Origin: Alphaproteobacteria bacterium
GTDB lineage: Bacteria; Pseudomonadota; Alphaproteobacteria; UBA2966
DNA length: 64,000 nt
Assembly: GCA_964291395.2 (NCBI GenBank)
Contig: OZ219856.1
Span: 512,001 to 576,000, forward strand
Direction of reading: 5' to 3'
The notes beneath the pieces are model-generated. The model did no database searches and was not told where the DNA came from. It worked only from the letters and a program-made list of their open reading frames with translations. Below are positions 1-64,000 of the stretch, in pieces. A program made the position numbers and the translations under genes. Each line of letters begins with the position of its first letter. Position 1 is the first letter of the stretch.

Positions 1-59
1 CTCTCACGACAATCGACGCAGGATCGGAAAACCACGACACGGAGAATCGCTCCAGCGGG

Positions 60-74
60 TTTTTCAGCAGCCTG
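60..74. mobile_element. possible IS terminal inverted repeat (IS5/IS1182-like right end)
   Basis: TTTTTCAGCAGCCTG (reverse complement CAGGCTGCTGAAAAA) resembles termini I recall from IS5/IS1182-type elements. Any element body would lie left of the window. Confidence 0.25.
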
Positions 75-137
75 TTGGATCGGGGACCCATTCGTTCCGG
101 CCGCAAACGGTTCGGGACTACGGCGAAGCGTTCGTCG

Positions 138-1832
138 TCACATGAATTCGAAATCGCAACCCTGGTCTGCCTGTTGAACGGAATCCAGATAGAGCTTGAG
201 GTATCCCCGATCGCTTCCCGGATGAGGGGAGGGCGCCGGCCGGTTCCTGCGGCGGGCCTGAAGTTCCTCGGCGCCGACCTCGAGCTCCAGCCTGCGTGCC
301 GCGACGTCGAGAGAGACCATGTCCCCGTTCTGGACCAGGGCGAGGGGGCCGCCGACGTAGGATTCCGGCGTGACGTGCAGAACGACGGTACCGAACGCGG
401 TGCCGCTCATGCGGGCGTCGGAGATGCGCACCATGTCCTTGACGCCCCGGCGGCCGAGTTTCTTGGGAATGGGCAGATACCCGGCCTCGGGCATGCCGGG
501 TGCGCCTTTCGGGCCCGCGTTCTTGAGAACGAGCACGCTGTCCGCGTCGACGTCGAGATCGGGATCGTCGATCCGTCGGGCGAGGTCCTCGAGGGATTCG
601 AAGACGACCGCCCGGCCCTTGTGAGACATGAGCTCCGGGGATGCGGCGGAATGCTTGATGATGGCGCCTCCCGGCGCGAGGTTCCCGGACAGCACCGCCA
701 GCCCGCCCGAGGGCCGGACGGGCCTGTCGGGAGACCGGACGACGTTTTGCCCGGGCACGCGTTCGCCCGCCTCGATGTTTTCTCCGAGGGGACGGCCGGT
801 GATCGTCGGCGCATCCAACGCGAGGTGCGGCTTGAGTTCCCGCAATACCGCATTCAGACCGCCCGACTCGTGGAGATTCTCCATGTAGTGCTCGCCCGAG
901 GGTTTGAGATCGATGAGCACCGGCACCTCGCGCCCGATGCGGTCGAATTCGTCGAGGTCGACGGCGATTCCCAGTCGCCGGGCGACCGCCGTGATGTGGA
1001 TCAGTCCGTTGGTGGATCCTCCGATCGCCTGGAGCGTGACCAGGGCGTTCCGGAAGGCGTCGGCCGTCATGACCTCCGACGGCCTCGGTCCGGATTGCGC
1101 CATCTCGACGGCCCGGCGCCCGGTCCGTTCGGCGATCCGCAGACGATCGGCATTGACCGCGGGGATGGTCGCGCCGCCGGGCAGCATCATGCCGAGCGCT
1201 TCCGTCATGCAGGCCATCGTGCTCGCCGTGCCCATGACCATGCAGGTGCCGATGGTCGGCGCGAGGCGGCCGGTGATCTCGTCGATGGCGTCGTCGTCCA
1301 GCTGGCCGGCGCGGTAGCTCCCCCACAGGCGCCGGCAGTCCGTGCACGCGCCCAGGCGTTCGCCCTGATAGCGGCCCGTCATCATGGGTCCGGTGACCAC
1401 GACCGCGGCGGGAATGTCGGCGCTGGCCGCGGCCATGAGTTGGGCGGGCACGGTCTTGTCGCATCCGCCGATCAGAACGACCGCGTCCATGGGCTGGGCG
1501 CGCATCATCTCTTCCGTGTCCATTGCCATCAGGTTCCGCAGGAACATGCTGGTGGGGTGGGAAAAGGATTCGTGGACCGAGATCGTCGGGAAGGCCATCG
1601 GCATCCCGCCGGCCAGCATGACGCCCCGCTTCACCGCTTCGATGAGCTTCGGCATGCCCCCGTGGCAGGCGTTGTAGTCGCTGCCCGTGTCGGTGATTCC
1701 GATGATCGGACGCGTCAGGGCATCGTCGGAATATCCCATCGCCTTGATGAAGGCGCGGCGCATGTAGAGGGAGAAGGCCTCGTCGCCGTAGTGGGCGAGA
1801 CCCTTCCGCATGCCTTTGCCGGTCTTGGTCAT
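138..1832 (-). CDS. IlvD/Edd family dehydratase (dihydroxy-acid/sugar-acid dehydratase)
   Basis: 564 aa; NACH, GGCDKT, GTCMVMGTASTM, GGSTN, GPKGAPGMPE and SDARMSGT motifs. Confidence 0.92.
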   Translation of the reverse strand: MTKTGKGMRKGLAHYGDEAFSLYMRRAFIKAMGYSDDALTRPIIGITDTGSDYNACHGGMPKLIEAVKRGVMLAGGMPMAFPTISVHESFSHPTSMFLRNLMAMDTEEMMRAQPMDAVVLIGGCDKTVPAQLMAAASADIPAAVVVTGPMMTGRYQGERLGACTDCRRLWGSYRAGQLDDDAIDEITGRLAPTIGTCMVMGTASTMACMTEALGMMLPGGATIPAVNADRLRIAERTGRRAVEMAQSGPRPSEVMTADAFRNALVTLQAIGGSTNGLIHITAVARRLGIAVDLDEFDRIGREVPVLIDLKPSGEHYMENLHESGGLNAVLRELKPHLALDAPTITGRPLGENIEAGERVPGQNVVRSPDRPVRPSGGLAVLSGNLAPGGAIIKHSAASPELMSHKGRAVVFESLEDLARRIDDPDLDVDADSVLVLKNAGPKGAPGMPEAGYLPIPKKLGRRGVKDMVRISDARMSGTAFGTVVLHVTPESYVGGPLALVQNGDMVSLDVAARRLELEVGAEELQARRRNRPAPSPHPGSDRGYLKLYLDSVQQADQGCDFEFM

Positions 1833-1899
1833 GTTCCGTGGCTCCCCGTTCCGCCGGCGGGATCCGGCCCGTTCCGGGATGCGTTCTCCGGTGCGCCGC

Positions 1900-2979
1900 C
1901 TATTCCGCCGCCTGGGGGAGGGTCGCGCCGATGTCCTTCAGCGGGCCGAGTTCCTTTTCCAGCATCGGCCGTATGTCGCTGGCGAACTTCTCCATCGTGT
2001 TCATGGCCTGGGTATGGCTGGAGCGCCCGACCTGGACATGGAACATGACGTGACTGGGGCTGCCGGCGCGAATGTCGGCGGCCAGTCTCTCCGCGATCGT
2101 TTCGCAGTCACCGACCAGCAGGTTGTCGGCCATTTCCTCGAGGGGCGGTTCGTCCGGGAACGGGATTTCGGTCATCATGCCGCCGTCCATGACCTCGGCG
2201 CGCCGGCGCAGCGCCGAGGCGAGCCGCATCTGGTGACGGGCGTTGTCGACGTAGGCGAGCGCTTCCTCCCGGCTCTCGGTGACGCAGAGGAATCGCTGGA
2301 TCCCGAGCGGCATCGTGCCGGGGTCCTTGCCCTCCGCCTTCCAGGACTCTTCGATCCGCGCCCGCATCTCGGCGATGTAGTCCGCGCCCTTCCAGCGTGC
2401 CGTGAACATGGGAACCAGGCCGCGCCGCGCCGCGAGGCGATGGCCCGCCTCATTGTCCCCGGCGAGCCAGATTTCCGGAGTGCCGTTTACCGGGCGGGCG
2501 CTGATGTGGGTTTCGGGCATGGAGTAGTGTTTGCCCGTGTAGGTGAACGTGGTGCGGGTGAAGGCGAGGTCGAGGAGATCGAGGAACTCTTCCAGCATCT
2601 CCCGGGCCTGGGCCAGGTCGGCGCCGAATCGATCGAACTCGTAAGGCTGGTAGCCGCTGCCGACGCCGAGGATCAGGCGTCCCGAGCTCAGCGAGTCCAC
2701 CATGCCGATCTCGGCCAGCACGCGGGCCGGATGGTAGAGGGGAGTCACGATCACGGCGGTGCCGAGACGGATGTCCCGCGTGGCCGACGCGCACGCGGCG
2801 GCCATCATGAGCGGCGACGGGCAGACGCAGTAGTTGGAGAAATGGTGTTCGGCGAACCAGGCGGTGTCGAAACCCAGCCAGTCGGCGTGTTTCACCTGCT
2901 CGAGGTGTTCACGGAAGACCCGTTCGGTCGTGAAGCCCTTGTCGCGGTATCCCATCAAGCTGAAATGCCCGAAATCCAT
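1900..2979 (-). CDS. LLM-class flavin-dependent oxidoreductase (luciferase-like monooxygenase)
   Basis: 359 aa; GFDTAWFAEHHF, IRLGTAV, GRLILGVGSGY. Confidence 0.9.
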   Translation of the reverse strand: MDFGHFSLMGYRDKGFTTERVFREHLEQVKHADWLGFDTAWFAEHHFSNYCVCPSPLMMAAACASATRDIRLGTAVIVTPLYHPARVLAEIGMVDSLSSGRLILGVGSGYQPYEFDRFGADLAQAREMLEEFLDLLDLAFTRTTFTYTGKHYSMPETHISARPVNGTPEIWLAGDNEAGHRLAARRGLVPMFTARWKGADYIAEMRARIEESWKAEGKDPGTMPLGIQRFLCVTESREEALAYVDNARHQMRLASALRRRAEVMDGGMMTEIPFPDEPPLEEMADNLLVGDCETIAERLAADIRAGSPSHVMFHVQVGRSSHTQAMNTMEKFASDIRPMLEKELGPLKDIGATLPQAAE

Positions 2980-3046
2980 CGCCGTTCTCCAGAGTCGTCA
3001 TGCCGTTCGCCGCGAGCCCGCTCGCGGTGGCGCCCGTTCCTGCAAC

Positions 3047-4003
3047 TTACCTTCGTGGACCAGCCGAATCCAACGCGCCCTGCCTCACCTCGAACACGAG
3101 CTTCCCGCGGAGATGACGCCCTTCGCTGATCCTGTGCGCCTCGGCCGCTTCGGACAGGGAGAACGGAGTGATTTCGGGAACGCGTACGGCCCCCGCATCC
3201 AGCAGCTCGATGATTCTCTCCAGGTGAAGGCGATCCCGGTTCACCCGGGGCCTGAGGGCCTGAACGTCGTCCCGCGGCGGGGCCGGCGCCTTGGGGCCGG
3301 ACGCGATGAAGGCGATTCGTCCCCCCGGCTTCAACACCTCGAACGAGCGTTCCGCGACGCCGCCGCCCACGGTCTCGAACACGGCGTCGCAGTCGGTCAC
3401 GGCCTCGACGAAGTCCCGGGCGTTGTAGTCGATGATCTCGTCGGCGCCGAGACCTGCGAGATAGTCGCGATTGGCCGCGCTGGCCGTCGTCACCACGTGC
3501 GCTCCGATGTGCTTGGCCAGTTGGATCCCGAAGCCGGCGACGCCGCCTGCCCCGCCCTGGATGAGTATCTTCTCCCCCGGTCGGAGTCGCAGCGTGTCCT
3601 CGATCGAAACCAGAGCCGTGAGGCCGCCGAGGGAAACGGCCGCCGCGTCCGTGTGGGAGAGGCGGTCCGGCTTCTTCGCGATGATGGCGGCCTTGACCGC
3701 GATCTTCTCCGCGTAGGCGCCTTCCTGGCCCACGTCGCAGACGCCGAACACCGCGTCTCCCGCCGCCAGGTCCGTGACTTCTCTTCCGGCCGAGTTGACG
3801 ATCCCCGAGAAATCGCGCCCGAGAACGTAGGGGAACCGGAGGTCCGCGCCGTAGGTGCCGGAGCGCACCTTCCAGTCCGCGGCGTTGACGCTCGCCGCGT
3901 GGACGTCGACGATCACTTCGTCCGCTCCGGCGACGGGATCGGGAACGTCGCCGAACTTCAGGACCTCGGGTCCGCCGTATTCCTCCAGGTACGCGGCTTT
4001 CAT
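3047..4003 (-). CDS. NADP-dependent MDR oxidoreductase (quinone oxidoreductase-like)
   Basis: 318 aa; YGGPEVL, ASVNAADWK, GRDFSG, GGAGGVA, GKLVF. Confidence 0.9.
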   Translation of the reverse strand: MKAAYLEEYGGPEVLKFGDVPDPVAGADEVIVDVHAASVNAADWKVRSGTYGADLRFPYVLGRDFSGIVNSAGREVTDLAAGDAVFGVCDVGQEGAYAEKIAVKAAIIAKKPDRLSHTDAAAVSLGGLTALVSIEDTLRLRPGEKILIQGGAGGVAGFGIQLAKHIGAHVVTTASAANRDYLAGLGADEIIDYNARDFVEAVTDCDAVFETVGGGVAERSFEVLKPGGRIAFIASGPKAPAPPRDDVQALRPRVNRDRLHLERIIELLDAGAVRVPEITPFSLSEAAEAHRISEGRHLRGKLVFEVRQGALDSAGPRR

Positions 4004-4049
4004 CGTCTCTCCGCTCCGGTTCTTCGGCCGCCGGTTCCGCTCCCGCCCG

Positions 4050-4427
4050 TCATGCGGAGCGCACCTTCGTGAAACTGCTCTTTCGGGTCATGAGGCCGTC
4101 GCGGAACGTGATCACGTCAATGGTCATCCACTCGGTGTCCTCGCCGTCCTTCGATCGTGCCCTGCGCATGTACTCGCAATAGACCTTGTTGCCGGCGATC
4201 CGGGTATCGAGCGGTTCCCACCGCACCGATTCGACACTGTCGAAAAGCGCCTGGAAGGCGCCCGCGATGGCTTCCTTCCCCTTGAAGGTGGTGCCCTCCG
4301 CGTCCGGTCCGCGGCTGGTGTCGAAGCAGGCGTCCTCCGTGAAGTACGGCATGACGGCCGAGACGTCGTTGCTGTTGAACGCTTCGTTGATGGCGTTCAC
4401 CAGCTTTTCCGTGGGTGTATCGCTCAT
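4050..4427 (-). CDS. SnoaL/NTF2-like protein
   Basis: 125 aa; AFNSNDVSAVMPYFTEDA, GKEAI, DVITFRDG. Confidence 0.85.
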   Translation of the reverse strand: MSDTPTEKLVNAINEAFNSNDVSAVMPYFTEDACFDTSRGPDAEGTTFKGKEAIAGAFQALFDSVESVRWEPLDTRIAGNKVYCEYMRRARSKDGEDTEWMTIDVITFRDGLMTRKSSFTKVRSA

Positions 4428-4457
4428 GGTCGAGGTCTCCGGCGCTGTGTCGCGGCC

Positions 4458-5297
4458 TCAGGCTGCCAGAGCGAGGCAGCGCTCGGCAAACGACCCGAGC
4501 TCTCGATTGAACCGATCCGGCTCTTCATAGAACGGCGCGTGGCCGACGCCGGGATAGATCGAGAGTTCGGCGTGGGGGATGAGTTCGGCATGATGTTTCG
4601 CCAGGGCAACGACGAGGGACCGGTCCCGGTCCCCGTGAATGATCCAGGTCGGCAGCACGACTTGCGACAGCACGTCGTCGTTGTCGAGGGTTCGCTCGAG
4701 CATGGCGCGGCAGACATGGGGCGGAACGACGGCGTTGTATCCCACCATCTCGTAGTAGTCGCCTGCCGGGATTTCCGCATGAGTCAGCGATTGAAGGAAC
4801 GCCTCGATCCCCGCGATGCGGGTTGCCGCTTCGTCGGCCAGAAAGCCCGGCAGGAGGTCGTGGAAGAGGCTGCCCGCCATCACGTCCGCGGCTTCCGTCC
4901 CGATCTTCGAGCGTGCGCTGATCAATCCCAGCCCGCCCAGCTTGGATTGATCCTCGAAGCGCAGGAAATCGCAGGCGGCCAGTCCCGAATACGACCAGGC
5001 GAGCAGAATGGGCCGCTCCAACTCCAGATGCTCGATCACGGCCGCGATGTCTCCGGCCCAACGCCATCCCTCCGTGTAGCTCTCTGTCGTGCGTGGCTTG
5101 TCCGAACGGCCGTGGCCGCGAAGATCGGGTGTGATCAGACGAAACCGTTCCTTGAGGGCGCTCCCGTACTGCCGTTTCCACGAGTGCGCGCACTGGGCGA
5201 ATCCATGGGTAAGGATGAGGGATGGCGCGTCGGCGTTGCCGTGGTCGTCGACGATCAGGCGAATCCCGTCGCTCCCGGTTATCGCGTGGGTCTTCAT
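4458..5297 (-). CDS. alpha/beta hydrolase
   Basis: Start refined to MKTHAITG (GGGAG upstream); HGFAQ, DLRGHGRS, AWSYSG nucleophile elbow, HGDRD, GHAPF. Confidence 0.9.
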   Translation of the reverse strand: MKTHAITGSDGIRLIVDDHGNADAPSLILTHGFAQCAHSWKRQYGSALKERFRLITPDLRGHGRSDKPRTTESYTEGWRWAGDIAAVIEHLELERPILLAWSYSGLAACDFLRFEDQSKLGGLGLISARSKIGTEAADVMAGSLFHDLLPGFLADEAATRIAGIEAFLQSLTHAEIPAGDYYEMVGYNAVVPPHVCRAMLERTLDNDDVLSQVVLPTWIIHGDRDRSLVVALAKHHAELIPHAELSIYPGVGHAPFYEEPDRFNRELGSFAERCLALAA

Positions 5298-5475
5298 GGC
5301 TCCCGCAGGCTTGGATGCTTGGATGGCTCGTCGGAACGTATCACACGTGCCGGGGTTGCCGAATCCGGCGGCGCGTATCGTCTTGATGGATCGCATGCCG
5401 TTTGCAGCGCTGCCGTTTGCGGGGCCGATTCGCCGGCCGTTCGAACGATGTCTGAGCGGGATTACGACTACATCG
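5222..5475. repeat. direct repeat A, copy 1 (hydrolase 5' end + divergent intergenic region + GMC 5' stub)
   Basis: Aligns by eye with 6072-6423 with scattered substitutions; copy 2 has an extra 110 bp. Confidence 0.9.
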
Positions 5476-5740
5476 GCAAGGCGGGCGGGGCCAAGTTCTG
5501 GTTCCACGGCCTGCGCAACAGCTGAATCTCCCGCAGGTCGCTCCGGAACCGGAAGAACACTCTGCGGTCCCCCACTCTCAGCCGCCATTCCGGCGGTCTC
5601 GTGTCCCGAAGCTTGGCGACGTCGCCACGACCGCTGTCAGCCAGCTCGATCACCGCCTCGCGGACCCGGCGCGCCATTGCCGGGTCGAGCCTCTTCATGT
5701 CCCTGAGAGCGGGGCGGGTCCAGACGAGCTTCCACGTCAT
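5468..5740 (-). CDS. type II TA toxin, RelE/ParE family (C-terminus possibly chimeric)
   Basis: 90 aa; WKLVWTRPALRDMKRL, GDVAKL, WRLRVGDRRVFF; ATGA overlap with the upstream gene; stop lies inside repeat A. Confidence 0.8.
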   Translation of the reverse strand: MTWKLVWTRPALRDMKRLDPAMARRVREAVIELADSGRGDVAKLRDTRPPEWRLRVGDRRVFFRFRSDLREIQLLRRPWNQNLAPPALPM

Positions 5741-5991
5741 ATCCCGAGTTCGGCGCGCAACTCGCGGTCGGAGACCACATCACCTGCTTCAAGGGCGCGT
5801 CGTCCCTCGGCAAGCGACTCTCGGTCACCCTCGCTCAGCGGCCCGGCTGCCTCGGGAGCGTTCAGGAGCGTCTGGACGAAGGGGTGGCCGAGCCCGGCCA
5901 GAAATTCGAGGTAGCGCTCGGCAGCGGCGAGCTCGCCCGCGGGAAGGGCGTCGACCAGACGATGCAGTCTCTCCTTGGGCTCGGTTGCCAT
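5737..5991 (-). CDS. putative antitoxin of the RelE-like toxin
   Basis: 84 aa from MATEPKERLHRLVDALP; acidic C-terminus EGRRALEAGDVVSDRELRAELGI; translationally coupled to the toxin. An alternative start is at 6018. Confidence 0.75.
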   Translation of the reverse strand: MATEPKERLHRLVDALPAGELAAAERYLEFLAGLGHPFVQTLLNAPEAAGPLSEGDRESLAEGRRALEAGDVVSDRELRAELGI

Positions 5992-6071
5992 GTCGGTCTT
6001 TCGGTGGACGGCGGTCATCCTCGATATCCCCGGAGTCTAGGGGTTTCGTCCGTCGTCGTCGAATCGCTGGC

Positions 6072-6423
6072 ATGGCGCGTCGGCGTTGCCGTGGTCGTGG
6101 ACGATCAGGCGAATCCCGTCGCTCCCGGTTATCGCGTGGGTCTTCATGGCTCCCGCAGGCTGGGATGGCTCGTCGGAACGTATCACACGTGCCGGGGCTG
6201 CCGAATCCGGTAGCGCCTCGCCTCGCGACGTGCTGGCGGGGTGGGGCGCCGTGTGCCATAAACGCGGCCTCCCGGCAGGCGCTGCCGCCGCGCGTCCGGG
6301 CGGTACTCGAACGACACCGGCGGCGCGTATCGTCTTGATGGATCGCATGTCGTTTGCAGCGTTGCCGTTTGCGGGGCCGATTGGCCGCTCGAGTGATGTC
6401 TGAGCGGGAATACGACTACATCG
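6072..6423. repeat. direct repeat A, copy 2 (hydrolase 5' stub + intergenic region + start of GMC gene)
   Basis: Matches 5222-5475; contains extra segment 6211-6320 bounded by CCGG. Confidence 0.9.
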
Positions 6424-8031
6424 TCGTCGGCGCGGGCTCGGCGGGATGCGCGCTGGCCGCGCGACTGGTGGAGACCGGGCGGTTCCGTATCCTCTTGGTG
6501 GAGGCCGGCGGCAAGGACGACAACGTCTGGATTCACGTTCCCCTCGGCGTGGGCAGGCTGATCGCCGACGAGAAGGTACGCCTGGAAGTTCTTCAGTACG
6601 CCCCAGCGGCATATGAACGGTCAGGCGATCTATTCGCCCCGGGGCAAGGTGCTCGGGGGATCGAGCGCGCTGAACGGCATGGCGCATGTTTGGGGTGAAG
6701 CGGCCGTGTTCGACTCCTGGCGCGATTCGGGCCTGGTCGGTTGGGGTTTCGAAGATCTCAAGCCGTACTTCAAGCGGCTCGAGAGCAACGGCTACACGAA
6801 TTCCGGGGATCGGGGCCATGAGGGTCCTGTCCGGATCACCGACCTGAAGGCCCGCATGCCGGATCCGCTGTCCGATGCCTTCGTGGCGGCCTGCGTGTCG
6901 GCCGGAATCGAGGAGACTCCGGACTACAACAGCGTCTCGTACGAAGGGGTGCGCTATTTGGAACAGACGGCGCACGAGGGACGCCGCTTCACGACTGCCG
7001 TCGCCTATCTGCGCAATCTTCGGTACGCGTCGATGCTGGACGTTCAGACCGACGCAGTGGTGGAACGGGTGCAGTTCGCCGGAAAGCGGGCCACCGGAAT
7101 CGTGTATCGGCGGGATGGACGGGTTCGGACTGCCAGGGCGCGCGGAGAGGTCCTGATCTGCGGCGGCGCCGTGAAGTCGCCCCAGATACTCGAGCTGTCC
7201 GGAATCGGCCGTGGCGAGCTCCTGCGACGTCATGGCATTCCCGTGGTTCACGAGCTCCCGGACGTCGGCGAGCACCTGAGCGACCATCTTCAGGTACGGT
7301 GTACCTATCAGACGACGCTGCCGATCACCGTCAACGACATCATGCGCAGTCCGTACTACAAGATCAGGTACGGGCTTCAATACCTGTTGACCCGCAAGGG
7401 CTTGATGGCGGGGACGTCCTCCACGGCACACGCGATCGCTCGGACGGATCCTTCGCTTTCGAAAGCGGATGCGATGATCCGTCTCTATCAGATCAGTGGC
7501 GCGGACCGTTATTCCCGAAGCAAGACCGGCGGCATCGATCGATTCCCGGGCTTCACGATCGGCGGGTTCAAGCTCCATCCCGCCTCGCGCGGCTCGGTGC
7601 ACATCGCATCCCCCGATCCGAACGGGGATCCGGCTCTGGACCCCAATTATCTGGAACGGCAGGATGACAGGGACGCGGCCGTTCGGATCCTGAAACTGAT
7701 CCGGAGAGTCGCGGATCAATCGGATTGGCGGGATTACATCGTCGCCGAGCGTCGGCCCGGACCCGAGGTCCGTTCCGACGACGCTCTGCTCGACTACGTC
7801 AAGGAGACCGGGCAGACCGCCTGGCATACCGTCGGCAGTTGCCGCATGGGGGCCGCGGGGTCTTCCGTGGTCGACTCGTCGTTGCGCGTGCACGGCATCG
7901 AACGGTTGCGCGTGATCGACGCGTCGGTGCTGCCGACGATCCCATCCTCCAACACCAACGCGGCGGCCATCGTCGTCGGCGAGAAAGGCGCGGATCTGGT
8001 GCTCGCGGAGTCCGCCCTGGGCAATGTTTGA
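6396..8031 (+). CDS. GMC family oxidoreductase (choline dehydrogenase-like), apparent +1 frameshift near 6575
   Basis: [17 protein letters not shown] in one frame, [14 protein letters not shown]...[10 protein letters not shown]...NTNA in the next; removing one G at 6575-6576 gives [17 protein letters not shown]. Confidence 0.85.
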
Positions 8032-8077
8032 GAAGGCCGGACGATCGCCGTGACCCGATGAACTCGGGGCCGGGGGT

Positions 8078-9133
8078 TCAGGGCCGAAGAACCACCCGGC
8101 CGACGATCCTGCCGCCCTGCTGGAGATCTTCGAGGACGCTGGTCGCCTCTTCCAGCGGCCGCGTCGTGACCGGCAGCGGCGTGATCCTGCCGGCCATGAC
8201 CAGGGCCATGAGCTCCTTGAGTTCCTCCAGGGAGCCTACGTACGACCCCCGCAGCATGCGATGCTGAAGAGGCAGGAACGGTACCGGGAACGTGAACTTT
8301 CCGCCGTACAGGCCGACGATCACCTGCATGCCGCCGCGGCAGAGCGAGTCGAAGCCGAACTGCGCGGTTTCCGGGCTGCCGACGAAGTCGATGGCGGCGC
8401 GGGCGCCGCCGCCGGACAGTTCTTTGACCTCTTCCGCGGCGGTCGCGGTGGAGTTGTCCACGGCGTGCGCCGCGCCGGCGTCGAGTGCCGCCTGCCGTTT
8501 CCCGGGGTCGATGTCGGCGGCGACGATCTTCGCGCCGGTGAGGGCCGGCGCGACGTTCATCGCGTTCAGGCCGACGCCTCCGGCACCGATGATCAGGAGG
8601 GTATCGTCGTCGTTCAGCGGCGTGACCTTCTTGATCGCGCTGTAGACGGTCAGGCCGGAGCAGGCGTAGGTGCACGCCAGGGTCTCGGCCACGTCGCCGT
8701 ATTCCACCAGATAGCGGGCGTCCGGGACGACGACGTGGTCGCTGTATCCGCCGTGCCGGCGCGTGCCCAGCGGGTTCGGCGACACGCAGTCGACCTCGCG
8801 GTCGTCCTGGCAGGCCCGGCATTCGCCGCAGCCGATCCACGGAAAGACGATGCGCTTGTCGCCGACGGATACGCCGGTCGCGTCGGGGCCCAATGCGACG
8901 GCTTCGCCGATGACCTCGTGGCCCATGGTGAAGGGGAGTTGCACGCCGCGGCTTTCGATGGTGGCCCGCTCGCCGTCGCCGAGATCGAAATAGCCGTGCC
9001 AGACGTGCACGTCGGTATGGCATACGCCGCAGGCCGTCACCTTCACCAGGACTTCCGTGCCCTGCGGTTCCGGGTCGGGGTATTCGTGCATTTCGAGGGG
9101 TTTGCCCCATTCGACGATCTGGCAGCTACGCAT
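8078..9133 (-). CDS. zinc-dependent alcohol dehydrogenase
   Basis: 351 aa; CGVCHTD, GHE, CGECRAC...C structural zinc site, GAGGVG. Confidence 0.92.
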   Translation of the reverse strand: MRSCQIVEWGKPLEMHEYPDPEPQGTEVLVKVTACGVCHTDVHVWHGYFDLGDGERATIESRGVQLPFTMGHEVIGEAVALGPDATGVSVGDKRIVFPWIGCGECRACQDDREVDCVSPNPLGTRRHGGYSDHVVVPDARYLVEYGDVAETLACTYACSGLTVYSAIKKVTPLNDDDTLLIIGAGGVGLNAMNVAPALTGAKIVAADIDPGKRQAALDAGAAHAVDNSTATAAEEVKELSGGGARAAIDFVGSPETAQFGFDSLCRGGMQVIVGLYGGKFTFPVPFLPLQHRMLRGSYVGSLEELKELMALVMAGRITPLPVTTRPLEEATSVLEDLQQGGRIVGRVVLRP

Positions 9134-9307
9134 CGTTGCGACCTCGACATTCCAGGTTCCTTGATCGGGCGGGCATTGTGCAGATTTGCCGTCGCGGTGT
9201 CACGGCCGGCTCCGGCGAGGACGCGTGTCGGTCTATGCGTCGGTCGGGGAAAAGGGGTGCTCCCCGTGATCGGCAACGCCGCGCACGAGAAAGGCCGCCG
9301 TCCCGGA

Positions 9308-9811
9308 TCACCTGCGGTCGAGGGCGACCGGCGGAGGGTTTCGCAGCGTCTGATAGATGACGCAGTAGCGTTCCGTCAGTTTGAACAACGTCGCCAGGCT
9401 GTCCGCGTCGGCGTCGGTATCGAGGTCGAACGCCAGTCGGATATCCCTGAAACCGACCGGTGCTTCCTTGTCGACTCCGAGGGTTCCCCGGAAATCGAGA
9501 TCGCCTTCGGCGCTGACCTTTCCGCCCCGGACCTCGATCCCGAGGGCCGTGGCGACCGCCCGCAGAGTGACGCCGGCGCAGGCGACGAGCGCTTCGAGCA
9601 GCATGTCGCCGGAACAGGCCTGGGTGCCGTCCCCGCCCGAGGCGGGATGGAGGCCCGCTTCCACCAGCGCTTTGCCGGTTTGCACCGAACAGGCGACGCC
9701 TTCCCCGTCCAGCGTTCCGGCCGCGGACAGGGTGATGACGGCCGCCTCGGGCGTTTCCCGATAGGTGTTCTTGAGGGGCGCCTGCAGGGCACGCAGTTCT
9801 TCGGATTTCAC
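9308..9811 (-). CDS. OsmC family protein
   Basis: GTG start after GGAGG; GLHPASGGDG, CSGDMLLEALVAC, ERYCVIYQTL. Confidence 0.88.
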   Translation of the reverse strand: MKSEELRALQAPLKNTYRETPEAAVITLSAAGTLDGEGVACSVQTGKALVEAGLHPASGGDGTQACSGDMLLEALVACAGVTLRAVATALGIEVRGGKVSAEGDLDFRGTLGVDKEAPVGFRDIRLAFDLDTDADADSLATLFKLTERYCVIYQTLRNPPPVALDRR

Positions 9812-10126
9812 GGCCGCCTCCCGATCGCGTTTCGGGCTCAAGGTACCCAGGCGTCGTCGGCCTGTCCACGGTCCCCGGACCATCCCCTCGGATGGTCGAT
9901 CGCGTGGAACACCGCCTGGAACGAAACGGTGCCGAACGCACGGCAAACGCGGGGTTCGACGCCGGTCCCCTGCCTCGGCCGGATACTTCTTCCGCGTGGT
10001 TTCGACCGTGACGCCCGCGTCTTGTCGGCCGGCGAAGTAGTATTGTCCGTATCGCTGCCGCCCGCGAAGATGCGTCGTCCGCGCGGGGTGAAGGCCGAAC
10101 GTCGCTTCGAGAAGGAGGAGTATCAG

Positions 10127-10831
10127 GTGCGGATCAGGTCGCTTCACTTCGACGTTTTCGGGACCGTCGTGGACTGGCGCGAGAGTGTCGCGCGGGAGGC
10201 CGCCGCCATACTGGATGGACGGGGCGTCGAATGTGACTGGCGCGCCTTCGCCGACGCTTGGCGGTCCAGGTATCAACCGGCGATGGAGGAGGTGCGGAGC
10301 GGCCGTCGCGGGTGGGTCAAGCTCGACGACCTGCATCGCGAGAACCTCGAGACGGTTCTGGACGAGTTCGGGATGCCGGGTATCGGCGCCGGCGATCTCG
10401 GCCGCCTCAATCTGGCCTGGCACCGGCTCGACCCGTGGCCGGACGTCCCGGCCGGTCTCGCCCGTCTCAGACGCGGCTACATCCTGGTCACTCTGTCGAA
10501 CGGGAACGTGTCCCTGATGGTCGATCTGGCCCGGCACGGAGGCCTGCCGTGGGATGCGGTATTGGGCGCCGAAGTCGCCGGGGCCTACAAGCCCCGGCCC
10601 GAGGCTTACCTGCGGAATGCGGAGTTCCTGGGAATGGAACCCGACCAGTGTCTGATGGTCGCCGCCCACAACGACGATCTGATCGCCGCGAGCGCGGTCG
10701 GATTTCGCACGGCCTTCGTGTACAGGCGTTCCGAGCACGGGCCCGATCGGGGAAGCGGCATCGAACCGGAGCGCGACTACGACGTGGTCGCGGAGGATTT
10801 TCTGGAACTCGCGGACAAGCTCGGGTGCTGA
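10127..10831 (+). CDS. haloacid dehalogenase type II (HAD)
   Basis: GTG after AAGGAGGAG; FDVFGTVVDW, LSNG, YKP, MVAAHNDDL. Confidence 0.9.
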   Translation: MRIRSLHFDVFGTVVDWRESVAREAAAILDGRGVECDWRAFADAWRSRYQPAMEEVRSGRRGWVKLDDLHRENLETVLDEFGMPGIGAGDLGRLNLAWHRLDPWPDVPAGLARLRRGYILVTLSNGNVSLMVDLARHGGLPWDAVLGAEVAGAYKPRPEAYLRNAEFLGMEPDQCLMVAAHNDDLIAASAVGFRTAFVYRRSEHGPDRGSGIEPERDYDVVAEDFLELADKLGC

Positions 10832-10850
10832 GGGTGGCGGGAGCGCCGGC

Positions 10851-11849
10851 TCACGTCTCCGACAGCCGGGACAGCTCGTCCCGTTCGTAGCGGATCAGCT
10901 CTTCTCCGCTCGTCAGCCGAACGCCGCCGCCGGCTTCCGCCTTGGCGATCGTCGCCGCCGCGTATCCGTCCGCGTTGAGGCGCTCGCAGGCGGCCTCGAC
11001 GGCGTCCGGCGGGAAGCCCGCGAGCAGGGTACCCGAGGCGAGGACGCCCCAGGGATCGAGGCCGAGCGCCCGGCAGATCCGGCGGCCGGGTTCGAACCAC
11101 TGCACCTCCGCTTCAGCCACGACGAGCCCGACGCCCGATGCCTCGGCGAGTTCGTGGAGACCCGCCGAAAGGCCCCCCTCCGTCGGATCGTGCAGGGCCG
11201 ACGCGCCCAGTTCGGCTGCTCGCAGGGCCTGGTTCACGACCGAGATGCCCGGGTTCTCGATCGCACGTTCGGCGGCGCGCAGGGAGTCGTCCGGTATCTG
11301 CGCAAGGGACGCGGCCGGCTCCGCGGCGAGAACGGCGGCCCCTTCGACCGGCGCGGGCCCGACCTGCACGACGGCGTCGCCGGCCGACAGGCCGCCGGTC
11401 CGCACGAACCCGCCGTCCTCGCGCAGACCCATCATCTGTCCCACGACCAGGGGCTGCGTGACGGCGTTCGTGATCTCCGTGTGCCCCCCGACGAGAGTCA
11501 CGCCCATTCCGTCGAGCGCCTCGTGCATGGCCGTGAACAGCTCGCGCACCTCCGAGGTTCCGGTGCCCGGCGGCAGGAGGACGACGGCCAGGAACCACCG
11601 CGGTCGGGCGCCCATGACGGCGACGTCGTTGGCGTTGACGAGGGCGGCGTGGGCGCCGACACCCTTGCCCGTGAGCGTGATCGGATCCGCGGCCGCGACC
11701 AGCGCGCCGCCGGGCACGTCGATGACGCCGGCGTCTTCACCCACCATCGGCGGCACGCGGACCTCCGGAGGCGGCCTGGCGGCGCCGGACAGGAGCTCGC
11801 GCAGAAGGGATGCCGGCAGCTTGCCGGGACGGAGTTTCTCCTCGGACAC
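10851..11849 (-). CDS. AIR synthase-related (HypE-like/PurM superfamily) protein
   Basis: 332 aa; GKLP, GEDAGVI, DPIT, NANDVAVMGA, GGHTE, HDPTEGG. Confidence 0.85.
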   Translation of the reverse strand: MSEEKLRPGKLPASLLRELLSGAARPPPEVRVPPMVGEDAGVIDVPGGALVAAADPITLTGKGVGAHAALVNANDVAVMGARPRWFLAVVLLPPGTGTSEVRELFTAMHEALDGMGVTLVGGHTEITNAVTQPLVVGQMMGLREDGGFVRTGGLSAGDAVVQVGPAPVEGAAVLAAEPAASLAQIPDDSLRAAERAIENPGISVVNQALRAAELGASALHDPTEGGLSAGLHELAEASGVGLVVAEAEVQWFEPGRRICRALGLDPWGVLASGTLLAGFPPDAVEAACERLNADGYAAATIAKAEAGGGVRLTSGEELIRYERDELSRLSET

Positions 11850-12171
11850 GGACGATCCTTAGCCGTCTCCGGGAGGCGAACGCAACCGAATTCACCGGTC
11901 CATAGCGTGCACGGGAGGAGGGTCGATGTGCGTGCGTGAAGTATGTCTTCGTTCGTGGCCTGCCGTCCGACTGCACTTGGGCCAATCGCAACTACCGTCA
12001 GCGTGCTGTGCCGAAAGCAGCCGTCAGATCTGAACGTTCGAGCCTTCCGGCCGCACCCTCGTCAACCAGCCGTTCCCTTCCGGGTCCTTGCCATCACCAA
12101 CTTACCGCCGCCCTCGTGCTTCGCTTGGATCGATGTGGTTCGCGTGCAGCAACAGCCTTGGTCGATCGGTG

Positions 12172-13725
12172 TCACATATTTGCGCCGCCATCGGTCTTGA
12201 CGAGCAGCAACAGCGGAAATGCCAAACAAGCCGTAAGCGTGTAGAGATAAAAGGCATTGATGTAACCGATCATCGCTGCTTGCCGCTGCATCTCTGCCGA
12301 CAAATTGATCAAGTCTGCCCGACCTTCGACGTTCCACATCCCGGCCAGTCCGGGATAACGGAACAGTTCGTTCAACAATGTCGCAAATTCAGTGAGGCCG
12401 GCATAGTTCGTGATTGTCGAGGTGACCACTAGCGTCACGCTAATCGAGATAAAGATGGAACTCCCCACGTTCCGCAACATATGGAACACGGCCGCCCCTT
12501 CCGCGAAGTCTCGGCTCGACAAGGACGAAAACGCGATCACCGTCACTGGGACATAGGTGATTCCAAGAGCGAATCCCTGAATGAAATTCGTCCAAAAGAC
12601 GTCCCAAAGGGTCAAATTCATGTCGAGGTGCGCCATGCCGACGCCGGCAATCACGTGGCACGCGAACCCGATCCCGACAGCGAGTCGTGGACTGAATTTG
12701 GTGAGCGGTACGACTACCGCGAATGACAGCCAGTTCCCGAGTCCGCGTGCGGACAGCAGCGTGCCGATGATTGATTCGGGAAAGTCCCTCAGGTCCTGAA
12801 GCAACGGTGGGAACAGGACCATCGGCGTTATGAACAATGTTCCGAATAGGAATCCGAACATCAGGCCGATGGAGTAATTGCGGTTCAGAAGCAGGCGCAG
12901 ATTGAGGAAAGGGTGCGGTGCGGTCAGGCTGTGGACGAGAAATATATAGAAAGCGAGGCCCGCGATGGCGGCCTCGATAATGATCTCCGGGGACTCGAAC
13001 CAATCCAGCCGCAATCCCCTGTCCAGCATGAGCTGGAAGGAGCCGACGGCGACGATCAGTGAGAGGAATCCAACCCAGTCCAGGCGTTGAGTGCGCCCGC
13101 GCCACGCTTCGCTCAGAAAGAAATTGCATCCGAACCAGGCGAGAATACCGATAGGAGCGATCAGGTAGAATGCCCAGCGCCAGCCGATCGCCTCCCCGAT
13201 ATGGCCACCGAAAACGGCACCGATGACCGTACCCCATACGGCCACCAGACCCCATGACGTCATGACGAAGGCGTGTTGCCTTCGCGGAAAGACATCCAGG
13301 AGAATGGCCTGAACCAAGGGAAACAGTGGAGCCCCGAAGAGGCCTTGAGCGAAGCGCCACATCACCAGTTCGGGTAAGCTGTCCGAGGCACCGCAGAGGA
13401 CTGTGGAAACGGTAAACCCCGCGATGCTCGTGGTCATCAAGCGGCGGCGGCCAATCTTCCCTGCTATCCAGCCGGTCAAGGGTGTCGCTATTGCAACGGC
13501 GACGATATGGAAGGTGACCACCCAGGCGACCTGATCCTGAGTAGCCGAGAGCGCACCTTGAATCTGAGGCAGGATGACGTTGACCACGGTCATTGCCATG
13601 CCGAAGATGAGGGTGCCGAGCGATAGCGATACCAAAAGCATCACTTGCCGGAAAAGCGGCAGGGTCTCGGCTTCACTGGAGGTCGCGGTCATGGAAGTCC
13701 GTTTTGGATCAGAATCCGTCTCCAC
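12172..13725 (-). CDS. DHA2 (EmrB/QacA) MFS efflux permease
   Basis: About 14 hydrophobic segments; WVVTFHIVA, GRRRL, DWFES; start may be ATG at 13692. Confidence 0.9.
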   Translation of the reverse strand: METDSDPKRTSMTATSSEAETLPLFRQVMLLVSLSLGTLIFGMAMTVVNVILPQIQGALSATQDQVAWVVTFHIVAVAIATPLTGWIAGKIGRRRLMTTSIAGFTVSTVLCGASDSLPELVMWRFAQGLFGAPLFPLVQAILLDVFPRRQHAFVMTSWGLVAVWGTVIGAVFGGHIGEAIGWRWAFYLIAPIGILAWFGCNFFLSEAWRGRTQRLDWVGFLSLIVAVGSFQLMLDRGLRLDWFESPEIIIEAAIAGLAFYIFLVHSLTAPHPFLNLRLLLNRNYSIGLMFGFLFGTLFITPMVLFPPLLQDLRDFPESIIGTLLSARGLGNWLSFAVVVPLTKFSPRLAVGIGFACHVIAGVGMAHLDMNLTLWDVFWTNFIQGFALGITYVPVTVIAFSSLSSRDFAEGAAVFHMLRNVGSSIFISISVTLVVTSTITNYAGLTEFATLLNELFRYPGLAGMWNVEGRADLINLSAEMQRQAAMIGYINAFYLYTLTACLAFPLLLLVKTDGGANM

Positions 13726-13733
13726 GGGTAGAC

Positions 13734-13817
13734 TGGAACCTGGAGAAGGAGCGGGGGACGCCGTTCATGGAGCCGGGAATGCCGGTCTATGGCGGCATGA
13801 TCAGCGGCCGGCACGCG
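13734..13817 (+). pseudogene. typA: degenerate internal fragment resembling TypA/BipA GTPase
   Basis: Translates WNLEKERGTPFMEPGMPVYGGMISGRHA, similar to the TypA C-terminal domain segment (LWNLxxRGxxFIxPGxxVYxGMIxGEH) as recalled; no start or stop context. Confidence 0.5.
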
Positions 13818-13859
13818 GCGGGAAGCGGCGGGTTGCTCACGCTGTCGCGTCGCGTTTGA

Positions 13860-14945
13860 TCACTCACGCTCGGCCAGAAGCGCCAGGAGCGGCGGGTTGA
13901 CGTAGAGGTTCTCGCGCCCCGCCTTGATCTCCTCGAGGAGGCCTTCGGCCGCGAGGGCCTTCAGGTAGACGGCGGCCGTCTGGCGCTTGGCGATATCCGC
14001 TTTGACCACGTCGCCGATCCGGCAGCAGGGATGCACGAAGATCAGTTCCGTCAGTTCCCGGGAGTAGATCTTCGGCATCCTCTGTCGAATTGCGGCGCCC
14101 GTCTCGTCGAGAAGCTCCCGGATCGCGCGGATTTTCGCCGTCGTCCATTCGGCGGTCGTTCTGACGGCCTCCAGAATGAAGAGTATCCATGCTTCCCAGT
14201 CCTGCCGGGTCGTCACCTCGAGCAGATGCCGGTAGTACAGCGCCTTGTTCCGGATGATGTGCCGGCTGAGATAGAGGACGGGAATGTCGAGCAGGCCCTT
14301 GTCGACGAGATAGAGCAGGTTCAGCACGCGTCCGGTCCGGCCGTTTCCGTCGGCGAACGGGTGGATCGCCTCGAACTGATAATGCATGACCGCAAGCCGG
14401 ATCAGCGGGTCGGTCTCCCCGGTCTCGTGAATGTAGCGCTCCCAATTGGCGAGCTTGCTCCGGAGAACGTCCTCTCCCTCCGGCGGCGTGTAGATGACCT
14501 GCTGGTTGGCATCGTTCACCAACGCCGTTCCCGGCGTGTCGCGAATGTCCAGCTCCACTCCCTTGATCGTTCGACAGACTTCGATCGCGACGGCGGTCGA
14601 AACCGGCCGTCGGTTCAGCATTTCGAAACCGCGGTGCAACGCGGTGCGGTAGCGCAGAGCTTCCCTGGTGGCAGGGTCGGCTTGCCCCGCCGCGCCGTTG
14701 GCATGGCGGAACAGCCGGTCGGCCGTCGTCACGATGTTCTCGATCTCGGAACTCGCCTGCGCCTCGAGAAGGGGGATCGAGTTGATCAGCATCGCCTGGT
14801 TCGGGATGAGAGTCCCGGAGACGCGGAGCTCCGCCAGCGCCGCGCGCGCGGCGATGCAACTCCGAAGAATGGCCTTCGTTTCGGTTTCCGAAGCCGGCGG
14901 CAGGTCTGGAAGGTCGTTGAAGGGACGATTGGGATCGAACGTCAT
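13860..14945 (-). CDS. fic: Fic family protein adenylyltransferase (SoFic-like, N-terminal DUF4172/Fic_N, C-terminal wHTH)
   Basis: 361 aa from MTFDPNRPFNDLP; inhibitory-type motif SSEIEN; catalytic HPFADGNGRTGR. Confidence 0.92.
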   Translation of the reverse strand: MTFDPNRPFNDLPDLPPASETETKAILRSCIAARAALAELRVSGTLIPNQAMLINSIPLLEAQASSEIENIVTTADRLFRHANGAAGQADPATREALRYRTALHRGFEMLNRRPVSTAVAIEVCRTIKGVELDIRDTPGTALVNDANQQVIYTPPEGEDVLRSKLANWERYIHETGETDPLIRLAVMHYQFEAIHPFADGNGRTGRVLNLLYLVDKGLLDIPVLYLSRHIIRNKALYYRHLLEVTTRQDWEAWILFILEAVRTTAEWTTAKIRAIRELLDETGAAIRQRMPKIYSRELTELIFVHPCCRIGDVVKADIAKRQTAAVYLKALAAEGLLEEIKAGRENLYVNPPLLALLAERE

Positions 14946-15047
14946 GTCGATGTATCCTGCTCCCGTCGACACGTGTTCCGAACATGTCGATCGCATTGAC
15001 ACTTCACTCCGACGTGTCGATGTAGAGAGAATATATCGACACGTCGG
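14945..15047. promoter_or_regulatory. array of TGTCGA/TCGACA inverted repeats upstream of fic (candidate operators)
   Basis: Perfect 13-bp IR CCGACGTGTCGAT (15009-15021)/ATCGACACGTCGG (15035-15047); further half-sites at 14945, 14966, 14985. Confidence 0.6.
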
Positions 15048-15157
15048 GCCGTAGCAAGCAGATCGACCGGGAATGTTGACCGCTGTCAATCAGGCGTCTC
15101 GCGCCTCCCGCAACGCTACGCTCCCGGGAGTCCGTTTGGACCCGCGATCCGGCCATG

Positions 15158-15267
15158 TCGAAAAAGTTTGCCGGACGGCATCGCCGCAATTCTTTCAGGT
15201 CAGGACGCGGAGCGCGGTTTCCGGCGCCTTGTCGAGCACCCGCAACAGGGCCCGCGCCGCCCCGGTC
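15158..15267. repeat. direct repeat B, copy 1 (duplicated 3' end and downstream flank of the XRE HTH gene)
   Basis: 110 bp identical to 17228-17337 except for one C/T mismatch. Confidence 0.95.
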
Positions 15268-15380
15268 CTTTCGCGGGGAGCCCCCGACGGACAGCTCGCC
15301 TCTGTCCCGAACTCGCCGGTCCGCCGTTGCGAAATGACACTTTCATACCTATATTTCTGACAGAATTGCGGAACAGGACC

Positions 15381-15977
15381 ATGTCCAGCCTTCCGAAACG
15401 CATCATGGAGCACGCGTCGGGCCTGCCCGAGGCGACGCCGATCTGTCCGGCCGCCCTCCTTCACCTGGGCAAGCGCGCGGCGGTGGACCAGGCGCTGGCC
15501 CGCCTCGCCCGCGCCGGGCGGCTGATGCGCATCTGCCAGGGCGTCTACATGCGCCCCGTCGAGACCCGTTTCGGTCCCTGTCCGCCGCGCATTGGCAAGG
15601 CGCTCGAAGCGCTCTCCGGGCTCTGGGGGGAGATCATCGTTCCCTGTGGCGGCTCCGCGGCCAACCGGCTGGGCCTGACCGCCCAGAACCCCGTCCGCGA
15701 GGTCTATCTCACCTCGGGCCGCAGCCGGCGGCTGCATTTCGGGCGCGTCACGGTCGAACTGCGTCACGCTCCCCGCTGGCAACTGGCGGCGCCGCGCCGC
15801 AAGGCGGGCGAGGTCATCCGCGCCCTCGCCTGGCTCGGCCCGCGTGAGGTCGAGGAGGGTCTCGAGGCGCTCCTGCCCGGGCTCTCCGGTGCCGAGGTCG
15901 ACGAGCTCGCCGCCGCGCGGGCGGTCATGCCCATCTGGATGGCGGAACCGATCAGCGCGCGCCTCGCCGATGGCTGA
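15381..15977 (+). CDS. type IV TA antitoxin, AbiEi-like (DUF6088)
   Basis: 198 aa; AVDQALARL...RICQGVY, AANRLGLTAQNP, YLTSGRSR; overlaps the downstream NTase gene. Confidence 0.85.
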   Translation: MSSLPKRIMEHASGLPEATPICPAALLHLGKRAAVDQALARLARAGRLMRICQGVYMRPVETRFGPCPPRIGKALEALSGLWGEIIVPCGGSAANRLGLTAQNPVREVYLTSGRSRRLHFGRVTVELRHAPRWQLAAPRRKAGEVIRALAWLGPREVEEGLEALLPGLSGAEVDELAAARAVMPIWMAEPISARLADG

Positions 15978-17001
15978 GACGCCGTACCGGTCGCTCTCCG
16001 CCGCCGACCGGCGCGACGCCCTGCGCGTTGCCGAAGCCGGCAGCCCGCACCGCGCGTTCCTGCTCGAGAAGGACATCTGGGTCGTCGCAACGCTCGACGC
16101 CCTGTTCGAAGCGCCCTTCGGCAAGGACCTCGCCTTCAAGGGCGGCACGTCGCTGTCGAAGGCATACCGGGCGATCCGCCGATTCTCCGAAGACGTCGAC
16201 ATCACCTATGACATCCGGGCCTTCGCCCCCGATCTTGTCGCCGATGCCGGCGCCGAGGCGCTGCCGCCCACGCGCAGCCAGGAACGCCGCTGGACCAAGG
16301 CGATCCGGGCCCGTCTCGACGCCTGGGTCGTCGACGAGGCCGCGCCGTCGGTCGAAGCGCAACTTCGACGCGACGGCTTCGAGCCGCGGGTCAGGGCGAG
16401 GCGGAGCGCCTGCGCATCGTCTACGAACCGCTGTTCGACGACTACGCCTTCGTGCGCCCGGAAGTCACGGTGGAGTTCGGGGCGCGCTCGACGGGCGAGC
16501 CCCGGGCCATCCTGCCCGTCGAATGCGACGCGGCCCCGTTTCTGCCCGATCTCGCTGTTTCCGCAGGCTCGACCGTCCGTCATGCTGGCCGAGCGGACCT
16601 TCTGGGAGAAGGCTACCGCCATCCACGTCTTCTGTCGGCAGGAGCGGAAACGCGGCGAGCGCCTGTCCCGCCACTGGCACGACCTGGCAAGGCTCGACGA
16701 TGCCGGCGTTGCGGCCCGCGCTCTCGCCGACCGCGCGATCGCGCATTCGGTCGCACGCCACAAGGCGATCTTCTTCCGTGAGAAGGACGTTGTCGGTAAC
16801 GAAATCGACTACCACGGCGCAATCGGCGGCGGACTGCAGCTGATCCCGTCAGGCCCGGCCCTCGAGGTGCTGGCCGACGACTACGGCAGAATGCTGGCCG
16901 ACGGCATGCTGCTCGATGTCGGCGAGCCCTTCGAACGTTTGATGGAGCGTTGCGCCGGCATCGAGGCCAGGGCAAACGCGCGGGGAGACCACGACGATTG
17001 A
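15970..17001 (+). CDS. type IV TA toxin, AbiEii/AbiGii nucleotidyltransferase, with an internal frameshifted segment
   Basis: LEKDIWV, FKGGTSLSK, RFSEDVD, ERTFWEKAT, SRHWHDL; the conserved-looking VRPEVTVEFGARSTGEP lies in another frame between about 16397 and 16555. Confidence 0.85.
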   Translation: MAETPYRSLSAADRRDALRVAEAGSPHRAFLLEKDIWVVATLDALFEAPFGKDLAFKGGTSLSKAYRAIRRFSEDVDITYDIRAFAPDLVADAGAEALPPTRSQERRWTKAIRARLDAWVVDEAAPSVEAQLRRDGFEPRVRARRSACASSTNRCSTTTPSCARKSRWSSGRARRASPGPSCPSNATRPRFCPISLFPQARPSVMLAERTFWEKATAIHVFCRQERKRGERLSRHWHDLARLDDAGVAARALADRAIAHSVARHKAIFFREKDVVGNEIDYHGAIGGGLQLIPSGPALEVLADDYGRMLADGMLLDVGEPFERLMERCAGIEARANARGDHDD

Positions 17002-17227
17002 ATGCGATGCCGGGGTGTTGCTCGGCGCCGTCGCATGACCCCTCGGAACGAAAGTAAGTCAACAGGTTGCCGAGCCGATCGGCGACGAGTCTGCGTGCCG
17101 ATCAACAGTGAGGCGGCGCATGCGCCGCCTACAGACGCCTCATTGTTGATTACAAAATGCTTTTGATTTGCCCCATTATCGTACTGTAGGCACCGTCAGC
17201 TTACCTGAGGCGCCGCCTGGCGCATGA

Positions 17228-17337
17228 TCGAAAAAGTTTGCCGGACGGTATCGCCGCAATTCTTTCAGGTCAGGACGCGGAGCGCGGTTTCCGGCGCCTT
17301 GTCGAGCACCCGCAACAGGGCCCGCGCCGCCCCGGTC
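17228..17337. repeat. direct repeat B, copy 2
   Basis: Matches 15158-15267; overlaps the 3' end of the intact HTH gene. Confidence 0.95.
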
Positions 17338-17600
17338 GGGCGGCGCTTCCCCTGTTCCCAGTTGCGGATCGTCTCGTGCGACACGTCGATGCGCCGCGCC
17401 AGTTCGGTCTGAGTGAGACCGAGTCGCCGGCGCACTCGGCGTGCGTATCGCGCCATGTCCTGCATGGCATCGCCCTCGTCCTCCCGCTCCTGCGCCGCGA
17501 TCTCCGCCTCGGTGGCGGCGTCCACCCTGGCGGGGTCGGTCCGCCCTTCGGGCAGGGTGGACGGATCGTCGGGATCAATCCTGACGCGCGTTGTGGTCAT
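17265..17600 (-). CDS. XRE/Cro-C1 HTH antitoxin-like regulator
   Basis: 111 aa after GGAGG; LGLTQTELARRIDVSHETIRNWEQGKRRPTGAARALL. Confidence 0.88.
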   Translation of the reverse strand: MTTTRVRIDPDDPSTLPEGRTDPARVDAATEAEIAAQEREDEGDAMQDMARYARRVRRRLGLTQTELARRIDVSHETIRNWEQGKRRPTGAARALLRVLDKAPETALRVLT

Positions 17601-17640
17601 GATCCGCGACCTCCTTGCCATCCACTCATTCAAGCTCCAT
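17575..17640 (-). pseudogene. collapsed remnant of a BrnT-like toxin
   Basis: Reads MELE*VDGKEVADHDHNARQD*; resembles the BrnT N-terminus (MxFEWD) joined to a C-terminal tail overlapping the antitoxin start. Confidence 0.5.
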
Positions 17641-17944
17641 CCCCGCACATATAGGCCAATGGCCTACCGACATCCAGGCTTGTGGTTCCAACGGCCGCCA
17701 ACCGGGCTGCCTCGTGGCGCTGTCGAGCACATTTTGAACTGACCGGTTCGGGCGTTTGGAGGCCCCTTCCAGTCGCCTTGCGTTTGCCATGAGGGTACGC
17801 TTGCCCCGACGCACTCGGCATCCACGAGCTCACCGCATCGCGCTCGAGCCCTCGAACCTGCGCGTTGCGCGAGCGTACAATCGACTCGCGTGGGGGGCTG
17901 CCCGGCATGGAACGCCCGCGGTCGCCGCTATGGAGGAGCGGATC

Positions 17945-19329
17945 ATGGCACGGACATACGACGCGATCGTCATCGGCACGGGCCAGGCCGGTCCATCGTT
18001 GGCGGCAAAGCTGACCGGGGAGGGTCTGAAGACGGCCGTCGTCGAGCGCAAGCTGTTAGGCGGCACCTGCGTGAACGTCGGCTGCATTCCCACCAAGGCG
18101 CTGGTCGCGAGCGCCCGGGCCGCACACATGGCGCGGCGGAGTGAAGACTTCGGCGTCGTCATCGAGGGCCCCGTCGAGGTGGACATGAAGCGGGTCAAGG
18201 CCCGCAAGGACGCCGTCGTGCGACAATCGAGCGAGGGCGTGACCGCTTGGCTCAGGAACATGTCCGACTGCACGGTGTATGAAGGGCACGCGCGCTTCGA
18301 GGACTCGCGCACGGTGCGCGTGGACGGCGAGCGGCTGCAGGCCGGGAGGATCTTCATCAATACCGGCGCGCGCGCGTTCGTTCCCGACCTGCCCGGCCTG
18401 GACGGGATCGACTACCTGACCAATTCGTCGATGATGGATATCGATGCTCTTCCCGAACACCTGGTCATCGTCGGCGGCAGCTACATCGGGCTCGAGTTCG
18501 CGCAGATGTATCGCCGCTTCGGAAGCCGGGTCACGATCGTGGAGATGCAGGATCGGCTGATCGCCCGCGACGACGACGACGTGTCCGAGGCGGTACGGGA
18601 CATACTGCAGGCCGAGGGGATCGAGGTTCGGCTGCGCGCCGAATGCCTGGCGGTGAAGAAGCGGAACCGGCAGGTCTCCGTTCGGGTGGAATGCGACGAG
18701 GGAGCCCCCGAAGTGGTGGGCAGCCACCTGCTCCTTGCGGTGGGCCGCACGCCCAATACCGACGATCTCGGGCTCGAGAAGCCGGGATCGAGACCGACCC
18801 GCGCGGCTTCATCAAGGTCGACGACCGGCTGCGGACCAGCGTTCCGAACGTGTGGGCGCTCGGCGACGTCAACGGCCGGGGCGCGTTCACCCACACGTCC
18901 TTCAACGATTTCGAAATCGTCGCCGCCAACCTGTTCGACGACGATCGCCGTTCCGTGAACGACCGGATCACTGCCTACGGGCTCTACATCGATCCGCCGC
19001 TGGGACGGGCCGGACTGACGGAGCGCGAGGTACGGGCTTCGGGGCGGAAGGCGCTCATCGGCAAGATGGCGATGTCGCGGGTGGGGCGGGCACGCGAGCG
19101 CAGTGAGACCCAGGGGTTCATGAAGGTGCTGGTCGACGCGAAGACGGAAAGAATCCTGGGCGCCGCGATACTCGGCATCGGCGGCGACGAGGTCATTCAC
19201 TCGATCCTCGACATCATGTACGCGGACGCGCCGTACACGACCATTCAGCGGGCCGTGCACGTCCATCCCACCGTGACCGAGCTGGTTCCGACGATGCTGG
19301 GCAACCTGAAGCCGTTGGAGGGAGCATGA
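17945..19329 (+). CDS. FAD-dependent pyridine nucleotide-disulfide oxidoreductase (MerA-like family, not true MerA), -1 frameshift near 18781
   Basis: GTGQAG, GGTCVNVGCIPTK, GGSYIGLE; continues as WALGDVNG...HVHPT in another frame; adding one G restores LEKAGIETD. Confidence 0.85.
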
Positions 19330-19375
19330 CCGCTTCCGACGGGGGCGCTTCCCGGAAGCGGGGCGCCCCGCCGCC

Positions 19376-19410
19376 GTCTCGGCTAGTCTCGGCTAGTCTC
19401 GCCTAGTCAC
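19376..19410. repeat. short tandem repeat, 10-bp unit GTCTCGGCTA, about 3.5 copies
   Basis: gtctcggcta gtctcggcta gtctcgccta gtcac. Confidence 0.8.
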
Positions 19411-19508
19411 GCATCGCACGAGACGCGTGCGGCGGTTCTTGCGGCGGCGGAGTTCTCCACGCTACCGTTCGCGGCCTGGATCGATTGCGGCCGCAAGGGG
19501 GGACCGAG

Positions 19509-19901
19509 ATGGACGAACGCATGAAGACGCACGGCGACTTCGGGTGGTGCGACCTGATGACCGACGAGCCGGAGAAGGCGCGTGCGTTCTACACGGACGT
19601 CATCGGGTGGACCACGGAGGTGATGGATATCGGGAAGGGTCCGTACACGGTGCTCAAGACGGGCGAACGCCCGGTCGCCGGCATCATGGGCAAGCCGCCG
19701 GAGGCGTCGGGCGCGCCGACCGCGTGGACCGTCTACGTGACGGTCGACGACGTCGATGCGCGGGCGGCACGGGTCGAGGGCGCCGGCGGCGCGGTGATCG
19801 TCGCCCCGGTCGACATCCCCAGCGTCGGGCGCATGGCGGTCATACAGGATCCGACGGGCGGCGTGATCGGCATCGTCACCTACGCCGAACCGGGCGACTG
19901 A
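19509..19901 (+). CDS. VOC family (glyoxalase/bleomycin resistance-like) protein
   Basis: WCDLMT, FYTDVIGW, WTVYVTVDDVD, GRMAVIQDPTG. Confidence 0.9.
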   Translation: MDERMKTHGDFGWCDLMTDEPEKARAFYTDVIGWTTEVMDIGKGPYTVLKTGERPVAGIMGKPPEASGAPTAWTVYVTVDDVDARAARVEGAGGAVIVAPVDIPSVGRMAVIQDPTGGVIGIVTYAEPGD

Positions 19902-20121
19902 CCGCGGCGGACCGGGCGCGACGCCGGGCCGGCAGGGCGCAACACGATGACTTCGCGTATTTGCCGTTCACCCCTGTCGGGCATTCGGCGTCGCCGCGGA
20001 TCGTCCCGCAACCGTGGGGCCGGCGACAACATCCGACCTCGTGGCGTCGATGTGCCTTGCAGGCAGGGAATCGCCCGCCTACCCTTCGGTTCGATACACC
20101 ACGACTGAAGGAGATTCCGGC

Positions 20122-20952
20122 ATGACTCATCCTGCCATGGCGCCCGGCCGCGTGGCCGTCGTAACCGGTGCGGCGAACGGCATCGGCCTCGCTTCCGTCA
20201 AGCGCTATGCCGCGTTCGGCATGAAGGTCTGCATGGCGGACGTCGACGAGGACGCGCTGGCGGCCGCCGCCAAGGATGTCGCGGAGGTCGCCAAGGGCGG
20301 CGCCGGCGACGTGGCGACGGTCAGGACGGATGTCGGCCGCCGCGAGGACATCCTGGCGCTGAAGGAGGCCGCCTACGACCGCTTCGGCGAAGTCGCGGTG
20401 CTGATGAACAATGCGGCGACCCGCGCGCGCGCCGGGGCTCTCGACGGATACGGGGAATGGGTCGAGTCGATGAGCGTGAACCTCTGGGGCGTCGTCAACG
20501 GAACCCAGGCGTTCGTGCCGGCCATGATCGCGCAGAACACGCCATGCGTTGTCGTCAACACGAGTTCCAAGCAAGGCATCACGCTGCCGCCCGGCAACAC
20601 GCCCTACAACGTCACCAAGGCCGGAGTAAAGGCCTACACCGAGCTGCTGCAGCACGAGCTCCGCAACGTCGAGGGATGCCAGGTGACGGCCCACATGCTG
20701 GTGCCCGGCTGGACGACCCGCGGCGGCTTCCAGTACCAGAAGGGCCAGTGGTCGCCGGATCAGGTGGTGGACGTGATGATTCCCGCGATCGAGCGCGGCG
20801 AGTTCTACATCATCTGCCCGGACGACGACGTGACGCCCGAAATGGACCGCAAGCGGATTCTATGGGGGGCTGGAGACGTCGCGCACAACCGGCCGCCGCT
20901 CTCCCGTTGGCACGGGGACTACGACGAGGAGTTCGAACGGTTCGACGGATGA
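20122..20952 (+). CDS. SDR family oxidoreductase
   Basis: AAGGAG RBS; TGAANGIG, NNA, YNVTK. Confidence 0.9.
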   Translation: MTHPAMAPGRVAVVTGAANGIGLASVKRYAAFGMKVCMADVDEDALAAAAKDVAEVAKGGAGDVATVRTDVGRREDILALKEAAYDRFGEVAVLMNNAATRARAGALDGYGEWVESMSVNLWGVVNGTQAFVPAMIAQNTPCVVVNTSSKQGITLPPGNTPYNVTKAGVKAYTELLQHELRNVEGCQVTAHMLVPGWTTRGGFQYQKGQWSPDQVVDVMIPAIERGEFYIICPDDDVTPEMDRKRILWGAGDVAHNRPPLSRWHGDYDEEFERFDG

Positions 20953-21034
20953 CGTCCGCCTTCTCCGGGATGCGGTTCATCGGGGGTCGGACCTCAGGTC
21001 CCGCCGCACCCCGAATCGGGTCGGTGATTCCCGT

Positions 21035-21871
21035 CTAGTTCAGCAGGGGCGCGTACTCGTCGAGCTTCTTCAGCGCGTCGTCGCGCGCGACGGACGGCAT
21101 CTCCAGCAAGACGCGGGTCGCGCCCGCCGCTTCGTAGGCGTCGACCGTCTCCCTGGCGGGCTGGGGGCGGAATACCGTGACGGAGAGGGTCGACATGTCA
21201 CGGCCGGCTTCGTCGGCCACGGCCTTCAGCTTGGCCATCGTCTCCTCGGGGGCGCCGGCGGGGGCGGCCCGCGGCAGCCAGCCGTCGCAGAACTCCACGA
21301 CACGGCGAAGCGTGTGCACCGTCTCGCCGCCGAGGATGATCGGCGGATGCGGCGTCTGCACGGGCTTGGGATAGCACCATGACGGCTCGACGTTGACGTA
21401 GTCGCCGCGGAACGAGGCTTCCTCCTCGGTCCACATGGCCTTCATGGCGAGCAGGCGCTCGCGCAACAGTTTGAACCGTGTCTTGGGATCGGTGCCGTGA
21501 TTCTCCATCTCCTCGAGGTTCCAGCCGCCGCCGGCCCCGAAGATGAACCGGCCGCCGGACAGCATGTCGAGGCTGGCGATGGTGTTGGCGGTGACGATGG
21601 GATCACGCTGGATGACGAGGCAGATGCCCGTGCCGAGCTTCAGGTTCTTGGTGACGGACGCCGCGAAGGAGAGCGCCACGAAGGGGTCGTGCGTGCGGAT
21701 GTAATGCCGGGGCAGCTCGCCGCCGCCCGGAAAGGGCGATCTGCGGCTGGTCGGAATGTGCGTATGTTCGCAGAGGAACAAGGACTCGAAGCCGCGATTC
21801 TCGAGCTCCTGGGCGAGTTCCGGAACTTCGATCGCGTAGTCGGTGGGAAAGAAGAAAACACCTTTATGCAT
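21035..21871 (-). CDS. LLM-class oxidoreductase (putative F420-dependent, Rv2161c-like)
   Basis: 278 aa; GFESLFLCEHTHIP, DPFVAL, GWNLEEMENHG, PKPVQTPHPPI. Confidence 0.85.
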   Translation of the reverse strand: MHKGVFFFPTDYAIEVPELAQELENRGFESLFLCEHTHIPTSRRSPFPGGGELPRHYIRTHDPFVALSFAASVTKNLKLGTGICLVIQRDPIVTANTIASLDMLSGGRFIFGAGGGWNLEEMENHGTDPKTRFKLLRERLLAMKAMWTEEEASFRGDYVNVEPSWCYPKPVQTPHPPIILGGETVHTLRRVVEFCDGWLPRAAPAGAPEETMAKLKAVADEAGRDMSTLSVTVFRPQPARETVDAYEAAGATRVLLEMPSVARDDALKKLDEYAPLLN

Positions 21872-21984
21872 GCCTGATCCTCCAAGCGTTCAACAAGCCG
21901 GCGCACGTGCGTGCCGTGCCTTGGGCGCCATTAAATCGAGTGCGATGGGCGGAGTCCACGAACGGGCGATGCCGGAACGTGCGT

Positions 21985-22827
21985 CTAGTTCGGGCCGAAG
22001 AACGCGAAGGCCCGCACCTCGATGCTGACCCGGCCGGGGGCGCTGGGCGCGGACGTCGGGTCGTCGAACGACGCGTGGGCGGTGAAGCGAGAGCCGCTCT
22101 CCCTGTCCGAATCGTAGGTCTTGAAGACGAGAACCTCGTCGTCCGTCATCAAGGGGAAATAGACCCAGCGCTGCTCCGGATTGTGGACCAGCTGATAGGT
22201 CTCGCCGACGCGGTCCGGGCGCCGGCGCTCCATTTTCACGAGATCGCCGCTCTGGATGGTCCCGGCGTCGCAGATCGCCAGCGGCTGCGCTTCTACCGGG
22301 CTGCGGACGGGGCGCCAGACCTGAATGACCGCGAAGCGATACCGCAACAACTCGTCCGCCTCGTCGGGCAGTAGCTCGCGAACGCGTTGGGGGCCGGACC
22401 TGTTCGTGTAATCGTTGTGCGCGTTCCTGACGGTCTCGCGCATCCACTTGGCGTCGTCGGAATCTTCGTCGCCGGCGCGAAGCGTGTGGTCGAACAGATG
22501 CACGCGCTTCGCTCCGCTGACCGCCATCATCAGCCGCTCCATCTCCGGATAGTAGACGGCGCGAATCTCCTCGTGGTCGCGAAAATTCGTAACCGCCGTG
22601 GTGTGATTCATGAACCGGAAGCCATGCCGCTCGAGCGAGAAGGGCTCGGCGGACAGGCGTCCGTTGTGGATGGCCACTTCGCGGCGCACGAAGTCTCCCC
22701 CGCGGTATTCGATGCGGCCGTCCACGACGCTCGACGCGGCCACGGGTTTCTGATCGGCGTGGGCGAGATAGGTCAACTTCGCCCGAACGGAGCCCACCGG
22801 CTCCGGCGCGTGCTCGACTTGTGCCAT
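21985..22827 (-). CDS. CmcJ/NvfI family oxidoreductase
   Basis: YYPEME, FDHTLR, HNDYT, VWRP, PLAICD, FKTYDS, AHASF, SIEVR. Confidence 0.85.
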   Translation of the reverse strand: MAQVEHAPEPVGSVRAKLTYLAHADQKPVAASSVVDGRIEYRGGDFVRREVAIHNGRLSAEPFSLERHGFRFMNHTTAVTNFRDHEEIRAVYYPEMERLMMAVSGAKRVHLFDHTLRAGDEDSDDAKWMRETVRNAHNDYTNRSGPQRVRELLPDEADELLRYRFAVIQVWRPVRSPVEAQPLAICDAGTIQSGDLVKMERRRPDRVGETYQLVHNPEQRWVYFPLMTDDEVLVFKTYDSDRESGSRFTAHASFDDPTSAPSAPGRVSIEVRAFAFFGPN

Positions 22828-22967
22828 GGAGTCACCCTTCCGTTGACGGTGCGACCACTTAAGCGGGGAATCGGCGACTCCGCAACCGTCGGGGCGGTCG
22901 GGGTTGCCGCGCACGGGTCGTCGCGCCATGCTGGAGATGCCCGGCGCTCCCAACCGTGGGACTGATC

Positions 22968-23381
22968 ATGGAAGCCGTTTTGCAGAGTTTCCTGGCGGGG
23001 TTCCCCGTCCTTCTGATGCATTTTTTCGTGACCGTTGTCATGCTCGCCGCGGGCGTGGCGGTCTACGTCTGGATCACCCCGCACAAGGACCTGGCGCTCG
23101 TGAAGGAGGGGAACGTGGCGGCGGCGATCTCGCTGTCGGGTGCCGTTCTGGGTCTCGCCATCCCGCTCGCCATGTCGATGTCCGTGAGCGTGAACGTCGC
23201 CGACATCGTGATATGGGGTCTGTTGACCCTCGTCATTCAGCTTGTCGTCTTCCGCCTGACCGACCTCGTCCTGCGGGATCTGCCGGCGCGCATCGAGGCG
23301 GGCGAGGTGGCCGCGGCCCTGGTGCTCTCGGCGATCAAGCTGGCTGTCGCCGCAGTCACGGCCGCCGCCGTCTCCGGTTGA
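22968..23381 (+). CDS. DUF350 membrane protein
   Basis: ITPHKDLALVKEGNVAAA; four hydrophobic segments. Confidence 0.85.
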   Translation: MEAVLQSFLAGFPVLLMHFFVTVVMLAAGVAVYVWITPHKDLALVKEGNVAAAISLSGAVLGLAIPLAMSMSVSVNVADIVIWGLLTLVIQLVVFRLTDLVLRDLPARIEAGEVAAALVLSAIKLAVAAVTAAAVSG

Positions 23382-23399
23382 CGGCGGCGCGCCCGTTTC

Positions 23400-24254
23400 A
23401 TGAACCGCTTGCTGGATCGGCTCGCCTATCTGGCGGCGAGTCTCGCCCTCCTTTACGCGGGTACGTCCTACCTGCAGTTCCCCCATGGGGAAGATGCGCG
23501 CCGTCCCTCGGTGCGCGTCGCGGCACTCCCGCCCGCATCTCGCGCTCCCGCCGTGGCGCCGGGCACGCAGGTGGTCACGATCGAGGTTCCGGAGAAGCAG
23601 CCGTCGACCGGTACGGCCTTCGCCGTCGGAGGCGGCTGGTGGCTGACGGCGCGCCACGTCGCGGACGGTTGCGACGCCGTCGGCCTCGTCACCGGGGCCC
23701 GCCGGGCCGCCGCGGCCCAGCAGGTCGTTATCCATCCCAACGCCGACCTCGCCCTGTTGTCGCTGGACCTCGACCCGGAGCCCTTTCCCTTTCTGACCGC
23801 ATCGCTGCGGCGCGGTCAGGACGGCTTTGCGATCGGCTATCCCCAGGGGTCGCCGGGGGATGTCCACGCCCAGCTCATGGGGCGGGTGCGCCTGAAATCG
23901 GTGGGGCGGTACCGGACGGACGAGCCCATCCTCGCTTGGGCGGAACGCCGCCGTGTTCCGGATCACCTGCCCGCCCTCGGCGGACTCTCTGGGGGTCCGA
24001 TGTTCAACGAGAGGGGTGAGGTGATCGGAGTCATGGTCGCGGCGTCCGAGCGCCGGGGACGGGTGATGACGTCGGATCCCTCGTCCGTCCGGTGGTTGTT
24101 GGCGGAGGCCGGGCTCATGCCCGATCCCAGTGCGCGGACCACCGATCTCGCGGTCGGCAATTTCGTGGGGCGAGGCGATGATCTTCGTGAAGACTTGCGC
24201 GTGGCCAAGGTCATCTGCGACGTTCGGAGACCGTCTCGCCGCCGCTTTCTGTGA
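23400..24254 (+). CDS. trypsin-like serine protease (S1), membrane-anchored
   Basis: TARHV, DLAL, GLSGGP catalytic triad motifs; N-terminal hydrophobic segment. Confidence 0.85.
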   Translation: MNRLLDRLAYLAASLALLYAGTSYLQFPHGEDARRPSVRVAALPPASRAPAVAPGTQVVTIEVPEKQPSTGTAFAVGGGWWLTARHVADGCDAVGLVTGARRAAAAQQVVIHPNADLALLSLDLDPEPFPFLTASLRRGQDGFAIGYPQGSPGDVHAQLMGRVRLKSVGRYRTDEPILAWAERRRVPDHLPALGGLSGGPMFNERGEVIGVMVAASERRGRVMTSDPSSVRWLLAEAGLMPDPSARTTDLAVGNFVGRGDDLREDLRVAKVICDVRRPSRRRFL

Positions 24255-24360
24255 TGCCGGCTGTGGCCCCGGTGTTAAGCTGAAACGACGGCGGCCCCGG
24301 TCTTCCGAATCCGGGCCTTGATGTCCGCATGGTGATGGCGGACTTTCCTCATCCGGAGGG

Positions 24361-26040
24361 CTACCACCCCATGGCCCTGGCCGGCCGGCGGGGGTCGGCG
24401 CCGCCCGTCATCGCGCCCTGCTTCAGGTCCGCGCTGATGGCGGAGACGCCGCCGACGCCGATCGAGATGTCGCGCAGCCAGTCCACGTCGTGCCCCAGCG
24501 CCGCCAGGCGGTCCCCGGCGGCGCGGTCGATCCGGCTCTCGAGGGCGAGCCGGCCGGGATAAGCCGTATGGGGCTCGAACGAGTCGGGTTGGCTGTGCGT
24601 GCAAAGACGGGGCGCGTCGATTGCGGCCTGGATGTCCATCCCGAACACCACGTGATTGAGCAAGACCTGGAGCATACCTTGCGGCTGGGTGTCGCCTCCC
24701 GACGCCCCGAAGGGCATGGCGAATTCACCCCTCTTCAGCGCGATTGCCGGATTGGGGGTCAGACGCGGCCGCTTGCCGGGCGCGACGCAGCTCGCGTGTC
24801 CGGGAACGGCGAACGATTGCGAGCCTCGGGCGGACGGGGTGAACCCGAGGCCAGGCACCATCGGGGCGTCCCAGCTCGTGTCGCTCGGCGTCGCCGAGAA
24901 GACATTGCCGTCGCCGTCGATGACCGCGGCGTAGGAGGTGTCCGCCGCATGAACCGGCGTCGGCGCGTCCCGGGTAGCGGCGGGTGCCGCCCAGCGGTCC
25001 GGGCCGCCGTTCACGGAGCCCGCGGGCGGAAGCTCCGTCCAGGCTTCGTCGGAGCGGATGAGCTTTCGCCGCTCCGCGGCATAGTCCGAATCGAGCAGGG
25101 CCCCGATCGGAACGTCGACGAACCGGGGGTCCCCGTAATGGCGTTCGCGGTCCGCGAATGCGAGCTTGATCGCCTCGGCGACGGCGTGAATGTACTCGGG
25201 CGTGTTGTGACCGAGTGTTTCCAGGTCGATTCCCTCAAGCAGGGAGAGCGCCTGGGGTACGACGGGACCCTGGCACCAGGGTCCGCAGGAATAGATATCA
25301 ATGCCGCGGTAGCGGTAGGCGACGGGCGGTTCGACGGCCGAGGCATACCCCGCCAGGTCGCCGGCCGTCAGCCAGCCGCCGTTCTCGCGCTGGAAGGCCA
25401 CCATCATCTGGGCGATATCGCCCTTGTAGAAGGCGTCTCGCGCGGCCGCCAGGCCGGATTCACGCCCGCCCTTCGCCGCCGCGTGTTCCTCATCGGCCAT
25501 GTACTGAAGCGTGGCGGCGAGGTCGCGCTGCACGAGCAGATCACCGACTTCCGGAATCCGCCCGTCGGGAAGGAAACATTCGGCGTTGCCGGGCCAGTTC
25601 CGGATCCGTTCCGCATGGCGTTCGATATAGATCTTCATGTGTCGGTGCAGGGCAATTCCTTCCCGGGCACAGCGGATCGCATGTCGCGCGGCGTCACCGA
25701 AACTCATGGTGCCGTAGCGCGAGAGGGCCTGGATGTACGCGTCGGGCGCCGCGGGCACGACCGTCCGCCGCACGCCGATGGGAATTTCACCCCCGCACTC
25801 ATTCACGAAGTAGTCGAGCGAGGCCGCCTTGGGCCACCAGCCGAGCCCGCTGATCGTCAGCACTTCGTCCATTTCCGCGAGGTAGACCATGATAGGCGCG
25901 ACGCCGCCGAACTGGACCTGGTCCGACTGCACGACGCCGAGGGTGATGCAAGCCGAGACACCGGCGTCTACGGCGTTGCCGCCGCCCTGGAGGATGTCGA
26001 TAGCGGCTTCGGTGGCCAGGTAATGGCCGGTGGACGCCAT
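24361..26040 (-). CDS. ggt: gamma-glutamyltransferase family protein (start uncertain)
   Basis: GGNAVDAG, AFADRE, DTS nucleophile, PGKRP, GGADPRR; homology appears to extend upstream of the ATG at 26040. Confidence 0.88.
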   Translation of the reverse strand: MASTGHYLATEAAIDILQGGGNAVDAGVSACITLGVVQSDQVQFGGVAPIMVYLAEMDEVLTISGLGWWPKAASLDYFVNECGGEIPIGVRRTVVPAAPDAYIQALSRYGTMSFGDAARHAIRCAREGIALHRHMKIYIERHAERIRNWPGNAECFLPDGRIPEVGDLLVQRDLAATLQYMADEEHAAAKGGRESGLAAARDAFYKGDIAQMMVAFQRENGGWLTAGDLAGYASAVEPPVAYRYRGIDIYSCGPWCQGPVVPQALSLLEGIDLETLGHNTPEYIHAVAEAIKLAFADRERHYGDPRFVDVPIGALLDSDYAAERRKLIRSDEAWTELPPAGSVNGGPDRWAAPAATRDAPTPVHAADTSYAAVIDGDGNVFSATPSDTSWDAPMVPGLGFTPSARGSQSFAVPGHASCVAPGKRPRLTPNPAIALKRGEFAMPFGASGGDTQPQGMLQVLLNHVVFGMDIQAAIDAPRLCTHSQPDSFEPHTAYPGRLALESRIDRAAGDRLAALGHDVDWLRDISIGVGGVSAISADLKQGAMTGGADPRRPARAMGW

Positions 26041-26110
26041 GTAGCGCCGGCCGATGGCGGCCGGCTGAAGCGAGGGTGGCGGAACGGACTCCCCTTCGTA
26101 GCTGGGATGC

Positions 26111-27430
26111 TTAGTCGCCACCGCCTGCCTGCCGGCGTTGAATAGCCGGATCCTCGCCGGGCACGAAAATGGCGCCGTCGCGCGTGCGGTCTGTGTACAT
26201 GCCTTCGATCGACCTGGCACTTGCTTCCTTCGACTCCCGCTGCCTGGGCAGGGCGGTAACGAGGGGAAGATCCTCCGCGTCGGGCATGGCCAGCCAATCT
26301 TTCCGGGCGAGAGCGGCCTCGATGTAGGGCGCGAGTTCCGCCCGTTTCCGTTCTTCCCGATCGGCCGTGCGTTCCTTGAACTCCGGCATCACCTCCGCCG
26401 CGAAGATCTCCAGCGACTGGCAGATGTGATCGTGGCGGTTTTTTCCGCCCTGCTGAATGAAGATGATCTGGTCCATGCCCGTATCTTCATATCGCCGGAG
26501 ATGGTTCCGGAGGTCATCCGGCGTGCCGATGCAGCCGCGGCCCTTGTCCTGTTCGATGCTCCCGCGGACTCGTTCGTACTTTTCCCAGACCCCGGTATGG
26601 CCCGGGCGATGATCGCCGAAGACGTAGTAGTGGCCGATGCCGTAGCCGAAGAAGCGGAAACCGTCGAGGCCCCGGGCCTCCGCTTCAGCGGCATCCGAAT
26701 GGCAGGAGAACCCCGAAATGATGGCGATGTTGGCGTTCACCGTGTGGCCCACGGGGACACATCGGTCCGACTTGATGATGTCGTAGTATTCCTTGACCCA
26801 CGGCGCCGCCTGTTCGGGCTCGAAGAACCCGAACGCCAGCGCGCCGATGCCCATCTCGGCCGCGCGCTGGATGCTTTCCCGCCGCGAGCAGGCCATCCAC
26901 ATCGGCGGGTGGGGTTTTTGCACCGGTTTGGGTACCACGTTGCGGCAGGGGGCCGAGAAGAATCTTCCGTCGTAGCCGGGGTAGGGGGACATGGCTGCCA
27001 TGTTGGCGGCCTGTTCCGTCGCCTCGAACCACATGTCCTTCTTCAGGTCGGGGTCGACGCCAAAGCCGCCGGTCTCGATCGCAGAATTCGACTCGCCGGT
27101 TCCCCATTCCGCGCGGCCGCCGGAGACGAGGTCCAGCGTGGCGATCCGCTCGGCGGCGCGGAACGGGTGGTTGTAACCGGGCGGCATGAGCATGATGCCG
27201 TGGCCGAGACGGATGTTGGCGGTGCGTTGGGAGCAGGCGGCCAGGAACACCTCCGGCGCGGACCCATGGGCGTATTCCTCGAGGAAGTGATGCTCGACTG
27301 CCCAGACCGCGTCGATGCCGAGCTGATCTGCGAGCTCGACCTGATCCAGCGACTCCTGGAACAGGCGGAGCTCGGAGTCCTCGTTCCAGGGACGGGGGAG
27401 CTGGTGTTCGTAGAAGATTCCGAATTTCAT
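26111..27430 (-). CDS. LLM-class flavin-dependent oxidoreductase
   Basis: MKFGIFYEHQLPRPW, WAVEHHFLEEY, PKPVQKPHPP. Confidence 0.9.
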   Translation of the reverse strand: MKFGIFYEHQLPRPWNEDSELRLFQESLDQVELADQLGIDAVWAVEHHFLEEYAHGSAPEVFLAACSQRTANIRLGHGIMLMPPGYNHPFRAAERIATLDLVSGGRAEWGTGESNSAIETGGFGVDPDLKKDMWFEATEQAANMAAMSPYPGYDGRFFSAPCRNVVPKPVQKPHPPMWMACSRRESIQRAAEMGIGALAFGFFEPEQAAPWVKEYYDIIKSDRCVPVGHTVNANIAIISGFSCHSDAAEAEARGLDGFRFFGYGIGHYYVFGDHRPGHTGVWEKYERVRGSIEQDKGRGCIGTPDDLRNHLRRYEDTGMDQIIFIQQGGKNRHDHICQSLEIFAAEVMPEFKERTADREERKRAELAPYIEAALARKDWLAMPDAEDLPLVTALPRQRESKEASARSIEGMYTDRTRDGAIFVPGEDPAIQRRQAGGGD

Positions 27431-27632
27431 GCCAGAGTCCGGTGGGAAGGCCACGTCGACGCGGGACTCCCCTACCATACCCGCTCATCGCCACCAAGGG
27501 CGGGGCGTTTGCGTCCTCCTTCCCGCGGCGCTGCCAAGGCGCCCGCGGGCGTCGGTCCTTCGAATGCCCGACGCACCGGTCAAATCATTTCAAACCGCCT
27601 GTCCACCCCAAGGGGCGCACTCCATTTCCGGG

Positions 27633-28043
27633 TCAGTGCTTGTGCGCGCCGTGCCCAACCATCCCGCCAAATTGGAGCTTCTTTACCAGACGATCCCGGC
27701 TCGGCTTGGTGAAGTCGAGCTTCAGCGCCCACTCCCCCGTCATTTCGAGCTCGATGCGAGCCCGGTACATCCCTGGCATCCCGTGCGGCTCGGCAGGCAC
27801 CGGGTGGACGTTGTGGACGCCGGGCATGGACGGCATGTCGGCGCCGACCGTGAACTCGGCATCGACGACCGGCGTACCGCTCTTCTTGCCCTTCAGCGTG
27901 ATCATGCAGTCGTAGACCAACGCCTGCTGCTCGACCGGCGTGCATTCCACCGCGGCCGCGCTTCGCTCATTCGCATTTGCGAGCATCGGCAGCAGCCCCA
28001 GTACGGTGACGACGAACACTGCGGATAGACGGATATTCATCAT
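27633..28043 (-). CDS. secreted FixH/YtkA-like protein (possible metal binding)
   Basis: Signal peptide; ADMPSMPGVH, GMY, MTGEWAL; His-rich tail. Confidence 0.75.
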   Translation of the reverse strand: MMNIRLSAVFVVTVLGLLPMLANANERSAAAVECTPVEQQALVYDCMITLKGKKSGTPVVDAEFTVGADMPSMPGVHNVHPVPAEPHGMPGMYRARIELEMTGEWALKLDFTKPSRDRLVKKLQFGGMVGHGAHKH

Positions 28044-28056
28044 GATTGCACTTCCG

Positions 28057-28788
28057 TCAGGCCGGAACGAATGATGCGGGCGAGGAAATGCCCAGGTAGT
28101 TGGACACGAGCCGTTCGTCGGCTATCAACTCAGCCGCGGGTCCCTGGAGAGTGATTCGCCCGCTTTCAAGCACGTAGGCCCGATCGGCGAGCGCCAAGGT
28201 GCGCCTGACGTTCTGCTCCACCAGGAGCACGGTGAGCCCCTGGTCGCGCAGTCGACTGATCAGCGCGAACACGTCCGCCGACAGTTTGGGCGATAGGCCG
28301 AGCGAAGGCTCGTCCAGCAGCAACAGCCGGGGCTCGGACTCGATTCCGCGGGCGAGCGCCAGCATCTGCGCTTCGCCGCCGCTCAGGCTGGCTGCCGGCC
28401 GATCCAGCTTGTCGGCGAGGGCGGGAAACAGGCGGCGCAGGTTAGGTCGCGCGCGTCGTCGAAGCACGAACCCGCCGTGTTGGTGGGCAGCGGCGCTGAG
28501 ATTTTCCTCCACGCTCAAGGTCCCGAAGATCAACCGTCCTTCCGGAACCTGGACGATGCCGCGAGCGACGACCGCGTGCGGGGGCAAGCCGCCGACCGAC
28601 GCTCCTTCGAACCGGATCTCGCCGGTGTCCGGCGACACGATGCCCGAGATGGCATTGAGAATCGAAGTCTTGCCGGCGCCATTCATGCCGATGATGGAAA
28701 CGATCTCCCCCGGCCGCACCTCCAGAGACACCCCGTCGACCGCGCGCAGACCGTCGTAGGAGACCACCAGCCCGCGTACCTCAAGCAT
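28057..28788 (-). CDS. livF: branched-chain amino acid-type ABC ATPase (LivF-like), set 2
   Basis: GMNGAGKT, LSGGEAQ, LLLDEPSLG, VEQN. Confidence 0.88.
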   Translation of the reverse strand: MLEVRGLVVSYDGLRAVDGVSLEVRPGEIVSIIGMNGAGKTSILNAISGIVSPDTGEIRFEGASVGGLPPHAVVARGIVQVPEGRLIFGTLSVEENLSAAAHQHGGFVLRRRARPNLRRLFPALADKLDRPAASLSGGEAQMLALARGIESEPRLLLLDEPSLGLSPKLSADVFALISRLRDQGLTVLLVEQNVRRTLALADRAYVLESGRITLQGPAAELIADERLVSNYLGISSPASFVPA

Positions 28789-29539
28789 CGAGCCCATCCT
28801 CCGTCCCCAGATAGATCTCCCGGACCTTCGCATCGGCAAGCACCTCGTCCGGAAGCCCTTCGGCGATCTTGCGGCCGAAGTCCAGCACGCAAAGACGGGT
28901 GCATACGCCCGCGATCAGCGCCATCTTGTGCTCGATCACCACACAGGTACGTCCCGGGGCGACGACCTCCCGGATGAGCCGCGCCATGTCCGCGGTCTCG
29001 GCCGGCGTCATCCCGCCCGCGGGCTCGTCGAGCAGCACGAGCTTCGCATCCACGGCGAGCGTGCGGGCGACCTCCAAACGCCGGCGGGCGGGAAGGGACA
29101 GGTTCCTGGCCAGAACCTCCCTGTCCCGGAGAAGCCCGACCTGCTCCAGCACCTTCTCCACTCTTCCCGCTTCGCCACGCGTGCGTGTTGGAGTGCTTCG
29201 CAACAGTCCAAGCAGTCCGCCAGAAACCCGGCTGTGCTGAGCAGCCCATACGTTCTGGAAGACGGTCATGGTCGGAAACAGGCGGATATTCTGAAAGGTG
29301 CGCGCCACACCCAGGCGTGCGATCCGATGCCCTTTCCACCCGGTGATGTCCGTGCCCTGAAACGAGATGCACCCGCCGCTGGGTGCGTACGCGCCGGTCA
29401 CGGTGTTCAGAAGCGTGGTCTTGCCCGAGCCGTTGGGTCCGATGATACCCAGGACGTCTCCGGATGCTACCTCTAGGTCGATCTCGGCGAGCGCGGTCAG
29501 AGCGCCGAAACGTTTCTCAATGCCGCTCAGCGCGAGCAT
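28781..29539 (-). CDS. livG: ABC ATPase (LivG-like), set 2
   Basis: GPNGSGKT, RTFQN, LLDEPAGG, IEH. Confidence 0.88.
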   Translation of the reverse strand: MLALSGIEKRFGALTALAEIDLEVASGDVLGIIGPNGSGKTTLLNTVTGAYAPSGGCISFQGTDITGWKGHRIARLGVARTFQNIRLFPTMTVFQNVWAAQHSRVSGGLLGLLRSTPTRTRGEAGRVEKVLEQVGLLRDREVLARNLSLPARRRLEVARTLAVDAKLVLLDEPAGGMTPAETADMARLIREVVAPGRTCVVIEHKMALIAGVCTRLCVLDFGRKIAEGLPDEVLADAKVREIYLGTEDGLDA

Positions 29540-30434
29540 GATTTTCTCTCGAGAACAGTGCCTTCAGCCGGTGCACCCGTTCCTCGTCGAGGATGCCCCG
29601 GGGCATGAAGATCAGCAGCACCGCCACCAGACCGCCGAACACGATCATTCGGTAGCCCTGGATGAACCGCACCGCTTCCAGGAACCCGATGTCGATGGCG
29701 ACGCCGACAAGGGGTCCGAACGCGGTGCCGAGGCCGCCGATCAGGCCGTAGGCGAGGGCGTGTACGCCGAGCATCACGTTGAAGAACTGCGGCTCCACGT
29801 AGGTGGTGAAGTGGGCGTAGAGCGCTCCGCCGATGCCCGCGATCGCGCCGGCCATGCCGGCGGCCAGAATGCGGTATCGCACCGTGTTCAGACCTTGCAT
29901 TTCGGTCAGCAGGTCGTCGGAGCCGAGCATCCTGAACACCGAGCCCAGCCGGGAGCGCTCGACCAGCAGCAGTGCGATCAGCACCAGCGCCAGCAGTCCG
30001 TAGATGAAGAGCATGAACTCGGTCAGGCTGATGTCGCGTTCGAACATCCAGCGGATGTCGTGGAATCCGTTGGCACCGTCCGGGCCGACCATCTCTCCGT
30101 CGACCTCGACCTGCACTTCGACGATCAGCAGGATGAGGCGCATCATCTCCGCGAACGCTAGGGTCGAGATCGAGAAATACAGCCCGCTGAGCCGCAGGGT
30201 CAGGGCTCCGACTGCCATCGCCATGAGTCCGGCCGTACATGCGCCGATCAGCACTGCCGCCCAGATCGGCAGTCCGAACATTGCGGTGGCGGCGCCGGCC
30301 GCATAGGCGCTCAGGCCGAAGTAGGCCTGCTGGCCGAAGGAGATCTCGCCGGTGATCAGCAACAGATAGGCCGACAGGGCGATGAACGAGATCATCCCGA
30401 TGTTCGACAGCACCGTGACAACGTAATCGTCCAT
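29517..30434 (-). CDS. livM: ABC permease (LivM-like), set 2
   Basis: TGEISFGQQAYFG, GGLGTAFGP; hydrophobic. Confidence 0.88.
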   Translation of the reverse strand: MDDYVVTVLSNIGMISFIALSAYLLLITGEISFGQQAYFGLSAYAAGAATAMFGLPIWAAVLIGACTAGLMAMAVGALTLRLSGLYFSISTLAFAEMMRLILLIVEVQVEVDGEMVGPDGANGFHDIRWMFERDISLTEFMLFIYGLLALVLIALLLVERSRLGSVFRMLGSDDLLTEMQGLNTVRYRILAAGMAGAIAGIGGALYAHFTTYVEPQFFNVMLGVHALAYGLIGGLGTAFGPLVGVAIDIGFLEAVRFIQGYRMIVFGGLVAVLLIFMPRGILDEERVHRLKALFSRENHARAERH

Positions 30435-30437
30435 CTC

Positions 30438-31337
30438 TCAAACTCGCCGGAAGGCGAGCTCCTCGCGGCCGAGAATCCGCTGACCCAGCAAGCCGCCGGG
30501 CCGCAGCACCAGCATTGCGAACAGCAGCACGTAGGCGCTCAGATCCTTGTATTCGTTGCCCAGGTACCACTGGGCATGGGCCTCGACCACGCCAAGCAGG
30601 AGGCCGCCCAGGATCGCCCCGGGCAGAGACCCCATGCCGCCCAGCATCATCGCGATGAGACCCTTGAAGGTGGCCCACAGGCCGAAGAAGGGCGTGATCT
30701 GCTCATCCGTGGCCAGGATGGCGTATCCCGCAACCGCGCCGACCAGGGACACCAGCGCGAAGGCGCACAGCATGACCCATGCTGCGTCGATGCCCATGTA
30801 GGCGGCGGCCCGTGGGCTCTCCGAGATTGCTCGCAACGCCAGGCCATAGCGGGTGCGGTGCAGCAGAAGGTGCAGGGCTCCGACCATGACCGCCGCCAGC
30901 ACCAGCATCGTGATCTGCTCGCCGCGGAACAGGAAGGGTCCGAGCTCGAAGGAGCCGGCGACGATGAGGGAAGGAAAAGAATAGGTGCGCTCGGGTAGCA
31001 GGTGGATCGCGACTTCTTCCAACTGCATCCAGATCACGAAGCTCGACACCATGGACGCGAGCGCGGCATCGCGGCGAACGGCATGGAAACACAGCCGCTC
31101 CACGTAGATGCCGACCAGGACGGTGCACACCACTGTCGTCAGGACGACGACCAGCACGTGGACCTGGTAGTGCACGTGCAGCCATGTGCCGGCGTAGGCG
31201 CCGAGCATGATGGTAGCGCCGAATGCGAGGTTAATCCGGCGCATCACGCCGAAGACGATGGTGAAGCCGATCGCCAGCAACGCGTAGGACGAGCCGAACA
31301 TGATCCCGTCGACGGTATTCTGGACGAAATCGATCAC
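30438..31337 (-). CDS. livH: ABC permease (LivH-like), set 2
   Basis: GSSYALLAIGFT, INLAFG, GGMGSLPGA, RPGGLLG. Confidence 0.88.
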   Translation of the reverse strand: MIDFVQNTVDGIMFGSSYALLAIGFTIVFGVMRRINLAFGATIMLGAYAGTWLHVHYQVHVLVVVLTTVVCTVLVGIYVERLCFHAVRRDAALASMVSSFVIWMQLEEVAIHLLPERTYSFPSLIVAGSFELGPFLFRGEQITMLVLAAVMVGALHLLLHRTRYGLALRAISESPRAAAYMGIDAAWVMLCAFALVSLVGAVAGYAILATDEQITPFFGLWATFKGLIAMMLGGMGSLPGAILGGLLLGVVEAHAQWYLGNEYKDLSAYVLLFAMLVLRPGGLLGQRILGREELAFRRV

Positions 31338-31364
31338 AGCGCGCCTCCCGGATTCGGGGAATGG

Positions 31365-32081
31365 TTAGACCTTCTGTGTCCCGAGGTAGGCCCGGCGAAT
31401 GACCTCGTCCTCTTCGAGCTCGCCGGGTGACCCCGAGAAGGTGATCTCGCCACTTTCGATGAGATAGAACCTGTGGGCCACGTCGAGCGCCATGCGGGCG
31501 TTCTGCTCGACCAGAAGAATCGTGACCCCCTCGGCGTTCAACTCGCGGATGATGTCGAAGATCTCCTCGACGACGAGGGGCGCCAGGCCGACGGACGGCT
31601 CGTCCATGAGCAAGATCCTGGGACGCGTCATCAGCCCCCTGGCGATAGCCAGCATCTGCTGCTCGCCTCCGGACAGGGTGCCGGCGAGCTGACCCTTGCG
31701 TTCTTCCAGACGAGGAAAGCGCCGGTAGATATCCGCGATGTCGGCCGCGACCTCCGCCGCAGGAGCCCGTCTGGCATACGTACCGGCGTGAAGGTTCTCC
31801 TCGACATCCATGCGCGGGAACACCAGGCGGTTCTCCGGCACCAGTGCGATGCCTCTGGACACCACCTTAGGGGCCGGCAGCCGGGTCAGGTCTTCGCCGT
31901 CCAGGACCACGGAGCCGGACCTCGCGGCGAGGATCCCTGCGATGGTGAACATGGTCGTGGTCTTGCCGGCGCCGTTGGGGCCTAGCAGACACGTGATCTC
32001 GCCCTCGGCCGCGTCGAGGCTGATGCCTCGCAGCACCTCGATGTTGCCATAGGCAGTGACGAGGTCTCGAATGCTCAGCAT
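31365..32081 (-). CDS. livF: ABC ATPase (LivF-like), set 1
   Basis: GPNGAGKT, LSGGEQQ, MDEPSVG, VEQN. Confidence 0.9.
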   Translation of the reverse strand: MLSIRDLVTAYGNIEVLRGISLDAAEGEITCLLGPNGAGKTTTMFTIAGILAARSGSVVLDGEDLTRLPAPKVVSRGIALVPENRLVFPRMDVEENLHAGTYARRAPAAEVAADIADIYRRFPRLEERKGQLAGTLSGGEQQMLAIARGLMTRPRILLMDEPSVGLAPLVVEEIFDIIRELNAEGVTILLVEQNARMALDVAHRFYLIESGEITFSGSPGELEEDEVIRRAYLGTQKV

Positions 32082-32085
32082 GGGC

Positions 32086-32862
32086 TCAGGCGCTCCCGTC
32101 GACCGGGCGGGATTTCGGGGCGGATGTCCCGAGATAGGCCTCTTGCACCGCCTTGTCGCGCTGCACCTCGCCCGGAGTGCCGAAGGCGATTTTGTACCCG
32201 AAGTTGAGGACCGCGATCTGCTCCGTCACGCCCATGACGAGTTCCATCACGTGCTCGACGAGCAGAATCGTCACTCCCGAGTCACGCATCCGGCGAATGC
32301 GCCGGCCCAAATTATCGATCTCCTGTCGGCTCATGCCCGCCGCCGGCTCGTCGAGCAGCAGCAGCTTCGGGCGAGCCGCTGCGGCGCGTGCGAACTCCAG
32401 CCGTCGCTGCTCTCCGAATGCGAGATTGGACGCGAGCTCATCGCCCTTGTGTCCCAGATCGGCGAGCTCGAGCAGCCGGGCGATCTCCTTCCGCGTCCGG
32501 CGGGTGGCGCCGAACCAGCGCGGCAGAAAGCCGTGCGCGGAGACGTCCTGGGACGAGTTCTGCGCCACCCACAGGTTCTGCCACACCGTGAGGTTCGGAA
32601 ACAGGCGGATGTTCTGGAACGTGCGGGCGATTCCCGCTCTCAATCGCGTGTGCGGGGGCTTACCGTTCATCAGGTTCCCCCGGAAGTGAACCGTACCGGC
32701 CGTTTCTCCGTACACGCCGCAGATCAGGTTGATCGTTGTGCTCTTGCCCGACCCGTTGGGGCCAATCAAGCCGAAGATATCTCCCTCGTTGACGGTCAGG
32801 TCCAGCCCGTCGAGTGCCTTGACCCCGCCGAAGTGCTTCGATAGTCCGCGCAGCTCGAGCAC
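32086..32862 (-). CDS. livG: ABC ATPase (LivG-like), set 1
   Basis: GPNGSGKS, RTFQN, LLDEPAAG, VEH. Confidence 0.9.
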   Translation of the reverse strand: MLELRGLSKHFGGVKALDGLDLTVNEGDIFGLIGPNGSGKSTTINLICGVYGETAGTVHFRGNLMNGKPPHTRLRAGIARTFQNIRLFPNLTVWQNLWVAQNSSQDVSAHGFLPRWFGATRRTRKEIARLLELADLGHKGDELASNLAFGEQRRLEFARAAAARPKLLLLDEPAAGMSRQEIDNLGRRIRRMRDSGVTILLVEHVMELVMGVTEQIAVLNFGYKIAFGTPGEVQRDKAVQEAYLGTSAPKSRPVDGSA

Positions 32863-32866
32863 CGGT

Positions 32867-33769
32867 CTAATCCCTGCCGCCCAGACCGACCGCCCGCTTC
32901 AAAACCTGAGCGGTACGTGCATCGAACAGACCGGAAGGCTTCAGGTTCATCGCGGCGATGATCAGCAGTCCGAACACGATGTTGCGCCAGTCGCCGAGGA
33001 AGCGGAGCCCTTCCACGAGCACTCCTTGAATGAAAATGACCGCCACCAGGGTGCCGAACACGCTGGAAAGGCCGCCGAGGATCGGATAGGCGATCGCGAA
33101 GGTCGCGAGAAGCACCGTGAAAGTGAGATGATCGACGTAGGTCGCGGTGTGCGCATAGAGCGCCCCGCCGATGCCGGCAATGAAGCCGCCGGCGGTCATG
33201 GCCGTCACCTTGACGGCGGTGAGATTGATCCCCACGCTCTGGGCCGCTAGCTCGTCCTCTCCCACCGCTCGCAACACCGCCCCGGCGCGCGAGCGGTCCG
33301 TCCACCACAGCGCCGCCATGACCAGGATGACGAAGATCCAAACGAAGGCGGTGATCTCCCATGCCGACCAGCCGTTCGCCACGAAGAAGCGTATCTCCCG
33401 AAAGCCGTTGGTGCTGTCCGGTCCGACCTCGATGTCGCCGCGCGGCACGCGCCAGCTCAGATTGAAAAAGAACAGGCGAACGAACTCGCTGAAGGCGATG
33501 GTCGCCACCACGAGCATCAAGCCTTTGACCCGCAGAGCGGGAAAGCCGACGAGGAACGCGAAGAACGACGCGATGGCGGCGGCGGCAAGCAGCGCGGGAA
33601 GAATCGGCAGCTCGAAGATGACGGTGAGAATGCCCGCGGAGTAGGCCCCGATCGCAAAGAAGCCGGCCTGTCCCAGGGAAAGCTGGCCGGTCAGCATCAG
33701 GACGTAGGCGGACAGTCCGAGAAGGGTATGAATCCCGATGAGCTGGACGAGGCCGAGGTAGTACGACAT
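32867..33769 (-). CDS. livM: ABC permease (LivM-like), set 1
   Basis: TGQLSLGQAGFFAIGAY; hydrophobic. Confidence 0.88.
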   Translation of the reverse strand: MSYYLGLVQLIGIHTLLGLSAYVLMLTGQLSLGQAGFFAIGAYSAGILTVIFELPILPALLAAAAIASFFAFLVGFPALRVKGLMLVVATIAFSEFVRLFFFNLSWRVPRGDIEVGPDSTNGFREIRFFVANGWSAWEITAFVWIFVILVMAALWWTDRSRAGAVLRAVGEDELAAQSVGINLTAVKVTAMTAGGFIAGIGGALYAHTATYVDHLTFTVLLATFAIAYPILGGLSSVFGTLVAVIFIQGVLVEGLRFLGDWRNIVFGLLIIAAMNLKPSGLFDARTAQVLKRAVGLGGRD

Positions 33770-33775
33770 CGCCGG

Positions 33776-34672
33776 TCAGTCCCGATCGATGGCCGACCCG
33801 AAAATCCCGTGCGGCCGGAAGACCAGAAACACGAAGAGCAGCAGCAGCACGTACATGTCGCGTTCGTTGACGCCCCGGAAGTACAGGAACACGTTCTCGA
33901 GCACGCCGACCAGCAGACCGGCCGCGATGGCCCCCGGAATCGATCCCAGACCCCCGATGACCGTAACGATCAGGCCCTTGACGGTGAGCGGCACCGTGAT
34001 CAGCGGCGAAAGTACGCCGACCGCCGCCGCCGTCATCGACCCCGCGATACCGCCTAGCAGGCCCGCGAGCACGAAGGTGACGGCATTGGTCCGGTGGACG
34101 TCGATACCGCAAAGCCGGGCCGCCACGTCTTGCTGAGACACAGCTCGCGTCGCCAGGCCCAGACGGCTTCGGTAGAGCACGTAGAGCAGGCCGAAGGTGC
34201 CGGCGATGCACACCGCAAACACGAATAGGAGGTCGCCGCGTATCCCGTAAGGACCCAGCTCTAACATCACGTCGTCGAACATGGCCGGAAACGTGAGCGG
34301 CGAGCCGTCCGTGGCATGCACGATGATCTCGTCGATGAAGAACAGCGCCCCGATCGAGGCCATCAAGGCAGCGAGATGGTTGTCAATCGGAATGAACCTG
34401 AAGCAGGCCACGTACACGATGAAACCCACGAGCCCCGAGGCGAGGGCCGAGACCAAGAAGACGACCAGGGCCGACGCATTGACGAGGGTGAATGCGGCGA
34501 GGCCCACGTACGCTCCGGCCAGGGAGGCCGCGGCATAGGTCATGTTGAGCTTGCCCATGGCGCCGAAGATCAGCGTGAAGCCGATCCCGATCAGAGCGTA
34601 GGTCGCGCCGAACAACAGGCCATCGCCGATGGTCTGGGTAATCTCGACGAACTCGAACCAAAAATCACCCAT
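33776..34672 (-). CDS. livH: ABC permease (LivH-like), set 1
   Basis: GATYALIGIGFT, GGLGSIPGA, RPHGIFG. Confidence 0.88.
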   Translation of the reverse strand: MGDFWFEFVEITQTIGDGLLFGATYALIGIGFTLIFGAMGKLNMTYAAASLAGAYVGLAAFTLVNASALVVFLVSALASGLVGFIVYVACFRFIPIDNHLAALMASIGALFFIDEIIVHATDGSPLTFPAMFDDVMLELGPYGIRGDLLFVFAVCIAGTFGLLYVLYRSRLGLATRAVSQQDVAARLCGIDVHRTNAVTFVLAGLLGGIAGSMTAAAVGVLSPLITVPLTVKGLIVTVIGGLGSIPGAIAAGLLVGVLENVFLYFRGVNERDMYVLLLLFVFLVFRPHGIFGSAIDRD

Positions 34673-34737
34673 GGCCTGATGTCACTCACCCCCCAGCGTA
34701 CGGAGCGTCAGGCAACCTCGCCGGACCGTAACGCACA

Positions 34738-34761
34738 TGACCGGGCCGGCCAACCCGGTCA
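34738..34761. other. intercistronic stem-loop downstream of the binding-protein gene
   Basis: TGACCGGG-N8-CCCGGTCA; position typical of mRNA-stabilising or attenuating hairpins. Confidence 0.45.
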
Positions 34762-34848
34762 CGTTCCCGCCCGGCGGTATGGTGAAAGAGGGTCATCGGA
34801 CCCCTTTCACCTCGCGCTCGAGCAAGTCACGACTCTACCGGAGACTTG

Positions 34849-36129
34849 CTAGCGCGGATCGTGGACGACCTTCCACGTACCGCTGTCGGCCTGCACGAAG
34901 ACGTAGGGCTTGATAGACTCACCCTCGTCCTGCACGCGTCCGATATCTCCCATAAGACCATCGACGTTGGCTAGGGTCTCGAGACCGTCGCGGATCTTGC
35001 GCCGGTCGTCGTTGAGAGTATCGGGCTTGGCCATGACCCCCGTCGATTCGATCACCTGCTTGATGATGTGCGCATTCTCCCAGGCAGCCGCGCTATGAAG
35101 GTCGGCAGACCCACCATTTGCTTCGGCCGCCGCCGCAACCTTCGCCGCAGCATCCGTGATCGGTGCGAAGCCGGTCGGGATGTACATGCCTTCCGCCGCA
35201 GCGGAACAGCCCTTGAGTGTTTCCGCGCTGGACGAGCTGGTGAGCCCTACCAGCACCTTCGGCTTGATCCTTTGACGCTTCATCTCCTTCAACATGCCGC
35301 AGGTGGTGAACGGGTGCGAGGAGACGATCATCATGTCGGCGCCCGATTTCTTGAAGGCACGGGCCTGGACCGAGAAGTTCGTATCGGCCATCAGCCAGTT
35401 CGACGACTTCGAGACCTCCAGCACGTTCTCGTAGCCCTCCCTGACCTTGCCGGTGACCCCTTCGATCCCCCCGCCGACCCACTCGAAGCCGTGCTTCTTG
35501 GCCATCGGCACGATGACGATCGCGAACGTCAGCTTCGAATGCGCCTGGTCGGTCTCAGTGCCGCCGTAGATCGTCTTGGCGTCGGGATACTGGGTGCGCA
35601 GCCAAGCGAACAGCGCGTCATACATAGTGATCTCGTTGGGCACATTGCGGAAGGTCCACTGGGACTTCTTGGCTAGGCCGGGACGGATCGCGGTGTCGGT
35701 GAGAATGGGGAACTGAAGGCCGGTGTCGGACTCGTCGTCCACCGTTTTCTGGAAGATGCCGTACATGGCCGCCGCTGCGCCTGAGCATGTCGGTCCGATG
35801 CCGATCAACGCTTCAGTCTGCGATTCGACCTTGCGTGCGACGGAAATTGCCTGATCGGCGTTGCAGGCGGAGTCGTAGTACGTGAACTCCATCTGGGCCA
35901 TGGTGCCGTCGCCCAGTTTCACGCCGCCGGAGTCGTTTATGGATTGCACCGCCGCCTTGAGCACAGCCTCGGAGTTGACACCGAACGAGCGCAACGGTCC
36001 GGACTTGGCGCCCCATCCGGCGATCTTGACTGTGCGTTCGTCCGCAGCAGACACCGGCTGCGCGAACGCGATCAATGCGGCTACAGCCATGCTGGCCAGA
36101 GCTGTCGTCGACAATCTTACTGCAGACAT
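34849..36129 (-). CDS. ABC substrate-binding protein (Leu/Ile/Val-binding type)
   Basis: Signal peptide; YDSACNADQA, IGPTCSG, WTFRN. Confidence 0.88.
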   Translation of the reverse strand: MSAVRLSTTALASMAVAALIAFAQPVSAADERTVKIAGWGAKSGPLRSFGVNSEAVLKAAVQSINDSGGVKLGDGTMAQMEFTYYDSACNADQAISVARKVESQTEALIGIGPTCSGAAAAMYGIFQKTVDDESDTGLQFPILTDTAIRPGLAKKSQWTFRNVPNEITMYDALFAWLRTQYPDAKTIYGGTETDQAHSKLTFAIVIVPMAKKHGFEWVGGGIEGVTGKVREGYENVLEVSKSSNWLMADTNFSVQARAFKKSGADMMIVSSHPFTTCGMLKEMKRQRIKPKVLVGLTSSSSAETLKGCSAAAEGMYIPTGFAPITDAAAKVAAAAEANGGSADLHSAAAWENAHIIKQVIESTGVMAKPDTLNDDRRKIRDGLETLANVDGLMGDIGRVQDEGESIKPYVFVQADSGTWKVVHDPR

Positions 36130-36310
36130 AGTCGATTCCTCTCTTTGAAGACTTCTATGGGCTAGGTTACAGCCGTTGGTTGTTGAGGGTGGTGAAGCGA
36201 ACGGGTCGCACTCAAGGCCGTCAAATCATCTCGAACTTACGTATTGTTCCGACTGTCCGGCGAGTGGCCGGGACCACAGTTCGCAATACAGTAGATTCTT
36301 CGCGCCGCCT

Positions 36311-36325
36311 ATTTGTCAAGCAAAT
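36311..36325. promoter_or_regulatory. candidate GntR/FadR operator
   Basis: ATTTGTCAAGCAAAT imperfect palindrome in the AT-rich divergent region; a second IR TGCAC-N9-GTGCA at 36371-36389. Confidence 0.35.
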
Positions 36326-36901
36326 TAACATAACCAGTCGAGGCTGATCCGTCGTTTGACCTATACTGACTGCACAACTATGTAGTGCATTGTTATTCGG
36401 CTTTTTTCTGAATAATGAACTAGGAGGTTTCGAAGAGGGGATAATACCGCTCGCGTTGACTCGCTGCATTCGTCAACGCTTGTAGCGAAGCCGCGCTTCG
36501 GAGCTACGAGGCATGAGTTGGAAGAGGGCTGTGGAAGGTTCCGGGCTGCGTCGCCGTCTCGCCTGCGGCGGGTCGCGGGCCCATGATCGTCCATGCGGAC
36601 GAAGCGCAGGTGCTCCCGGAACACCTGCGTTCCCATTCCGACCGCCACCGCGCAAGACTTCGCCAGTTTGGCAGCGACGGCGCCGCGCCGAAAGGATGGA
36701 GCAGAGGCGCGGGCTTGATTACGCGCAGATCAACGTCGGGAGCGACCTGGACTCGTCACCGTCGAGCGTCTTGAACCAAGCCCTCGTTCGTCTGCGCGAT
36801 TACAACCTCGAAACGTCAGGGCGTGATTGTCGAAGTGGTCGCGATTGGACGACTTCGGACCCGTCGCGGCAGACTACTTACCGTCAGAAGGGAGATTGAC
36901 G

Positions 36902-37663
36902 TTGGCCAAGACGAAAGTGAGCTATGGACCGTTGATGACGGCGAGCCTTGCAAAGCAGATTGCCGAGCAAATCCGGGAGTCAATCACCGATGGAACCCTC
37001 AAGGCTGATGACCAGCTCCCGACCGAAGAAGAGCTCGCCCGCCAGTTCCGAGTCTCCCGACCCACTATACGCGAGGCGTTGAAACGGTTGGCGGCGCAGA
37101 GCTTGATCCGGTCGCGGCGCGGCCCGGCCGGCGGTACTTTCATCAACCGTCCGAGCCATGAGGAGGTCAGCTCGAGCCTGACGACCGCTACCGCGCTCCT
37201 GGTCAGCCTGGGTGAATTTAAAATCCCGGAGATCTTGGAAGCCCGCCAGGAACTGGAGGTGCTGTGTGCGCGCCAGGCGGCAGCCTATTGCGGGGAAGCG
37301 GAGCTCGACGCGATGGCCCAAGAGATCGAAATACAGCGACAGGCTTCGATTTCGGACGAGGATTTCTGCGCATCCGATGTTCGGTTTCATCGAGCCATCG
37401 CCGACGCGACCCAAAACTCGGTCCTGAAGTTCGTCATGTTCACCGTGATCGAAGCCCTGCAGCCGATCGAGAACATGGTGGTCTTCCGAGTGCGTGAACG
37501 CGAGGTGATCGTTCGGCAACATGAGGACATTCTGGCCGCATTGCGGTCCAAGGATGCGGATGCAGCGTCGCAGGCCATCCGGGAGCAGACCGCGTATCTG
37601 CGTGAACGTTTCGACGCGGCGCAGGCGATGCGCCGCCGGAAGATTGGCGCCAGGACTGCCTGA
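36902..37663 (+). CDS. GntR family (FadR subfamily) transcriptional regulator
   Basis: TTG after AAGGGAG; LPTEEELARQFRVSRPTIREAL; FCD domain DVRFHRAI...N. Confidence 0.9.
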   Translation: MAKTKVSYGPLMTASLAKQIAEQIRESITDGTLKADDQLPTEEELARQFRVSRPTIREALKRLAAQSLIRSRRGPAGGTFINRPSHEEVSSSLTTATALLVSLGEFKIPEILEARQELEVLCARQAAAYCGEAELDAMAQEIEIQRQASISDEDFCASDVRFHRAIADATQNSVLKFVMFTVIEALQPIENMVVFRVREREVIVRQHEDILAALRSKDADAASQAIREQTAYLRERFDAAQAMRRRKIGARTA

Positions 37664-37675
37664 TTTCTGACTGCC

Positions 37676-37717
37676 GCCATCAACGCATTGCCATCAACGC
37701 ATTGCCATCAACGCATT
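37676..37717. repeat. tandem repeat, 3 x 14 bp GCCATCAACGCATT
   Basis: Three exact adjacent copies just after the GntR stop. Confidence 0.92.
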
Positions 37718-37845
37718 GATCGTCGCAACCAGTGCCATCTTCCGCGACTCAGCGCGTTTCGGCACGGGATATGTTCGGGCCCCGGCGGTCGCCACCGTCT
37801 GTGTCCCCGGGCGGAGAGCGCATAGCGGAGATGCAGGGCGAGGGT

Positions 37846-38096
37846 GAGCAAGGTGTCGGTATCCTCGTAGCCGCAGGCGATCGCCACGATGCGGAAGCGC
37901 AGTATCGTGGTGGATTTGATAGGTCGCGTTGCGGCCCGCGCGAGCGCTCACCCCCGCGCCCGAATTCCGCCGTCAAGCATTGGATTTCCTGATCGCCGTT
38001 CCAGGAATCGGTATTGAAATCATGTTCGTTGTGAGAAAGTTTTCCGACCGGGACGGCCCCCGGAAGCCGCAAGGGAAAGAAGCGGTGAATTGCTGG
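37846..38096 (-). mobile_element. IS1380-family remnant
   Basis: Minus-strand fragment ILRFRIVAIACGYED (37861-37905) matches the IS1380 transposase GYED motif as recalled; possible degenerate end CCAGCAATTCAC at 38085-38096. Confidence 0.55.
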
Positions 38097-38395
38097 AGTC
38101 GCGATCGGCAGAGGCAAAGCGATGGACGTTAGGACGGGCCGGCAGGACGATGCCCACCGTCAAGAAGAGGGTGTTGCTGTCCTCGCGAGCGGCAGCCCCA
38201 GCCGTTGGGCGGGTAGTGGATCCGCCACCAGGAATCGTCGGCGGACGGTACGGTTCGATGCGTTGCCGGGAGTGAATGATCCCAACCGGACCGGCGGCGC
38301 GCCTCGTAATCCATCGGAGCCCGGTCACGGGCTCGACCATGCGCGTGGAACCTGCCATCGTGGAGCCCGGAACGAATCGTCCGCGACACGAGCCC

Positions 38396-39268
38396 ATGGG
38401 ACCCGTAAAATACATCAAGGCGACGGTCGATCGTTACGCCCGGCTCGGCCATGACCCCTATCGCTACTTCCACGCTGAGGAAGCGCCGCCGTGGGCGGTG
38501 TTGAGGAAGCCGCTGCCGGACAGCCGTGTCGGCGTCGTCGCGACCGCGGGCGCGTACGTCAAGGGGCAGGTCGCGTTCCATTACAAGGACGACACCTCGT
38601 TCCGGAGAATTCCCAAGGCGGCGCCCTTGGAGGATCTCCGCTTCTCCCACGTCACCGAGCACTATCTGGGCAGCGCCCGCCGGGACCCCAACAGCGTCAT
38701 CCCGCTGGACTCCCTGCGGCGGCTCGAGCGCGAGGGCCTGATCGGTGCGCTCGCGGAAGATCTCTTCTCCTGTATGGGAGGCATCTACTCGCAGCGCAGG
38801 GTGCGCGACGAACTCGCGCCGGCCCTGGCCGAGCAGTTCGCACGGCAAGAAGTGGACGTGGTCCTGCTCGTCCCCATGTGACCGGTCTGTCATCAAACCG
38901 TGAGTTTGATCGCACGCCACCTGGAGAGTTTGGGAACGCCGACGGTATGCATAGGCACCGCGCGCGACATCCTCGCCGCAGGCAACCCTCCGCGCGCCGT
39001 GTTCCTGGACTATCCCCTGGGAAATACCCTCGGTCGGCCTTTCGCGCCCGACGAGCAATACGCTGTCACGCGATCCGCGATCGAGGCGCTGGAAAGAACG
39101 GTCGTGCCGGGAACGATCGAGACGCTGGACCATGTCTGGTCGGACGACGAGAGCTGGAAGGCCGAAGCGGGTAGGACGGACGGTATCGACCGGCGCCAAC
39201 CACGAGATCTGACGCCCCGGTATCAGTTCGAGGAAGACCGTATCGCGGCCGAGGCGCTGCGGGCTTGA
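38396..39268 (+). CDS. selenoprotein, glycine/sarcosine/betaine/D-proline reductase selenoprotein B-like (PrdB/GrdB-like), Sec at 38879-38881
   Basis: ORFs 38276-38881 and 38900-39268 are in the same frame, separated only by TGA: VLLVPM-U-PVCHQTVSLIARHLE; also ATAG, DPNSVIP, PPRAVFLDYPLG. Confidence 0.85.
38884..38918 (+). promoter_or_regulatory. candidate bacterial SECIS hairpin
   Basis: Stem ATCAAAC/GTTTGAT with loop CGTGA starting 17 nt after the UGA, G at loop position 2; lower stem extends with mismatches. Confidence 0.7.
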
Positions 39269-39399
39269 TAGGGCCGGCGGACGGCGGCCATCGTCGCCTT
39301 GCGTTCGATCCCCCGGTCGATCCCGCCGGTCATCCCCTTGCCGCGAAGCGCGCGTTTCCATAACTTGGCTTGGCGCGACTCGATTCTCGGGGACCGGAC

Positions 39400-40239
39400 A
39401 TGTCACAAGCGGCGGAAGCACGGCACGCGGATTCGGTGATGGCCACGCTCAACTTCGTGTCGTCGATCGACCAGTTGCCCGTGGCGCTGGTCAAGGAACC
39501 GGGTCTCGGACCCGACCGGAACACGATCACGACCACGGACCACGAAGTCCTGGTCGAAGACGCCCGGCCCATCGCGGCGGAGCTCGACCTCGATCGGCAG
39601 GGTTTCGCCCTCATGAGCCACCCGACGGCCGTCGAGGACTTCTACGACGACGACGAGGTGCGTGAGGTCTACTACCCGGAGATGGAGGCGCTGGTCGGAA
39701 ACGTGACCGGGGCGGGCAAGGTCGTCGTCTTTGATCACACCATCAGGGTGGATGACCAGGAAAAGCGGGTCCGCCGCAAGGTTCGCGCGCCCGTCGCCGG
39801 CGTCCACAATGACTTCACCACGCGGTCGGCGCCGCAGCGCGTCCGCGACTTGTTGCCCGGGGACGAAGCCGAGGCGCGGCTCCGGAAGCGATTCGCCTCG
39901 ATCAATGTATGGCGTCCCGTCGTCAGCCCCGTGGAGACCAAGCCGCTGGTCGTCTGCGGGTACGAGGGCATTGACGAGGCGGATCTGGTGCCGGCCGAGC
40001 GCCACTATCCCGACGGCCGGGTCGGCGGCGTCTATTACATCGTCCACAATCCGGATCAGCGCTGGTACTACTTCCCGCGCATGGCAGGTGACGAAGTCGT
40101 GCTCCTCAAGTGTTACGACTCGAACACGGACGGCACCGCGCGCTGGACCGCACACGGGACGTTCGACGACCCCGCCAGCGGCCCCGATTCCATCCCGCGC
40201 GAGAGTATCGAGATCCGGACGCTGCTGTTCTTCGACTAG
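39400..40239 (+). CDS. CmcJ/NvfI family oxidoreductase (paralog of 21985-22827)
   Basis: YYPEME, FDHTIR, HNDFT, VWRP, KCYDS, AHGTF, RESIEIR. Confidence 0.85.
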   Translation: MSQAAEARHADSVMATLNFVSSIDQLPVALVKEPGLGPDRNTITTTDHEVLVEDARPIAAELDLDRQGFALMSHPTAVEDFYDDDEVREVYYPEMEALVGNVTGAGKVVVFDHTIRVDDQEKRVRRKVRAPVAGVHNDFTTRSAPQRVRDLLPGDEAEARLRKRFASINVWRPVVSPVETKPLVVCGYEGIDEADLVPAERHYPDGRVGGVYYIVHNPDQRWYYFPRMAGDEVVLLKCYDSNTDGTARWTAHGTFDDPASGPDSIPRESIEIRTLLFFD

Positions 40240-40249
40240 GCCTCCCGCC

Positions 40250-41077
40250 TCAGAACGCGTAGCGCAGGGAAAGCCGGAGCCCGTGACTCGCGAGCCGCGC
40301 CTGCGTCGCGGCGAGATCGAGCACCCTCGGCTCACGGCTCCCGTCGCGCCAGACCACCCGGCCCTCGCCCCGGCCGGTATGGACCGTGCCAAGGTCCGTG
40401 TAACGCCAGGCGAGATCGAGTGTCGTGCGCTCGCCCAGCGCCGCCGCGACCCCTGCCGTCAGCATCCAGGCGAAACCGACCCGGCTGGCGCCCGGGACAA
40501 CGGTTGTCGTCCTCGGAAACGTCATGCGCGTCTCGCCGATCCGGGCGCGGGCGGCGCCGGCGCCGGCGCCGATGAACGGCCCGAAAGGGCCGAACTCCGG
40601 CAGGCCTAGCCCGGGCAGGTCGACGTAGACGGCCAACATGCCGGACAGGGACGACAGATCTGCGGCGACCGATTGTCGGCGCCCGGGCTCCAGGAAATTG
40701 GCGCGTCCCTCAAAGGCGAGGCGCGGCCAGTAATCGATCAGGACCTCGATCCTCGCTGTGGGCGCGGCGGCGTAGCCGAGCCCGACTTGGAACGCGGCCG
40801 CCGTCCCGAAACCGCCGAGCGAACGGTAGGGCTCGCCGTCGCCGCCCCTGCCGCAGCCGTACAGCGCCGCCGGAGAGGTGCTCGAACAGTCTCGGTCCGT
40901 GAACCGTGTGTCGGCCGGACGGTCGAGTCCGGCCCCGGCCCGCAGATAGAGATCGCCGGCGTCCGCGGCCCCAGAGCCCATCAGCACCCCCGTCGCGATC
41001 ACGGCCGCCGCCAGGCGGCGCCGTGCCGCCGTAGCGCGCGGCGGTCCGGCTTGGGGAGGACGTGGTCTGCGTTTCAT
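40250..41077 (-). CDS. outer membrane beta-barrel protein (opacity/OmpA-like)
   Basis: Signal peptide; LYLRAGAG, PFIGAGAG, LDLAWRY, terminal LRYAF. Confidence 0.8.
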   Translation of the reverse strand: MKRRPRPPQAGPPRATAARRRLAAAVIATGVLMGSGAADAGDLYLRAGAGLDRPADTRFTDRDCSSTSPAALYGCGRGGDGEPYRSLGGFGTAAAFQVGLGYAAAPTARIEVLIDYWPRLAFEGRANFLEPGRRQSVAADLSSLSGMLAVYVDLPGLGLPEFGPFGPFIGAGAGAARARIGETRMTFPRTTTVVPGASRVGFAWMLTAGVAAALGERTTLDLAWRYTDLGTVHTGRGEGRVVWRDGSREPRVLDLAATQARLASHGLRLSLRYAF

Positions 41078-41350
41078 AGTCGGACGGGACCCCTTGCGAG
41101 GGACGCTTTCCGGGGTCGGGAACATAACCGATTCGGCGCGGTCCGCAACGGCCGCCGTCCCCGCCCGGCGCCCTGGAAGGAACTCATGGTCGTGTAACGC
41201 CGGATGAAGGAGCACGTTGTGATGCCATGCCAGCCGGCACGGTCGGTCCTTGACGGATTTAGGTGTGTCGTCCTTCGCCGAGCCCGTTCTGCGGTCCTCT
41301 CTTCGGGTGTGCGACGAACCGTCCGGCTCCGGTGTGCGGGAGCGAAGGGC

Positions 41351-42331
41351 TCACAACGGCGTATTCGCGAAATCGGGCTGAAGGTCTATCCAGTCCATGT
41401 AGTCGTCGAACGATTCGTCCAGTCCATACCGGGGGACGAAGCCGGCGTCGGCTTTCAGCCGCGACATGTCCAGGATCCCGCGATCCCTCGGGTTGTTCAG
41501 CTCGATGTTCGAATCGTCCCCGATCCGGTAGGCGAACCCGGGAACGCGTCTGACCAGCCGTTCGCACCAGCTCTCCAGGGTCCAGGACTCCGGTCCGGCC
41601 GAGTTGTAGACCACGCTCTTCGGGTCGTCGGCCTCCAGGAGCGCGACCGCGGAGTCGGCGATATCCCGGCTGTATACCCAATCTCGGAGGCAGGGTCTCG
41701 GCAGCACGGCCTCCTCGCCTCGCACCGCCGCGACCGAGACCTGCAATACCGGCGACAGCGTATCGCGGACACCGGTATTCCGTTCCCACGGACCGAACAC
41801 GTAGCCGGGACGCAAACACACGAGATCAAGGCCGTGCAACGCCCGATGACGCAGGGCGATCCGCTCGCCCGCGTACTTGGTAATCGTGTAGAGCGAATCG
41901 GGAAGCGGCATCGCGCTATCCTCGTGGAGGACCTCGTGCTCGAACGAACTCTCGCCATACACGCCGGACGAGGAGAAGTGGACGATCCGCCCGACACCGG
42001 CCTCGCGGGCGGCATTCATCGCATTGACGGTACCCTTCACGTTGACGTCCACGATCAGATGAGGATCACGCTGCTCCCGCTCGAAACCCGCAGTGATCGC
42101 CGCAGCATGGATCAAGGTATCGCAACCCGACATCGCCCGGGCGACGGCTCCCAAGTCACGGACATCGCCCGTCACGACCTCCACGCGGCCGCCGAATTCC
42201 GCGAGAGCGGCATCTCCCCCCGGCGGCAGCGGTGCCGCGTCGAACGCCACGACGTCGTCGCCTCGAGCGAGCAGCGCCTCGACGACGTTCAGCCCGACGA
42301 ACCCCGTGGCTCCGGTCACGAGAACGCGCAT
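41351..42331 (-). CDS. NAD-dependent epimerase/dehydratase
   Basis: TGATGFVG, HAAA, SSSGVYG, YTITK. Confidence 0.9.
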   Translation of the reverse strand: MRVLVTGATGFVGLNVVEALLARGDDVVAFDAAPLPPGGDAALAEFGGRVEVVTGDVRDLGAVARAMSGCDTLIHAAAITAGFEREQRDPHLIVDVNVKGTVNAMNAAREAGVGRIVHFSSSGVYGESSFEHEVLHEDSAMPLPDSLYTITKYAGERIALRHRALHGLDLVCLRPGYVFGPWERNTGVRDTLSPVLQVSVAAVRGEEAVLPRPCLRDWVYSRDIADSAVALLEADDPKSVVYNSAGPESWTLESWCERLVRRVPGFAYRIGDDSNIELNNPRDRGILDMSRLKADAGFVPRYGLDESFDDYMDWIDLQPDFANTPL

Positions 42332-42396
42332 TGTCCGGCCCCTCTGTCCAAACGTTACGAAATCGATCTCGGGCTTTGGCCCGGGGAACGTCCGGC

Positions 42397-44088
42397 CTAC
42401 CGCTGCGCCCGGTGGGTGAACGCGTCGCGGCGGAAGCTGATCATCGCCTCGGGATCGACTTTGACGTGGACGATCACCGGGCAGTCTGCCTTCACCGCCT
42501 GGCTCATGGCGTCCGCCACGCTTCCCGGCTCCTCGCAGAAGTATCCCTCCGCGCCATAGAGCCTGGCGAACTCGTCGTATCGCGGATTGATGGTATCGCA
42601 ACCGATGTAGCGGCCCTGATAGAAGTCGCGCTGATAGGATTTCTCGGCGCCCCAGCAACCGTTGTCGAAGACGACCGTGACGGTGTTGATCTCCGACTGG
42701 ACGGCGGTCGCGAACTCCGGCAGGACCATGCCGAATCCGCCGTCCCCGTGAAGGGTGACGACGGGGCGGCCGGGCTGCCCGCACTTGGCGCCCAGGCCGC
42801 ACGGGAACCCGAAGCCGACCAGTCCGTAATCCAGGGGTGTCAGCATGCTGGGCGCGCCCTCGTACCGCAGCTTGTCCGTCGCCTGCAAACACATGGTGCC
42901 CGCGTCGAGCGTGTACAGCGCGTCTTCGGGCGCCGACCGGCGCAGCTCCGCGAACACGCGCTCCGGCCGCAGAGGCGTGAGCGTGCTCTCGCCGTCCTCC
43001 TCCCGCGCTTTCCAGAGCGCCTCGAGATCCTCGAGGAACTGCTGGGAGCGCGCCTTCCATGGGACGGAGTCCGACTCCATGTCGCTCAAGCCGTCGGCGA
43101 TGGCTCCGGCAGCGGTCCCCGCATCGCCGATGATCCCGACCTCGATCGGGAAATACTTGCCCAGCGCTGCGGGCTCGATGTCGACCTGGATGATCTTGGC
43201 GTCCTCGTTGATGTCGTTGTAGGTGTAGAACGTGGTATTGAACGCGAGACGCGTGCCGATCGCGAGGATGACGTCGGCCTCCCGCGTCGCGGCGCTGGCG
43301 ATTTCGTTGCCGCGCGGGCCGATCTGGCCGGCGAAGAACGGGTGGCTCGTGGGAACCACGTCGGGGTGCCCCGCCGACGCTGTGACCGGGATCTGCAGCC
43401 GGCTCGACAGGCGGCAGACCTGATCCGCGCCTCTGCCCCATTTCACCCCTGCGCCGGCCAGAATGGCGGGAGCCTTGGCACCGCGCAGGATTTCGCAGGC
43501 CCTGGCGACGGCGTCCGGGTTGCAGGTTCCCGCCGCCGCGCCGATCTCGAAGTCGGGCGCTCTGATGTCGGCCTCGATCTGCGCGGCGAACATGTCCCGC
43601 GGGATGTTCACGGCGACGGGGCCCCGGCGGCCCGAATTGGCGATGCGCAGGGCCTCCTCGATCGCGGCAGGCACCCGGTCGGGGCGAATCACCGTGATGT
43701 TCTTCTTGACCAGGGACGCGAAGAGATTCTGTTGATCGACCTCCTGGAACGCATCCCGGCCGAAGTGATCGGTGGCGACCAGTCCGGTGAGACAAACGAC
43801 GGGCGAGTAGGCGAGCTTGGCCGCGGCCATGCCGGCCACCATGTTGACGGACCCGGGGCCGGCTTGGCCCGCTAGGAAGACGCCGGGTCGGCCCGTGGCA
43901 CGCGCGAACCCGTCCGCCATGTGAACGCCGAAGGCTTCGTGCCGGACGCCCACGTACTTGATGTCGCGGGTGTCGTAGAGGGCGTCGTAGACCTCCATCG
44001 TCGAAGATCCGAGAAGGCCGAACACGTGTGTCACTCCCGCGGCCCGCAGTGTCTCGACGACCGCCGCTCCTCCATTCATCTGGGCCAT
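42397..44088 (-). CDS. ThDP-dependent enzyme (ALS superfamily, Xsc-like)
   Basis: VRHE, ADGFAR, GPG, AFQE, GDGGF...NGCWGAEK. Confidence 0.88.
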   Translation of the reverse strand: MAQMNGGAAVVETLRAAGVTHVFGLLGSSTMEVYDALYDTRDIKYVGVRHEAFGVHMADGFARATGRPGVFLAGQAGPGSVNMVAGMAAAKLAYSPVVCLTGLVATDHFGRDAFQEVDQQNLFASLVKKNITVIRPDRVPAAIEEALRIANSGRRGPVAVNIPRDMFAAQIEADIRAPDFEIGAAAGTCNPDAVARACEILRGAKAPAILAGAGVKWGRGADQVCRLSSRLQIPVTASAGHPDVVPTSHPFFAGQIGPRGNEIASAATREADVILAIGTRLAFNTTFYTYNDINEDAKIIQVDIEPAALGKYFPIEVGIIGDAGTAAGAIADGLSDMESDSVPWKARSQQFLEDLEALWKAREEDGESTLTPLRPERVFAELRRSAPEDALYTLDAGTMCLQATDKLRYEGAPSMLTPLDYGLVGFGFPCGLGAKCGQPGRPVVTLHGDGGFGMVLPEFATAVQSEINTVTVVFDNGCWGAEKSYQRDFYQGRYIGCDTINPRYDEFARLYGAEGYFCEEPGSVADAMSQAVKADCPVIVHVKVDPEAMISFRRDAFTHRAQR

Positions 44089-44294
44089 GTCGCTCCCCGT
44101 TCCGATGTGGATCGATTGGATGGAAACCCGCTCTCGGCACCGAGCGCGCCGCCGGGCTCACGGGCCGGAAGATACACACCCGCATGGCCGGGGAAAAGGG
44201 CTTCGCCCGGCGAACCGCCGCCGCCGTCCCCGCCCTGCTCGAACCGTCGCCGGAGTCGACGTCTTCGGGTTCCCGGAACCAGGCGCCCGCACGA

Positions 44295-44984
44295 TCAGGA
44301 TTCGGATGACCCGGCGGACACGGCTTCAAGTCCGGCATCGCTGACCACCGCTTTCGCATCGAGGAGCGGGGTGAGCTGGTCCCGAACGTGCTTCCACTGA
44401 AAGCGCATGGAATTCCGCAGCGCTTCGACGTCGTACTGTTTCAGTTCATCGGCGACCGGCGCCCAGTGTACCAGCGCGTCCAAGCTGCCCGCGAACGCCG
44501 TCTCGTCCGCTGGCACGTCCGGCCACGAAATCGCGTCCACCCGGGAGGCAAACGCCTTTTCGTCTCCGGCGAATCCCCGGCTGCGCTGCGCCGGCAGTTC
44601 TTCCACGGATATCCCCGCCCGAAAGGCCGTGAGCGCCAGTTCGTCCAGCTTTTCCGAATCGACCCGCGCCCCGCGCCCCACCGCGGCGACCGCGTACACC
44701 GCGAGGTCGGACAGGCAGGCGAGGTAGACCTCCCATTTCGCGGCGTCGACGGACGCCGCGAACACCTCGTCCTCGAACAGCGACACGTAACGGGTCCCGG
44801 CGCGCGCCTTCACGTAACCGAACAGCGTCCTCTGCGACACGTATTTGGACCGGGTCTCGACGAACGTCACCAGATCCGCCGGCGTTTGGATGGGAGGCTC
44901 GCGCCGCCAGAAGTACAGCGCGCGAAGGGCGAGCCAGACGAAGTACACGGCCTCCCTCAGGCCGTCCTTCAGATCCCTCAGCAT
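44295..44984 (-). CDS. conserved hypothetical protein divergent from the DUF4212/symporter operon
   Basis: Protein-like 229-aa ORF (FVETRSKYVSQRTLFGYVKARAGTRY); no function recognised. Confidence 0.7.
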   Translation of the reverse strand: MLRDLKDGLREAVYFVWLALRALYFWRREPPIQTPADLVTFVETRSKYVSQRTLFGYVKARAGTRYVSLFEDEVFAASVDAAKWEVYLACLSDLAVYAVAAVGRGARVDSEKLDELALTAFRAGISVEELPAQRSRGFAGDEKAFASRVDAISWPDVPADETAFAGSLDALVHWAPVADELKQYDVEALRNSMRFQWKHVRDQLTPLLDAKAVVSDAGLEAVSAGSSES

Positions 44985-45210
44985 ATTTGTTTGCGTGCGC
45001 AAGAAAGTGAAGTAACGTAGTCGCGAGAACGATTAGGAGGGGCAGCGCATGTCTGTAGTCTGCGCGACCCGCGTAACCTTGCCATTTTCGGCAGTCGCAC
45101 GAAACGCTCAAGAAAATCGTTCCAAGTCTCGGGGGGACGCGAATAGGCGCGCCGCGCCGTATTCGGGTGTCGTGTACAGGTGAGCAAAAACTCAGTCGGG
45201 AGCTCGTATC

Positions 45211-45477
45211 ATGTCTGATGTGTCGCCCGAAGTGCGCTCGGCGCACTGGGCCAAAACCAAGAATCTAACCATCATCGTCCTCGTCATCTGGTTCATCTTC
45301 TCCTTCGGCGTTCACTGGTTCGCGGACGTATTCAACTCGGTGTCGTTCCTCGGATTCCCGCTCGGCTTCTACATGGCCGCTCAGGGATCGTTGATTGCCT
45401 TCGTCGTGCTGATCTTCTGGTTGGCCAACCGGCAGAACAAGATCGACGAGGAATTCGGCGTGGCCGAAGACGAATAG
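45211..45477 (+). CDS. DUF4212 small membrane partner of the symporter
   Basis: GFPLGFYMAAQGS; two TM segments. Confidence 0.9.
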   Translation: MSDVSPEVRSAHWAKTKNLTIIVLVIWFIFSFGVHWFADVFNSVSFLGFPLGFYMAAQGSLIAFVVLIFWLANRQNKIDEEFGVAEDE

Positions 45478-45504
45478 ACACGGCAGAGCGATTGGAGAGA
45501 AACC

Positions 45505-47316
45505 ATGAAAGGCAACTTCATCGACAATCTGCCGAAGATCTACGGTCTGTATACCGGCGGATTCATCGTCTTCATCCTGCTGATGGCGGTCTTGGAACAG
45601 ATGGGCCTCAGCGCCGAAATCATCGGCATCGTGTTCGTCGCCTTCACCGTGCTCATCTATGCGGCCATCGGCTGGCTGTCCCGGACCATGCAGGTCGACG
45701 CCTACTACGTCGCCGGCCGCCAGGTCCCGTCGGTGTTCAACGGCATGGCGACGGCGGCGGACTGGATGTCCGGCGCCTCCTTCGTTGCCATGGCCGGCGG
45801 CATCTACTTCGGCGGCCACGGCTATCTCGCGTTCGTCGTCGGATGGACGGGCGGATACGTGCTCGTGGCGTCGCTGATGGCGCCGTACCTTCGCAAGTTC
45901 GGGTGCTACACGGTGCCCGACTACATCGGCACCCGGTACGGCGGCAACACCGCCAGACTGTGCGCGGTCATCGTGCTCGTGGTGGCGTCGTTCACCTACG
46001 TGACGGCGCAGATCAACGCGACGGGTACCATCTCGGCTCGCGCGCTGCAGATCCCGTTCGAGGTCGGCGTCTGGTTCGGCCTGCTCGGTATCCTGCTGTG
46101 CTCCATGCTCGGCGGCATGCGGGCGGTCACCTGGACCCAGGTGGCGCAGTACATCGTCCTGATCATCGCGTACCTGGTGCCCGTGATCTGGATGTCCAAC
46201 AAGCAGGGCTTCGGTCTCGTCCCGCAGATCGCATACGGCGACGCCGTCGCCCGCGTCATGGAACTGGAAGTCATCCAGCAGGTCGGCGCGCTGAAACCGA
46301 CGGAGGCCTTCGCGGGTCTCCGGGCCTTGACGGTCGAGCACGTGACGGCAGGCACGGGCCTCGCGAGCTGGAAGTTCGTGACCCTCGCCTTCATGATGAT
46401 GGCCGGTACGGCGTCATTGCCGCACATCCTGATGCGCTATTTCACCACGCCCTCGGTGAGAGAGGCCCGTCAGTCCGTGGCCTGGTCGCTGCTGTTCATC
46501 TTCCTGCTGTATTTCACGGCGCCGGCTCTGGCGACCTTCACGAAGCTCCAGGTCCTCGATCCGAACCTGGCGACCGGCATCATCGGCAAGGCGTTCGCCG
46601 ATGTCGCCGCCCTTGACTGGATCCAGAAATGGAGCAACGTGGGCTTCCTGAAAATCGTCGACAGCAACGGCGACGGGATCCTGCAGATCAACGAATTCTT
46701 CATGCGCGGCGATATCGTCGTGCTGGCGACGCCGGAGATCGCCGGCCTGCCATTCGTGATCTCGGGCCTCGTGGCCGCTGGCGGCATGGCGGCCGCCATG
46801 TCGACGGCCGACGGTCTGTTGCTGGCGATCGCCAATGCCCTCTCGCACGATCTCTACTACAAGATGATCGATCCCACCGCCGACACCAGGAAACGCCTGG
46901 TGGCCGCCCGGGTATTGCTCATCGGGATCGGCGCCGCCGGAGCGCTGGTGGCCAGCCTGAAGCTGACCGGCATCCTGGGCGCCGTGGCATGGGCCTTCAA
47001 CTTCGCGGCATCCGGCCTGTTCTTCCCGCTCGTGCTGGGAATCTGGTGGAAGCGCGCGAACCGGCAGGGCGCCATCGCCGGAATGGCGCTCGGATTCCTC
47101 GCGGGGACCGCGTACCTCATCTACGTGCGCTTCCTCGGCGGGGAACCGTGGATCGGTCTCGATCACCTGAGATTCGGGATCGTCGGCATGGCGGTCAGCC
47201 TGGTGGCCATGGTGGTGGTCACGCGGATGACCGAAGAGCCCGACGAAGAGACCCAGAAAATGGTGGATGACATGCGCGTGCCCAAGGGCGCGACCGTGCT
47301 GGCGTCCGAGCAATAG
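45505..47316 (+). CDS. sodium:solute symporter (VC_2705/ActP-like subfamily)
   Basis: NGMATAADWMSGASF, GGMRAVTWTQVAQY, GTASLPHIL, AAAMSTADG. Confidence 0.92.
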   Translation: MKGNFIDNLPKIYGLYTGGFIVFILLMAVLEQMGLSAEIIGIVFVAFTVLIYAAIGWLSRTMQVDAYYVAGRQVPSVFNGMATAADWMSGASFVAMAGGIYFGGHGYLAFVVGWTGGYVLVASLMAPYLRKFGCYTVPDYIGTRYGGNTARLCAVIVLVVASFTYVTAQINATGTISARALQIPFEVGVWFGLLGILLCSMLGGMRAVTWTQVAQYIVLIIAYLVPVIWMSNKQGFGLVPQIAYGDAVARVMELEVIQQVGALKPTEAFAGLRALTVEHVTAGTGLASWKFVTLAFMMMAGTASLPHILMRYFTTPSVREARQSVAWSLLFIFLLYFTAPALATFTKLQVLDPNLATGIIGKAFADVAALDWIQKWSNVGFLKIVDSNGDGILQINEFFMRGDIVVLATPEIAGLPFVISGLVAAGGMAAAMSTADGLLLAIANALSHDLYYKMIDPTADTRKRLVAARVLLIGIGAAGALVASLKLTGILGAVAWAFNFAASGLFFPLVLGIWWKRANRQGAIAGMALGFLAGTAYLIYVRFLGGEPWIGLDHLRFGIVGMAVSLVAMVVVTRMTEEPDEETQKMVDDMRVPKGATVLASEQ

Positions 47317-47336
47317 AACGCCGGATCATCTCGCTT

Positions 47337-47372
47337 ATCGGGGCGGAGCCTGGCTTCGCCCCGATCCTTTTT
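47337..47372 (+). terminator. rho-independent terminator
   Basis: ATCGGGGCGGAGC-CTG-GCTTCGCCCCGAT followed by CCTTTTT. Confidence 0.75.
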
Positions 47373-47410
47373 CCCGCTCAGGACCGCACATTCGATCATG
47401 GGCCTGATCC

Positions 47411-47758
47411 TTGCTTGAAGCTTTCCCCCTCTGGGTACTCGTCACGGACTACGTCCTCGGTGTCGTCATGTGGACGCTCATCGGCCGAACCGGGATGTCC
47501 CTGTTCCTCCCGGAGGATTCCTCGTTCTTCTTCATGCGATTCTTCGTGAAGGCGACGAACCCCTTGCTCCACCTGTTCGACCCCATAACCCCGGGGTTTC
47601 TCGTACGGGCCCTGGTGCCGCTCTATGTCGCGTGGTTCTTCTTCCTGTTCAGGTTCTATGTGATGCCGTGGCTGCTCGGATACGAGGTCATGGGGATGTT
47701 GTCCTTCCCGCTGGAGGGCGACATCGCCAAGTTCATCTACCAGTTCGGATCGCGGTAA
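47411..47758 (+). CDS. small membrane protein (YggT-like)
   Basis: 115 aa, hydrophobic; FVKATNPLL...ITP. Confidence 0.7.
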   Translation: MLEAFPLWVLVTDYVLGVVMWTLIGRTGMSLFLPEDSSFFFMRFFVKATNPLLHLFDPITPGFLVRALVPLYVAWFFFLFRFYVMPWLLGYEVMGMLSFPLEGDIAKFIYQFGSR

Positions 47759-47792
47759 GACCGGATGTCGGGGGGTCCGACCCCACCCCGGA

Positions 47793-49925
47793 TCACCATA
47801 GGCCCTTCGGCAGCCCCACCAGATCCGGGATCCCGCGAACCTGATCGAACGCCCATCTGAGGTCCTGCTTCTGATGGCTGCTCAGCTGGGCCGGGTCGAT
47901 CCCGTTCGAAAGCTTGACGCCCGCCTCGATATCCCGGAGCTGTTGAACCAACACCAGCCCCATCAGTATCCGGTGCGCCTCGACGAGATTCGCGACCACG
48001 TGGCTCCCGACTCCGACCTGCTCCTGCACCGCCTTCAGACGTCCCGGAGTCGACCGCTCCGCCCTTCCGTATTTGAGCGCCAGAACCCGGGCGGTGGAAA
48101 AAATGGGAAGAATGCCGCCGGCCTTCAGATCCACGCGGCCGGCCGTCCGCTGCAACCGCCCGAACATGCCGACGGGAACCTGAAAATCCGCGGCGTTCAT
48201 CGACATCAAGTGGAGGAACCCGGTCGATCGCCGCGCGAGCTCCAGCCCCTCCTGCCGGACCCGGCCGCCCAGTTCAAGCGCCCCGTGCACCGGCAGGCCG
48301 TCGAAGAAAATGTCGGCGTTGAGGATATGTTCCGGCTTGGCGCCGCGAAGCCAGCCCCCGATGGTATCCCGCCAGCGGGTCGCGGACAGGCACCATTCGG
48401 CGTTCTTCGCCATCACGCCGCCGGCGCAATAGCTCACCCCGACGGCGTTCAGGATATCCGCCACGGACCCGCCCAGCTCCCTGAACCACCGGGAGGATTC
48501 GGGATCGTCCGCGGTCTCTCCGAAAACGATCGCGTTGTCCTGGTCCATGGCGAGCAGGCTCTCGCCGCGTCCGCCGGATCCGAGCACCAGCATGGCGTAC
48601 GCCGACGGGGGTTCTCCCCGGCCCCGCTCGATCATGTTCCGTTCCGCGATCTGGCAGGCGCGGCGCGTGAGTTCTCCCAGTTCCTTCGATATGACGGCCG
48701 CGATGTCCCTCGGATCCACCTCCTCGTCGGACAGTCCGCGCACCACCGTCGTCAGATCCGCCCAGACCCGTCCGAGCTCCTCGGCGTTCCGCGCCTGATC
48801 GACGCTGTCTCCCAGCGACACGGCGTCCTCCGCCCGCTGGTAGAGAAGGTCCCGCGAGCTCAGCACTCCCACCAAGGTGCCGCTTCCGTCCGTCACTCCC
48901 AGATGACGGACATTCGACGATGCCATCCTGTTCATCGCCCGGTAGAGAAGCTCGTTCCGGTCGACGGTCAGGAGCGGCCGACTCACGATGCCCGAGATCT
49001 CCAGACCGGCCAGGTCTTCCGGAGAGGCCTCGAGCGCCCGCAGAAGATCCCGTTCAGTGACGATGCCGTCTGCACGTCTGCCGTCCTCCGACCGCACGAA
49101 TACCGAACTGACGTTTTCACGCAGCATCAATCGGTTCGCCGACAACACGCGCTCGCGGGGTTCGACGACGATGGGCGGTGCGCGCATGACATCACGAACC
49201 CGGTGCCGGTAGGGGTAGCTGTCGATCCGCGCATAGGCGCTCACGGAACGGGGCACGGCGTCCTTGGCGGAAGCGACCTCATGCCAGCCGGCGCGGCTTT
49301 CCGCCTCGTGCCGGTCCGGCAGACCGAGGCAGGCCTGCTCCGCCTGGGCAAGCGTCGAGATCCCGCGGTCGCGCAGGAGGGGCGCGACGGCGACAAACAA
49401 TCGCGCGGTCAGCATTGCGTCTCGGAGGGCGTTATGACGGTTGGTCACGGGAATCCCCAACCATGCCGCGGCCGCCTCCAGGGACTCCACGTTGGGGGAG
49501 GGCACCAACAGTCGGAGCAGGTGCCGGACATCCAGGCAGCGCGGCGCGGTCCAGCGCAAACCGGAACGCCGGTGTTCGGCTTGCAGCACGCCGAGGTCGA
49601 AGCCGACGGAATACCCCACGACGAGCCCCTCGCCCGACCACGAGGTGAATGCCGACATGGCATCGCCGAACCCGGCGGCCCCGGAAACGTCCGAATCGGT
49701 AATGCCATGGATACGGCTTGCCGCTTCGGGTATCGGTATTCCCGGATCGACCAGGCAATCGAAGCTGGCGGCCTCGTCGAGGTGCCCGCCGACGATCTTG
49801 ACGGCGCCGATCTGCACGACCCGATCCCCGGAGGTATCGAAGCCCGTGGTCTCGGTATCGAGGACGGTTGCCGAAAGCGACGTCAACGGGACGCCGGACT
49901 GGCTTTCATCCCAGCGAAAGCTCAT
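47793..49925 (-). CDS. DEDDh 3'-5' exonuclease + CBS + DUF294 nucleotidyltransferase fusion
   Basis: VLDTETTG...HNALRDA; CBS GIVTERD; GSGGRGES...DQDNA; VDLKAGG. Confidence 0.88.
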   Translation of the reverse strand: MSFRWDESQSGVPLTSLSATVLDTETTGFDTSGDRVVQIGAVKIVGGHLDEAASFDCLVDPGIPIPEAASRIHGITDSDVSGAAGFGDAMSAFTSWSGEGLVVGYSVGFDLGVLQAEHRRSGLRWTAPRCLDVRHLLRLLVPSPNVESLEAAAAWLGIPVTNRHNALRDAMLTARLFVAVAPLLRDRGISTLAQAEQACLGLPDRHEAESRAGWHEVASAKDAVPRSVSAYARIDSYPYRHRVRDVMRAPPIVVEPRERVLSANRLMLRENVSSVFVRSEDGRRADGIVTERDLLRALEASPEDLAGLEISGIVSRPLLTVDRNELLYRAMNRMASSNVRHLGVTDGSGTLVGVLSSRDLLYQRAEDAVSLGDSVDQARNAEELGRVWADLTTVVRGLSDEEVDPRDIAAVISKELGELTRRACQIAERNMIERGRGEPPSAYAMLVLGSGGRGESLLAMDQDNAIVFGETADDPESSRWFRELGGSVADILNAVGVSYCAGGVMAKNAEWCLSATRWRDTIGGWLRGAKPEHILNADIFFDGLPVHGALELGGRVRQEGLELARRSTGFLHLMSMNAADFQVPVGMFGRLQRTAGRVDLKAGGILPIFSTARVLALKYGRAERSTPGRLKAVQEQVGVGSHVVANLVEAHRILMGLVLVQQLRDIEAGVKLSNGIDPAQLSSHQKQDLRWAFDQVRGIPDLVGLPKGLW

Positions 49926-50047
49926 CGGAAATCCGAGCGGCAGGCCGCGGTCGATCCGAGCGGGCGCCCGTCGTCACAGACGCGGTCGACACCGTCCTCG
50001 ACCTCCTTCGGGGGCCGCATCAGCGCCATGAACGATGCCTTCGCCAT
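49922..50047 (-). other. 41-aa ORF coupled to the DUF294 gene (possible collapsed gene)
   Basis: AGGGGAG RBS, ATG at 50047, stop overlaps the next start (ATGA). Confidence 0.35.
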
Positions 50048-50153
50048 CGGGGTTTCTCCCCTGCTGCCGCGGGAGCGTCCGCAGGCTTGCGGTATCATAG
50101 CCCGGCCGTGGGCCGACTCGACGATCGTGAGACTTTCGATGCGGCGGCCGGCC

Positions 50154-50741
50154 TCAGTTGTCGCGGCTTTCCCCGCCAAGCTGCCGTCTCGCCCAATCGA
50201 TGTTCTCCCGGGCATTTCGCGCATGCGGATTGACGGCCAACGCGCGCTCGAACCATTCGATCGCCTTCTGGAGATTTCCCGAGCGGATGCCGATCAGGCC
50301 GAGACCGGACAGGGCCCCGAAGTGACGCGGTTCGAGTTCTATCGTCCGTTCCGCATCGTGGGCGGACGCCTCCAGATTCCCGATGAGGTAGTAGAGCGTG
50401 GCGCGGTGGTTCCAGGCCTCCGCATACTCGGGGTCCATCGCGATGGCCTGATCGAAACTGGCCAGGGCTTTGGGAAAATCACCGCCCACCATGGCCGACC
50501 GGCCCGTCGACAGGAATTGGTCGATGCGCTCATCGCCCGATTCGTACCAGACCTCCCAGATACGTGTAACGGTCGCCTGCGCCCGGGCCGGGTCGGACGT
50601 GGTGCCCAGCACCGCGAACAGCTCGTCAAGCCTCGGATCGTCCTGGCGCGCGACCGCAGGCGGACAAAGCAGCCCCACGACCACCGCGCCGACGAGGAGG
50701 GAAGCCGATGTCCGCATTGGAGGTTTCATCCCCACGATCAT
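50154..50741 (-). CDS. secreted tetratricopeptide repeat protein
   Basis: Signal peptide; PEYAEAWNHRA, EPRHFGALSGLG. Confidence 0.85.
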   Translation of the reverse strand: MIVGMKPPMRTSASLLVGAVVVGLLCPPAVARQDDPRLDELFAVLGTTSDPARAQATVTRIWEVWYESGDERIDQFLSTGRSAMVGGDFPKALASFDQAIAMDPEYAEAWNHRATLYYLIGNLEASAHDAERTIELEPRHFGALSGLGLIGIRSGNLQKAIEWFERALAVNPHARNARENIDWARRQLGGESRDN

Positions 50742-51160
50742 TCCTCCACGGTGCCCGCGCTGACCGCGGCGAGGTGTTCCGGCCGTTCCGCGAACCAGGC
50801 CTCGGCCCGCGTCACGTGCTCGTCTTCATAGGATAGGGCATAAAGCACGGCTTGGTCGGGATTGGTCACTTCCTCGACACCGATCCGCTCGATCCAGGCG
50901 GTCAACACCGCGCGAAATACCTGCTCCGGATAGGTTTCCGCATCGTCGAGCGGAAGTCCCAGCGCTTCGATCGACGTCCGAAGCTCGCCGGGCGGCGCGC
51001 CGGCGATACCCCGGTAGAACGCGACCAGAGCGGCCCGGCGTTCCGGCCACAACAACGTCGCCACTTGCCGCACCAGCTCGTCGACGTACTGGCGAAATAC
51101 GGGTCCGAGACGTTCGTAGAACGCCTCCTTTCCCGCCCGCTCGGAGTCGCGTTCCTCCAT
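50738..51160 (-). CDS. hypothetical protein
   Basis: 140 aa, acidic; ATGA overlap with the TPR gene. Confidence 0.65.
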   Translation of the reverse strand: MEERDSERAGKEAFYERLGPVFRQYVDELVRQVATLLWPERRAALVAFYRGIAGAPPGELRTSIEALGLPLDDAETYPEQVFRAVLTAWIERIGVEEVTNPDQAVLYALSYEDEHVTRAEAWFAERPEHLAAVSAGTVEE

Positions 51161-51692
51161 GGGAGATTCGTGGAGAAAGATGCGGCGATTTTCAAGTGCC
51201 GAGAATCTTGGGCTCGAGCGGGGTCGGACCGCGATTCAGCGCGGGCCGCGCCGCGGGACGCGCGCTTTCTTCTCGGCTTTCGCGAGCTCCCGCTGTAGGC
51301 GTTCGAAACCATGGTTCGGCTTCCGGGTAATCCACGCTCTCCATGACGTTCAGCCGGAGCGGCCGCCGCCCGCCCCATACGGCGCTTCCTGAAGACGTCG
51401 CCACGCGTCACCATCGCCGCGCCGATTTTACGCCTGCCGCGTTCGACATACACCTCCCGGATGGAGTCGCCCGTACGCAGGATCGGCTCAAACGGGGCCA
51501 TGCGCAGACGTTATCACGGATGCCGGACCAAAATTCCTCCGTCATGGTCATGCCTTGTTTTTCGAGGGGGCTGGCAAGACTCTCACGATCTGCACGGCGG
51601 AGACCGCGAAGGTGATCGGTGCTAAATTGGGAAGTATGGCGGCCCGGCATGATCGGCGTCGCGACCAGCCTCCACAACGGACGGGCAGCCAC

Positions 51693-52841
51693 ATGACTTC
51701 ACCTCAGCCGTTCCGGATTTCGGTTTCCGACGAGACCCTCGATCGCATACGGACCAGGGTCGCCGACTACCGGTGGCACGAGATGCCGGACGACGGCGGC
51801 TGGGGCTACGGCACCAATCTCGACTACATGAAGGAGTTCTGCGCCTACTGGGTGGAGGATTTCGACTGGCGGGCGCAGGAGGAGCGGCTCAACCGTTTCT
51901 CTCATTTCACCGCGCCCGTCGGCGGCATCGGCATCCACTTCATCCACGAGAAGGGCAGCGGGCCGGAGCCCCTGCCGCTGCTCGTCGCCCACGGCTGGCC
52001 CGGTTCGATCTCGGAGTTCGACGGGATCATCGAGCCGTTGGCCCATCCCGAACGCTTCGGCGGCAGCGAGGAGGACGCGTTCGACGTGATCGCCCCGTCG
52101 CTGCCGGGCTTCGGCTTTTCGGGCCGGCCGCCGAGGCCGATGGGGCCGCGGGGCATGGCCGGCGTGTTCGCCAGTCTGATGACCGAGTCCCTGGGATACG
52201 GGAGCTACGTGGCCCAGGGCGGCGATTGGGGCGGCGCCATCTCGAGCTGGCTCGGGCTGGAGCACGCGCCGGCGTGCCGGGCCATCCACATCAACATCCT
52301 GACCATGCGCCATCCGGACGGTCCGCAGGGCCCGGAGGAGGAGGCCTGGGCCGCCCGCTTCGAGCGGGAGCAGGAGATGGAGAACGGCTACCGCACGATC
52401 CAGGCAACCAAACCGCAGACGCTGAGCTACGCCATGAACGACAGTCCCGTCGGAGTCGCGGCCTGGATCGTCGAGAAATTCAATTCCTGGTCGGACACCG
52501 ACGGCGACGACATCGAGAGCGCCCACACCAAGGACGAGCTTCTGACCAACATCATGATCTATCTGGTGACGGGCACCTTCAACTCGGCGAGCTGGATCTA
52601 CTACGGCCGGCGCGAGGAGGGGGGGCGCATCCTCTCCCCGGAGGGCAGGCGGGTCGAGGTGCCGACAGGATGCGCCTTGTTTCCCGAGGAGCTCCTGGCC
52701 TGGCCGCCCCGCAGCTACGTGGAGCGGCTCTACAACGTCACGCATTGGACCGAGATGCCGCGGGGCGGACATTTCGGGGCCATGGAGGAGCCGGAGCTGA
52801 TGATCGAGGACATTCGCGCGTTCGCGCGGATGCTGAGGTGA
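51693..52841 (+). CDS. epoxide hydrolase (EHN + alpha/beta hydrolase)
   Basis: FDWRAQE, HGWPGS, GGDWG, GGHF. Confidence 0.92.
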   Translation: MTSPQPFRISVSDETLDRIRTRVADYRWHEMPDDGGWGYGTNLDYMKEFCAYWVEDFDWRAQEERLNRFSHFTAPVGGIGIHFIHEKGSGPEPLPLLVAHGWPGSISEFDGIIEPLAHPERFGGSEEDAFDVIAPSLPGFGFSGRPPRPMGPRGMAGVFASLMTESLGYGSYVAQGGDWGGAISSWLGLEHAPACRAIHINILTMRHPDGPQGPEEEAWAARFEREQEMENGYRTIQATKPQTLSYAMNDSPVGVAAWIVEKFNSWSDTDGDDIESAHTKDELLTNIMIYLVTGTFNSASWIYYGRREEGGRILSPEGRRVEVPTGCALFPEELLAWPPRSYVERLYNVTHWTEMPRGGHFGAMEEPELMIEDIRAFARMLR

Positions 52842-52900
52842 GCGCGCGAGATGCCGGCCGATGGGCTCTTTCCGCCAGACGGTCGCCGCCGCCTGCCGGT

Positions 52901-53569
52901 TCACGGCCTCCGGCTCAGGAAATCGAAATAGGTGTCAGGGTAGGGTTCGCCGCTCAGGGCGAAGTGCCACCACTCCTGGGCGTAGGGCAGGAACCCCCGT
53001 GCCGTCATGAGGCTCTGCAGCAGCGCTCGGTTCGCCCGCTGCTGGGGCGTGACCTCGCGGCTGTCCGGCCAGGAAGCCGGCCCGAAATAATCGAACGGGG
53101 ATCCCATGTCGAGTTCACGGAGCAGCCCGTCGCCTTCGCGGTAGACGATGGTGACGTCCACCGTGCTGCCCCTCGAGTGGCTTGACCGGCTGGCGATATA
53201 GCCCTCCTCGAACAGGTTCTCCTTGGCGACGTCGGGGTAGTAGTCGGGCTTGGTCCGTTGATCGTCGAGATCCCTACCCCACCGGACGAAGTGATCGACC
53301 GCCCGCTGCGGCCGGTAGGCATCGAAGATCTTGAGCCCGAGGCCGAAGGGCCGCAGCACCGCCTGGACCCCGGCGAGAGCCGTGGCGGCCGGCGCCGACA
53401 GGACCGCGCGTGCGTGCCGGTACCCGTCGATCCGCTGGCCGACGAAGTTGTTCGCGGTGGCGTAGCGCAGGTCGATCGCGAGATCGGGAATCGCCTGGTC
53501 GAGGTAGACGAAGCCATCCGGGAGGGGATGACGGTCGTTCGCGGCAACCGCGGGGGCACTGGCCGCCAC
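52901..53569 (-). CDS. ddpX: D-alanyl-D-alanine dipeptidase (M15D)
   Basis: LRYATANNFVG, DAYRP, SSHSRGSTVD, EWWHF; 5' end may be truncated. Confidence 0.88.
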   Translation of the reverse strand: MAASAPAVAANDRHPLPDGFVYLDQAIPDLAIDLRYATANNFVGQRIDGYRHARAVLSAPAATALAGVQAVLRPFGLGLKIFDAYRPQRAVDHFVRWGRDLDDQRTKPDYYPDVAKENLFEEGYIASRSSHSRGSTVDVTIVYREGDGLLRELDMGSPFDYFGPASWPDSREVTPQQRANRALLQSLMTARGFLPYAQEWWHFALSGEPYPDTYFDFLSRRP

Positions 53570-53581
53570 CAGAGGCGCGGT

Positions 53582-54520
53582 TCAGGCTGCCTTCTCGCCC
53601 CGGATCGTCGTGCGATGCATGTGCCGGCGGTCTTTCTCGTAGTCGTAGTCGTTGATGGCGTAGTGCATCAGCGTGCGGTTGTCCCAGAACACGATATCGT
53701 TCGGTCTCCACGCGTGGCGGTACACGAACCGCGGCTGCGAGGCGTGATCTGCGAGGAAGTCGAGCAACGCGGCGCTTTCCTCCCGCGTCATGCCGACGAT
53801 GCCGGTCGTGAACCCGGGACTGAGGAACAACGACTTGCGCCCCGTCTCGGGATGCTCGCGCACGAGGGGATGGATCACCGGCGGAGTCCTGGCCAGCTGC
53901 TCCGGCGTGATCGGTTCGTTGAGACCGAGGTTCTTCACGAGGCTCTGCACCTTGGCGAAACTGTGCTCGGCCTCCAGCCCTTCCAGAAACGACCGCATCG
54001 GCGCGGACAGGGCGTCATAGGCCAACGCCAGGTTCGCGAACATGGTGTCGCCGCCGACCTCGGGAACCTCGATGGCGCGGAGCAGGGAGCCGAGCGACGG
54101 TTGCGCCATATAGGAGAGGTCGGAATGCCAATAGTGCCCGGCGCCGGCGCGACCCACGCGTTTCCCGTCCTTCTTCAGGTTCGAGAGGATGTAGATCTCG
54201 GGCAGCCCGTCGAGCAGGGCGTCGTTCAAGACATGATGCTCGAGTTCCCCGAAGCGCCTGCTGAACGCGACATGAGCCTCGGGCGAGATGTCCTGGTCGC
54301 GGAACAACAGCAGGCCATGGGTGTTGAAGGCATTCCGCAGCGTAGCGATCTCGGCGTCGGAGAAGTCCCGCGACAGGTCGATATCGCGGACCAGCGCACC
54401 CAACGCCTGCGAGGCCTTCGTGACGGTCATCTTCGATTCGGCGACGCGGCGGCGCGGCGGAGCCTGCCTCCCGGCCTTGCCCGCGCGCTCCGCGCCGGCG
54501 GTCTCGCTTGCGATTGACAT
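53582..54520 (-). CDS. TauD/TfdA family 2-oxoglutarate/Fe(II) dioxygenase
   Basis: WHSD, GGDT, HPETGRK, WDNR..MH, MHR. Confidence 0.92.
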   Translation of the reverse strand: MSIASETAGAERAGKAGRQAPPRRRVAESKMTVTKASQALGALVRDIDLSRDFSDAEIATLRNAFNTHGLLLFRDQDISPEAHVAFSRRFGELEHHVLNDALLDGLPEIYILSNLKKDGKRVGRAGAGHYWHSDLSYMAQPSLGSLLRAIEVPEVGGDTMFANLALAYDALSAPMRSFLEGLEAEHSFAKVQSLVKNLGLNEPITPEQLARTPPVIHPLVREHPETGRKSLFLSPGFTTGIVGMTREESAALLDFLADHASQPRFVYRHAWRPNDIVFWDNRTLMHYAINDYDYEKDRRHMHRTTIRGEKAA

Positions 54521-54749
54521 CGATCGTTCCCCTTCGGCAGGTCGTCCCTTGGGATGGGAATATGCCGTCTATCACCGGACCTTGGCAAATTCACGCTGCG
54601 CGGCATCCGGGGCCAAGGGGATTCCCCTTCACGGTAATCGGAACGAACGCCGCCGCCTTGGGCGCCGGGCGCGTTCGTGATATGCAGGCGCGCCCGTCCG
54701 GGCGATCCATCGCGCACCCCGTTCCCAACCACGGGCAAGACATACGGTA

Positions 54750-55235
54750 ATGACCATATCTGACAAAGCCCTCCTTCACGTCCTCAAGCTGCTTGAGGAG
54801 GCCGACAACCTCGCGATCGAGGTCGAGTCGGGTGGCATGCGTCTCACGGCCCGGAAAGGCGACGCCGCCTCAATTCCGCGGACGGATGCCGCTGCCACAG
54901 GTCCGAATGCGAGCGGTGGTGAGGCCGGCGCTCCGTTGCCGGAACCGGCACCCGCGGCGGCGACCGAACCGTCCGCCGACGCGGCGGAAGACGGGGTGAT
55001 CGTCGTGCGTTCACCGATGAAGGGCACGTTCTACCGGGCTCCGGCTCCGGGAGAACCCCCGTACTGCGACGCCGGCGACCGGGTCGGCCCCGACGACACC
55101 GTGTGCCTGGTCGAGATCATGAAGCTGTTCAACTCGATCCCGGCCGGGGTCTCGGGGACCGTCGAGAGGTTCTTCGTCGAGAACGCCGCACCCGTCGACT
55201 TGAACCAGCCCATCGTCTCGATCCGTGCCGACTGA
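54750..55235 (+). CDS. accB: biotin carboxyl carrier protein
   Basis: Ala/Pro linker, SPMKGTFYRAP, EIMKL biotinylation motif. Confidence 0.9.
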   Translation: MTISDKALLHVLKLLEEADNLAIEVESGGMRLTARKGDAASIPRTDAAATGPNASGGEAGAPLPEPAPAAATEPSADAAEDGVIVVRSPMKGTFYRAPAPGEPPYCDAGDRVGPDDTVCLVEIMKLFNSIPAGVSGTVERFFVENAAPVDLNQPIVSIRAD

Positions 55236-55263
55236 GGCCGCTGCACCAAAGCCTGATCCGCCA

Positions 55264-56745
55264 ATGTCCCGGCGATTACAGGTCTTCGACACCACCCTGC
55301 GGGACGGGCACCAGTGCCTGTGGGCGACGCGCATGCCGACGGCCATGATGCTGCCGGTCATCGAGACCTTCGATCGCACGGGCTATGGTGCCATCGAGCT
55401 GATGGGCAACGTGCATTTTGACGCCTGCGTTCGCTATCTGCGTGAGAATCCCTTTGAACGCCTGCGTGAAGTCAAGAAGCGGCTGGTCCGGACGCCGCTC
55501 CAGGGCTTCATCCGCAGTGCCTGCGTCCTCGGATTCGACATCAAGCCCGCCGATATCAACCGCCTTTGGGTCGACGTCCTGCTGCGCAACGGGACCGACC
55601 GTCTGCTCGCCTTCGACGGGCTTCACGATTTCGACAACACGGCGCCCTACCTGAGATACGCGAAGGAAAACGGGGCGCGGACCGTCCATTGGCTGATATT
55701 CAGCGACAGTCCGGTCCATACCGACGAGATGTATGCCGCCAAGGCGCGCGAGATCATCGACCGCGCCGACGTCGACGAGATCGTCATCCAGGACACGAGC
55801 GGAATCCTCACGCCGGAGCGCGCGGCAACTCTCGTGCCGGCGCTGAGGGCCGCGGCCGGCGACCGGCCGTTGGGTCTACACAGCCATTGCCTGGTGGGTC
55901 TTCCCCAGCGGACCTATCTCGAGGCCGCGCGGCACGGCGTGGACGGGCTGTATACCTGCGTCTCCCCCATCGCCGACGGTAACGCGCCGCCCTCGGTCCA
56001 GACGACAGCGAGAAATCTGCGCTATGCGGGCTATGAGCTCGACATCGACGACGCGGCGATCGATGCCATCAGCCGACATCTCGACGCCGGGATCACCCTG
56101 CTCGGCAAGCCCCCGGGGCGGCCGCAGGATTTCGATCTCGGTCAGTTCGATCACCAGATCCCTGGCGGCGTGATGTCCAATCTGATCGCCAATCTGGAGC
56201 AGGCGGGCATGGCCGACCGGCTCGCCGCGGTCCTTGAGGAATCCGGCCGGGTGCGGGCCGAACTGGGTTGGCCCATCATGGTCACGCCGTTTTCCCAGCA
56301 CGTCGCCGTGCAGGCGGCGCTCAACATCATCCACGGCGAGCGCTACGGTGTCGTCCTCGACGAGGTCAAGCTCTACGCCTTGGGATATTTCGGAAAGCTG
56401 CCGGCCCCGGTCGAGCCGGACGTCCTGGACCGCATCATCGAGAGGGGATCGGCGGCGATCGCCTTGGACCCCCCGGAACCGGAGCCGGCCGTGGAGCGGC
56501 TGCGCCGGCAGTATCCCGGAATCGACGATGAGGAGCGCATGCTTCGCTATTCCTTCCCGGAGGATGCGGTCGACGACCTCTACGCCCGGCCCGGCGACAA
56601 CCTGCCCCCGACGATGTCCGTTCCGTTCCTCGACCTGGTCGACAAGCTGCGGGACCGGAACGTCCCGGCCCGGATCTCGGCCGGGGGCGCGGACATCGAC
56701 GTGGAGATCAGTCCCGCCGCGGCGTCCCGCGGGAGCGGCGCGTAG
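55264..56745 (+). CDS. pyruvate/oxaloacetate carboxyltransferase-like subunit (PycB/OadA/5S-like), paralog 1, no biotin domain
   Basis: DTTLRDGHQ, HSH, HQIPGG..SN, VTPFSQ; IQDTSG in place of IKDMAG. Confidence 0.85.
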   Translation: MSRRLQVFDTTLRDGHQCLWATRMPTAMMLPVIETFDRTGYGAIELMGNVHFDACVRYLRENPFERLREVKKRLVRTPLQGFIRSACVLGFDIKPADINRLWVDVLLRNGTDRLLAFDGLHDFDNTAPYLRYAKENGARTVHWLIFSDSPVHTDEMYAAKAREIIDRADVDEIVIQDTSGILTPERAATLVPALRAAAGDRPLGLHSHCLVGLPQRTYLEAARHGVDGLYTCVSPIADGNAPPSVQTTARNLRYAGYELDIDDAAIDAISRHLDAGITLLGKPPGRPQDFDLGQFDHQIPGGVMSNLIANLEQAGMADRLAAVLEESGRVRAELGWPIMVTPFSQHVAVQAALNIIHGERYGVVLDEVKLYALGYFGKLPAPVEPDVLDRIIERGSAAIALDPPEPEPAVERLRRQYPGIDDEERMLRYSFPEDAVDDLYARPGDNLPPTMSVPFLDLVDKLRDRNVPARISAGGADIDVEISPAAASRGSGA

Positions 56746-56747
56746 CC

Positions 56748-58211
56748 ATGGCGCGGACCATCCGCATCGTGGACACCACGCTTCGCGACGGGCACCAGTG
56801 CCTGTGGGCGACGCGCATGCCGACGGCCATGATGCTGCCCGTGGCGGACGCCTTCGACCGCTCCGGATTCTGGGTCATCGAAATGATCGGGGCGGTTCAG
56901 TTCGACGCCTGCATGCGGTTCATCGGCGAGAATCCCTGGGCCCGCATCCGGGAACTCCGCCGCCGCATCTCACGACCCCTCCAGGTGATCATGCGCAGCA
57001 ACTGCGCCCTCAATTTCGATCGCCAGCCCGTCGACATCAACGAGCTCTGGGGGGAACTGCTGGCGAGGAACGGCCTCGACCGGGTCTATGCGTTCGACGG
57101 TCTGCACGACTACGACAACACGGTCCCCCAACTTCTGAGCGCCAAGGCGCATGGCGCCCGGATCGGTCACTGGCTGCTCTACAGCGTCAGCCCCGTCCAC
57201 ACCGACGAGCTCTATGTGCGCAAAGCGCGGGAGATCATCGACCGCGCCGGAGTCGAGGAACTCATCATCGAGGACGCGAGCGGCGTGCTGACCCCGGAAA
57301 GGGCCGCCACCCTGGTGCCGGCGCTCAAGCGGGAGATCGGCGACATGCCGCTCGGCCTACACATGCATTCCCTCGTCGGGCTGCCGCAGCGAACGTATCT
57401 GGAGGCCGTCAAGCACGGCGTCGACAACCTCTATTGCTGTGTCTGGCCAGTCGCGGACGGCAATGCGCCGCCATCCGTGCAGACGACCGTGCGTAACCTT
57501 CGATACGCGGGCTACGACGTGGCAGTGAACGACGAGGCGGTGGACGACATCAGCCGTCATTTCGAGGAGCAAGCCTTCCTGCACGACATGCCGACGGGCG
57601 ACCCGCAGGACTTCGACCTCGCGCACTTCGACCACCAGATCCCCGGTGGCGTCCTGTCGAACCTGATCTCCCAGCTCCGGGACGTTGGACTGGAGCACAA
57701 GCTTCCCCACGTCCTTGAGGAATGCGGCCGAGTGCGGGAGGATCTGGGCTGGCCGATACAGGTCACGCCGTTCGCCCAGTTCCTGGCGGTGCAGGGAACG
57801 TTCAACGCCATCCACGGCGAGCGCTACGCCGTGGTTCCGGACGAGGTGAAGAAGTATGCACTCGGCTACTTCGGCAAGCATCTGTCGCCGGTCGATCCGG
57901 ACGTCATGGACCGCATCGTCGAGCGGGGCTCCAAGCAGATCCCCTTGGAAGCGCCTGAGCCGGAGCCCGCCGTCGACCGGCTGCGCGCGCGGTATCCGGA
58001 CATGCCGGACGAAGAGCGGTTCCTGCGCTACTCGTTTCCCGAGGAGATCAGCGAGGCCACGCTGTCGAAAGATCCGATCGCACCACTTCCGCCCATCCTG
58101 ACATCGTCATTCGTCGACCTGCTCAAGGCGCTCCGCGAGATGAAGCGGGGCACCCACGTGTTCATCCGGCAGGGTGGCGTCGAGATCGCCGTGGAGGCGC
58201 GCACCGCGTAG
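56748..58211 (+). CDS. pyruvate/oxaloacetate carboxyltransferase-like subunit, paralog 2, no biotin domain
   Basis: DTTLRDGHQ, HMH, HQIPGG..SN, VTPFAQ; IEDASG in place of IKDMAG. Confidence 0.85.
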   Translation: MARTIRIVDTTLRDGHQCLWATRMPTAMMLPVADAFDRSGFWVIEMIGAVQFDACMRFIGENPWARIRELRRRISRPLQVIMRSNCALNFDRQPVDINELWGELLARNGLDRVYAFDGLHDYDNTVPQLLSAKAHGARIGHWLLYSVSPVHTDELYVRKAREIIDRAGVEELIIEDASGVLTPERAATLVPALKREIGDMPLGLHMHSLVGLPQRTYLEAVKHGVDNLYCCVWPVADGNAPPSVQTTVRNLRYAGYDVAVNDEAVDDISRHFEEQAFLHDMPTGDPQDFDLAHFDHQIPGGVLSNLISQLRDVGLEHKLPHVLEECGRVREDLGWPIQVTPFAQFLAVQGTFNAIHGERYAVVPDEVKKYALGYFGKHLSPVDPDVMDRIVERGSKQIPLEAPEPEPAVDRLRARYPDMPDEERFLRYSFPEEISEATLSKDPIAPLPPILTSSFVDLLKALREMKRGTHVFIRQGGVEIAVEARTA

Positions 58212-58237
58212 GACGGAGACGCCGGGCGGTCACAAAA

Positions 58238-58265
58238 TGTGCCCCACCGCGCGGGGTGGGGCACA
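58238..58265. terminator. hairpin between convergent operons
   Basis: TGTGCCCCACC-N6-GGTGGGGCACA, preceded by AAAA (U-tract on the minus strand). Confidence 0.65.
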
Positions 58266-58286
58266 CATGCCTGAGACGCGCTCGCG

Positions 58287-59360
58287 CTAGGAGCCCGCGC
58301 TCACCTTGCGGTTCCACTTTTCCGTGTAGACCGTGCGGTCGACCTTGGAGAAATCGATCGAGTACATGTTCTTGATTTCGTCGGGCTTCAGCCGCATGAA
58401 ATCCATGCCGGGCTCCGAGGCGTAATCGGCCAGGACATCTTCCCGAGAGGACAGCAGCCAGCCCTTCATGACGCCGCGCTGGTGCTGCTCGCTGATGAAC
58501 TGGTTGACGATCCAGTCGCGGGCCGCGTCGTTCTTGCCGCCCTTGATCTTGACCAGCCACCCCTGCTTGAGCACGCCGAAGATACCGGGCTTGACCTCGG
58601 CATGCGTTGCCCACAACGGGGCCACGCCCAATAGACGGCCCATGGTGTGGACGCCGGCACAGGCGGCCCAGACGTCTCCGCTCTTGAGCAGGGTCCGGAG
58701 CGCGGAGTTCGACTTCCAGAAGGCCTTCACTTCGAGGCTGGCGATCAGATCGAGCGCCGGGTCGATGTTGGACTCGTCGCCACCGCCTTCCAGGGCCATG
58801 CCGACGAGACAGGGCATCACGCCGCCACCGGCGATGTCGGGTACCGAGATCTTGCCCTGCAGCTTGGGGTGCTTCAGGTCCGCGTACTTCTTCGGCACCG
58901 GAATGCCGTGCTCCTTGAACTTCTCGGTGTTGTAGATGATGGCCGATTGGGTGGTCCAGGTCTTCACCCAGTGCTTCGACTTGTCCTGTTCCGCCAGGGC
59001 CGACGCGTTGGGGACCTTGCCGAAGTCGATCTCGTCGAGGTAGCCCTTGGCTGCCAACGGCGGCAGGAAGTCGTCTGTCGTTTCCATCAGATCGAACGGC
59101 GGTTCCGCGCCGCGCGACGCCACCAGCTTGCCGAAGTTGGGGCTGGGCGACCCGGCGACGTAGACCATCTTGCCGCCTTCCTTGGCGAAGGCCTCGCCGA
59201 CCGTCGATTCGATCAGGTTGCGCCATTTACCGCCGAAGCTCGCGACGCGAACCTCGACGCCGTCGAACATGCCGGCGAAGGACGGTTTGACGCCCGTGGT
59301 TGCCATGCCCGCGGCGACGAGGCCGACGGCCAACAACCTGATTGTTGTCCTAGAATTCAT
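58287..59360 (-). CDS. ABC substrate-binding protein (PotD/PotF-like)
   Basis: Signal peptide; VASFGG, VPN, IIYN, YADL.HP. Confidence 0.85.
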   Translation of the reverse strand: MNSRTTIRLLAVGLVAAGMATTGVKPSFAGMFDGVEVRVASFGGKWRNLIESTVGEAFAKEGGKMVYVAGSPSPNFGKLVASRGAEPPFDLMETTDDFLPPLAAKGYLDEIDFGKVPNASALAEQDKSKHWVKTWTTQSAIIYNTEKFKEHGIPVPKKYADLKHPKLQGKISVPDIAGGGVMPCLVGMALEGGGDESNIDPALDLIASLEVKAFWKSNSALRTLLKSGDVWAACAGVHTMGRLLGVAPLWATHAEVKPGIFGVLKQGWLVKIKGGKNDAARDWIVNQFISEQHQRGVMKGWLLSSREDVLADYASEPGMDFMRLKPDEIKNMYSIDFSKVDRTVYTEKWNRKVSAGS

Positions 59361-59488
59361 GCTGTTCCTCCCAGTGGGTGCCTGTCCGACCAAGTACCAA
59401 GCGACGACACTTCTCGAACTTTGGGGACTCTAGTCCCGCGACGCGGCGCCGTCCAATCGACCCATCGAATCAGTCAAATGCACCGAAT

Positions 59489-60319
59489 TCATCTCGTGCG
59501 GACGAAGACGTCGAGGCCGGTGAACCGCTGGATTACGAGCAGCACGATCAGGGAGAAGACGACAACGATGGTCGACGCGGCGAGCACGGTCGTATCGAAT
59601 TCCTGCTCGAGTGCGAGGAAGACCTCGACGGGGAAGGTCGACGTTCCCGGCTTGGACAGGAATATGGCGATGGGAACGTCGCCGAACGACACCATGAATG
59701 CGTAGAGGCTGCCGGCGAAGACGCCGGGGGCGATCAACGGCAAAGTGATCCGCCGGAAGGTCGTCCACCGGCTGGCCCCCAATGTCTGCGCGGCTTCTTC
59801 CAGTGCCGGCTGGAAGCGCTGGAGCACCGGCACGACAGCTCCGATGACGAACGGCGTGGCCGCGAATACGTGGGCGATGGCGAGTCCGACGAACGTCCCG
59901 TTGGCGTACCACCCGGTCGCGGCGCCGATCGCGTAGTAGGCCTGCAGAAAGGCGAGGCCCATGACCACGCCCGGGATCTGCAGGGGCACGCGGAACAACG
60001 TCATGATCACGGACTTGCCCACGACGTTGCTGCGCACCAGCCCCAATGCCGCCGGTATGCCGATCAACGAGGCGCCGAGCGCCGCGGCGACCCCGACCGT
60101 GACGCTCAGGTAGATCCCGTCGGTGATGTATTCGGGGATGTTGAGATAGGCGTCGAAGGTGAAGCGCTCCGGCGGAAACACCACGTACGCCCGCTCCCCG
60201 TAGTCGAACGAAGAGGCCACCACGATGACGATCGGCGCGAAGAGGAATACGTAGACCGCGGCAAGAACGAAAGCTCGCGATCCTTTCGAGACAAGCTTGC
60301 CCCGCGTCTGAGGGTTCAT
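59489..60319 (-). CDS. ABC permease (PotC-like)
   Basis: LEEAAQTLGA EAA loop, ITLPLIAPG. Confidence 0.88.
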   Translation of the reverse strand: MNPQTRGKLVSKGSRAFVLAAVYVFLFAPIVIVVASSFDYGERAYVVFPPERFTFDAYLNIPEYITDGIYLSVTVGVAAALGASLIGIPAALGLVRSNVVGKSVIMTLFRVPLQIPGVVMGLAFLQAYYAIGAATGWYANGTFVGLAIAHVFAATPFVIGAVVPVLQRFQPALEEAAQTLGASRWTTFRRITLPLIAPGVFAGSLYAFMVSFGDVPIAIFLSKPGTSTFPVEVFLALEQEFDTTVLAASTIVVVFSLIVLLVIQRFTGLDVFVRTR

Positions 60320-60337
60320 CTTTGCGCCTCCCCTGCC

Positions 60338-61201
60338 TCAGACCATGATCGCCTGGCCGCGCCGGAAGCGCTTCACGAGCGCGACCGAGAACAGATTGAT
60401 GAGTACCACGGCGCCGAGCAGGATGACGGCGAGGGCCGCCCCCATGCCGTAGTTCGTGTTCACGATGACGCTCTGCTGCACGATGACCGGCAGAGTCACG
60501 ATCTTGCCCGCGCCGATGAGCGCCGTCGAGGCGAACCCGCCGATGCTGATGTTGAAAACCATCAGCGAGCAGATCACGACTCCCGGCGTCGCCAGGGGCA
60601 GAATGATCCGCCGATAGACGTTGAACCGTCCGGCGCCGTGAATCTGTGCGGCCTCCTCGAGGCTGCGCGGGATGGTCAAGATGATGCTGTAGATCAGCAG
60701 CACCGCGAAGCCCAGCGAATAATACATGAGTCCAGTGATGACTCCGGCGAAAGTACCCAAAATGGTGAACGTCTCTTCGATCAAACCGAGCGCCAGAAAC
60801 AAGCGGTTGACGATTCCGTCGGGACTGAACAACACGATGAGTCCCAGGACCTTGATGGCGATGGTCACGAACTGGGCGACCACGACCAGCGCCAGGAACA
60901 ACATCGCCCAGCGGGACGTCATACGCGCGATGATGTAGGCGACGGGCACCGCGCAGACCATGGTGAGAACGGTCGCCGCGGCGGAGATGTTGATCGATAG
61001 CAGGAGAACGTTCAGGTAGTAGGGGTCGGAGAAGGCCCTGAGGTAGTTGACGAGTTCGTAGGTCGTCGAGAGATCGCCGTACCCCAGATCCTTGTGGAAA
61101 CTCCCCTTGATGAAGATGAACTGCGACGCGACCAGCAGCACCACCGTCAGGACGAGCGGTGGGAACAGGATCAACTCCCATCTGGCCTTGATGCCGCTCA
61201 T
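60338..61201 (-). CDS. ABC permease (PotB-like)
   Basis: LEEAAQIHGA, ILPLATPG; ATGA-coupled to the upstream reductase. Confidence 0.88.
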   Translation of the reverse strand: MSGIKARWELILFPPLVLTVVLLVASQFIFIKGSFHKDLGYGDLSTTYELVNYLRAFSDPYYLNVLLLSINISAAATVLTMVCAVPVAYIIARMTSRWAMLFLALVVVAQFVTIAIKVLGLIVLFSPDGIVNRLFLALGLIEETFTILGTFAGVITGLMYYSLGFAVLLIYSIILTIPRSLEEAAQIHGAGRFNVYRRIILPLATPGVVICSLMVFNISIGGFASTALIGAGKIVTLPVIVQQSVIVNTNYGMGAALAVILLGAVVLINLFSVALVKRFRRGQAIMV

Positions 61202-62187
61202 TCGTTCATCTGCAACAGGATCTTTCCGGTGCGGTCGCCGTGCCCCGCATGGTGAAGCGCTTCCCGCACTCTCCACAAGGGATAGACCGCTTCCACGTCC
61301 GCGTGGAGCTTCCCGTCGACGATCAGTTCGGCCAGACGGTCCGTGACGCGGGAAATCTCTTGCGGTGGCGCCGTGACCTGCCACTTGGCGCGCCAAAAGC
61401 CGCGTAGCTGAACGTCCCGGAAGATCACATCCCGCGGGTCGACCATGCAGGGCTCTCCGCTGAGCAATCCGTAGTTGACGATCGTGCCGCCCACGGCGAG
61501 GCAGCGTGCCATCTCTTCCGTCGCCTTCCCCGCCACGGCGTCGATTCCGAGCCCGATTTCCGCCCCGCCGGTCTCCGAGGCGACGCGTTCGGCGAGGTCC
61601 GGGCCGTCGAGCAAGACCACGTCGGCTCTCAGCCGCTTCAGGGGCTCGATGGTCCGTGGCCGGCGGACGACGTTGACCGTCCTGAAGCCTTCGATCCTCG
61701 CCAGTTGGACGAGGTATCGCCCGACGGCGGAGTTCGCGGCGTTTTGAATGACCCAGTCGCCGCGGGACAGCTCGACGAAAGTCGTCAGCATGAGGTAGGC
61801 CGACGCCGGATTCGCGCGCATCATGCAGAGTTGCCGCGAATCGCCCTCGTCCGGCAGCGGCGTGACCTGGGTGGCGGGCGCCGTAATTTTCTCGCACCAG
61901 GTGCCGCGCCCCGGCGGCAGTAGCACCCGGTCGCCGACCTTGGCACTCGCGACGTTGTCTCCAACGGCGCTCACCCGGCCCAGGCCCTCGACACCGGCGA
62001 TGGCCGGCAGCTCGGGCGCCGCCGCGCCGTAGCGCCCCTCCATCGCCAGCAGGTCGCCTGGATTCACCGGCGCGAACAAGACGTCGATCGAGACCTCGCC
62101 GTCCCCCGGCGCGGGCGGGTCGGGCACCTCGTCCAACTCGATGACTTCGAGGGGTGATCCGAGGTGGGCGAACCGTGCAGCTTTCAT
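61198..62187 (-). CDS. MDR enoyl-thioester reductase-like (MECR/Etr1-like)
   Basis: APVNPGD, GVEGLG, NPASAY, QNAANSAVG, YGLLSG. Confidence 0.85.
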   Translation of the reverse strand: MKAARFAHLGSPLEVIELDEVPDPPAPGDGEVSIDVLFAPVNPGDLLAMEGRYGAAAPELPAIAGVEGLGRVSAVGDNVASAKVGDRVLLPPGRGTWCEKITAPATQVTPLPDEGDSRQLCMMRANPASAYLMLTTFVELSRGDWVIQNAANSAVGRYLVQLARIEGFRTVNVVRRPRTIEPLKRLRADVVLLDGPDLAERVASETGGAEIGLGIDAVAGKATEEMARCLAVGGTIVNYGLLSGEPCMVDPRDVIFRDVQLRGFWRAKWQVTAPPQEISRVTDRLAELIVDGKLHADVEAVYPLWRVREALHHAGHGDRTGKILLQMNE

Positions 62188-62234
62188 GTTTCGTGTCTCC
62201 GAGAGAGGGCGCACGCCCCGTTTGCCGCCGGGCG

Positions 62235-63797
62235 TCAGCCCACGCGGCGTTCCTGGCCCGCCCAAAACTTCTCGCGGACATCCTTCTTCAGGACCTTGCC
62301 GACCGCGCTTCTCGGAAGCTCGTCCCAGAACTCTACGGTCTTTGGCGACTTCACGCTGCCTAGCCTGGCCTTGCACAACGAGATGACTTCGTCCTCGGAG
62401 ACGTGCCGTTCGGGCTTGAGCTCGACGACCGCCTTGACCGCTTCGCCCCACTTTTCGTCCGGAACCCCGATCACCGCACAATCCTGAACCGCCGACAGCG
62501 TCAGGATCACGTTCTCGACCTCGCTCGGCCACACGTTGAATCCGCCGGACACGATCATGTCCCGTTTGCGGTCGACGATGTAGACATAGCCGTCCCCGTC
62601 CTTGTAGCCGATGTCGTTCGTATGATGCCAACCGTGGGCGGAGACCTCTTCGGTCGCGTCCGGGCGTTTGTAGTAGCCATCCATGACGATTCCGCCCCGC
62701 GTCACGATCTCGCCGACCTCACCGGCCTTCAGAATACTGCCTTCGTCGTCCATGATCTCGACCGCGGTGAAGAGGCTGGGCCGGCCCGCGCTGCGCAGAC
62801 GATGTTCCTTGTCCGGATCCCGGCAGGCTTCCGCCTGGTCCTGCCTGGAGAAATAGGTGCTGATGAAGGGCGATTCCGTTTGCCCGTAGGATTGCGACAT
62901 GACGGGTCCGAAGACGTCGACGGCCTCCTTGAGCTTGTCCGGAGACATCGGCGACGCCGCGTAGTGGAAGTACTTCAGGCTCGAGTAGTCGCAGTCCCGC
63001 ACCCCGGGGTGCGCGAGCCACCTGTAGATCGCGGTCGGCGGCAGGAACACCGTCGTGACCCGGTGCGTCTCGATCATCTCCATCATGACCTCGGGAAGGG
63101 GCCGTTCGACGACGACGATCGTCGTGCCGTGCGGCAGCAGCATCAGCGACATCGCGCCCGCCACGTGCGTCATCGGCGCCGCCGCGAGATAGACCGGCGG
63201 CTCCTCGTAGGGCATGGCGGCCGAGGCGTTGGCGAGCATGAAGGCGAAGTTGAGATGGGTCAGAGGAACGCCCTTGGGAACGCCGGTGGTGCCTCCGGTA
63301 TAACGAATGGCCGCGTAGTCCCGCGGGTCGCAGGCGATATAGGGCGCCCGATCCTCCCGGTCCGCGATCCAGTCGTCCAAAAACGGCGCGTTCGCGCCCT
63401 CGCGATCCACGCAAACGAACTTGCGGATGCCGGGCACGCGGTCCCGGATCTCGGCGGCGTGCTCCTCGAACGCGCTGTGATAGAAGAGGAGTTCGCAGCC
63501 GCTGTCGCCGAGGACATGGACGTTTTCCGCCATCGCGCCGCGCGCGTTGATCGGCACCCACGCCGCGCACGCCCTCAGGATTCCCAGCACGCAGATGAAC
63601 GCCATGGCGTCGTTGGGGCTGAAAACGGCGGCTTGGCGGCCCTTGGAGATTCCTTCCGCGATGAGGGCATTGCCGATCCTGTGCGTGAGCCGTTGGGTCT
63701 CGCCGAACGTGACGCGTCGGCCGCCCTGGATGAAGCAGTCCCGCTTCGGGTTCAGGGAGACACCTCGGTCGAAATAGTCGATCAGCCTGAGTACCAT
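62235..63797 (-). CDS. AMP-binding acyl-CoA ligase
   Basis: YTGGTTGVPKG, YGQTE, DRKRDMIVSGG, VGKV. Confidence 0.92.
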   Translation of the reverse strand: MVLRLIDYFDRGVSLNPKRDCFIQGGRRVTFGETQRLTHRIGNALIAEGISKGRQAAVFSPNDAMAFICVLGILRACAAWVPINARGAMAENVHVLGDSGCELLFYHSAFEEHAAEIRDRVPGIRKFVCVDREGANAPFLDDWIADREDRAPYIACDPRDYAAIRYTGGTTGVPKGVPLTHLNFAFMLANASAAMPYEEPPVYLAAAPMTHVAGAMSLMLLPHGTTIVVVERPLPEVMMEMIETHRVTTVFLPPTAIYRWLAHPGVRDCDYSSLKYFHYAASPMSPDKLKEAVDVFGPVMSQSYGQTESPFISTYFSRQDQAEACRDPDKEHRLRSAGRPSLFTAVEIMDDEGSILKAGEVGEIVTRGGIVMDGYYKRPDATEEVSAHGWHHTNDIGYKDGDGYVYIVDRKRDMIVSGGFNVWPSEVENVILTLSAVQDCAVIGVPDEKWGEAVKAVVELKPERHVSEDEVISLCKARLGSVKSPKTVEFWDELPRSAVGKVLKKDVREKFWAGQERRVG

Positions 63798-63891
63798 GAG
63801 TTCGGTCGAGCGGCGGCATTGGATCCTGCTGCCGGATGAAAAAAGCCGCCGCCGCGAGTTATGTCAACGGCCTGCGCACGCTGGGTGTGCC

Positions 63892-64000
63892 CTATTTCTG
63901 GTGCCCGTCGTGGCCCGTTTCTCCCCGACGCGCCGTGCCCGCCTCGATAACCACGTCCACGTCGACATCTCCCGCCGATTCGAACTCGAGCGTCATGGGA
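63892..64000 (-). CDS. 3' end of a probable PCu(A)C copper chaperone (partial)
   Basis: PMTLEFESAGDVDVDVVIE...GHDGHQK* resembles the PCuAC C-terminal strands plus a His tail. Confidence 0.6.
   Translation of the reverse strand, partial: PMTLEFESAGDVDVDVVIEAGTARRGETGHDGHQK

Follow-up and report, generated by a model that had tools for sequence, protein, structure and literature searches.

In carboxyltransferases (CTs) of the pyruvate carboxylase (PC) type, the IKDMA motif provides a Lys that is carbamylated and binds the metal; to our knowledge, this carbamyl-Lys is regarded as a constant of the active site. The PC literature describes the Arg and Gln of RD.HQ as stabilising the enolate and the Thr of VTP as catalytic, and in the solved structures of transcarboxylase 5S, OadA and PC the CT domains dimerise. 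The two-subunit PC of Methylobacillus flagellatus (PycA and PycB, PDB 5ks8) has its biotin carboxylase (BC) on a separate polypeptide, while its CT carries the biotin carrier (BCCP) as a fused domain. The Propionibacterium transcarboxylase (12S, 5S and 1.3S) combines a 5S-type CT with an AccD-type 12S partner and a free carrier, 1.3S, which is not known to have an AccB-like N-terminal domain. The Na+-translocating oxaloacetate decarboxylase has an OadA-type CT with a fused BCCP, alongside OadB and OadG. By description, the BCCP and a PycB-like CT are separate proteins, as in the locus reported here, in the aryl or phosphoaryl methyl ketone carboxylases HpeCBA of Rhodococcus rhodochrous GD02, AcvCDE of Sphingobium sp. 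SYK-6 and XccABC of Aromatoleum aromaticum EbN1. HpeCBA requires ATP, Mg2+ and HCO3-, with a CoA synthetase acting next (PMC9618137), AcvE is a PycB-like CT (bioRxiv 10.1101/2022.04.28.489975), and in systems of this kind the 3-oxoacid product passes to a CoA-activating enzyme and is then cleaved (PMC9618137; bioRxiv 10.1101/2022.04.28.489975).

Here we describe an operon within a window of 64,000 nucleotides (C1:512001-576000) of an alphaproteobacterial genome. Three co-directional ORFs encode a BCCP and two paralogous CTs, CT1 and CT2 (Table 1), which is the accB-CT1-CT2 order that a first-pass annotation of the window had recognised. The GTG start codon of CT1 overlaps the stop codon of the BCCP gene; initiation at the ATG of 55264 is equally possible. 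We consider it probable, though well short of certain, that the operon supplies the carboxyl-transfer module of an ATP-dependent carboxylase of several subunits that acts on a keto compound, with BC acting in trans, Glu or Gln in place of the carbamyl-Lys and a 3-oxoacid product handed to a CoA ligase. By analogy, it would be of the same general kind as the two-subunit PC and the HpeCBA/AcvCDE/XccABC ketone carboxylases.

Table 1. The operon and its flanking features, in window positions
Feature	Position	Strand	Remarks
BCCP, 161 aa	54750..55235	+	AccB-like N-terminal helix-hairpin domain, Pro/Ala-rich linker, biotinyl domain
CT1, PC/OadA/5S-type carboxyltransferase	55225..56745	+	Gln189 at carbamyl-Lys column
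CT2, CT1-paralogous carboxyltransferase	56748..58211	+	Glu175 at carbamyl-Lys column
GC-rich hairpin, stem GTGCCCCAC/GTGGGGCAC	about 58239..58264		Between convergent operons, 28 nt past CT2 stop
TauD/TfdA-family 2-oxoglutarate dioxygenase	53582..54520	-	Divergent neighbour of operon
AMP-forming acyl-CoA ligase	62235..63797	-	First gene of convergent operon
MDR (zinc-ADH/quinone-oxidoreductase-like) reductase	61198..62265	-	
Pot-like ABC importer parts	58287..61201	-	Binding protein 58287-59393; permeases 59489-60319, 60338-61201

The BCCP matched Pfam Biotin_lipoyl with 53.8 bits and TIGR00531 (AccB) with 108.9 bits, the latter match spanning profile positions 8-155 of 156 and scoring below the cut-off of 115.2. 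Its predicted biotinyl residue is Lys125 in EIMKLF (codon 55122-55124). The alignment of carriers showed that the full-length AccB-type architecture is common to this BCCP and to BC-linked carriers, and that the carrier encoded at the Na+-decarboxylase locus of this genome has no N-domain. An AccB-like carrier over the full length would also distinguish the operon from the Propionibacterium transcarboxylase.

CT1 and CT2 are 62% identical, and each contains the HMGL-like and PYC_OADA domains (Pfam), which together with the fold places them in the PC/OadA/5S type. The metal-ligand Asp (RD.HQ) and His-x-His of this type and its Arg/Gln and Thr (V-T-P) set are present in both: RDGHQ at R26 (D27), the second Arg R97, H219/H221 and VTP Thr354 in CT1, and RDGHQ at R13 (D14, Q17), R83, H205/H207 and Thr340 in CT2. 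The carbamylatable Lys, the fourth metal ligand, is by alignment absent from both copies. Its column holds Gln189 in CT1 (VIQDTSG, codon 55789-55791) and Glu175 in CT2 (IIEDASG, codon 57270-57272). In the HMMER alignment, Glu175 stands opposite the IKDMA Lys of 5ks8_C and 2nx9_A. Both the retention of RDxHQ, second Arg, HxH and VTP and the loss of the Lys had been read correctly in the first-pass annotation.

Searches of PDB sequences with CT2 returned 5ks8_C (E 1.5e-71) and 2nx9_A (E 3.4e-71), and the AlphaFold model of CT2 (pLDDT 89.1) matched PC beta, 5S and OadA (5ks8, 1rqb, 2nx9) in Foldseek with TM 0.81-0.84. The M. flagellatus enzyme is the best sequence and fold match (TM 0.81-0.83), structures of 5S also rank with the best fold matches (TM 0.83-0.84), and with the oxaloacetate decarboxylase the operon shares the OadA-type CT fold (2nx9). 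The RD.HQ, Arg, HxH and Thr-Pro set is common to the two-subunit PC and the operon, as is a BC on a separate polypeptide, whereas PycB has a fused BCCP domain and the Lys of IKDMA, and here the BCCP is free, Glu or Gln takes the place of the Lys and the C-terminal tail of the CT is a helix and beta-hairpin (residues 453-483 of CT2).

The NCBIfam scores of the CTs are under every PC/OadA cut-off (321-324 bits for the oadA equivalog, cut-off 756.5), and there are weak matches to IPMS and 4-hydroxy-2-oxovalerate aldolase models (E 1e-9 to 1e-13). Other DRE-TIM enzymes are not known to use a carbamyl-Lys ligand, and the D-x-x-G context of the replaced column (QDTSG, EDASG) is one that we take to be similar to that of IPMS/aldolase superfamily members. 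These features, and a window without BC or OadB, could be read as a soluble decarboxylase or lyase, biotin-dependent or not, in which the loss of carbamyl-Lys marks a shift to the aldolase/lyase chemistry of DRE-TIM enzymes. Such an enzyme is highly improbable here: the PYC_OADA domain, the VTP Thr and the adjacent conserved BCCP indicate that carboxyl groups are passed to or from biotin, a biotin carrier would be superfluous for a soluble decarboxylase, and clusters that include BC show the identical Glu state. The single OadB of the genome (C1:2410182-2411246), moreover, lies 1.8 Mb off, where it accompanies an alpha subunit of the AccD type and a small carrier of its own.

The replacement itself is widespread. 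Among the best 120 homologs, the column is Glu in 94, Gln in 17, Tyr in one and Lys in none, with eight unparsed; Glu or Gln thus occupies 111 of the 112 readable columns. The Glu/Gln clade had a support of 97 in two trees, and by the tree the replacement has recurred independently in at least three lineages. All 44 clade members compared (44/44) are invariant at R13, D14, Q17, R83, D176, H205, H207 and T340 (CT2 numbering). The sole CT of the BC-BCCP-CT loci L028 and L104/L105 is of the Gln type, and for this reason Gln is unlikely to denote a dead enzyme; a single Glu-type CT is likewise found as the sole CT of BC-BCCP-CT clusters. The earlier suggestion that Glu may mimic the carbamyl-Lys is supported by the clade-wide fixation under purifying selection, the independent lineages and the presence of BC and BCCP in such clusters. 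The divalent metal would be held by the Asp, the His-x-His and Glu175 (CT2) or Gln189 (CT1).

Whole-genome searches placed every BC, OadB and AccD-type CT match outside the window, in agreement with what had first been noted for the window. Six full Carboxyl_trans (AccD-type) genes were detected, none in or near it. Compared with the Propionibacterium transcarboxylase, with which it shares a 5S-type CT, a free carrier and an operon without BC, the locus lacks an AccD-type 12S partner within the window, its second CT being a 5S-type paralog; compared with the oxaloacetate decarboxylase, it has no OadB or OadG nearby and its BCCP is not fused. The genome encodes eight stand-alone CTs and five BCCP+CT modules, one of which has BC in cis. 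Four of the five modules have no BC in cis, and three of these four contain only one CT; BC absence is therefore a habit of the genome and not a mark of the duplicated operon. A spare AccC-like BC is encoded at C1:428100-429434 in its own complete BCCP-BC-CT(K) operon, and the BC of the one BC-bearing module pairs in the tree with that of L028 (support 91). Each of four same-genus genomes also has a second AccC-like BC (662-672 bits), so that BC is present in trans in all five genomes checked for it, the window's own and these four. Five same-genus genomes carry 6-8 PYC_OADA genes each. No co-regulation signal was found for BC in trans.

From these gene inventories we infer a BC acting in trans, which would use bicarbonate and ATP to load CO2 onto the biotin at Lys125 of the AccB-like carrier. 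The spare AccC-like gene is the strongest candidate for this role, and the alternative is the housekeeping AccC. That the candidate BC has its own BCCP-BC-CT(K) operon is a point against the preferred reading, as its sharing is an assumption.

The first-pass annotation had named orthologous clusters that always include BC as the outcome that would speak against its proposal, and the result is mixed. BC in cis was found within 8-10 kb at none of ten tandem loci (0/6 of those with at least 8 kb on both sides), and this tandem BC-less form is limited to one genus; the single-copy Glu loci with at least 8 kb on both sides have BC, clustered with BCCP, in six of seven cases. Over all single-copy Glu/Gln loci the figure is 14/28, plus L185, most of the remainder being short contigs. 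These counts contain near-duplicate contigs (L108-L114; L104/L105; L030/L107; L034/L042; L054/L079), and the BC link is present in about ten independent lineages. The single-Gln loci L028 and L104/L105, which branch closest to the tandem pair as outgroups, have the order BC-BCCP-CT, and the only other genus of the family with the gene has BCCP-CT(E)-ScoA-ScoB-BC. As a point against the preferred reading, neither BCCP nor BC is near the Glu-type CT at L029 (10 kb flanks) or at L032 (5.5 kb flanks). Lys-type relatives have BCCP and one CT without BC in 5/28 full-flank loci.

An ATP-independent two-site transcarboxylase, in which one CT decarboxylates a 3-oxo or 2-oxo dicarboxylic donor onto BCCP-biotin and the other carboxylates a different keto acceptor, would work similarly to the Propionibacterium enzyme, except that both CTs would be of the PC type and an AccD-type subunit would be absent. 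Consistent with it, ten tandem loci and the window have no BC in cis where most single-copy relatives do, and two CTs with all catalytic motifs, both under purifying selection, are served by one carrier. CT duplication and BC loss coincide in one genus, but this is a single evolutionary event (n=1), and the three BC-less single-CT modules of the same genome cannot be explained in this way, nor are BC-less modules peculiar to the tandem form, as the Lys-type single-CT loci without BC show. The fixed differences between the CTs are partly clustered beside active-site motifs in both copies, another point in its favour; the carrier, however, retains the AccB-type N-domain known from BC-linked systems, and every genome of the genus examined keeps a spare BC. 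We regard this transcarboxylase as unlikely, and the core proposal of the first-pass annotation, an ATP-independent transcarboxylase or soluble decarboxylase, is not favoured in view of the BC-linked single-copy relatives and the spare BC. The coincidence of BC loss with CT duplication is nonetheless the pattern expected of a shift to transcarboxylation, and as such it counts against the ATP-dependent reading.

Against six orthologous loci, dN/dS was 0.05-0.17 for CT1 and 0.05-0.15 for CT2; both genes are kept under purifying selection. The copies show 61 fixed differences, some of them at sites that flank R83, the middle residue of HxH and the VTP helix, and relative to single-copy relatives they are derived at different motif-adjacent sites. 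Differences beside catalytic motifs would also fit two substrate specificities, which is a further observation at odds with the preferred reading. In a variant of the BC-dependent carboxylase, one paralog would be catalytic and the other structural or regulatory within an obligate heterodimer. The tandem, co-conserved arrangement, the different derived sites in each copy and the dimerisation of CT domains in the 5S, OadA and PC structures, which are also the top fold matches of CT2, agree with such a division, which we find improbable nevertheless: neither copy has lost a catalytic motif, dN/dS is equally low in both, and single Gln-type and single Glu-type CTs each serve as the sole CT in BC-BCCP-CT clusters. 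In the ATP-dependent carboxylase that we prefer, the carboxyl group would pass from the carrier to CT1/CT2, probably a heteromer of both paralogs, which would attach it to the alpha-carbon of an enolisable keto substrate. This substrate would be a 2-oxo acid or some other anionic ketone.

A Rhodococcus plasmid cluster with kinase-like genes, BCCP, BC, CT, thiolase and phosphatase resembles the characterised ATP-dependent HpeCBA/AcvCDE ketone carboxylases. Its CT shares 35.5% identity with CT2 and likewise has Glu in place of the Lys. Unlike HpeCBA/AcvCDE/XccABC, the cluster in the window has no BC gene and two CT paralogs instead of one, and its neighbours are a TauD-family dioxygenase, a Pot-like ABC importer and an MDR reductase. 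No substrate kinase or phosphatase of the aryl-ketone subtype was present among the Pfam-annotated neighbours of the operon, and the substrate is therefore presumably not a phenolic ketone.

The flanking TauD, CoA ligase, reductase and ABC genes listed initially were all confirmed. The last three form one convergent minus-strand operon, in which no ABC importer ATPase gene was found, and TauD is divergent. The hairpin thought to close the biotin operon is present, but its T-tract is on the minus-strand side, for which reason it would by consensus be the terminator of the convergent binding-protein gene. TauD scored 254 bits against the taurine dioxygenase model (cut-off 313); it is the divergent neighbour in 9/10 tandem loci and also flanks the single-copy L029, and it may be functionally linked to the operon. 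The AMP-forming ligase is kept in 7/10 tandem loci, and ligases 34-50% identical to it lie inside clusters of single-copy Glu-type relatives. Within the clusters of single-copy relatives, CoA activators are of three unrelated kinds: an AMP-forming ligase (L030, L031, L107, L109, L110, L112, L079), an ADP-forming synthetase (L028, L033, L115, L116; L028 also with a thiolase) and, in L185, 3-oxoacid CoA-transferase A/B (330 and 278 bits, both above the cut-off). CoA activation belongs to the carboxylase module of these clusters. At the operon, the resulting 3-oxoacid would be converted to its CoA ester by the neighbouring AMP-forming ligase, and an undescribed catabolic pathway, as first suggested from the flanks, is plausible.

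If the two-site transcarboxylase were true after all, working through one AccB-like carrier with Glu/Gln-ligated metal sites, it would rank as the second known kind of transcarboxylase and the first to consist of paired PC-type CTs, and a three-component carboxylase would have lost its ATP-using subunit and duplicated its CT within one genus. The large and widespread clade with a genetically encoded Glu or Gln is a natural test of the purpose of the carbamate, for example CO2 sensing versus metal ligation. Its members are multi-subunit carboxylases tied to 3-oxoacid CoA activation, and the clade probably marks uncharacterised carboxylation-dependent catabolic routes in Proteobacteria. The genus-specific form offers a compact case for deciding between one BC shared by many carrier/CT modules and a transcarboxylase evolving from a carboxylase.

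The accB-CT1-CT2 operon, which encodes a biotin carrier (BCCP) and two carboxyltransferases (CT1 and CT2), is probably the transfer half of an ATP-dependent carboxylase of keto compounds, with its biotin carboxylase (BC) supplied in trans and Glu or Gln replacing the carbamylated metal-ligand lysine. We infer the action of BC in trans, the heteromeric state of the CTs and metal ligation by Glu/Gln. Nearly the whole TIGR00531 profile was aligned to the BCCP (108.9 bits, cut-off 115.2), whose biotinyl lysine lies within EIMKLF. CT1 and CT2 are 62% identical, each carries HMGL-like and PYC_OADA domains, and both score under every cut-off of the curated pyruvate carboxylase (PC), OadA and transcarboxylase 5S models; the top curated model, NF006761 (cut-off 402), gave 369 bits for CT1 and 357 bits for CT2. 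Chains of known structure from the PC beta subunit, OadA and 5S match CT2 at E 1e-58 to 1e-71, and the predicted AlphaFold model (pLDDT 89.1) superposes on PC beta, OadA and 5S structures with TM 0.81-0.84. In the alignments to these chains the Lys of IKDMA faces Glu175 of CT2, and CT1 reads Gln189 at this site, hereafter the Lys column. Both CTs retain RDGHQ, the second Arg, HxH and VTP, and no BC, OadB or AccD-type gene was found within the 64-kb window. Gene content, motifs and absent partners are therefore as the first-pass annotation had described them. It had also closed the operon with a hairpin; one exists 3' of CT2, but its T-tract points to the convergent gene.

In stand-alone CTs the final ~35 residues form a helix and a beta-hairpin (e.g. 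THVFIRQGGVEIAVEA), with strands at 470-475 and 478-483 in the CT2 model. This tail looks like the helix-hairpin domain found at the N-terminus of partner BCCPs (LAIEVESGGMRLTARK) and likewise in AccB, a likeness that covers the genome's own paralogs and the surveyed loci L028-L034 and L177. The two may constitute a shared docking module for holoenzyme assembly.

Coordinates of the operon, its surroundings and related loci (G000, the window's own genome; C1, its contig, on which the window spans 512001-576000)
Feature	Location	Content or basis
accB-CT1-CT2 operon	window 54750-58211	three genes, all in the same direction
BCCP	window 54750-55235	161 aa; Biotin_lipoyl match and AccB model TIGR00531
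BCCP N-terminus, tail counterpart	window 54750-54860	
CT1	window 55225-56745	
CT2	window 56748-58211	
CT2 helix-hairpin tail	window 58069-58211	CT2 residues about 441-487
Convergent operon	window 58287-63797	CoA ligase, MDR reductase, two Pot-like permeases, binding protein; no ABC ATPase gene
TPP enzyme	window 42397-44088 (-)	best match sulfoacetaldehyde acetyltransferase (Xsc), 426 bits, cut-off 620
L183, just past the window	G000 C1:575000-587000	PCuAC, ComA-like (phosphosulfolactate synthase family), sulfolactaldehyde-reductase-like (below cut-off), family III CoA-transferase
L017	G000 C1:426.6-430 kb	BCCP-BC-CT(Lys)-TauE
L018	G000 C1:719.6-721.3 kb	CT locus
L019	G000 C1:729-733.5 kb	CT locus
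L020	G000 C1:2261-2263 kb	CT locus
L021	G000 C1:1454.5-1456 kb	CT locus; Glu paralog C1:1454564-1456003 (L021:8044-9510)
L022	G000 C1:827.3-828.7 kb	CT locus
L184	G000 C1:2410182-2413588	AccD-type alpha subunit (585 bits), OadB (518 bits), small biotin carrier
L026 island	L026:11474-15136	DUF4276, AAA_21 (AbiEii-like), DUF3226
L181 (Sulfitobacter dubius plasmid pDSM109990_c)	4771-8470	two biotinyl proteins, BC, CT

Among the best 120 homologs taken from a 5.8-billion-protein collection, the Lys column read Glu in 94, Gln in 17, Tyr in one and Lys in none, with eight unparsed. In trees that included reference-genome loci and the genome's own paralogs, the Glu/Gln proteins formed one clade (support 97 with both FastTree and IQ-TREE) with a Lys-type sister clade; the replacement is thus a character of the clade and no accident. 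Lys-clade rows reading D or '?' (L058, L125, L130, L149, L150, L064 and L169) were misparsed at this column and were left out of the claims. Glu for Lys arose independently in further lineages too: the L021 paralog of G000 reads VILEDAAS and is nested in a Lys clade (support 98), and a Rhodococcus plasmid CT (IEIEDAAG) grouped with Lys-type Sphingobium and Pseudomonas CTs. Over 40 rows the column requires a minimum of six state changes. Such recurrent replacement by a carboxylate fits a metal site in which Glu would serve as ligand instead of the carbamate. Searches of bioRxiv and of Creative-Commons PMC papers gave no relevant report of a natural Glu for carbamyl-Lys in PC-type CTs. The L021 paralog has no BCCP or BC nearby and is flanked by Rieske oxygenase, RraA-like and 3-hydroxyisobutyrate-dehydrogenase-like genes. 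A more radical active-site variant was seen in the divergent L181 cluster, whose CT has LRNAQQ in place of RD.HQ, carries Ser at the Lys column and adjoins a TRAP transporter.

Gene neighbourhoods were surveyed at 75 reference-genome loci and 79 metagenome loci, scored by tblastn with the window proteins plus BC, CoA-synthetase and TRAP queries. Apart from the window, the Gln+Glu tandem occurred at 10 loci and in one fragment, and BC was absent from all 10 in the sequence available, which extends up to 8.5 kb on the upstream side and 10 kb on the downstream side. Single-copy Glu/Gln loci carried BC in 14 of 28 cases, the BC-linked loci including near-duplicates and representing ~10 independent lineages; most of the others lay on short or cut contigs, and with at least 8 kb on each side BC was present in six of seven. 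BC in cis is usual among the single-copy relatives with full flanks and was not seen with the tandem form. Branching nearest outside the tandem pair are L028 and L104/L105, single-Gln loci with the order BC-BCCP-CT. Across 23 genomes searched within the window's order, the tandem turned up in all six of its genus and in none of the others; G019, from another genus of the family, has one Glu-type copy in the order BCCP-CT-ScoA-ScoB-BC, with ScoA and ScoB both over curated cut-offs.

CT1 and CT2 are sisters in free trees (support 89-95). Forcing all Gln-type CTs into one clade cost 12.5 log-likelihood units (p-AU 0.056), a borderline rejection that makes an older duplication somewhat less likely. 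Purifying selection acts on both copies (dN/dS 0.05-0.17, six orthologous loci), and ten orthologs of each show 61 fixed differences, some of them bordering the second Arg, HxH and the VTP helix, with each copy derived at some of these. Such divergence would fit an obligate CT1/CT2 heteromer and, equally, two specificities. The first-pass annotation had proposed an ATP-independent transcarboxylase, which is still the most interesting alternative because the loss of BC coincides with the CT duplication; we nevertheless consider it rather improbable, since that coincidence is a single event and BC-less modules with one CT are common in the same genome. Its other proposal, a soluble decarboxylase, was judged unlikely, as was a lyase.

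Glu/Gln-type clusters carry CoA activators that belong to three unrelated types: AMP-forming ligase, ADP-forming acyl-CoA synthetase and 3-oxoacid CoA-transferase. TRAP transporters and SDRs are frequent companions, and a thiolase was seen once. In Azospirillum oleiclasticum RWY-5-1-1, a cultured bacterium with the single-copy Glu form, the cluster (L030) runs TRAP-IclR-BC-ligase-BCCP-CT. These clusters share the logic of carboxylase plus CoA activation with the characterised three-component enzymes HpeCBA and AcvCDE, which are reported to carboxylate methyl ketones to 3-oxoacids in an ATP-, Mg2+- and bicarbonate-dependent manner, the CoA ester of the 3-oxoacid then being made and cleaved (PMC9618137; bioRxiv 10.1101/2022.04.28.489975). 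The AMP-forming ligase of the window, first gene of the convergent operon, is 34-50% identical to in-cluster ligases and is retained in seven of 10 tandem loci; in nine of 10 the operon lies divergent to a TauD-family gene, and TauD genes also flank the single-copy L029. Clusters of BCCP, OadA-like CT, acyl-CoA synthetase and TRAP yielded nothing relevant in Creative-Commons PMC papers or bioRxiv. As specific substrates, none of levulinate, sulfonated keto acids or aminoketones found support.

Several other neighbourhoods were recorded. In L026 and L027 (same genus) what looks like an inserted defence-type island replaces the ligase/ABC operon downstream of CT2. Plasmids of Sphingobium yanoikuyae (L179) and Pseudomonas putida (L180) encode a Tm-1-like ATP-binding protein, BCCP, BC, CT(Lys) and a HAD hydrolase, with an acetoacetate-CoA ligase also in L180; the CT is annotated there as 'biotin carboxyl carrier protein', apparently a misnomer. 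A match on an Azoarcus sp. KH32C plasmid, considered as a cluster resembling the ketone carboxylase XccABC, was rejected as an ordinary full-length PC. The Xsc-like gene adjoins an NAD-dependent epimerase-like region, and the PCuAC, ComA-like and reductase-like genes of L183 are conserved in L023. In G000, TauE-type sulfite exporters accompany the CTs at three loci; other neighbours of the CT loci are a sulfopyruvate-decarboxylase-like pair, Rieske oxygenases, PhyH, a PEP-mutase-like gene and RidA, and together they lend the set an organosulfonate/oxo-acid flavour. L184 is a separate Na+-decarboxylase-type locus; its carrier lacks the AccB N-domain, and acylphosphatase and RidA-like genes follow.

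G000 encodes eight stand-alone PC-type CTs, four with BCCP and one with BC, in addition to a full-length PC. Only one of its five BCCP+CT modules, L017, contains BC; this spare BC, at C1:428100-429434, pairs with the L028 BC in the tree (support 91). Of the four modules that lack BC, three contain just one CT. An upstream motif common to the window operon and other BCCP/CT modules was sought, and only short GC-rich 9-mers, none above chance, were found. A second AccC-like BC is kept in four of four same-genus genomes (662-672 bits), its coordinates abutting a Lys-type CT in three; five same-genus genomes, partly identical assemblies to these four, have 6-8 PYC_OADA genes each. Lys-type BCCP+CT loci of other taxa lacked BC in five of 28 cases with full flanks. 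Together with the BC-less single-CT modules, these loci indicate that a carrier and CT with BC elsewhere is a common arrangement in the family and, independently of the CT duplication, the rule in the window's genus.
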